Origin: a virus
Taxonomy: Duplodnaviria > Caudoviricetes
Strand: one strand, 5' to 3'
IMG/VR virus record: IMGVR_UViG_3300011336_000221
Coordinates: 1-27,391 of that record
DNA: 27,391 nt
Each line of letters starts with the position of its first letter. The first letter of the stretch is position 1. Below are positions 1-27,391 of this stretch, one piece after another. The notes below the pieces were generated by a model. That model was not told the DNA's origin. It searched no databases and worked only from the letters and a program-made list of their open reading frames with translations. The position numbers were made by a program, and so were the translations under genes.

Positions 1-2
1 TC

Positions 3-1052
3 CGCGGCATCCCGGCGTCTGAGCCAGAGCGCTTCCGGGGTACACAGTGGCACGGCATGTGGGCAGACGAGTTGTGCGCGTTCGAGTACATTGACGACGC
101 GTACGACCAGATTCAGTTCACACTGCGTTTGACTGACCCGCGCATAGCCCGTGTGCAGTCGATCATCACCACCACGCCAAAACCACTGGAACTTATCACA
201 GACCTGAACGAGGGCAAGGTGGGTGGCGACGTGTACGTGTCCAGAGCCTCCTCATACGACAACAGGGCCAACCTGTCGTCGACGTTCTTCAAACAGCTTG
301 AGGCCTACGAGGGCACGGACTTAGGCAAGCAGGAGATCTACGGCGAGATCTTGGACCCCGAGAACGCGGGTATTGTCAAGCGCAGGTGGTTCAGAAGTTG
401 GCCCGCGCACAAGGCGACACCAACACTGGAGTACGTGCTGGTGTCATACGACCCCGCAACGAGTGAGAAAACACACAACGACCCGACCGCGTGCATCGCG
501 CTAGGTGTGTTCGAGCAAGATGACTTCGCGACAAGTTGCATTTTGCTAGACGCGTGGGACAACCACCTGTCGTACCCTGAGTTGCGCCGCAAGGTGATCG
601 AGGACTACAAGGAAGTTGTGTACGGCGCGGACAACACGTTCGCAAAAGGCAAGAAAACGGACCTGATCCTCATGGAAGATAAGTCGGCGGGCATCTCTTT
701 GATCCAAGAGTTGCAGGCCGCGCACCTGCCGGTGAGGTCATACAACCCCGGACGAGCAGACAAGGTGCAAAGGATGAACATTGTGGCGCCGCTGATTGCG
801 AAAGGGCGGGTGTATATCCCCGAAGACCCAGAAAACCCGGGCGAGGTAGCCCCATGGGCCAAGCGTTTTATTCGCCAAGTGTGTTCTTTTCCCGAGGCCA
901 AGGGCCACGACGACTACGTTGACGCATTATCTCAGGCCCTCCGCGTCTTGCGCGACTCAGGGTGGCTCCAATTGGACCCACTACCGCCAAGAGATTACGC
1001 ACACGCAGACGACATAGCGCGAAACAGGGCCTATAACCCTTATGCCGCGTGA
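3..1052 (+). CDS. terL: Terminase large subunit (5'-truncated by window edge)
   Basis: The frame is open upstream of the tracked ATG at 57 (RGIPASEPERFRGTQWHGMWADE). It has a Walker B-like 'WADE', a motif III-like 'ITTTPK', and RNase H-like nuclease motifs 'VSYDPA', 'MEDKSAG' and 'HDDYVDALSQAL'. Confidence 0.93.
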   Translation, partial: RGIPASEPERFRGTQWHGMWADELCAFEYIDDAYDQIQFTLRLTDPRIARVQSIITTTPKPLELITDLNEGKVGGDVYVSRASSYDNRANLSSTFFKQLEAYEGTDLGKQEIYGEILDPENAGIVKRRWFRSWPAHKATPTLEYVLVSYDPATSEKTHNDPTACIALGVFEQDDFATSCILLDAWDNHLSYPELRRKVIEDYKEVVYGADNTFAKGKKTDLILMEDKSAGISLIQELQAAHLPVRSYNPGRADKVQRMNIVAPLIAKGRVYIPEDPENPGEVAPWAKRFIRQVCSFPEAKGHDDYVDALSQALRVLRDSGWLQLDPLPPRDYAHADDIARNRAYNPYAA

Positions 1053-1057
1053 TTTTC

Positions 1058-1098
1058 GGGCACAAACACCCTGATTTATGGGTGATTGGTTATAGGAG
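1058..1098 (+). promoter_or_regulatory. Putative phage late promoter, copy 1 (GGGCA-N15-ATGGGTGATT-N5-TAGGAG)
   Basis: One of five intergenic copies with identical spacing; it ends in the RBS of the ORF at 1108. Confidence 0.65.
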
Positions 1099-1107
1099 GC
1101 CCCTTGA

Positions 1108-1305
1108 ATGCACAGTTCATCGCACGCAAAAGAGATCAGGCAGTGTGGTTGCAGTATGTGCCGTGGTATTCGAGCACGTAGCGAGTCATTTTCTGTGTGG
1201 GGCAAGGTTAGAGCAGGGTATCGGAGCATGTTGAAAGACATTGTTAGGGGCGGGGACCTTGAAAACTACAACAAAATTTTGAAAAACCGAGATTACGATG
1301 CTTAA
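1108..1305 (+). CDS. Small hypothetical protein with His/Cys cluster (H..H..CxCxxC), possibly Zn-binding, 65 aa
   Basis: AGGAGG RBS at about 1094-1099; the stop overlaps the start of the next gene. Confidence 0.65.
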   Translation: MHSSSHAKEIRQCGCSMCRGIRARSESFSVWGKVRAGYRSMLKDIVRGGDLENYNKILKNRDYDA

Positions 1306-2929
1306 TCCAATTAAAACACCGACACAAATGATGTATGAACAAGCCGGAATACCGCACTACGGCAAGGGCGGTGATGTTGTTGGTCAGTTTGCAAGCCGAA
1401 TCCAAGACGCAATTCGCAAATACACAAAGGCCGTGGGTAAGCCGCCCTCTGCCGAAGAAGTAAAACAACTAGAAGACCACATTAGGTCGCTTTCTAAGCC
1501 AACAGGCAACGCGCCGCAGACAATGGCGCGCACACAACAACAAACCCCGTTTTCAAACCAGCTTGTTGACGCCTCAGGTCGCCCGTACCCCGCAGTGACC
1601 ACACCAGAGGGCCGAACAATCACCCCAGAGCGTGCCAAGGGCATGACAACACGCGAGACAATTGGCCCGTTCCAAGGTGTGCCTAGCCAGTTTGACATGA
1701 CGCCAATGAACATCAAGGCGCGTGCGTACCCCAAGGGCCAGTTTCAGAACGCGTTTCCTGAAGACGAGTTCATGTCCATGGCAAACACAGGACGCACGTC
1801 CAACCGCACATGGAACAAGTCATTCACGCCGTCAACTGAAGAATTGGCAACGCGCCAGCAGTTAGGTGAAGAGGCAATGGACCTGTCAGACGACGCAATG
1901 GGTGGTCTTGACACCCTGCGCGCCACAGAGGGCGACATTCCGCAGATGACCAGCGCCAGCGCGCCGTTTGCTGAACGTTCCGCACAGCTTGAGGGTCCCG
2001 GACTGGAAAAACTGACAGACGAGATGTTGTTGGGCAAGCACGGCGCTTTGGTGGACAAGGTGGTCGCTGACTTCAAGGCCCGCGGCATTGAGCCAGACCA
2101 AGAAGACATTGTCAACGCGATCAACGCGATGATTAACCCCATGCGCCACAACTACACTGGCACAAACCCAATTGCTCAACGCCCTATGCAGGGCCGTGGC
2201 CCAGCAACCGCAGAGATGAACGCGTGGCGTGACGAGGCCCGCATGTCTGGTCTGCCAGAGACGGTGGTGACTAAGCACCCGTCGGACTGGAAGCCACAAC
2301 AACAGCGTGATTATTTGCTCGACACCGAGCCAGCACAGCGTGCGCCGTTTGCGCAAGACTGGCAGATGCAAGAGTTGGAAGACAGGCGCCGCCGAGCCGT
2401 TCAAGGCAAGGCAGAGGGCGGCTACATGCAGTCGCCCCGCGACATGCAGGCCGAGATGATGGTCCGCGGTTACGCTGGGGGTGGTTACACACAAGAGCCT
2501 ACACAAGAGGACATACTGAACTACATTCGCAGTGGCGGCTCAAGAATGGGCACCTCGGCTGAAGAGGTGTTGATGCGCAACATGGAGCGCCGTGAGCCGT
2601 CCATGAGCGAGTACAAAGCATCGCCACGTGAGCGCATCTCTTCACTAGGCCAAGAGTTCTTAGAGAAATCTGGCATGGGCCGCTACAAGGCACGCAAGAT
2701 GGCTGACACTGTAGTTGGTGGCCCTTCTAGCAACCTGCCCGGCAATTTTGGTTTGGCCGACATTGCAACACTCAACCCCGCTGGCGCCATGGCCGTGGCC
2801 CCAATGTACGCGTCAGAAACAGGACACTATTTGGCCAAAGGCGATCCAGTTGGCGTTGGCATGAGCGCACTGGGTATGTTGCCAATGGCTCAACCAATTC
2901 GTAAAGCATACAGAGGCTTTAACCAATAA
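1298..2929 (+). CDS. Hypothetical virion-associated (putative internal head) protein, 543 aa
   Basis: Long ORF between terminase and portal, coupled to the portal by TAATG. It has three xxxGG motifs and a Gly/Ala-rich, mildly hydrophobic C-terminus. Confidence 0.75.
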   Translation: MLNPIKTPTQMMYEQAGIPHYGKGGDVVGQFASRIQDAIRKYTKAVGKPPSAEEVKQLEDHIRSLSKPTGNAPQTMARTQQQTPFSNQLVDASGRPYPAVTTPEGRTITPERAKGMTTRETIGPFQGVPSQFDMTPMNIKARAYPKGQFQNAFPEDEFMSMANTGRTSNRTWNKSFTPSTEELATRQQLGEEAMDLSDDAMGGLDTLRATEGDIPQMTSASAPFAERSAQLEGPGLEKLTDEMLLGKHGALVDKVVADFKARGIEPDQEDIVNAINAMINPMRHNYTGTNPIAQRPMQGRGPATAEMNAWRDEARMSGLPETVVTKHPSDWKPQQQRDYLLDTEPAQRAPFAQDWQMQELEDRRRRAVQGKAEGGYMQSPRDMQAEMMVRGYAGGGYTQEPTQEDILNYIRSGGSRMGTSAEEVLMRNMERREPSMSEYKASPRERISSLGQEFLEKSGMGRYKARKMADTVVGGPSSNLPGNFGLADIATLNPAGAMAVAPMYASETGHYLAKGDPVGVGMSALGMLPMAQPIRKAYRGFNQ

Positions 2930-5685
2930 TGCAACCAATTATCCCAATTCAAAAGGGCGGTAACCTGTCCGCGTTGTCTTACGCAGAAAACGAGACAACC
3001 AAAGAGGTAGACACGGAACAAGAAGTTCAGGATCTGGCCAACGCGCTGGACTTGGACATTGACGACGTGGAGTCCGAGATTATTGAGTTGGAGGATGGCT
3101 CGGTTGTGGTCAACATGTTGGACACACAGAAGCCGTCAGAGAACCCAGAGTTTTATGCCAACTTGGCAGAAGAGATGGAAGACAGCGTTCTTCAGTCTTT
3201 GTCTTCAGAGTACTTGGACCTTATCGACGTGGACCGCGAGTCACGCAAACAGCGTGACAAGCAGTACGAAGAGGGCATTCGCCGCACTGGTCTGGGCAAC
3301 GACGCCCCCGGTGGTGCAACGTTCCAAGGCGCGTCCAAGGTGGTGCACCCGATCATGGCAGAGGCCTGCGTTGACTTTGCGGCCAACGCGTCTAAAGAGT
3401 TGTTGCCGGCCGACGGTTTGGTGCGCACGTACATCAAGGGTAAGGCAGACCAAAAGCGTTTGGACACAGCACAGCGTAAGGCCAACTTCCTGAACTGGCA
3501 GTTGACCGAGCAGGTTGAAGAGTACCGCGACGAGATGGAGCAGTTGTTCACACAGCTTCCCCTTGGTGGCTCACAGTATTTGAAGTGGCGTTTTGATAAA
3601 GACCTCAACCGCCCAGTGCCCGAGTGGGTGCCGATTGACAACATTCTGTTGCCGTTTGCGTCTACCAATTTTTACTCGGCCGCGCGCATTACAGAACAGC
3701 AAGACATCACAGAGGACATGTTCAAGCAACGTGTCGAGATGGGTGAGTACGTTGACATTGAGTTGTACACAACCGACGTCAACGTGGACGAGCAGACACA
3801 GGCCAAGAAAGCCAACGACAAGATCGAGGGCATCACAGAGCCGTCTAAGAACGTGGACGGTTTGCGACGTGTGTACGAGATCACAACGTTCTTGCGTTTG
3901 GACGACGACCCTCTGACAGAGGGTGCACGCGCGCCGTACATTATGACGATCGACGAGACAAGCGGCAAGGTTGTTGCTTTGTACCGTAATTGGGCGGCTG
4001 GCGACACACGCATGCGCAAGCTTGATTGGATGGTCGAGTACAAATTTATTCCTTGGCGCGGCGCCTACGCGATTGGCATGCCACACCTTATTGGTGGCCT
4101 GTCTGCCGCACTGACTGGCTCATTGCGCGCCCTGATGGACGCGGCGCACGTGAACAACAGCCAGACCATGTTGAAGCTAAAAGGCGGACGCATTGGTGGA
4201 CAGTCGGACCGCATTGAGCCAACGCAGGTCATGGAGATCGAGGGTTCGCCCGGCGTGGACGACGTACGCAAGCTGGCCATGCCACTGCCGTTCAACCCAC
4301 CGTCCTCGGTGCTGTACAACCTGCTTGGTTGGTTGACTGACGCGGCTAAAGGTGTTGTGAAGACCAGCGAGGGCCGTATTGCTGACATGAACAGCAACAC
4401 ACCGGTTGGCACAACGCAGGCAATGATCGAGCAGGGCTCGAAGGTGTTCTCAAGCATTCACGCACGACTGCACCGCAGTCAGGCTAAGAGTCTGCAGATT
4501 CTGTCTCGTCTGAACTGCTGGTACTTGGAAGACATGGACAACCAGTCCGGCGCCGAGATTGCGGTTGAGGACTTTGAAGACAACTCAGACGTCAGCCCGA
4601 TCTCTGACCCTAACATCTTCAGCGAAACACAGCGCTTGACACAGGCGCAGTTGGTAATGCAGTTGGCAGACAAAGCGCCGCAACTGTACAACATTCGTGA
4701 GGCGCACATGCGCGTGATGAAGTTGATGAAGGTGCCTGACATTGAGAAGGTCATGCCTAACCCACAGGGCTCGGTTGAAAGTAACCCCGCGCTGGAGAAC
4801 GTGCAGATGACCATGGGCCACGCGGCCGCCGCGTTCCCAGACCAAAGCCACATCGACCACCTGAAGGTGCACTTGGCGTACATGATGGACCCCGCGTACG
4901 GCGGCAACCCGCTCATCAGCCCCGGTGTGACGCCCATGATGTTGGAACACATCAAGCAACACCTGACACTGCACTACCTACAGTCTATGCGCAACTACGT
5001 GTCGCACGCCGCCGGTGGTGAGGACGCATTCAAGTTGAATGAAGAGCGCAAGTTGGACCAAGCCGCCCAAGAGGCGTTGGCCATGGCCGCACAGTTGGTC
5101 AACCAAGACGCAGAGAAGACGTTTGAAGGCATCAACCCGATCATCCAGCAGTTGGTGCAACAGATGCAACAGGCTAAACAGTCCCAGATGCAAATGGCCG
5201 TAATGGCAGACCCAACATCTCAGGCATTGATGCAAACACAAATGGCCGAGACAAAGCGCAAGACAGAAGAGGCGCAGGCTCGATTCCAGTTGGAGCGCGA
5301 GAAGATGGAAGCCGAGATGGCGGACAAGGTGCGTGACATGCAGGCCAAGTTGGCAGAGATTCAGGCCAAGCTTGGACTACAGCAACAGTTAGCCGACCAA
5401 GACAACGCGGCCAAGGTGGCGATTGCGGACATTAACAACTCTTCCAAAGAGCGTGTGGCCATGATCAACTCAGACCAAGCGTTGAGCGCACAACAAATTA
5501 AACAACAGCATTCACAAGAGATGACTGCGTTGGAAGCAGAAAGCCAAGCGTACGCGGATTTGCGTAAGCATGGGTTAGACCAAGCGCAAGCAGAAGAGCA
5601 ACGTGCACACGATGCGGCGATGCAGGCGCAACAACAGTTGGCCCAAGCGGTTCAACAAGCACAACAACCAACAGGAGCACAGTAA
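2929..5685 (+). CDS. Portal protein with long Gln/Ala-rich C-terminal coiled coil, 918 aa
   Basis: Position after terminase, size, and motifs typical of this portal family ('GASKVVHPIMAEACVDF', 'YKFIPWRGAYAIG', 'PVGTTQAMIEQGSKVFSSIHARLH'). The long helical C-terminus recalls the P22 portal barrel. Confidence 0.88.
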   Translation: MQPIIPIQKGGNLSALSYAENETTKEVDTEQEVQDLANALDLDIDDVESEIIELEDGSVVVNMLDTQKPSENPEFYANLAEEMEDSVLQSLSSEYLDLIDVDRESRKQRDKQYEEGIRRTGLGNDAPGGATFQGASKVVHPIMAEACVDFAANASKELLPADGLVRTYIKGKADQKRLDTAQRKANFLNWQLTEQVEEYRDEMEQLFTQLPLGGSQYLKWRFDKDLNRPVPEWVPIDNILLPFASTNFYSAARITEQQDITEDMFKQRVEMGEYVDIELYTTDVNVDEQTQAKKANDKIEGITEPSKNVDGLRRVYEITTFLRLDDDPLTEGARAPYIMTIDETSGKVVALYRNWAAGDTRMRKLDWMVEYKFIPWRGAYAIGMPHLIGGLSAALTGSLRALMDAAHVNNSQTMLKLKGGRIGGQSDRIEPTQVMEIEGSPGVDDVRKLAMPLPFNPPSSVLYNLLGWLTDAAKGVVKTSEGRIADMNSNTPVGTTQAMIEQGSKVFSSIHARLHRSQAKSLQILSRLNCWYLEDMDNQSGAEIAVEDFEDNSDVSPISDPNIFSETQRLTQAQLVMQLADKAPQLYNIREAHMRVMKLMKVPDIEKVMPNPQGSVESNPALENVQMTMGHAAAAFPDQSHIDHLKVHLAYMMDPAYGGNPLISPGVTPMMLEHIKQHLTLHYLQSMRNYVSHAAGGEDAFKLNEERKLDQAAQEALAMAAQLVNQDAEKTFEGINPIIQQLVQQMQQAKQSQMQMAVMADPTSQALMQTQMAETKRKTEEAQARFQLEREKMEAEMADKVRDMQAKLAEIQAKLGLQQQLADQDNAAKVAIADINNSSKERVAMINSDQALSAQQIKQQHSQEMTALEAESQAYADLRKHGLDQAQAEEQRAHDAAMQAQQQLAQAVQQAQQPTGAQ

Positions 5686-5861
5686 TGGCAACAGATAACA
5701 GCAACATCGGCTTTCGTAAAAGCTACATGATGACAGGCAAGCCCGGCTACGCAGGTGGCCCCGGTTCACCCGTAGAAAAAGGACCCTCTGGTTCAAAGAT
5801 GGCCCCTAAGGCCCCCTTGTACCAAGTACCGCCCGTAAATAGTCGCGGTTTAAAGAAATAA
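5685..5861 (+). CDS. Small basic Gly/Pro/Lys-rich protein, 58 aa (not in ORF track)
   Basis: Translated by hand: MATDNSNIGFRKSYMMTGKPGYAGGPGSPVEKGPSGSKMAPKAPLYQVPPVNSRGLKK*. TAATG overlap with the portal stop, with AGGAG upstream. Confidence 0.75.
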   Translation: MATDNSNIGFRKSYMMTGKPGYAGGPGSPVEKGPSGSKMAPKAPLYQVPPVNSRGLKK

Positions 5862-5865
5862 GTTA

Positions 5866-5907
5866 GGGCGTAAGTACACACTTTTGTGTGTACTTAGTTA
5901 TAAGGAG
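5866..5907 (+). promoter_or_regulatory. Putative phage late promoter, copy 2 (GGGCG-N15-GTGTGTACTT-N5-TAAGGAG), overlapped by a perfect inverted repeat
   Basis: The most degenerate copy, but the spacing is the same. It overlaps TAAGTACACAC-TTTT-GTGTGTACTTA (5871-5896). Confidence 0.55.
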
Positions 5908-5915
5908 GGTTTTTG

Positions 5916-6137
5916 ATGAAAGACCCGTTGTATGAATCGATCTTCAAGATCAAAGAAGCTGTTTTGTTATTGCAAGACGGCGTTTTGAATGGGGTCGATA
6001 GCTGGGACAAATACAACCAGCTAGTAGGAAGAGGCCAAGGTCTGAAAGAGGCTTTGGATATTATCAACAGTGTCCTGCAAGAGGACGAGGAATCTGACAA
6101 TGACAGAGAGCAAGTACCAAGTAGATGGTCGGAGTGA
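5916..6137 (+). CDS. Hypothetical protein, about 73 aa, predicted helical
   Basis: Strong TAAGGAGG RBS. The 'WDKYNQLVGRGQGLKEAL' motif is typical of the small gene preceding phage GroES in this gene order. Start is ATG 5916 or TTG 5913. Confidence 0.8.
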   Translation: MKDPLYESIFKIKEAVLLLQDGVLNGVDSWDKYNQLVGRGQGLKEALDIINSVLQEDEESDNDREQVPSRWSE

Positions 6138-6528
6138 AGCTGACTGTTTTCCGGCCGTTGATCCGGGAATCAAGCTTAAAGGCAACCGAATCGTAGTTCA
6201 ACTGCGAAAAGCCAAAGACGTTTCAAAAGGCGGCATCATTTTAGTTAATGATACAAAGGCCACCGAAAAATGGAACGAAGTGATTGCAAAGGTGGTGGCA
6301 GTAGGCCCCTTGGCATACAGAGATCTCAACACACTGCAACCGTGGCCAGAAGGCGCATGGGCAGAACCCGGAGATCTTGTTCGTGTGATCAAGTACGGCG
6401 GCGACCGCTGGGCAGTTCCACACGGCGACGGCGAGGTTGTGTTTATCATTTTGCAAGACCGCGAGGTTATTTGCTCAATTGATAATTTTGAAACCGCGAG
6501 GACAATGTTCCCCGCATTTGTTGAATAA
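6100..6528 (+). CDS. groES: GroES/Cpn10-like co-chaperonin, 142 aa
   Basis: Motifs 'GNRIVVQ...SKGGIILV', 'AKVVAVGP', 'PGDLV...KYGG' and 'ILQDREVI' match the Cpn10 pattern. The likely start is ATG 6100 with GAGGA upstream, not the tracked 6070. Confidence 0.85.
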   Translation: MTESKYQVDGRSEADCFPAVDPGIKLKGNRIVVQLRKAKDVSKGGIILVNDTKATEKWNEVIAKVVAVGPLAYRDLNTLQPWPEGAWAEPGDLVRVIKYGGDRWAVPHGDGEVVFIILQDREVICSIDNFETARTMFPAFVE

Positions 6529-6539
6529 AGGATTTCGTT

Positions 6540-7547
6540 ATGAAATCAGTGCAAAAAGCAGAAATGCAAGCTGGCGAAGACATCGCCATTAAAGAACGTG
6601 ATGATGGTAGCGCATTAGCGGCCATGGAAGATCATGTAGACCCGTTTGAGGGTTCGGATGATCAAGACTCATCTCAAGACAACGAAGATGAGAATGGTGA
6701 CACACAAAGCATGGCCGAAGGCGGCGATGTTGAGGATGACACCGAAGAAGACAGAGAGGCCCTTCGAGCCGCGCGTCGTGAAGAGCGACGCCTAAAGAAG
6801 GACCTGACGAAGCAACGCGAGGTTAGCGCAAAGCATAAGATCAGTTCGCTGGAACGCCGCAACGAGACCCTTGAGCGCCGGTTGGCCCAAGTGGAAAACG
6901 CCGCAGTAGGATTCCAGTTTGCACAGATCGACCGCCTGTTGGAAGACGAGGCAACGCGCGTTGAGTACGCAAAGATGAAGGCAACGCAGGCCGCGCAGGC
7001 GGGCAACGTGGCCGAGCAAATGGAATACATGGAGCAGTTCCACAACGCCAAGACAAAATTGGCGCAAGTGCAATTGCTTAAACAGCGTCAGTTGGAAGAG
7101 GCCAAACAGCCCCGTAACAACGTGCCGAACCCTGCAACTGAGGTTGTTCAGGAAAACGCAACGCAATGGTTGAATTCAAACCGCTGGTATGACCCCAGTG
7201 GTAAAGACACAGACAGCCGCATTGCCAAGGTAATTGACAACGCGCTGGCTAGCGAAGGTTGGGACCCAGCCGACCCAGAGTATTGGGACGAGTTGGACAA
7301 TCGATTGAAAGAACGTTTACCCCACCGGTACACGAGCAAAATGACAGGCGGAGACCGTAACCGCCGTAGCGGAACCTCAAGTGGTCGCACAGACGTGAGT
7401 GGTAGTGCTGTAAAGAACACCTTCACACTGAGCAGAGACCGCGTGCAGGCGCTTAAAGACGCAGGGATGTGGGACGACCCATCCAAGCGTGCTAAAGCGA
7501 TCCGAAGCTACGCAGATTTTGACCGTAAGAACCGAGTAACGAAATAA
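6540..7547 (+). CDS. Putative capsid scaffolding protein, 335 aa
   Basis: Acidic disordered N-terminus, long coiled coil and basic C-terminal tail, located upstream of the capsid genes. Confidence 0.65.
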   Translation: MKSVQKAEMQAGEDIAIKERDDGSALAAMEDHVDPFEGSDDQDSSQDNEDENGDTQSMAEGGDVEDDTEEDREALRAARREERRLKKDLTKQREVSAKHKISSLERRNETLERRLAQVENAAVGFQFAQIDRLLEDEATRVEYAKMKATQAAQAGNVAEQMEYMEQFHNAKTKLAQVQLLKQRQLEEAKQPRNNVPNPATEVVQENATQWLNSNRWYDPSGKDTDSRIAKVIDNALASEGWDPADPEYWDELDNRLKERLPHRYTSKMTGGDRNRRSGTSSGRTDVSGSAVKNTFTLSRDRVQALKDAGMWDDPSKRAKAIRSYADFDRKNRVTK

Positions 7548-7557
7548 GGGGTAAGAC

Positions 7558-8112
7558 ATGGCTAACAATCGAATTACACGAGATTTAGACGAGCGCCTGC
7601 AAGGGCGCGTAGAAGAAATTAAGGCGAGGAACGAAGTGTCTTCGCCCGAAGAAGCAGTGAAGCGTGAAAGGCTGGAGGCTTTTCGGGACAAATGGTCCAA
7701 CAACGCACTGCCGGACGTGCCGGGTGGGTTAGTGCCCGGTATGCACCTCTGCTGGTTGTCTACAACCAACCAGTATGATTCAATCGACAAACGCATCGCG
7801 TTGGGTTATGAGCCAGTGAAAGCCGCCGAATTAGGAAAAGGCTTTGAACACTTAGGCAAAATGAGCTCGGGCAAGTTTGAAGGTTGTATATCTTGTAATG
7901 AGATGATCTTATTCAAGATCCCGGAAGACATTTATCAGGAAGTGGCAAAAATGCTTCACCACGATGATCCTTTGGAACACCAGCGCAACATCACGTCGCA
8001 GGTTCGTTCACAGGCTGAAGGTGGTAAAGGTGGACGCTCCATTCTGGAAGGTGGCCTCTTGGAGATGGAAAAAGATGCACACAGAGCCGCACATAACTTG
8101 CGGTTTAGTTAA
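7558..8112 (+). CDS. Hypothetical head-module protein, 184 aa
   Basis: Clean ORF with RBS between the scaffold and capsid genes, with the motif 'PGMHLCWLS...LGYEPV'. Confidence 0.75.
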   Translation: MANNRITRDLDERLQGRVEEIKARNEVSSPEEAVKRERLEAFRDKWSNNALPDVPGGLVPGMHLCWLSTTNQYDSIDKRIALGYEPVKAAELGKGFEHLGKMSSGKFEGCISCNEMILFKIPEDIYQEVAKMLHHDDPLEHQRNITSQVRSQAEGGKGGRSILEGGLLEMEKDAHRAAHNLRFS

Positions 8113-8133
8113 ACAACTTTAAGGAACCAATAA

Positions 8134-8733
8134 ATGAGTGCAACTTACACTCCCTTTGGCCTGAAGCCCGTATATCATCCTAGCGGCATTATCCGTTCAT
8201 TAAACTACACCGGTGCATACGACACTGCGGCAGTTTTTTACAGCGGTACCCCTGTCTCTTTTGATGAAGCAACGACTGCAGGCACATCTACTCTCGTAGT
8301 AGCAAGCAACACACCCACAGCAGGCATGCGTTTAGCAGGCGTGTTCGGTGGTGTTGAATACACCGACGCCTCTGGCCGTCGTACTGTCAGCAAATGGTTT
8401 GGTCCCGCTTTGGGCACCGCCTCTGACATCGTAATGTGGATTTTCATGGACCCAGAAATTGTGTATGAGATTCAAGCCAACGGCTCAATCGCTAACACAA
8501 AAGTGGGACAAGAATTTAACTTCACAGCAGTGACATCTGGTCAAATCATCGGCAACGGTGGTCTGGGCACTTCAACTGCCGCGATGTTAACCACAGACGT
8601 GGCTGTAGGCACACAAGCACAAGTTCAAGTTACTGGTCTCGGCCGTGACATTAACAACGCTTGGGGTGATACATACACGATTGTCCAAGTCAAGCTCGCT
8701 AACGATGCGTTCGTTGCCGCTAACGTCGAATAA
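8134..8733 (+). CDS. Putative capsid decoration/cement protein, 199 aa
   Basis: Thr/Gly/Ala-rich, beta-strand-like sequence starting 'PFGLKPV' and containing 'GVFGGVEYTD' and 'DPEIVYEIQ'; immediately upstream of the major capsid gene. Confidence 0.65.
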   Translation: MSATYTPFGLKPVYHPSGIIRSLNYTGAYDTAAVFYSGTPVSFDEATTAGTSTLVVASNTPTAGMRLAGVFGGVEYTDASGRRTVSKWFGPALGTASDIVMWIFMDPEIVYEIQANGSIANTKVGQEFNFTAVTSGQIIGNGGLGTSTAAMLTTDVAVGTQAQVQVTGLGRDINNAWGDTYTIVQVKLANDAFVAANVE

Positions 8734-8753
8734 CTAAAGAAAGGAAGTAGCAC

Positions 8754-9671
8754 ATGGCAACCCCAATGCGCAGTACGGACTTTAGAGCGGTAGTCGAACC
8801 TATCCTCAATGAAGTCTTTGATGGTGTATACCAACAACGCGATGACGAGTGGAAGGGTTTCGTTACCCAGATCACCGGCATTCCCCGCAACTATCACGAA
8901 GAAGTGATGCTGTTCGGTATGAACACAGCCCCTGAGATGCCTGACGGTACACCCGTTTCGTATGACCAAGGCGGTACTTTGTTCATTACCCGTTTCATCT
9001 ATAAGATCTATGGTTTGGCATACGCCATGACCAAAGTCTTGATGGAAGACGGCGATCACATTCGTATCGGCTCGACTTTCTCGAAGCACTTGGCTCAGTC
9101 CATGATCGAGACAAAAGAGACATTGTGTGCAAACTTGCTGAACTTTGCGTTCACTGCCGGCTATGTCGGTGGCGACGGTAAAACATTGATCGCAAATGAC
9201 CACCCAATCTCCCAAGGTCGTTCTTTCAGCAACCAGTTGTCTACAGCGGCCTCACTTTCACAGACATCTGTGGAACAGTTGCTGATTCAAATCCGCTCTG
9301 CGGTGGACAACAACGGTAAGCGTATTCGCCTGAAGGCGGACCAGCTCGTGGTGCCTCCTGCTTTGGAATTCCAAGCAGAAGTTATCTTGAAGTCTGTCCT
9401 CCGCTCCGGTGGCGCTGACAACGATCTGAACCCTATCAAGTCTACTGGCATGTTGCCAAACGGCGCCCACGTGGTGACTCGTTTGTCTTCAAGCAAGGCT
9501 TGGTTCATTCAGACCGACGCTGAAAACGGTTTGATGTTGGTTATGCGTCGTCCCTTGGAGCGTAGCTCTGAAGGTGACTTCGAGACCGACAGCATGCGTT
9601 ACAAGGCCTCTGAGCGTTATGCTACAGGTTGGCACGATCCCCGTAATATGTACGGCACGATCGGTTTGTAA
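8754..9671 (+). CDS. Major capsid protein (Mu gpT-like, HK97 fold), 305 aa
   Basis: Size, position and motifs ('YGLAYAMTKVLMED', 'GGDGKTL...HP', 'LVVPPALEF', 'GDFETDSMRYKASERY...WHDPR'); followed by a terminator. Confidence 0.9.
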   Translation: MATPMRSTDFRAVVEPILNEVFDGVYQQRDDEWKGFVTQITGIPRNYHEEVMLFGMNTAPEMPDGTPVSYDQGGTLFITRFIYKIYGLAYAMTKVLMEDGDHIRIGSTFSKHLAQSMIETKETLCANLLNFAFTAGYVGGDGKTLIANDHPISQGRSFSNQLSTAASLSQTSVEQLLIQIRSAVDNNGKRIRLKADQLVVPPALEFQAEVILKSVLRSGGADNDLNPIKSTGMLPNGAHVVTRLSSSKAWFIQTDAENGLMLVMRRPLERSSEGDFETDSMRYKASERYATGWHDPRNMYGTIGL

Positions 9672-9709
9672 TCGCAGACCTAGCCGGGTGTAAAGAAACC
9701 CGGCACCCT

Positions 9710-9745
9710 AAACGCCTCACCTGCAAAGGTGGGGCGTTTTTGTTT
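9710..9745 (+). terminator. Rho-independent terminator after the major capsid gene
   Basis: AAACGCCTCACCT-GCAA-AGGTGGGGCGTTT stem with a GNRA tetraloop and one G-U pair, followed by a T tract. A second hairpin, GCCGGGT-N8-ACCCGGC (9683-9704), precedes it. Confidence 0.85.
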
Positions 9746-9772
9746 GTAAATATGGGTAATTCTGTGTAGGAG
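9732..9772 (+). promoter_or_regulatory. Putative phage late promoter, copy 3 (GGGCG-N15-ATGGGTAATT-N5-TAGGAG)
   Basis: Consensus copy; the upstream box lies inside the 3' arm of the terminator. Confidence 0.7.
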
Positions 9773-9846
9773 CCTTAATCAGCACTGACCCGTATGGCTC
9801 ACGGGCGGACGCCATAGAGACAGTGCTGTAATCTTTCTATGGAAAG
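9768..9846 (+). ncRNA. Structured, pseudoknotted RNA element downstream of the gpT-like capsid gene (candidate Mu-gpT-DE-like motif or 5' leader)
   Basis: Four pairings: GAGCC 9770-74/GGCTC 9796-9800; CAGCACTG 9780-87/CAGTGCTG 9821-28; CCCGT 9789-93/ACGGG 9801-05; CCATAGA 9812-18/TCTATGG 9836-42. Confidence 0.65.
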
Positions 9847-9854
9847 TAAATCAA

Positions 9855-10388
9855 ATGTCAGTAACTTTTAACACCCCCATCCGCGTTTTCAAGCGCAACA
9901 ACCCCACCAACGACGGCGTAATCGCCCCCGATAACACCGGCGCGGTCCAGTGTGCTCAACAAGACTACATTGCCCCTATCACGGCAACCCGCCTTGCTGG
10001 TGCAATTCCTGTTTTTGCTGTTGGCACAACCACAGCGGCCCCCGTTGTAATCCCCGCCGGCGCAATTGTTAACCACATTTTCTTCATGCAAACTTCAGCG
10101 CCTTCAGCGTTGACAGGCGGCGTGATCACTGTGGCGATTGCTGGCGTTGACGTCGGTACAATTACCCCAACAACCTCTGGTGGCCGTATTGGTATTGCTT
10201 TCACTAACTCTGCCGCAGTGGCCACTGTGTTGAACAACGTTGGTTCAACCGACGCAACTGTCACGTTCACCGCAACAGCCATTACAGCCATTACAGGCAC
10301 CTTGGCCGGCACGTTTGACATCCAGTACACATCACGTAACCCTGACGGTTCTATCATTGCCTACGGCGCTGGTTACACCAACAACTAA
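9855..10388 (+). CDS. Putative virion structural protein, 177 aa
   Basis: Thr/Ala/Gly/Val-rich beta-type composition with an 'IPAGAIV' motif; first gene after the capsid gene. Confidence 0.75.
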   Translation: MSVTFNTPIRVFKRNNPTNDGVIAPDNTGAVQCAQQDYIAPITATRLAGAIPVFAVGTTTAAPVVIPAGAIVNHIFFMQTSAPSALTGGVITVAIAGVDVGTITPTTSGGRIGIAFTNSAAVATVLNNVGSTDATVTFTATAITAITGTLAGTFDIQYTSRNPDGSIIAYGAGYTNN

Positions 10389-10396
10389 GGACTGAC

Positions 10397-10675
10397 ATGC
10401 GTCAAGTAACAGTTGGAGCGGACGTTCTCGTCCCGATCGACCAGTACATAGCGCCGGTCAACGTTTCTTACGTTGCCACCGGCGGTGGTACCGTTCAGAT
10501 CTCTTACACAGACCCATTTCCACTGGACGCGCAAGGGTACCCTGTACCCACCGCCCCAGTGATGACTTGGGTATCAGCGCCAGCCAGCCCTATCGTGAAC
10601 CAGCCTTTCCGGGCTATTCAGGTAACTGGCGGCACTAACTCCACGCTTACTGTAATTCAAGCCGGAGTTCGTTAA
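10397..10675 (+). CDS. Putative small structural protein, 92 aa
   Basis: TAAGGA RBS, beta-rich composition, TAATG-coupled to the next gene. Confidence 0.75.
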   Translation: MRQVTVGADVLVPIDQYIAPVNVSYVATGGGTVQISYTDPFPLDAQGYPVPTAPVMTWVSAPASPIVNQPFRAIQVTGGTNSTLTVIQAGVR

Positions 10676-11073
10676 TGGGTAACGCCTTTTACGGCGGCCT
10701 TTATTGCGATACGCACGGACAGCCTGTGCTGTCCGTTGCGATATGCGACCGATGTAGCCGCAAACTACCATATTCCATGCTTCGGGAAGACCCGAACTCG
10801 CCCGGACTTATGGTATGCCCTGATGATGTGGACCAGTTTGATCCATGGCGCTTGGCGGCAATTCAAACCGAAAATATCACACTCAGGCACCCAAGGCCTG
10901 ATGTTTCCGTTGCCATTCCGGGTAAGGGCGGTCTTATTATCAACGCGCCCAACGTGGCAAATGTCAACCAAGGCCCCAACATGCTTGGTGACGGCACGGG
11001 TAATTCAATGACCCCCGCAACGTACGGCAACACATCTAGCACACCTACACCCGGCGACCTTGAGGTAACATAA
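10675..11073 (+). CDS. Hypothetical protein with CxxC...C motif (possible Zn ribbon), 132 aa
   Basis: 'AICDRCSRK...GLMVCPDDVDQFDP...LRHPRPD'; coupled to the upstream gene. Confidence 0.75.
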   Translation: MGNAFYGGLYCDTHGQPVLSVAICDRCSRKLPYSMLREDPNSPGLMVCPDDVDQFDPWRLAAIQTENITLRHPRPDVSVAIPGKGGLIINAPNVANVNQGPNMLGDGTGNSMTPATYGNTSSTPTPGDLEVT

Positions 11074-11075
11074 AA

Positions 11076-12998
11076 ATGGCTGACATAAGCATACTCCAAT
11101 TACCACCGGCAACGTCTGTAGGCGCAAACGACGTCACGGTTATTGTTCAAGACGGCATCACTAAAAAAGCCGCCGTCACGGTATTTCAAAATGGCATCGT
11201 TGGACCACAGGGCCCCGCAGGGCCACAGGGACCACAGGGCACCCCCGGCGCCACAGGAGCCACAGGAGCCACAGGAGCACAAGGCCCCGGCGGACCACAA
11301 GGCGCACAAGGCGTGCCCGGTATACAGGGCTTACAAGGCCCCGTTGGCCCACAGGGTTCACAGGGACCAACTGGCGCGGCGGCAACGGCCACGGCCGGCT
11401 CTACAACAACAGGGCTTCCGGGGTCTTCTGCCTCGGTTGTTAACGTCGGCTCAACGTCGGCCGCTGTTTTTAATTTTACAATCCCCCGTGGCGATCAGGG
11501 TCCCTCTGGACCACAGGGCATAGCAGGCCCCGGCGTGGTTCCCGGCGGCACCGCAGGTCAGGTGTTGATTAAGCAAAGTAGTGTTGACTACGCAACAGCG
11601 TGGGGCGCGGTAACTGGCGGCTTGTCATATTTAGGTTTTTGGAACGCGCTTACCAACACCCCCACACTGGCATCAAGCGCAGGAACTAACGGCAACTATT
11701 ACGTTGTCAGTGTTGCAGGAACAACCAACCTAAATGGAATTACAGACTGGCAGGTTGGTGACTGGGCTATTTATAACGGTACAGCGTGGCAAAAGATTGA
11801 CCAGAGTAACTCAGTTACATCTGTTAATGGTTATACAGGCGCCGTCAATCTTTTATATTCCGACGTGGGTGCTCCTTCAGTTTCAGGCATAAACGCAACA
11901 GGCACTTGGGGTATTGGAATTACAGGCAACGCCGGCACTGTAACAAACGGCGTGTACACCACAGGCAGTTATGCAGACCCATCTTGGATCACGTCTTTAG
12001 CAACAACCAAGCTTAGTGGAACAGTAACCAACGCGCAACTAGCAAACAGCCAGATTACACTAGGCACAACCAGTATTGCTTTGGGTGCCACGTCCTTGGC
12101 CCCCGTAGGTTTGACGTCTATTACTTTGACGCAAGACCCCACAACCGCGTTTCAAGTTGCAACTAAACAGTACGTAGACACTTTGGTGTCATCCGGCATT
12201 ACGTACCACGCACCAGTCAAGTACGAGGTTCCTAATTCTACAGGGAATTTGAACGCTACGTATAACCAACCCGGCGGCCCCGGAGTGGGTGTTAATGCCA
12301 CACTGACTAATGCAGGGGCGCTTGTAGCTTTTGCACCAGACGGCCCTACCGCGTCTATTGGCGATCGTATTCTTGTTTATAACCAGACCAATGCTTTTGA
12401 GAACGGTGTTTACACAGTTACAACTGTAGGAAATGGTTCAACAGCTTGGGTGCTGACCAGAGCAACAGACGCAGACACCTACGCACTAAAGAGCCCTAAT
12501 GGTTTAGGCAACGGTGACGCGTTCTTTATCACATCTGGTATCAGTGGTGCGGGTGAAACGTATGTATGCAACACTGTTGGTGTGATCACGTTTGGTACAA
12601 CAGCAATTACTTTTGCTCAAATATCGGCTTCACAGGTTTACTCCGCTGGCACGGGTTTGACACTGACAGGCACAACCTTCAGCATCTCTAACACCGCAGT
12701 AACCGCCGGCGCGTATGGTTCAGCGTCTTCTGTCGGCACGTTTACAGTCAACGCACAAGGCCAGCTAACCCTTGCAGGTAACACCGCTATTGCAATTGCC
12801 GCGTCTCAAGTAACATCTGGCACGCTTGCGGTTGCTCAAGGTGGCACAAATTCAACAGCCACACCTACCGCTGGCGGAGCTAGTTACGGCACAGGAACGG
12901 CATACGCTTTTACCGCGGCCGGCACAGCGGGTCAGGTATTGACTTCTAACGGGGCAAGTGCACCCACATGGTCTGGCATTTCAGGAGGCACGTTCTAA
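11076..12998 (+). CDS. Collagen-repeat-containing fibre protein, 640 aa
   Basis: 21 consecutive Gly-X-Y triplets; fibre-type motifs '[11 protein letters not shown]', 'ATKQYVD', '[10 protein letters not shown]...NGVY' and '[13 protein letters not shown]'; C-terminal ISGGTF. Confidence 0.85.
11193..11381 (+). repeat. Collagen-like (Gly-X-Y)21 coding repeat
   Basis: [30 protein letters not shown] ... GPT GAA, with 9-bp periodicity in the DNA. Confidence 0.9.
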
Positions 12999-13231
12999 TG
13001 GACTCGCAAGACCTATTCAACGCGGCTATAACACTCTCTGGTGCATTTGGGGGCTGGATCTTGAAAACAATTTGGGACGCCATCAAAGACCTCAAGACAG
13101 AGGTTAAAGAACTAAACCGCGAGGTCAACCAAGATTTTGTAAGACGCGAAGACTTTAAAGACTCGATCGGCGAGATTAAAGAGATGCTCAATAAGATTTT
13201 TGATAAGTTGGACAACAAGGCAGACAAGTGA
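12998..13231 (+). CDS. Small membrane protein (N-terminal hydrophobic helix plus coiled coil), 77 aa, possible holin or lysis accessory
   Basis: The likely start is ATG 12998 (TAATG overlap, AGGAGG upstream): [22 protein letters not shown]... followed by a heptad-like stretch. Confidence 0.7.
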   Translation: MDSQDLFNAAITLSGAFGGWILKTIWDAIKDLKTEVKELNREVNQDFVRREDFKDSIGEIKEMLNKIFDKLDNKADK

Positions 13232-13386
13232 AATGGGCAATTTATTTTTTGCTTGTTTTTTTCTTGTTGGTTTTGCCGGGTGCATCAAGCCAAGCCTCTA
13301 AAACAGAATACCGTTGTGTTCGTTGGGCGTGGTCAGGAGATGTGTTTAACCGCAAAACCATTTGTCTTGAATGGAAAAAGAAATGA
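13228..13386 (+). CDS. Small exported or membrane-anchored Cys-pair peptide, 52 aa (not in ORF track)
   Basis: GTG start overlapping the previous TGA: MKWAIYFLLVFFLLVLPGASSQASKTEYRCVRWAWSGDVFNRKTICLEWKKK*. Its stop overlaps the next ATG (ATGA). Confidence 0.7.
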   Translation: MKWAIYFLLVFFLLVLPGASSQASKTEYRCVRWAWSGDVFNRKTICLEWKKK

Positions 13387-13877
13387 TAGACCCCATAACG
13401 GCGCTAGCAGGACTACAGAGTGCAATCAATGTAGTCAAAAAGGCCAGCAAGGTTGCGAATGACCTAGCTGGCTTGGCCCCGTCTATTGCCAAGATGTTTG
13501 ACGCCAAAAGCACCGCCACTAAGGCGATGCTTCAGGCAAAGCGCACTGGCGGTAAATCCAACCTTGGCGCGGCGCTACAGATTGAGATGGCCTTGGATGA
13601 GGCTAAGAGATTTGAAGAACAGCTAAAGATGCTGTTCATGCAAGCTGGCCGAATAGACGTGTGGAATGCGACCAAGGCACGGCAAGCTGAAATGGATCGA
13701 GATGACGCCAAAGCAATGGCTGAGTTAAAGGCAGAAGAGAAGAAGCGCAAGGAAGCCGAGCAAGAGCAGATGGAGTGGGCAGTTGCGATTGTTGTGCTCG
13801 TGATGCTCGTCGGCGCAATTGGTTGGGGCATTAACGAGATTGCCGAGTTCTGTGCCAATACAAGGTGTGGTCGGTGA
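13383..13877 (+). CDS. Coiled-coil protein with C-terminal transmembrane helix, 164 aa
   Basis: MIDPITALAG start at an ATGA overlap; helical body; TM segment 'WAVAIVVLVMLVGAIGWGI'. Confidence 0.78.
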   Translation: MIDPITALAGLQSAINVVKKASKVANDLAGLAPSIAKMFDAKSTATKAMLQAKRTGGKSNLGAALQIEMALDEAKRFEEQLKMLFMQAGRIDVWNATKARQAEMDRDDAKAMAELKAEEKKRKEAEQEQMEWAVAIVVLVMLVGAIGWGINEIAEFCANTRCGR

Positions 13878-14023
13878 ATGAGTACCAAAAACAGTTTGAC
13901 CTCTTCCTCAAAGTCTTTGTCAGGCTGTGTATTGCTTGGTGGGTGCTTGGCCTGCTCCAGTATTTGCCTGACGAGTTGGCGGGCAAAATTGTAGATAAAC
14001 TTCTTGGAATGATTGGACTTTAA
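13874..14023 (+). CDS. Small membrane protein, 49 aa (not in ORF track)
   Basis: GTGA overlap: MNEYQKQFDLFLKVFVRLCIAWWVLGLLQYLPDELAGKIVDKLLGMIGL*. It fills the gap exactly up to the ATG at 14024. Confidence 0.7.
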   Translation: MNEYQKQFDLFLKVFVRLCIAWWVLGLLQYLPDELAGKIVDKLLGMIGL

Positions 14024-14539
14024 ATGCTAACACTACTCTCAACCCTTATCTCTTTTTTGATGGGTGGTTTACCCAAAATTCTTGACTTCTTTCAAGACCG
14101 TGCAGATAAAAAGCATGAGTTAAACCTTGCCCAGATGCAGATACAGCGTGAACTAGAATTACGCAAAGCAGGCTTTGAAGCCCAAGAGCGTATCGAGCAT
14201 ATCAAGTCAGAACAGCTTGAAACAGAGAGCGCGGCTAACACCAAGCAGGTTCTGATCGGCGCTCAACAAGCCGAGATGCAGTCCATCTACGCACATGATA
14301 CGGCCTTGAACGAGGGCACATCCACATGGATGAAGAACCTTCGCGCTTCTGTTCGCCCTGTTATCACATACGGCTTTTTCTTCTTGCTGGTGTTTGTTGA
14401 CGTTGGCCTGTTTGTCTATGGTTGGAGCCGTGGCGTGCCGTTCACAGAGTTGGCCGAGATGCTGTGGGACCCTGAGACACAAGCCTTGTTTGCCAGTATT
14501 ATTGCTTTCCACTTTGGCGGCAGAGCGTTTGGCAAATGA
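14024..14539 (+). CDS. Holin-like membrane protein, 171 aa
   Basis: N-terminal hydrophobic helix, coiled coil, then 'WMKNLRASVRPVITY' and two hydrophobic segments ending 'FHFGGRAFGK'. It resembles the 3-TM GTA-type holins and overlaps the lysozyme start. Confidence 0.65.
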   Translation: MLTLLSTLISFLMGGLPKILDFFQDRADKKHELNLAQMQIQRELELRKAGFEAQERIEHIKSEQLETESAANTKQVLIGAQQAEMQSIYAHDTALNEGTSTWMKNLRASVRPVITYGFFFLLVFVDVGLFVYGWSRGVPFTELAEMLWDPETQALFASIIAFHFGGRAFGK

Positions 14540-15012
14540 AAATATCAGTTAAGTGCCTGCACATGATTCGCCATCACGAGGGCGTGAGGCAGAATCCCTA
14601 CAAATGCCCTGCAAAGCTGTGGACTGTGGGTGTGGGGCACGTTATGTTCCCAGAGCAGGGTAAGCTCAAGATAGACCAGCGGGACGCCTTTGTGCCCCCG
14701 CCAGAGGCCATGCGTAAACACTCAATGGAGGAAGTCGATGCAATACTTAGGGCAGACCTTGCTCGGTTTGAGAAAGGCGTGGCTACTTATTGTCCTGTGC
14801 CTCTTACTCAAGGACAGTTTGACGCGCTGGTATCATTTGCCTTTAACGTGGGTCTAGGGACGCTCCAGAGGTCAACCCTGCGTCAAAAGGTGCTTCGTGG
14901 CGACATGGAGGGCGCGGCGGAAGAGCTTTTGAAATATTGCATGGCCGGGGGTAAAGTTCTCAAGGGCCTGCAAAAGCGCAGAATTGACGAACGCGCTGTG
15001 TTCTTGTCATAG
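14536..15012 (+). CDS. Endolysin, GH24 phage lysozyme (muramidase), 158 aa
   Basis: 'HHEG...PYKCPAKLWTVGVGH' (E-8X-C-5X-T triad), 'LTQGQFDALVSFAFNVG' and 'GGKVLKGLQKRRIDERAVFL'. Confidence 0.95.
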   Translation: MKISVKCLHMIRHHEGVRQNPYKCPAKLWTVGVGHVMFPEQGKLKIDQRDAFVPPPEAMRKHSMEEVDAILRADLARFEKGVATYCPVPLTQGQFDALVSFAFNVGLGTLQRSTLRQKVLRGDMEGAAEELLKYCMAGGKVLKGLQKRRIDERAVFLS

Positions 15013-15052
15013 GGCGAAGGTGTTTGTTTTTATGGGTAATTATCTATAGGAG
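15012..15052 (+). promoter_or_regulatory. Putative phage late promoter, copy 4 (GGGCG-N15-ATGGGTAATT-N5-TAGGAG)
   Basis: Consensus copy between the lysozyme and the small basic gene cluster. Confidence 0.7.
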
Positions 15053-15061
15053 CGTAACAAC

Positions 15062-15337
15062 ATGGCACGAGCACACGACAAACCTATTCCCCGTAAAACC
15101 ACGGGAAAAGACAAAACGTACAACCCCACCGACAAGGGTGCGGGCATGACGGCTAAAGGCCGTGCCGAGTATAACGCCAAGAATAATTCAAACTTGAAGC
15201 CCCCCGCGCCAAACCCCAAGACCAAGGCAGACGCGGGCCGTAAAGCAAGTTTTTGTGCAAGGATGGAAGGCGTTGTGGCCAAGTCTAAAGGACCTGCAGA
15301 ACGCGCTAAAGCCTCTTTGAAGAGTTGGAATTGCTAA
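15062..15337 (+). CDS. Small Lys-rich phage protein, 91 aa
   Basis: AGGAG RBS; 'GMTAKGRAEYN...LKPPAP...RKASFCARMEG...SLKSWNC' matches a small basic protein family I recognise from tailed phages. Confidence 0.8.
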   Translation: MARAHDKPIPRKTTGKDKTYNPTDKGAGMTAKGRAEYNAKNNSNLKPPAPNPKTKADAGRKASFCARMEGVVAKSKGPAERAKASLKSWNC

Positions 15338-15495
15338 TGAAACCCGGACTATACGCAAACATTCACGCAAAACAGGAACGTATCAAAAAGCAAAAAGCCC
15401 AAGGGCTTCCTGTTGAAACAATGAGAAAACCCGGCACCAAGGGTGCACCAACAGCGCAGGCGTTCAAAGACTCTGCTAAAACAAAAAGGAAATAA
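15337..15495 (+). CDS. Small Lys-rich phage protein, 52 aa (not in ORF track)
   Basis: MKPGLYANIHAKQERIKKQKAQGLPVETMRKPGTKGAPTAQAFKDSAKTKRK*, with TAATG coupling. The 'KPGLYANIHAK...MRKPG.KGAPT' pattern is familiar from aquatic podoviruses. Confidence 0.82.
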   Translation: MKPGLYANIHAKQERIKKQKAQGLPVETMRKPGTKGAPTAQAFKDSAKTKRK

Positions 15496-15496
15496 C

Positions 15497-15790
15497 ATGG
15501 CCTCTAACTACAAACCCCGCATCGACCACTCTAAAAAAGACCACGAGTCTGACATGGAGCAAGACAAGAAGGTCGTTAAAAAAGCAATTGCAATGCACGA
15601 CAAGCAAGAGCACCCCGGCGAAAAGACAGATTTGTCCAAGCTCAAAAAGGGCGGTCGCGCCAAGATGAAGGGCACTGTGCGTACGTACAAGGCCGGCGGT
15701 TTGACCGGTGTTAAGAGCATTGACAAACAACCTAACGCAAAAAGCCCCAAGAAGACTGTTGAGAAGTACAACATGGGTGGCGCGTGCTAA
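15497..15790 (+). CDS. Small Lys-rich protein with three xxxGG motifs, 97 aa
   Basis: The likely start is ATG 15497 after AAGGA, not the tracked 15443: MASNYKPRIDHSKK...LKKGG...YKAGG...YNMGGAC*. Confidence 0.78.
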   Translation: MASNYKPRIDHSKKDHESDMEQDKKVVKKAIAMHDKQEHPGEKTDLSKLKKGGRAKMKGTVRTYKAGGLTGVKSIDKQPNAKSPKKTVEKYNMGGAC

Positions 15791-15949
15791 ATGCCCATCA
15801 AGTCTAAGTCACAGGAACGCTTGATGCAGGGGGTGGCTCACTCCCCCGAGTTTGCCAAAAAGGTAGGCATCAAGCAGTCTGTGGGTAAAGAGTTTGTGAA
15901 AGCAGGCCCCGCTCAGAAGAAACTTCCAGAGCGCATTAAGAAAAAATAA
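15791..15949 (+). CDS. Small Lys-rich protein, 52 aa (not in ORF track)
   Basis: MPIKSKSQERLMQGVAHSPEFAKKVGIKQSVGKEFVKAGPAQKKLPERIKKK*; it abuts the previous stop and is TAATG-coupled to the next gene. Confidence 0.8.
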   Translation: MPIKSKSQERLMQGVAHSPEFAKKVGIKQSVGKEFVKAGPAQKKLPERIKKK

Positions 15950-16989
15950 TGGCAAGTAATTACGACAACACCTCGAACACAACTGCGCAGACCGTTATCA
16001 CGGTCGACCAGTTGATCTCGTTCGCGTACAGCGAGGCGGGCAAGCTGGCCGAGGAGTTGACGCCAGAGTACATCAACCGTGCCCGTCAGGCGCTTTGGTA
16101 CATTCTGATTAACCTGTCTAATCGCGGCGTTAACCTGTGGTTGTTGGAATACATTGTGATGGGCAGTTCTGCCCAGACGCGCCAGTACGAAATGCCGCGC
16201 GGCACCGTGGACGTGCGCGAGGCCAACTACCGTTTAATGACACGCCCAAGCACCGTGTCAGACACCACAGGCGGCGCGTTCAACACAAACAACATTGACC
16301 TAGAGTACACGATTGCCGCGGGTGGTTCAGCAACAGCCACGTACAACGCAACACGCTTTTTGAGCGCCGGTTTCTATTCTGATACACGCAACGTGACACT
16401 GAACGTTGAATACAGCTACGACGGCATTACTTGGGTTGCGCTCACAACAGTGACAAACAGCGCCGCCAACCCGTGGGGGTACACGCAGATTGACGGGTCT
16501 CCACAGGCTATCTTTTGGCGTTTGCGCAACACCTCGGTGGTTGCTGTTAAGGTACGCGCTATCTCTTTGGCCTCGGTTCAACAAGACGTGCCGATGGCGC
16601 GCTTGAACCGTAACGACTACTACAGCCTACCAAACAAAGACTTTATGAGCAACCGTGCTCTGCAGTACTGGTTTGATCGTCAGGTAACACCTATTATCAA
16701 TTTGTGGCCTGTGCCGCAAAATGCGTTTCAGACGTTCCAATTTATCATTGAGATGCAACCACAAGATGTGGGCAAGCTCACAAACGAGATTGCTATTCCA
16801 GACCGTTGGGTCCCTGCTATTCAGGCCCAGTTGTCACACAGGGTGGCCAAGCTGTTGCCCGGCATTGACCCTGCAAGAATCAACATGCTGAAACAAGACG
16901 CCGCAGAGGCCACGTTGTCGGCTGAAGATGAGGACCGTGATAAGTCCCCAATCTATTTCCGCCCCAACATTAGTTATTACACTCGATAA
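15949..16989 (+). CDS. Putative head-tail adaptor/neck protein, 346 aa
   Basis: Helical N-terminus 'ARQALWYILINLSNRGVNLW', 'YYSLPNK...QYWFDRQ...LWPVP' and a helical C-terminus, with a beta-rich central insertion; first gene of the tail module. Confidence 0.65.
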   Translation: MASNYDNTSNTTAQTVITVDQLISFAYSEAGKLAEELTPEYINRARQALWYILINLSNRGVNLWLLEYIVMGSSAQTRQYEMPRGTVDVREANYRLMTRPSTVSDTTGGAFNTNNIDLEYTIAAGGSATATYNATRFLSAGFYSDTRNVTLNVEYSYDGITWVALTTVTNSAANPWGYTQIDGSPQAIFWRLRNTSVVAVKVRAISLASVQQDVPMARLNRNDYYSLPNKDFMSNRALQYWFDRQVTPIINLWPVPQNAFQTFQFIIEMQPQDVGKLTNEIAIPDRWVPAIQAQLSHRVAKLLPGIDPARINMLKQDAAEATLSAEDEDRDKSPIYFRPNISYYTR

Positions 16990-17001
16990 GGAACCATTCA
17001 A

Positions 17002-19467
17002 ATGGCTCAAGCAGGATTTACACCAATTCAACTTTATTTCAGCACCACAGCGGCGGCTGTACCTTTAGCGGCAAACCTTGCGCAAGGCGAGTTGGCAATC
17101 AACATCACCGACGGCAAGCTGTATTACGAGAACAATTCTGGTGTTGTGACGTTGCTTGCTTCAGCCGCTGGTGCTTCTGGCGATGTGGTTGGCCCAGCCT
17201 CCGCAACAGATAATGCTTTGGCAAGGTTTGACCTCACCACAGGCAAACTGATTCAGAACTCTGTTGGCATTTTGAGTGATGCAGGTGTTTTGACTGGTCT
17301 GACTGGCATCACATCCTCTGGCTCCATCACGTTTTCTAGCCTGACCTCTGGTCGCGTTCCTTATGCCACCACCGCTGGCTTGCTGACTGACTCTGCAAAC
17401 CTGTTGTACTCTGGTACTGACCTGACTGTTTATGGTCTAACTGTAGGCCGTGGTGCAGGTGCTGTGTCCACCAATACTGCGGTGGGTGCTAGTGCTTTGG
17501 CGGCTAATACGACTGGCGGTAGAAATACTGCGCTTGGAAATGAATCGTTATTTAGCAACACAACAGGCAACAATAACCTTGCTGTTGGTGGCAGAGATGA
17601 TAGTGCTTGGACTCCTTTGTATTCCAACACCACTGGTTCAAATAACGTGGCGGTTGGCAATGCGGCATTGTCAAGAAACACCACAGCATCAGCCAACACT
17701 GCTGTAGGTTACCAAGCGGCATACAGCAATACGACAGGCGCGCTTAATACTGCCGTTGGTGCAGGTGCTTTGTATAGCAACACAACAGGTGCTAGTAATG
17801 CTGGTTTAGGTGTAGACGCATTATTGGCTAATTCAACAGGTTCGTTTAACACAGCAATTGGCAGACAATCTCTTACTTCCAACACCACAGCATCTAACAA
17901 CACTGCTGTAGGTTATCAGGCTGGTTACAGTAATACTACTGGTGATAGGTTGTCTGCTTTTGGTATGCGGTCTTTGTTAGCAAACACAACTGGTACTCGT
18001 AATGCCGCATATGGAATGGATTCGTTGACAACAAATACAACGGGTTCGTACAACACTGCGTTGGGCACTGAATCTCTAGCCTCTAACATCACAGGCGACC
18101 AAAACACTGCAACTGGCTATCAAGCCTTGTATTCCAACACTACTGGATTCAATAATGTGGCGTATGGATATTTGTCATTGTTTTCAAATACAAGTGCGGC
18201 TGACAATGTGGCCTATGGCGTTTCGTCTATGCTTTCTAACACGACAGGCACTGGCAACGCAGGACTAGGTCGCTCTGCACTCCGTGAAACCACAACAGGA
18301 AATTACAACACTGCTGTAGGTATGGATGCACTTCGCCTCAACACCACAGCATCTAACAATACTGCTGTAGGTTATCAGGCGGGTTATTCCAACACGACTG
18401 GTACTGGCGTAACGGCTGTTGGCGCAACCGCTCTAAAAGCAAACACAGCAACTAACGTAACTGCTGTTGGGGCTTTTGCGGCACAAGCAAATACAAGTGG
18501 GGTTGAGAATGCCGCATTTGGCTCTTACTCACTGTATAACAACACGACGGGCGCAGACAACACGGGCATTGGACATTATGCGCTTGTAACCAACACAACG
18601 GGTTCAAGCAATACGGCTTTGGGCGCTAACGCTCTCCAGTCCAACACCACAGCATCTAACAACACTGCTGTAGGTTATCAAGCGGGTTATAGTAATACTG
18701 TGGCAGACAATGCCTTCTTCGGTTGGAGGTCTGGCTACAGCAATACCACTGGTACGCCAAACGCCTTCTTCGGCGTGCAGTCTGGTTATAGCAATACCAC
18801 AGGCACTAGCAACACTTTTATTGGGCAATCTTCCGGTTACTTTGTGACCACAGGTTCCAAGAACACAATCCTCGGCGCCTACACAGGCAACCAAGGTGGC
18901 CTAGACATTCGCACAGCAAGCAACTACATCGTGCTGTCTGATGGGGATGGGAATCCACGGGGCATATTTGATTCAAGCGGAAGGATGATAATTAACGGAA
19001 CTGGTCAAATATACTCTTCAACTCTTTCGCTTTTTAGATCAGGTAATTCTTATAACTTAGCTTCTAACGTTTCTAGCACGGGCAATGAAGGCCATGTAGT
19101 TTTTGAAAACGGGAATGGCGCTGTTGGTACAATTTTTACAAACGGCTCTTCAACTGCCTACAACACATCATCTGACTACCGCCTGAAAAACTCTGTTGCA
19201 CCCATGACAGGGGCGTTGGCTAGAGTGGCTCAACTTAAGCCTGTAACTTACAAATGGAATGCAGACAGTTCTGATGGTGAAGGCTTTATTGCTCATGAGT
19301 TGGCAGAAGTTGTACCCCAATGCGTGACAGGTGAAAAAGATGCTGTAGACGCTGACGGAAAACCGCAGTACCAAGGTATTGATGTGTCATTTTTGGTGGC
19401 TACATTAACAGCCGCAATTCAAGAGCTTAAAGCAGAATTTGATGCCTACAAAGCATCGCACCCTTAA
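17002..19467 (+). CDS. Tail fibre / receptor-binding protein with beta-solenoid repeats and C-terminal intramolecular chaperone (peptidase S74-like), 821 aa
   Basis: N-terminal 'LAQGELAINITDGKLYY' attachment module; many ~17-aa 'NTTGxxNTAVGxxAL' repeats; 'TSSDYRLKN...GFIAHEL...LTAAIQELKAE' autocleaving chaperone signature. Confidence 0.9.
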   Translation: MAQAGFTPIQLYFSTTAAAVPLAANLAQGELAINITDGKLYYENNSGVVTLLASAAGASGDVVGPASATDNALARFDLTTGKLIQNSVGILSDAGVLTGLTGITSSGSITFSSLTSGRVPYATTAGLLTDSANLLYSGTDLTVYGLTVGRGAGAVSTNTAVGASALAANTTGGRNTALGNESLFSNTTGNNNLAVGGRDDSAWTPLYSNTTGSNNVAVGNAALSRNTTASANTAVGYQAAYSNTTGALNTAVGAGALYSNTTGASNAGLGVDALLANSTGSFNTAIGRQSLTSNTTASNNTAVGYQAGYSNTTGDRLSAFGMRSLLANTTGTRNAAYGMDSLTTNTTGSYNTALGTESLASNITGDQNTATGYQALYSNTTGFNNVAYGYLSLFSNTSAADNVAYGVSSMLSNTTGTGNAGLGRSALRETTTGNYNTAVGMDALRLNTTASNNTAVGYQAGYSNTTGTGVTAVGATALKANTATNVTAVGAFAAQANTSGVENAAFGSYSLYNNTTGADNTGIGHYALVTNTTGSSNTALGANALQSNTTASNNTAVGYQAGYSNTVADNAFFGWRSGYSNTTGTPNAFFGVQSGYSNTTGTSNTFIGQSSGYFVTTGSKNTILGAYTGNQGGLDIRTASNYIVLSDGDGNPRGIFDSSGRMIINGTGQIYSSTLSLFRSGNSYNLASNVSSTGNEGHVVFENGNGAVGTIFTNGSSTAYNTSSDYRLKNSVAPMTGALARVAQLKPVTYKWNADSSDGEGFIAHELAEVVPQCVTGEKDAVDADGKPQYQGIDVSFLVATLTAAIQELKAEFDAYKASHP
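17470..18880 (+). repeat. Degenerate ~51-bp (17-aa) tandem coding repeats of the tail fibre
   Basis: Recurring NTTG/NTAVG units; near-identical DNA copies start at 17677, 17881, 18340 and 18643. Confidence 0.85.
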
Positions 19468-19486
19468 TTAACTGAAAGGAAAAATC

Positions 19487-19708
19487 ATGACTATTGAAAC
19501 ACAAACCCCAACCGCAGAAGAAATTGCTCGTCACTACAGTGCCGCAATGGACTCAGTAAATCTGATTAACGCAGGACAGCCAGAAGGCATGACTGCTGAA
19601 GATTGGGCTGACACTGTTGCTCGCAACAAAGAGCACCTCAAGATCATGCTGGCTAAAGACTTCTGGACAACAGAAAATTTAGCGCCACTGCAAGCCGCAT
19701 CAGCATAA
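19487..19708 (+). CDS. Small protein downstream of the tail fibre (possible fibre assembly factor), 73 aa
   Basis: GAAAGGA RBS and a clean ORF. Confidence 0.75.
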   Translation: MTIETQTPTAEEIARHYSAAMDSVNLINAGQPEGMTAEDWADTVARNKEHLKIMLAKDFWTTENLAPLQAASA

Positions 19709-19736
19709 CGGGAAGCCACCACCCGACCTTGGTGGC
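19709..19736 (+). other. Compact H-type RNA pseudoknot or hairpin in the intergenic region
   Basis: CGGG (19709-12)/CCCG (19722-25) crossed with GCCACCA (19715-21)/TGGTGGC (19730-36). Confidence 0.55.
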
Positions 19737-19753
19737 GCATTAAAGGAAACATC

Positions 19754-19969
19754 ATGGGAAAAAATGAAAAGACCCCTGTGACAATCGACGGCGTAGAGTA
19801 CAAGTTTGAAGACATGACACAGCAACAGCAGATGTTGCTCAACCATGTTGCTGACTTGGATCGCAAGTTGGATTCAGCAAGATTCAACGTGGATCAGTTG
19901 CAGGTAGGCAGAGAGGCGTTTTTCAAAATGTTGAAAGACTCTTTGGAAGTAGAGCCTGAGAAAGAGTAA
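19754..19969 (+). CDS. Small coiled-coil protein, 71 aa
   Basis: AAAGGAAA RBS; 'VTIDGVEY' followed by a heptad-like helix. Confidence 0.78.
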   Translation: MGKNEKTPVTIDGVEYKFEDMTQQQQMLLNHVADLDRKLDSARFNVDQLQVGREAFFKMLKDSLEVEPEKE

Positions 19970-19973
19970 ATAG

Positions 19974-20591
19974 ATGACCGCACAAACGATGACGTATGAC
20001 AGCCTCGTGGAGGATGTCAAAAGATACTGCGAGCGTAATGACGCGTCGTTTGTGGAACAGATCCCGCGCCTTATTATGCTCACTGAGCAGAGTATTGCCG
20101 CGGAGATCAAAACCCTTATGCAGTTGAACGTGGTCAACACCACGCTCACGGTGAACGACCCAGTTTTGCAAAAGCCCGTGCGTTGGCGCAAAACAGTCAG
20201 CATGAAAGTTAACGGACAGCCAATATTGAACAGGTCCATGGACTACGTCACGCAGTTCCAGTCAGAGTCACCCACAGGCCAGCCCTTGTACTACGGCGAC
20301 TACGACTACGACCACTGGGCTGTTGCGCCAATTCCAAACGACGACTACACGGTTCAAATGATTTACTATAGCCGCATTCAGCCGCTAGACATTGAGAACC
20401 AAGAGAATTTATTAACACGCGAGGCCCCACAGGCCTTGTTGTTTGGCACGTTATTACAAACCCAAGGGTACCTAAAGAACACGGATAAACTGGCCGTATG
20501 GAAAGGGTACTACGACGCCGCAATCGCCGCGCTCAAGGGTGAGGACCAACGCCGCATGGTTGACCGCAACGCCGTCAGACAGGAACCTTAA
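19974..20591 (+). CDS. Putative tail/neck (adaptor-like) protein, 205 aa
   Basis: 'MTYDSLVEDVKRYCER...FVEQIPRLIMLTEQSI', 'APIPND.Y' and 'PQALLFGTL'; located in the tail module. Confidence 0.65.
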   Translation: MTAQTMTYDSLVEDVKRYCERNDASFVEQIPRLIMLTEQSIAAEIKTLMQLNVVNTTLTVNDPVLQKPVRWRKTVSMKVNGQPILNRSMDYVTQFQSESPTGQPLYYGDYDYDHWAVAPIPNDDYTVQMIYYSRIQPLDIENQENLLTREAPQALLFGTLLQTQGYLKNTDKLAVWKGYYDAAIAALKGEDQRRMVDRNAVRQEP

Positions 20592-21862
20592 TGACAACAT
20601 ACACATCCCCATTTACAGGCAACGTCATCCAGCCAACAGACGTCAGTTACGCTGGCGTTGCGTTGACTGGTACACTGCAACTGTACTGGCCACAGTACGT
20701 CAACGCGGGCCAGCAGGTTGCCGCGCGCATCATGGACATACAGGCCACCGCGGGCTCTATTCTTGTCCTGCCCGACGCCACACAGGCCTCTGTTGGCCAA
20801 GATATTCTGATCCGCAACACAGGCGCTAACTCGTTCACAGTACAGCGTTTTGGTGGCACAGGCTCGTTTACTGTGGCCTCTGGAGCGGCGCAGTACACCT
20901 ACATCACAAGCAACACCACGCAGGCAGGCGTGTGGGCCGTTATAGCGTTTGGAACAGGCACGTCCACAGCAGACGCCGCCTCGCTCGCTGGGGTCAGCAC
21001 GGTGGCCCTTTTAGGCAAGCTAGAGTCTGCGTTCATTACCAACGAGTACGTTTCAGTACCAACAATTAACGCGGCCTCCCGCGGCTCTTGTTTTGTGTGG
21101 ACCGGCGGCGCCAGCACGTGGACCCTGCCCGCGGTGTCTAACTTATCAGAGGGTTGGTTTATTCTGGTGCGCAACAACGGCACCGGCGCACTCACAATAG
21201 CAACAAGCGCTGTTGGCTCGACCATTGACAGCCTGTCTACAATTACCCTGCCGCTTGGTGACTCGTGTTTTATTTGTATAAACAGAGACCCGGCCAAACA
21301 AGACTTCTTTACCGTGGGTCGTGGCCGCCCCAACAGCTTGACGTTCTCGTCTGCCACGTACGACGTGGACACTGTGGCCGGCGCAACACTAAGCCTGATC
21401 ACCAGCACGCCGTTGATCCAACGCTTCACGGCACTAAGTGGTTCGCGCACAACCAGTCTCTTGGTTCAGTTGCCCGCCGTGACGCAGGTGTACTACCTGC
21501 TTAATGACACCAACCAAAGCGGCTACAACATTAACTTCCAAGTGCAAGGAAGCGCGCAGGCCCCTTTTAGCCTGACCAACAACTCACAGGCGATTGTGCT
21601 CAGTGACGGCACCAACATCTACCCGTTGATCCAGTCCAACATCGGCCAGTTGATTGTGAACCGCGGCACCGCGGCGTCCCCTGCGTTCACCTTTGCTTTG
21701 GACCCCGTGACGGGCATGTATTCACCCAACAACTCACAGCTTGGTTTTTCTGTGGCTGGCACCAACATCGCAACCATGGACGGCACGGGCGGCGTGGGTA
21801 ACTTTGTCACCACCTTTGTGGGCCGCGTTCAGGCTAACCTAATCTCTGGTGGGGCGTTCTGA
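20591..21862 (+). CDS. Tail structural protein, 423 aa
   Basis: Thr/Gly/Ser-rich, with repeated 'LP......G..I.(I/V)RN.G' modules and C-terminal ISGGAF; TAATG-coupled. Confidence 0.75.
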   Translation: MTTYTSPFTGNVIQPTDVSYAGVALTGTLQLYWPQYVNAGQQVAARIMDIQATAGSILVLPDATQASVGQDILIRNTGANSFTVQRFGGTGSFTVASGAAQYTYITSNTTQAGVWAVIAFGTGTSTADAASLAGVSTVALLGKLESAFITNEYVSVPTINAASRGSCFVWTGGASTWTLPAVSNLSEGWFILVRNNGTGALTIATSAVGSTIDSLSTITLPLGDSCFICINRDPAKQDFFTVGRGRPNSLTFSSATYDVDTVAGATLSLITSTPLIQRFTALSGSRTTSLLVQLPAVTQVYYLLNDTNQSGYNINFQVQGSAQAPFSLTNNSQAIVLSDGTNIYPLIQSNIGQLIVNRGTAASPAFTFALDPVTGMYSPNNSQLGFSVAGTNIATMDGTGGVGNFVTTFVGRVQANLISGGAF

Positions 21863-23994
21863 TGGCGGGGGGTCAAGAGCCGTCTAAAATCTTTACGCTT
21901 TTTGTCAAGCCCGGCATCAAGCGGGACGGCACGCTGTTTGAAACCGACGAGTTTAGTGACGGTATGTGGACGCGCTTTCAGCGCGGCAAGGCTAAAAAGA
22001 TTGGCGGCTACCGCCAAATGTTTGCCTCCCCAACGGGCGTTCCCCGTGGGTTAATAACCAACACACAGAACGGCGTTAACTACATCTACGCCGGCAACTA
22101 CAAAGGCATTGAGGTCTTTAACACCGGCACCGACCAAGGTGTGGGCGTGGGCCCTTTTCCTGTTGAATTCAACACGACGTATGTAGTCGTTCAAGTTAAC
22201 ACATCGCCACGAACGATACATGTTAAAGGCAACGTGGTTTCTTTGTTTCCAAACGGCACAACGTTTTGGGCGTACAACACCTCGGGTGTTCGCACCAACT
22301 ACACAACAAACACAACACCAACGTATAACACACCCGGCAACTACACTGAACTACATTTAGTTTCTATCACAGGCATGCCCACCACGGTACCGTTTGAAAT
22401 ATATTTACCCAACGGCCTCACGTCTAACAATCAATACCTCTGGCAGTTTGACGTGGCGTTTGACTCCTCTGGCGCGGGTAATTCTAAACTGCTTGCACAC
22501 CCCGGGCGCAACCTAGTAAACATCGACTCTGACGTTTTGACGTCACTGTACGCGGGTGACTTCTTACCAGACCCCACAACCGGCAGGTACGTGCTGACCC
22601 AAGTTGTGGACTCAGGCGGCGCAAACCCCACATACCTGCCCATTAACGCCAGTGGTGGTGTGGTGGTGTTACACCCGTTTATTTTTGTGTACAGCAACTA
22701 CGGCGGCCTGCGCAACAACAACGTGTCTTTCACCTCTGGCACGGCCTCGGTACAAACCTTCAACGACTGGAACGGCACGCTGGCCAACGACGTGAACGTG
22801 GCGGCAGGCAAGATTGTTAAGGGCTTCCCTGTGCGCGGCGGTACCGCGTCCCCCTCTGGCCTGTTTTGGGCCACAGACTCTTTGGTACGCGCTTCCTTCA
22901 CGGCAACAGCACCCTACTACTGGCGCTACGACATTGTTGCAAGCCAGATCTCTATCATGTCTTCTAGCTCGGTTGTCGAGATGGACGGCGTTTATTTTTG
23001 GATGGGTGTTGACCGGTTCTATCTGTACAACGGCTCTGTAAAGGTACTGCCTAACGACAAGAACGTTAACTATCTGTTTGACAACATTAACTTTGCACAG
23101 CGCCAAAAGGTGTGGGCAACCAAGATTCCTCGCTACAACGAGATTTGGTTCTTCTACCCGCGTGGCACTGCAACAGAGTGCACAGACTGTATTATCTACA
23201 ACGTTAAAGACCAACTCTGGTACGACGCGGGTGAGGCAGAGGGCGCACGCAGGTCTTGCGGATACGTGACCGAGGTGTTCCCAAGACCCATTTGGGCCGA
23301 CTGGCAGTTCAGTGGTCGCCTTGGTATTAACTATACTTTAACGTACGGCCCTAACCGCGCAACAGCGCCGGTCACAACGGCCTATCAGGTTATTGCGCCG
23401 GGTGATTTGACAACCAACCCCGCAGGCTCGTTCATGGTTTTTAACCAGACACTGGACCCAACGTTCATGTCTGCCAACCAGATCACCGCGGCGGTGTTTA
23501 CTAATAACGCCTCTGGCGGATACACCACCATTACGTTTGCCAACACCGTGGCCGCTGGTGTGGTTGCTGGTAGCACCATGACGCAGGCAACCGGTGGTTA
23601 CGTTATTTGGGAACAAGAGTTCGGCAAGAACAAAGTTACAGACGTAGAAGAGTTTGCAGTTGACGCGTTTGTTGAAACCTGTGACATTAGTTTTGTCGGC
23701 GGCACGCCCGCATCAGACGACGCTATTGGCATTAACAGGCGCATGCACCTAACACGTATTGAGCCGGATTTTAAGCAGGTGGGAGACATGGAGTTGACTG
23801 TTGTCGGCAGGCCCTTTGCTAACGGTGAAATAGAAGAGAGAGGCCCATTTGTGTACACAGACAGCGACGGTAAGATTGACCTGCGTACCGAATTCCGCCT
23901 GATTAACCTTCGCTTTAGAAGTAACACAATTGACGGCGACTACGAAATGGGTCGCATACTGATCACGGCCGAACTTGGCGACGAGCGTCCCTAA
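21862..23994 (+). CDS. Putative tail nozzle/hub protein (P22 gp10 or tail tubular B-like role), 710 aa
   Basis: Large beta-rich protein with 'GVYFWMG..FYLYNGSV..LP' and 'YNEIWFFYP...IIYN...WY'; it precedes the putative ejection protein. Confidence 0.65.
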   Translation: MAGGQEPSKIFTLFVKPGIKRDGTLFETDEFSDGMWTRFQRGKAKKIGGYRQMFASPTGVPRGLITNTQNGVNYIYAGNYKGIEVFNTGTDQGVGVGPFPVEFNTTYVVVQVNTSPRTIHVKGNVVSLFPNGTTFWAYNTSGVRTNYTTNTTPTYNTPGNYTELHLVSITGMPTTVPFEIYLPNGLTSNNQYLWQFDVAFDSSGAGNSKLLAHPGRNLVNIDSDVLTSLYAGDFLPDPTTGRYVLTQVVDSGGANPTYLPINASGGVVVLHPFIFVYSNYGGLRNNNVSFTSGTASVQTFNDWNGTLANDVNVAAGKIVKGFPVRGGTASPSGLFWATDSLVRASFTATAPYYWRYDIVASQISIMSSSSVVEMDGVYFWMGVDRFYLYNGSVKVLPNDKNVNYLFDNINFAQRQKVWATKIPRYNEIWFFYPRGTATECTDCIIYNVKDQLWYDAGEAEGARRSCGYVTEVFPRPIWADWQFSGRLGINYTLTYGPNRATAPVTTAYQVIAPGDLTTNPAGSFMVFNQTLDPTFMSANQITAAVFTNNASGGYTTITFANTVAAGVVAGSTMTQATGGYVIWEQEFGKNKVTDVEEFAVDAFVETCDISFVGGTPASDDAIGINRRMHLTRIEPDFKQVGDMELTVVGRPFANGEIEERGPFVYTDSDGKIDLRTEFRLINLRFRSNTIDGDYEMGRILITAELGDERP

Positions 23995-24236
23995 TGCAAC
24001 TCATTGAGTTTTTGCCGGACTACAACACGTGGGAAGACTGGAACGGGCAACTGGTCCACTACTTTGGGGAGCAGTCTTTTTCTGTTTTGCCTGAAGACCG
24101 GTGGCGCGAGGTTGCGCAGTCTGTTGCCGTTAATCCTGTGTTTGATAAGTACTCTGTACCAGACCCCGCGGCGTTTGAAAACTGGCAAGATTGGGCTCTC
24201 TCGTTGATTCTAGGCGTCAACGGCGACGGGGCATAA
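23994..24236 (+). CDS. Small acidic Trp-rich hypothetical protein, 80 aa
   Basis: TAATG coupling to the previous gene; 'TWEDWN...WREVA...PDPAAFENWQDWA'. Confidence 0.75.
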   Translation: MQLIEFLPDYNTWEDWNGQLVHYFGEQSFSVLPEDRWREVAQSVAVNPVFDKYSVPDPAAFENWQDWALSLILGVNGDGA

Positions 24237-24269
24237 ACACCTCAATTTGTGGGTAATTCTCTTTAGGAA
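24229..24269 (+). promoter_or_regulatory. Putative phage late promoter, copy 5 (GGGCA-N15-GTGGGTAATT-N5-TAGGAA)
   Basis: Same spacing as the other copies; its spacer (TAAACACCTCAATTT) also resembles that of copy 1 (CAAACACCCTGATTT). Confidence 0.68.
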
Positions 24270-24290
24270 TACCCAAACCAATACACACAA

Positions 24291-27200
24291 ATGGCACTCG
24301 AAAGATCATACAGAGCGACTTTTCAAGACACAGGAGATGACTTCGGTGGCTTGTCGTTTTTGGATTCTGGTTTTACGCCTGAGTTTTTTAATCCCGCACC
24401 ACAACCTACATACCAGCCGCCTGTAGCACCAGCGGGAATGGGTCTGGAACAAGGCTATAACGAGAATGTTACGCCTGCACAACCTGCATATACACCCGCC
24501 CCAGAAATTGATTACTTTGCACAGCAATTTGAACCAGATCGATTTGCATCTATTCAACCACCAAGCCGATACAACATCTCTTCACCAGATGTTCAGGCGC
24601 AAGTCTATGCACAACAAGAAGCCGCAAGACAGGCTCAGTTAGCGCAAGAGGCTGAACAACAAAGACAGGCTCAGTTAGCGCAAGAGGCTGAACAACAAAG
24701 ACAGGCTCAGTTAGCGCAAGAGGCTGAACAACAAAGACAGGCTCAGTTAGCGCAAGAGGCTGAAGCACAAGCCAGAGCACAGGCTGAAGCACAAGCCAGA
24801 GCACAGGCTGAAGCGCAAGCCAGAGCACAGGCTGAAGCACAGGCTGAACAACAACGTCAGGCTCAGTACCAAGCCGAACAACAGGCTTATGAAGACCAAC
24901 AGCGAACTTACAGAGAAAATCAATTCCGCCAAGAAGAACTTCGCGCACAGAATGCCGCTAGGTTAGCCGCAGAACAAGAAACCGCAAGGCAAGCTGAAGC
25001 ACAGGCAGAACAACAAAGACAGGCCCAGTTAGCTCAAGCACCCGCAGGCGGATTGCCTGTAACCGGAGCGCTTGCAAACGAAACTTTGGCATTAGGTGAC
25101 AACGAAAGCGGTGTAAGAACTGCTGGTCTTGATTCTATTGATAAAAGAAGTACAGGCTTAGAAAAAAGCACTGAAGTTGTTCAAACTCCAGAAGACAAAA
25201 AGATTGCTGAAATATCTAACAGGTTGGCTGACCAAATTCTTGGTCAAAAATTAACCGACAAATGGTCTGGTCAGGGACTTGGTTCAGCCGAAGCAAATGC
25301 CCGTGACATGGCCAAGATTTTGGCGGGTATTGGAATTACTGACATCAATCAGTTTGGCCCTATAACTCGTGAAGTTCAAAAGATAGTTGGTTACGAGGAT
25401 TGGGGTGACCCAATTTATCAGACTGTAACTGAGCAAACCTATGGAAATAAGCTAACAGGTCAAGCAGTTCCAAACACGTATAGCGAACGCCAGACAGGTA
25501 ATTTCTTTGGTGGCACTTACGCAGGTAAAGGTAATACTGGGTACGGTGTTTACTTTGATGAAAAGGGCAACCCTCAGTTTTATACACAGGGCGCATCTAG
25601 TAGTGACCTTGATAAGATACAACCACTCTTAACACTTGCGTCATTTGTTCCCGGTCTTGCCCCGTTTGCCATGGCGGCAAACGCCGCAATCTCTGCAAGC
25701 CAAGGCAACTGGGCCGGCGCTATTTTAAGCGGGTTAGGTGCGGCTGGTCAGTTTGCTAACGCCACCGTGTCTCAAATTGACGCGCTGACTAAAGCCGGTG
25801 ATTTTGCTGGCGCTAACGCACTGTACCAAAGCAGTATGCTTGCGCAAAACGCAGGTGCTATTAACACAGCAAGAACTATTGCTAGTGGACTGAACGCGCT
25901 TGATCAAAAAAATATTGCTGGCGTTGTAAACGCAGGGCTTACATTAGGCGGCGTGGGTGTTCCTCCAGAAGTAAGAACGGCGGCCACATTGTTTAACGCG
26001 GCATCGGCAATTGGAAGTGGCGACACAGCAGGGTTGCTAGACGCCGCGTCTTCCTTAACAGGTAGCAGTGACGCAAAATTAGCCTCGTCGGCTTTAAGAC
26101 TTAAAACCGCGGTTGAGTCTGGTGACTTTAACGCAATCGCAAACGCCACAATGGATTTTAAAACAGCCGTTGATTCATCAACAAAAGACAACACGGCGTT
26201 CAACAAATTTAAAAATGTATTAAAAGCGGGCGGCTCTTCTGACGACGCGTTCGCCGCGGCCAGTAAGGTGACAGGCGGGGATGGAGATGGAGACGGGGAT
26301 GGTAATGTTAACCAGTTCAATACCGCAATAGCAGGCGTCACACCAACAACGCTTACTCAAGATTTGCCCGCGGACGGCGACTACGCTAAAGCGGCCGAAA
26401 GCCTTATACAACAATACGATGTTGCTGGACTGGCTTTGCCTGTAGGACAACCCGGCGGAGTAAGCGCGCCCGCAACAGCGCCGCTATTGCGTTTGGTCCA
26501 AGCGGCGGCAAACGATCCTAATTACTCGTCAAAGCTTACTGCGTTAGAAAAAGTATTGACTGCCGCGGGAAGCTCTATTTCGCGTGTGTTGAACGCCGGT
26601 ATTGCTCTTGGTACATATTCGCCATCTACCAACGCAGGAGAATACCAAGCATTACAACGTTTGCGCGAATCTGGAATGATTACGCTAGATGATGTGAACA
26701 GAGCTGGCGCAGGTCGAGGCGTTGTAAACCCCCCAAATGTAAAGCCGGACCCCGTAACAAGTCCTGCAACTAACAAACCTTATGTAGTACAGCCGGGCGA
26801 TTATTCAGACACAACTGAACCAATTCAACCATGGCAAAACATCGACCCCACTTCTGGTTTGCCCGCGGTTAAACCACCGCCAGAAACAGAGCCGGAACCG
26901 GAACCTCCCGCAAATGATCCTGCGTTTGTGCCTCCTCCGGCCCCTATTACTACACCACCTTTTATTGCGCCTCCGGAGCCCCCCGCAAATGATCCTGCGT
27001 TTGTGCCTCCTCCGGCCCCTATACCTTTCGAGCCTCTTGTTGTCCCAAAAAGACCGCCCGCAAACGAGCCGATATTTGTGCCACCAACAAGGCCAGTGGT
27101 TCCTGCACCTGCCCCTGCCCCTGCGCCCGCTCCGGCTCCTGCACCTGCCCCTGCGCCCGCTCCGGCTCCTGCACCTGCCCCTGCGCCCGCTCCGGCTCCT

Positions 27201-27391
27201 GCACCTGCCCCTGCGCCCGCTCCGGCTCCTGCACCTGCCCCTGCGCCCGCTCCGGCTCCTGCACCTGCACCTGCCCCTGCGCCCGCTCCGGCTCCTGCAC
27301 CTGCCCCTGCGCCCGCTCCGGCTCCTGCACCTGCCCCTGCCCCTGCTCCCGCTCCGGCCCCTGCTCCTGCACCTGCCCCTGCGCCCGCTCC
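24291..27391 (+). CDS. Very large low-complexity protein (>1033 aa, 3'-truncated), putative internal virion / DNA ejection protein (not in ORF track)
   Basis: ATG at 24291 (MALERSYRATFQDTGDDFGG...), and I found no stop before the window end. It contains a Q/A/E coiled-coil repeat, a globular segment, Gly/Ala-rich hydrophobic helices ('LLTLASFVPGLAPFAMAANAAISASQGNWAGAILSGLGAAG') and then Pro-rich repeats. Confidence 0.8.
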   Translation, partial: MALERSYRATFQDTGDDFGGLSFLDSGFTPEFFNPAPQPTYQPPVAPAGMGLEQGYNENVTPAQPAYTPAPEIDYFAQQFEPDRFASIQPPSRYNISSPDVQAQVYAQQEAARQAQLAQEAEQQRQAQLAQEAEQQRQAQLAQEAEQQRQAQLAQEAEAQARAQAEAQARAQAEAQARAQAEAQAEQQRQAQYQAEQQAYEDQQRTYRENQFRQEELRAQNAARLAAEQETARQAEAQAEQQRQAQLAQAPAGGLPVTGALANETLALGDNESGVRTAGLDSIDKRSTGLEKSTEVVQTPEDKKIAEISNRLADQILGQKLTDKWSGQGLGSAEANARDMAKILAGIGITDINQFGPITREVQKIVGYEDWGDPIYQTVTEQTYGNKLTGQAVPNTYSERQTGNFFGGTYAGKGNTGYGVYFDEKGNPQFYTQGASSSDLDKIQPLLTLASFVPGLAPFAMAANAAISASQGNWAGAILSGLGAAGQFANATVSQIDALTKAGDFAGANALYQSSMLAQNAGAINTARTIASGLNALDQKNIAGVVNAGLTLGGVGVPPEVRTAATLFNAASAIGSGDTAGLLDAASSLTGSSDAKLASSALRLKTAVESGDFNAIANATMDFKTAVDSSTKDNTAFNKFKNVLKAGGSSDDAFAAASKVTGGDGDGDGDGNVNQFNTAIAGVTPTTLTQDLPADGDYAKAAESLIQQYDVAGLALPVGQPGGVSAPATAPLLRLVQAAANDPNYSSKLTALEKVLTAAGSSISRVLNAGIALGTYSPSTNAGEYQALQRLRESGMITLDDVNRAGAGRGVVNPPNVKPDPVTSPATNKPYVVQPGDYSDTTEPIQPWQNIDPTSGLPAVKPPPETEPEPEPPANDPAFVPPPAPITTPPFIAPPEPPANDPAFVPPPAPIPFEPLVVPKRPPANEPIFVPPTRPVVPAPAPAPAPAPAPAPAPAPAPAPAPAPAPAPAPAPAPAPAPAPAPAPAPAPAPAPAPAPAPAPAPAPAPAPAPAPAPAPAPAPAPAPAPAPAPAPA
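24627..24866 (+). repeat. Tandem coding repeats: 36 bp x ~4 (RQAQLAQEAEQQ), then 24 bp x 3 (AQARAQAE)
   Basis: The unit agacaggctcagttagcgcaagaggctgaacaacaa starts at 24627, 24663, 24699 and 24735; gcacaagccagagcacaggctgaa units start from 24765. Confidence 0.92.
26907..27022 (+). repeat. 41-bp direct repeat x2 encoding PANDPAFVPPPAP
   Basis: cccgcaaatgatcctgcgtttgtgcctcctccggcccctat at 26907-26947 and 26982-27022. Confidence 0.88.
27102..27391 (+). repeat. (Pro-Ala)n coding minisatellite, 30-bp unit, running off the window end
   Basis: The unit CCTGCACCTGCCCCTGCGCCCGCTCCGGCT repeats about nine times, with occasional 6-bp insertions. Confidence 0.95.

Follow-up and report, generated by a model that had tools for sequence, protein, structure and literature searches.

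The described RNA closest to the element reported here is Mu-gpT-DE (RF03012), a family of 53 positions that Rfam types as 'Gene; sRNA', with a structure of two helices that ends at an AUG and contains neither the third arm nor the start-codon pseudoknot described below. Its original description is attributed to PMC5737381, the main text of which does not contain the term 'gpT'. In the accessible text of the CaCoFold preprint, RF03012 is among the families given a better-supported structure, which may hold an extra pair. The accessible text of PMC10690425 catalogues 8,495 unnamed phage RNAs, and the long form of the leader analysed here may be one of them; the three supplements of that paper that were searched contained no match to it. 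No description or function of this leader was found in the literature searched, which covers few subscription journals.

Two autogenous operators of phages offer a comparison. T4 gene 32 regulates itself through a pseudoknot, according to the accessible text of PMC10690425, and the N terminus of the P22 scaffolding protein has been implicated in translational autoregulation (accessible text of bioRxiv 2022.12.13.520362). As here, each is the structured leader of a gene whose product is required in proportion to its binding sites, but the T4 and P22 regulators are not cement proteins, no kinship in sequence or structure was seen, and binding by a cement protein is putative in our case. The cement proteins of phages GP4, KHP30 and Pam1 are described in the accessible part of PMC9698820 as trimers at three-fold axes; the Pam1 protein has an N-terminal loop that extends to the capsid, and GP4 contains cement and capsid proteins in a one-to-one ratio, 540 of each. 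That part of the article makes no mention of RNA binding by these three proteins.

The stretch of viral DNA that was analysed, called the window, is 27,391 nt long and forms part of a tailed-phage morphogenesis region with genes for a terminase, portal, GroES, major capsid protein, tail fibre, endolysin and SU10-type adaptor. The closest capsid proteins of cultured phages are those of Caulobacter phages (64.6% identity), and those of Roseobacter phage CRP-901 and Pelagibacter phage HTVC023P are about 40% identical. The 34 genome-bin matches obtained for host assignment were spread across many phyla. The phage-encoded GroES co-chaperonin lies within the head operon (6070-6528), and Caulobacter phage RW, CRP-901 and phage QDWS535 have one too. 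At the far end of the window, 3′ of a copy of the promoter-like motif at 24229, there is an open-ended ORF (24291-27391) of more than 1,033 aa, rich in AQQ and with Pro-Ala repeats, which we would guess is possibly a large virion or ejection protein. The features around the RNA element are as follows.

8754..9671, + strand: major capsid protein gene (Phage_capsid_4 / Mu-like gpT; Pfam PF25209, E 4.9e-11, and PF10124, E 2.2e-9; PHROG 371, major head protein)
9710..9748, + strand: intrinsic-terminator-like hairpin and T-run at the end of the capsid unit, a 13-pair stem followed by a T tail
9732..9761, + strand: promoter-like motif of GGGCG, 17 nt and TGGGTAATT, with three copies in the window and a presumed promoter function
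9855..10388, + strand: ORF 9855, 177 aa, the product of which begins with a conserved T-F-x-x-P arm and, from structure prediction and fold match, is predicted to be a jelly-roll cement (decoration) protein of the capsid

The order 3′ of the capsid stop codon is a hairpin, the terminator-like stem with its T-run, the promoter-like motif, the RNA element and ORF 9855, and the element starts about 100 nt 3′ of the stop codon of the capsid gene with the PF10124 match. The hairpin with the T-run was also present in the relatives inspected. A second hairpin (GCCGGG...CCCGGC, 9683-9704) lies between the capsid stop codon and the terminator and is found in most of the closest relatives. The spacer between the capsid and cement genes is a frequent insertion site of nuclease-like genes, seen 3′ of the capsid stop codon in L024, L029, L289, L290, L293 and L081 (L-numbers denote individual relative loci compared with the window); those of L290 (GIY-YIG/NUMOD3) and L289 (HNH, below the cut-off) resemble homing nucleases, and that of L081 has DUF723/CapR repeats.

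The RNA element itself comprises four helices, a junction core and an RBS-like site.

9770..9800, + strand: P1 pseudoknot, GAGCC (9770-74) with GGCTC (9796-9800), by which the 5′ end is tucked into the P3 loop
9780..9828, + strand: P2, junction arm 1, CAGCACTG (9780-87) with CAGTGCTG (9821-28), from sequence and covariation
9787..9821, + strand: three-way junction core with three GAC strands (9787-89, 9808-10 and 9819-21), arm 3 being closed by C9810-G9819
9789..9808, + strand: P3, junction arm 2, CCCGT (9789-93) with ACGGG (9801-05), from sequence and covariation, with an alternative register given below
9812..9842, + strand: P4 pseudoknot, CCATAGA (9812-18) with TCTATGG (9836-42), in which the arm-3 loop (9812-17) pairs with 9837-42
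9841..9846, + strand: weak RBS-like GGAAAG, identified from sequence, its GG lying within P4

An earlier note on this DNA had claimed four helices here, with the first and the last as pseudoknots, and both points held: every helix lies where the note had placed it, P1 crosses P2 and P3, and P4 crosses P2 only. The helix order is a-b-c-a′-c′-d-b′-d′, with the 5′ flank going into the P3 loop and the 3′ flank into the loop between P3 and P2. The window contains a single instance of this order, a topology picked post hoc, and 20,000 dinucleotide shuffles of the 87-nt stretch contained none. The nested fold of the element was unremarkable (z −0.58) because the folding program cannot form pseudoknots. 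Comparison with relatives refined the pairing as follows: P3 appears to adopt either a register of 9790-93 with 9801-04 plus C9789-G9808 or the 5-bp register of 9789-93 with 9801-05, the conserved junction implies the extra pairs C9789-G9808 and C9810-G9819, and the seventh pair of P4, A9818-U9836, is not kept. At the RBS position the relatives mostly carry AGGA or GGAG, on P4 or at most 6 nt away.

An alternative pairing of TATGGC with GCCATA had been suggested to make the element a conformational switch. The pairing is present in the sequence and outcompetes P3 in a nested model (−20.0 vs. −16.3 kcal/mol), but it is not conserved: it is broken in nine of 10 distinct close relatives, the window being the one in which it is intact, and L001, the capsid protein of which is identical to that of the window, already disrupts it. 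We therefore rejected this switch and regard the pairing as an accident of this genome.

The element is real and conserved across freshwater and marine phages, including the cultured Pelagibacter phage HTVC023P. Covariation across homologues, which the earlier note had named as a check on its structure, was found in both groups. In the freshwater alignment A2 (47 sequences), both partners vary in 20 of 23 pairs, and the covariation was 0.40 compared with 0.16 after shuffling and at most 0.17 in slid controls; in the marine alignment A3 (39 sequences), both vary in 12 of 13 nested pairs, with a covariation of 0.75 compared with 0.21 after shuffling. The observed value was reached by 0 of 500 shuffles for each alignment, and slid controls were far lower, although these counts are not probabilities because kin are not independent. 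All five pairs of P1 change on both sides, with 94.9% of cells paired in A2; all nine pairs of P2 covary in A3; and P3 covaries in both alignments. The P2 pairs across 46 distinct forms were 339 Watson-Crick, 25 GU, 0 AC and 4 other, and the presence of GU together with the absence of AC therefore favours an RNA of the + strand.

Because plain alignments misregister P4 between subgroups (it was 70.2% paired in the plain freshwater alignment), the support for this helix rests on a comparison of matched and swapped strands. At least five Watson-Crick pairs were formed by P4 in 97.4% of 115 matched leaders, with 28 different loop sequences, compared with 2.8% of 11,302 swapped combinations, and by P1 in 94.6% of 111 matched leaders compared with 4.0% of 8,430 swapped ones; the test kept 137 of 152 parses, partly by a score that includes P1 and P4, and the matched rates are upper bounds. 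A marine-only model found the window element as its sole match in the window (24.3 bits, E 0.018), and a freshwater-built model found the element of HTVC023P (25.9 bits). The element was not found in Caulobacter phage RW, L082 or Alcaligenes phage QDWS535.

The product of ORF 9855 has 556 homologues but no Pfam or PHROG match and no family name; in phage DSL-LC04, the gene at the syntenic position carries the annotation 'cement protein'. The AlphaFold model is a beta-sandwich (pLDDT 85.4), for which Foldseek gave no match in the PDB at E<=0.001. The best PDB folds were Pam1 capsid chain H (Z 9.0, rmsd 4.3, 120 aligned), GP4 chain J (Z 8.1, rmsd 3.5, 130 aligned) and the KHP40 trimeric cement protein (Z 7.5, rmsd 4.3, 117 aligned), which were the top three of 48,161 chains, with a small margin over unrelated rows. 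The cement proteins of Pam1, GP4 and KHP30/40 resemble ORF 9855 in fold, in a gene position beside the capsid gene and in an extended N terminus, but the identity is 14-16%, and they are trimers whereas that of ORF 9855 is putative. Since the fold matches are middling (Z 7.5-9.0), the trimer of ORF 9855 is a supposition drawn from the accessible part of PMC9698820. Among 59 distinct N-terminal arms, F is present in 58 and P in 57 (partly by selection), and Arg follows the Pro in 42. The body of the cement protein varies among carriers, with different domains behind the same arm, so that only the short N-terminal arm is common to them.

The element travels with the promoter-like motif and ORF 9855 rather than with the capsid gene. 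Among 80 loci whose capsids are 87-100% identical, 74 match ORF 9855 and have the element visible before that gene, and it keeps with the motif and the ORF 9855 homologue despite 350-780 extra nt between the capsid and cement genes. This agrees with the earlier proposal of a cis-acting leader of the next structural gene: the element stays attached to that gene past inserts, and in all 120 long forms the distance from the end of P4 to the AUG is 7-17 nt. In a DNA-only pattern scan, read by eye, each match with a P1 context precedes a gene with the cement arm. At L058, which has two tandem cement-like paralogues (4102 and 4678), the leader lies before the first only.

A junction descriptor that uses neither P1 nor P4 matched 157 of 192 distinct cement-gene leaders, compared with 22 of 1,058 leaders of other genes, and six of those 22 belong to cement genes missed by the protein pattern; this descriptor, with its control set, replaced a looser parser that had passed 152 of 153. 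Both pseudoknots are present in 120 of the 157 matching leaders, P1 only in three, P4 only in one and, by that test, neither in 33. The nine junction letters persist between phages whose capsids share about 40% identity, whereas the helices differ in sequence. Many of the 35 cement-like leaders missed by the strict descriptor have one or two changes in the junction (L024, L038 and L049), and the symmetry is therefore broken in them. The C-G pair of arm 3 becomes U-A in L049/L053 and in L100; in L049 and L053 the junction A's are also altered, and the cement arm has S-Y instead of T-F. However, L100 combines a variant junction with a normal arm, and L311 a T-Y arm with a normal junction, and since these two loci break the L049/L053 pattern, RNA-protein coevolution between junction and arm is not claimed. 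Six cement-like genes with short spacers (L296, L300, L301, L303, L307 and L315) have no element.

These distributions bear on whether the element is the operator of another protein, such as the major capsid protein, a scaffold or a host factor, that would repress or open the fold and couple cement to head assembly. The capsid gene is the most conserved neighbour, and the cement body is exchangeable, as such an operator would allow. Nonetheless, the element was not seen (by eye) at 11 loci where the capsids are related (63-66% identity) and the next gene has a different N terminus, and models R1 and R2, built from marine or freshwater leaders, found no second copy in the window. We consider an operator of this kind unlikely.

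The promoter-like motif, GGGCG/A-N17-TGGGTAATT, is present in the window at 9732-9761, 15012-15041 and 24229-24258, with a partial copy at 1075-1098, and the version in relatives is GGGCG-N16-18-TGCATTAGT. It is unlike the sigma-70 consensus, a search for which gave 0 matches. The AGGAG after the motif is the RBS at 15048 and near 1094, and at 9768 it is paired in P1. The cement gene often has a promoter-like motif of its own. Transcription is predicted to start near 9768-9770, and P1 begins at this predicted site. In 53 of 54 freshwater forms, P1 starts 6-9 nt after the end of the motif. Among 39 other forms, 27 have a TAnnnT box at the same distance (6-9 nt) 5′ of P1, and neither motif nor box was found in 27.

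Metatranscriptome assemblies from four runs in three studies, compared over 8000-11500, contained contigs covering this region. A contig of run X1 spans 8728-9943 and bridges the terminator, RNA contigs on the capsid side end at 9678-9716, and contigs from three runs start at 9779 (with adapter-bounded ends in X2 and X3, of one study, and the X5 contig of a second study). Position 9779 is inside the P1-P2 linker, about 10 bases 3′ of the predicted start; contigs cannot establish ends, and these starts may reflect library truncation or processing. In the control at the promoter copy near 15048, three runs had no coverage, and the X5 contig reads through. The starts at 9779 are therefore not counted as support for any reading.

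The contig starts at 9779 are a weak hint of a self-cleaving ribozyme or processing site that would release the cement mRNA, and HDV-like ribozymes are similar in broad layout, with two pseudoknots and a 5′ end hidden inside the fold. Such ribozymes have a nested double pseudoknot in which P3 closes before P1, and they require a catalytic C. Here, the helix order is unlike that of HDV, the matching position is A in 95, C in 13, G in 6 and T in 1 of 115 forms, the P1-P2 linker is variable in length and sequence and is missing in short forms, and no Rfam ribozyme model matched. Cleavage by the element is thus most improbable.

A link to Mu-gpT-DE had been raised in the earlier note, and it stands as kinship but not as membership: the window element is a long relative of RF03012 that shares its locus and core and is not a member by score. 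The RF03012 model gave no match in the window, either at the gathering score (49 bits) or at E<=10, none at E<=10 in five long-form records, and none at gathering in 20 relatives. As a positive control, it matched CRP-901 with 72.3 bits at the same locus, where the SD and AUG of the cement gene fall within the model. Of 20 mixed loci compared with RF03012, the eight that matched are all short forms. Among all Rfam families, no model matches the window element, and five matches at E<=10 nearby cover the terminator.

Like the window form, Mu-gpT-DE lies after a gpT-like capsid gene and before a cement gene of the T-F-x-x-P type, and its Rfam consensus contains three GAC strands; P2 and P3 are common to both, and in both the loop of arm 3 finds its partner further 3′. 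Its core of P2-A-P3 followed by AC..GAC is present in the window. The two differ in that the 3′ strand of P2 is the SD itself (CAGGAG) in Mu-gpT-DE, with the AUG within about 12 nt and a total length of about 53, whereas the window form has about 75 nt 5′ of the RBS, an extra P1 pseudoknot and a longer P2 that ends 26 nt before the AUG and is followed by P4. The partner of P4 is before the RBS in the window form and on the AUG in Mu-gpT-DE. Among phages whose capsids are 97-100% identical to that of CRP-901, some have the long form and others the short: CRP-901 itself has the short form, and capsids 97-98% identical to its own go with the long form. Neither the short form nor the compact form described below is found by models R1 and R2, and therefore the link of these to the long form rests on the locus, the descriptor and the shared core.

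In the short form (RF03012 type), P2 pairs the GG of the SD in 33 of 33 cases, and the arm-3 loop pairs the AUG and codon 2 in 31 of 31 first cases. Two new DNA-only scans gave the same start-codon pairing in 75 of 75 viral and 35 of 35 metagenome distinct combinations, with a few contigs of the viral scan overlapping the first short-form set. Loops with GCC precede Ala codons (42 viral and 22 metagenome), and loops with CCC or ACC precede Gly codons (33 and 13), whereas swapped loop and codon classes reach four Watson-Crick pairs in 25 of 2,772 viral and 13 of 572 metagenome combinations. The Ala/Gly class changes seven times on the capsid tree, with four changes forced by strong branches, and could reflect swapping of two old alleles. 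The start-codon pairing corresponds to P4 and falls outside the 3′ boundary of the RF03012 model, which seems to be without a pseudoknot joining its 3′ loop to the start codon and codon 2 (L083:2988-3046; L129, L134, L323-L397 and L525-L644). Some short forms start 5-12 nt after the terminator, which leaves no room for a separate promoter, and therefore the core is not only a 5′-end cap.

A compact form of about 45 nt, first seen in L124 and L148 and present at L407, L408, L413, L432 and L435 as well, has a three-way GAC junction that encloses both the SD and the AUG. In a scan for the first two GACs, 32 of 120 loci (14 contexts) had the third GAC directly before the AUG of a cement gene; of the others, 87 lacked a third GAC accompanied by a start, and one matched by chance. 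Arm 3 of the compact form is a hairpin of 5-7 pairs (two in one context) that holds the SD, and P2 pairs the AUG. The minimum-energy fold was a three-armed junction for five of six tested at 15 °C and six of six at 37 °C, and the compact form of L124 scored below gathering for every Rfam family. Three architectures thus place the same junction over the translation start.

We considered whether the element is instead an independent small RNA or packaging RNA made 3′ of the capsid gene. It has its own promoter-like motif, Rfam types Mu-gpT-DE as an sRNA, and phages do make packaging RNAs, such as the pRNA of phi29. However, no terminator-like site lies between the element and the AUG, and two architectures fold in the SD and the start codon and covary with codon 2. 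The small structural RNA that the earlier note had allowed for is therefore disfavoured, as is the ribozyme, and a free RNA is very unlikely.

The short-form scans also indicate how specific the gene context is. Of 120 viral matches, 107 precede genes with the cement arm by the strict pattern, and seven precede arm variants or a cut gene. In general metagenomes, 43 of 118 loci have the strict arm and five have arm variants, and the other 70 are without a four-pair P3 with a nearby AUG. A riboswitch for a small molecule or ion, with the adenine-lined junction as the pocket and P4 or P2 as the expression platform, would have the usual anatomy of translational riboswitches, namely pseudoknots, a junction with a small number of strongly conserved bases and a final helix over the RBS. 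Yet structured matches were seen only before cement-arm genes, general metagenomes included, there is no metabolic gene context, and none of the riboswitch classes in Rfam 15 matched at gathering in the window and 20 relatives. We think a riboswitch improbable.

Across the three architectures, the pairing pattern with its covariation keeps a fixed link to the cement gene and is placed on its initiation region; as in the operator class, the structure covers or adjoins the site where translation of a single, constant gene begins. Some kind of regulated translational control is quite likely. The claim that the last helix pairs the RBS stood in part: the GG of the SD is paired in 34 of 120 long forms, but in the other 86 it lies 0-6 nt outside P4, and because of this, repression in these 86 would need to be steric. 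A structural tuner or stabiliser that has no ligand, sets a fixed initiation rate and shields the 5′ end by P1, with GAC merely a good way to build a compact junction, would be at ease with this SD position, with a P1 that starts at the predicted transcription start and with four helices and two knots that could fold constitutively. It fits less well with the short and compact forms, which have no P1, sometimes lie 5-12 nt behind the terminator, and pair the SD and AUG directly, or with nine junction letters that persist where helices turn over. We see a tuner as fairly unlikely, though it deserves some weight.

The reading that we favour, at close to but not quite an even chance, is that the element is a translational OFF switch of the cement gene, the junction of which is bound by surplus, unassembled (putative) cement trimer. 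The fold hides the SD and AUG of a virion protein made in abundance and so cannot stay closed permanently; something would have to shift it. Free cement protein is a quantity worth sensing, because it is needed one-to-one with capsid protein in GP4, yet its gene is behind a terminator. The late transcript would begin at P1. While capsids are available, cement protein would be consumed, and the last helix (P4 here) would open often enough for ribosome loading; once capsids are saturated, free cement trimer would lock the pseudo-three-fold junction and, by keeping P4 against the RBS, halt synthesis. Cement output would in this way be matched to capsid output despite the terminator between the two genes, and P1 of the long form would probably add 5′-end protection and stability. 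The conserved junction would be the obvious handle, a trimer matching a junction of three equal strands. The SD that is unpaired in most long forms, the variable cement body, the junction variants and the cement genes without the RNA weigh against an operator.

A more specific version, which we put forward tentatively and hold with clearly less confidence, is that the pseudo-three-fold junction of three GACs is a symmetry-matched sensor of trimeric cement, with a nine-letter core kept in three folds, and that a feedback that counts free trimers explains Mu-gpT-DE. The TRAP protein binds single-stranded repeats with 11-fold symmetry, and TRAP and coat-protein arms read short repeated RNA motifs. 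TRAP is thus a model for a trimer on three GAC strands, as a symmetric oligomer on repeated triplets, but its repeats are single-stranded whereas the triplets here form a paired junction.

With these results, an orphan motif of unknown function becomes a regulator that can be put to direct test. Mu-gpT-DE would belong to the cement gene 3′ of it, as its leader, and would be neither a 3′ element of the capsid gene nor an sRNA. Two further architectures stand outside Rfam, and the family is common, an estimated 5,700 stored IMG/VR stretches matching the short pattern alone. Infection experiments are feasible, because both the long form (HTVC023P and DSL-LC04) and the short form (CRP-901) occur in cultured phages. 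If a cement trimer does read the three-fold junction, this would be a rare match of symmetry between an RNA fold and a virion protein, and it would give phages a means of balancing their head components by a compact, protein-responsive switch in a previously undescribed feedback loop.
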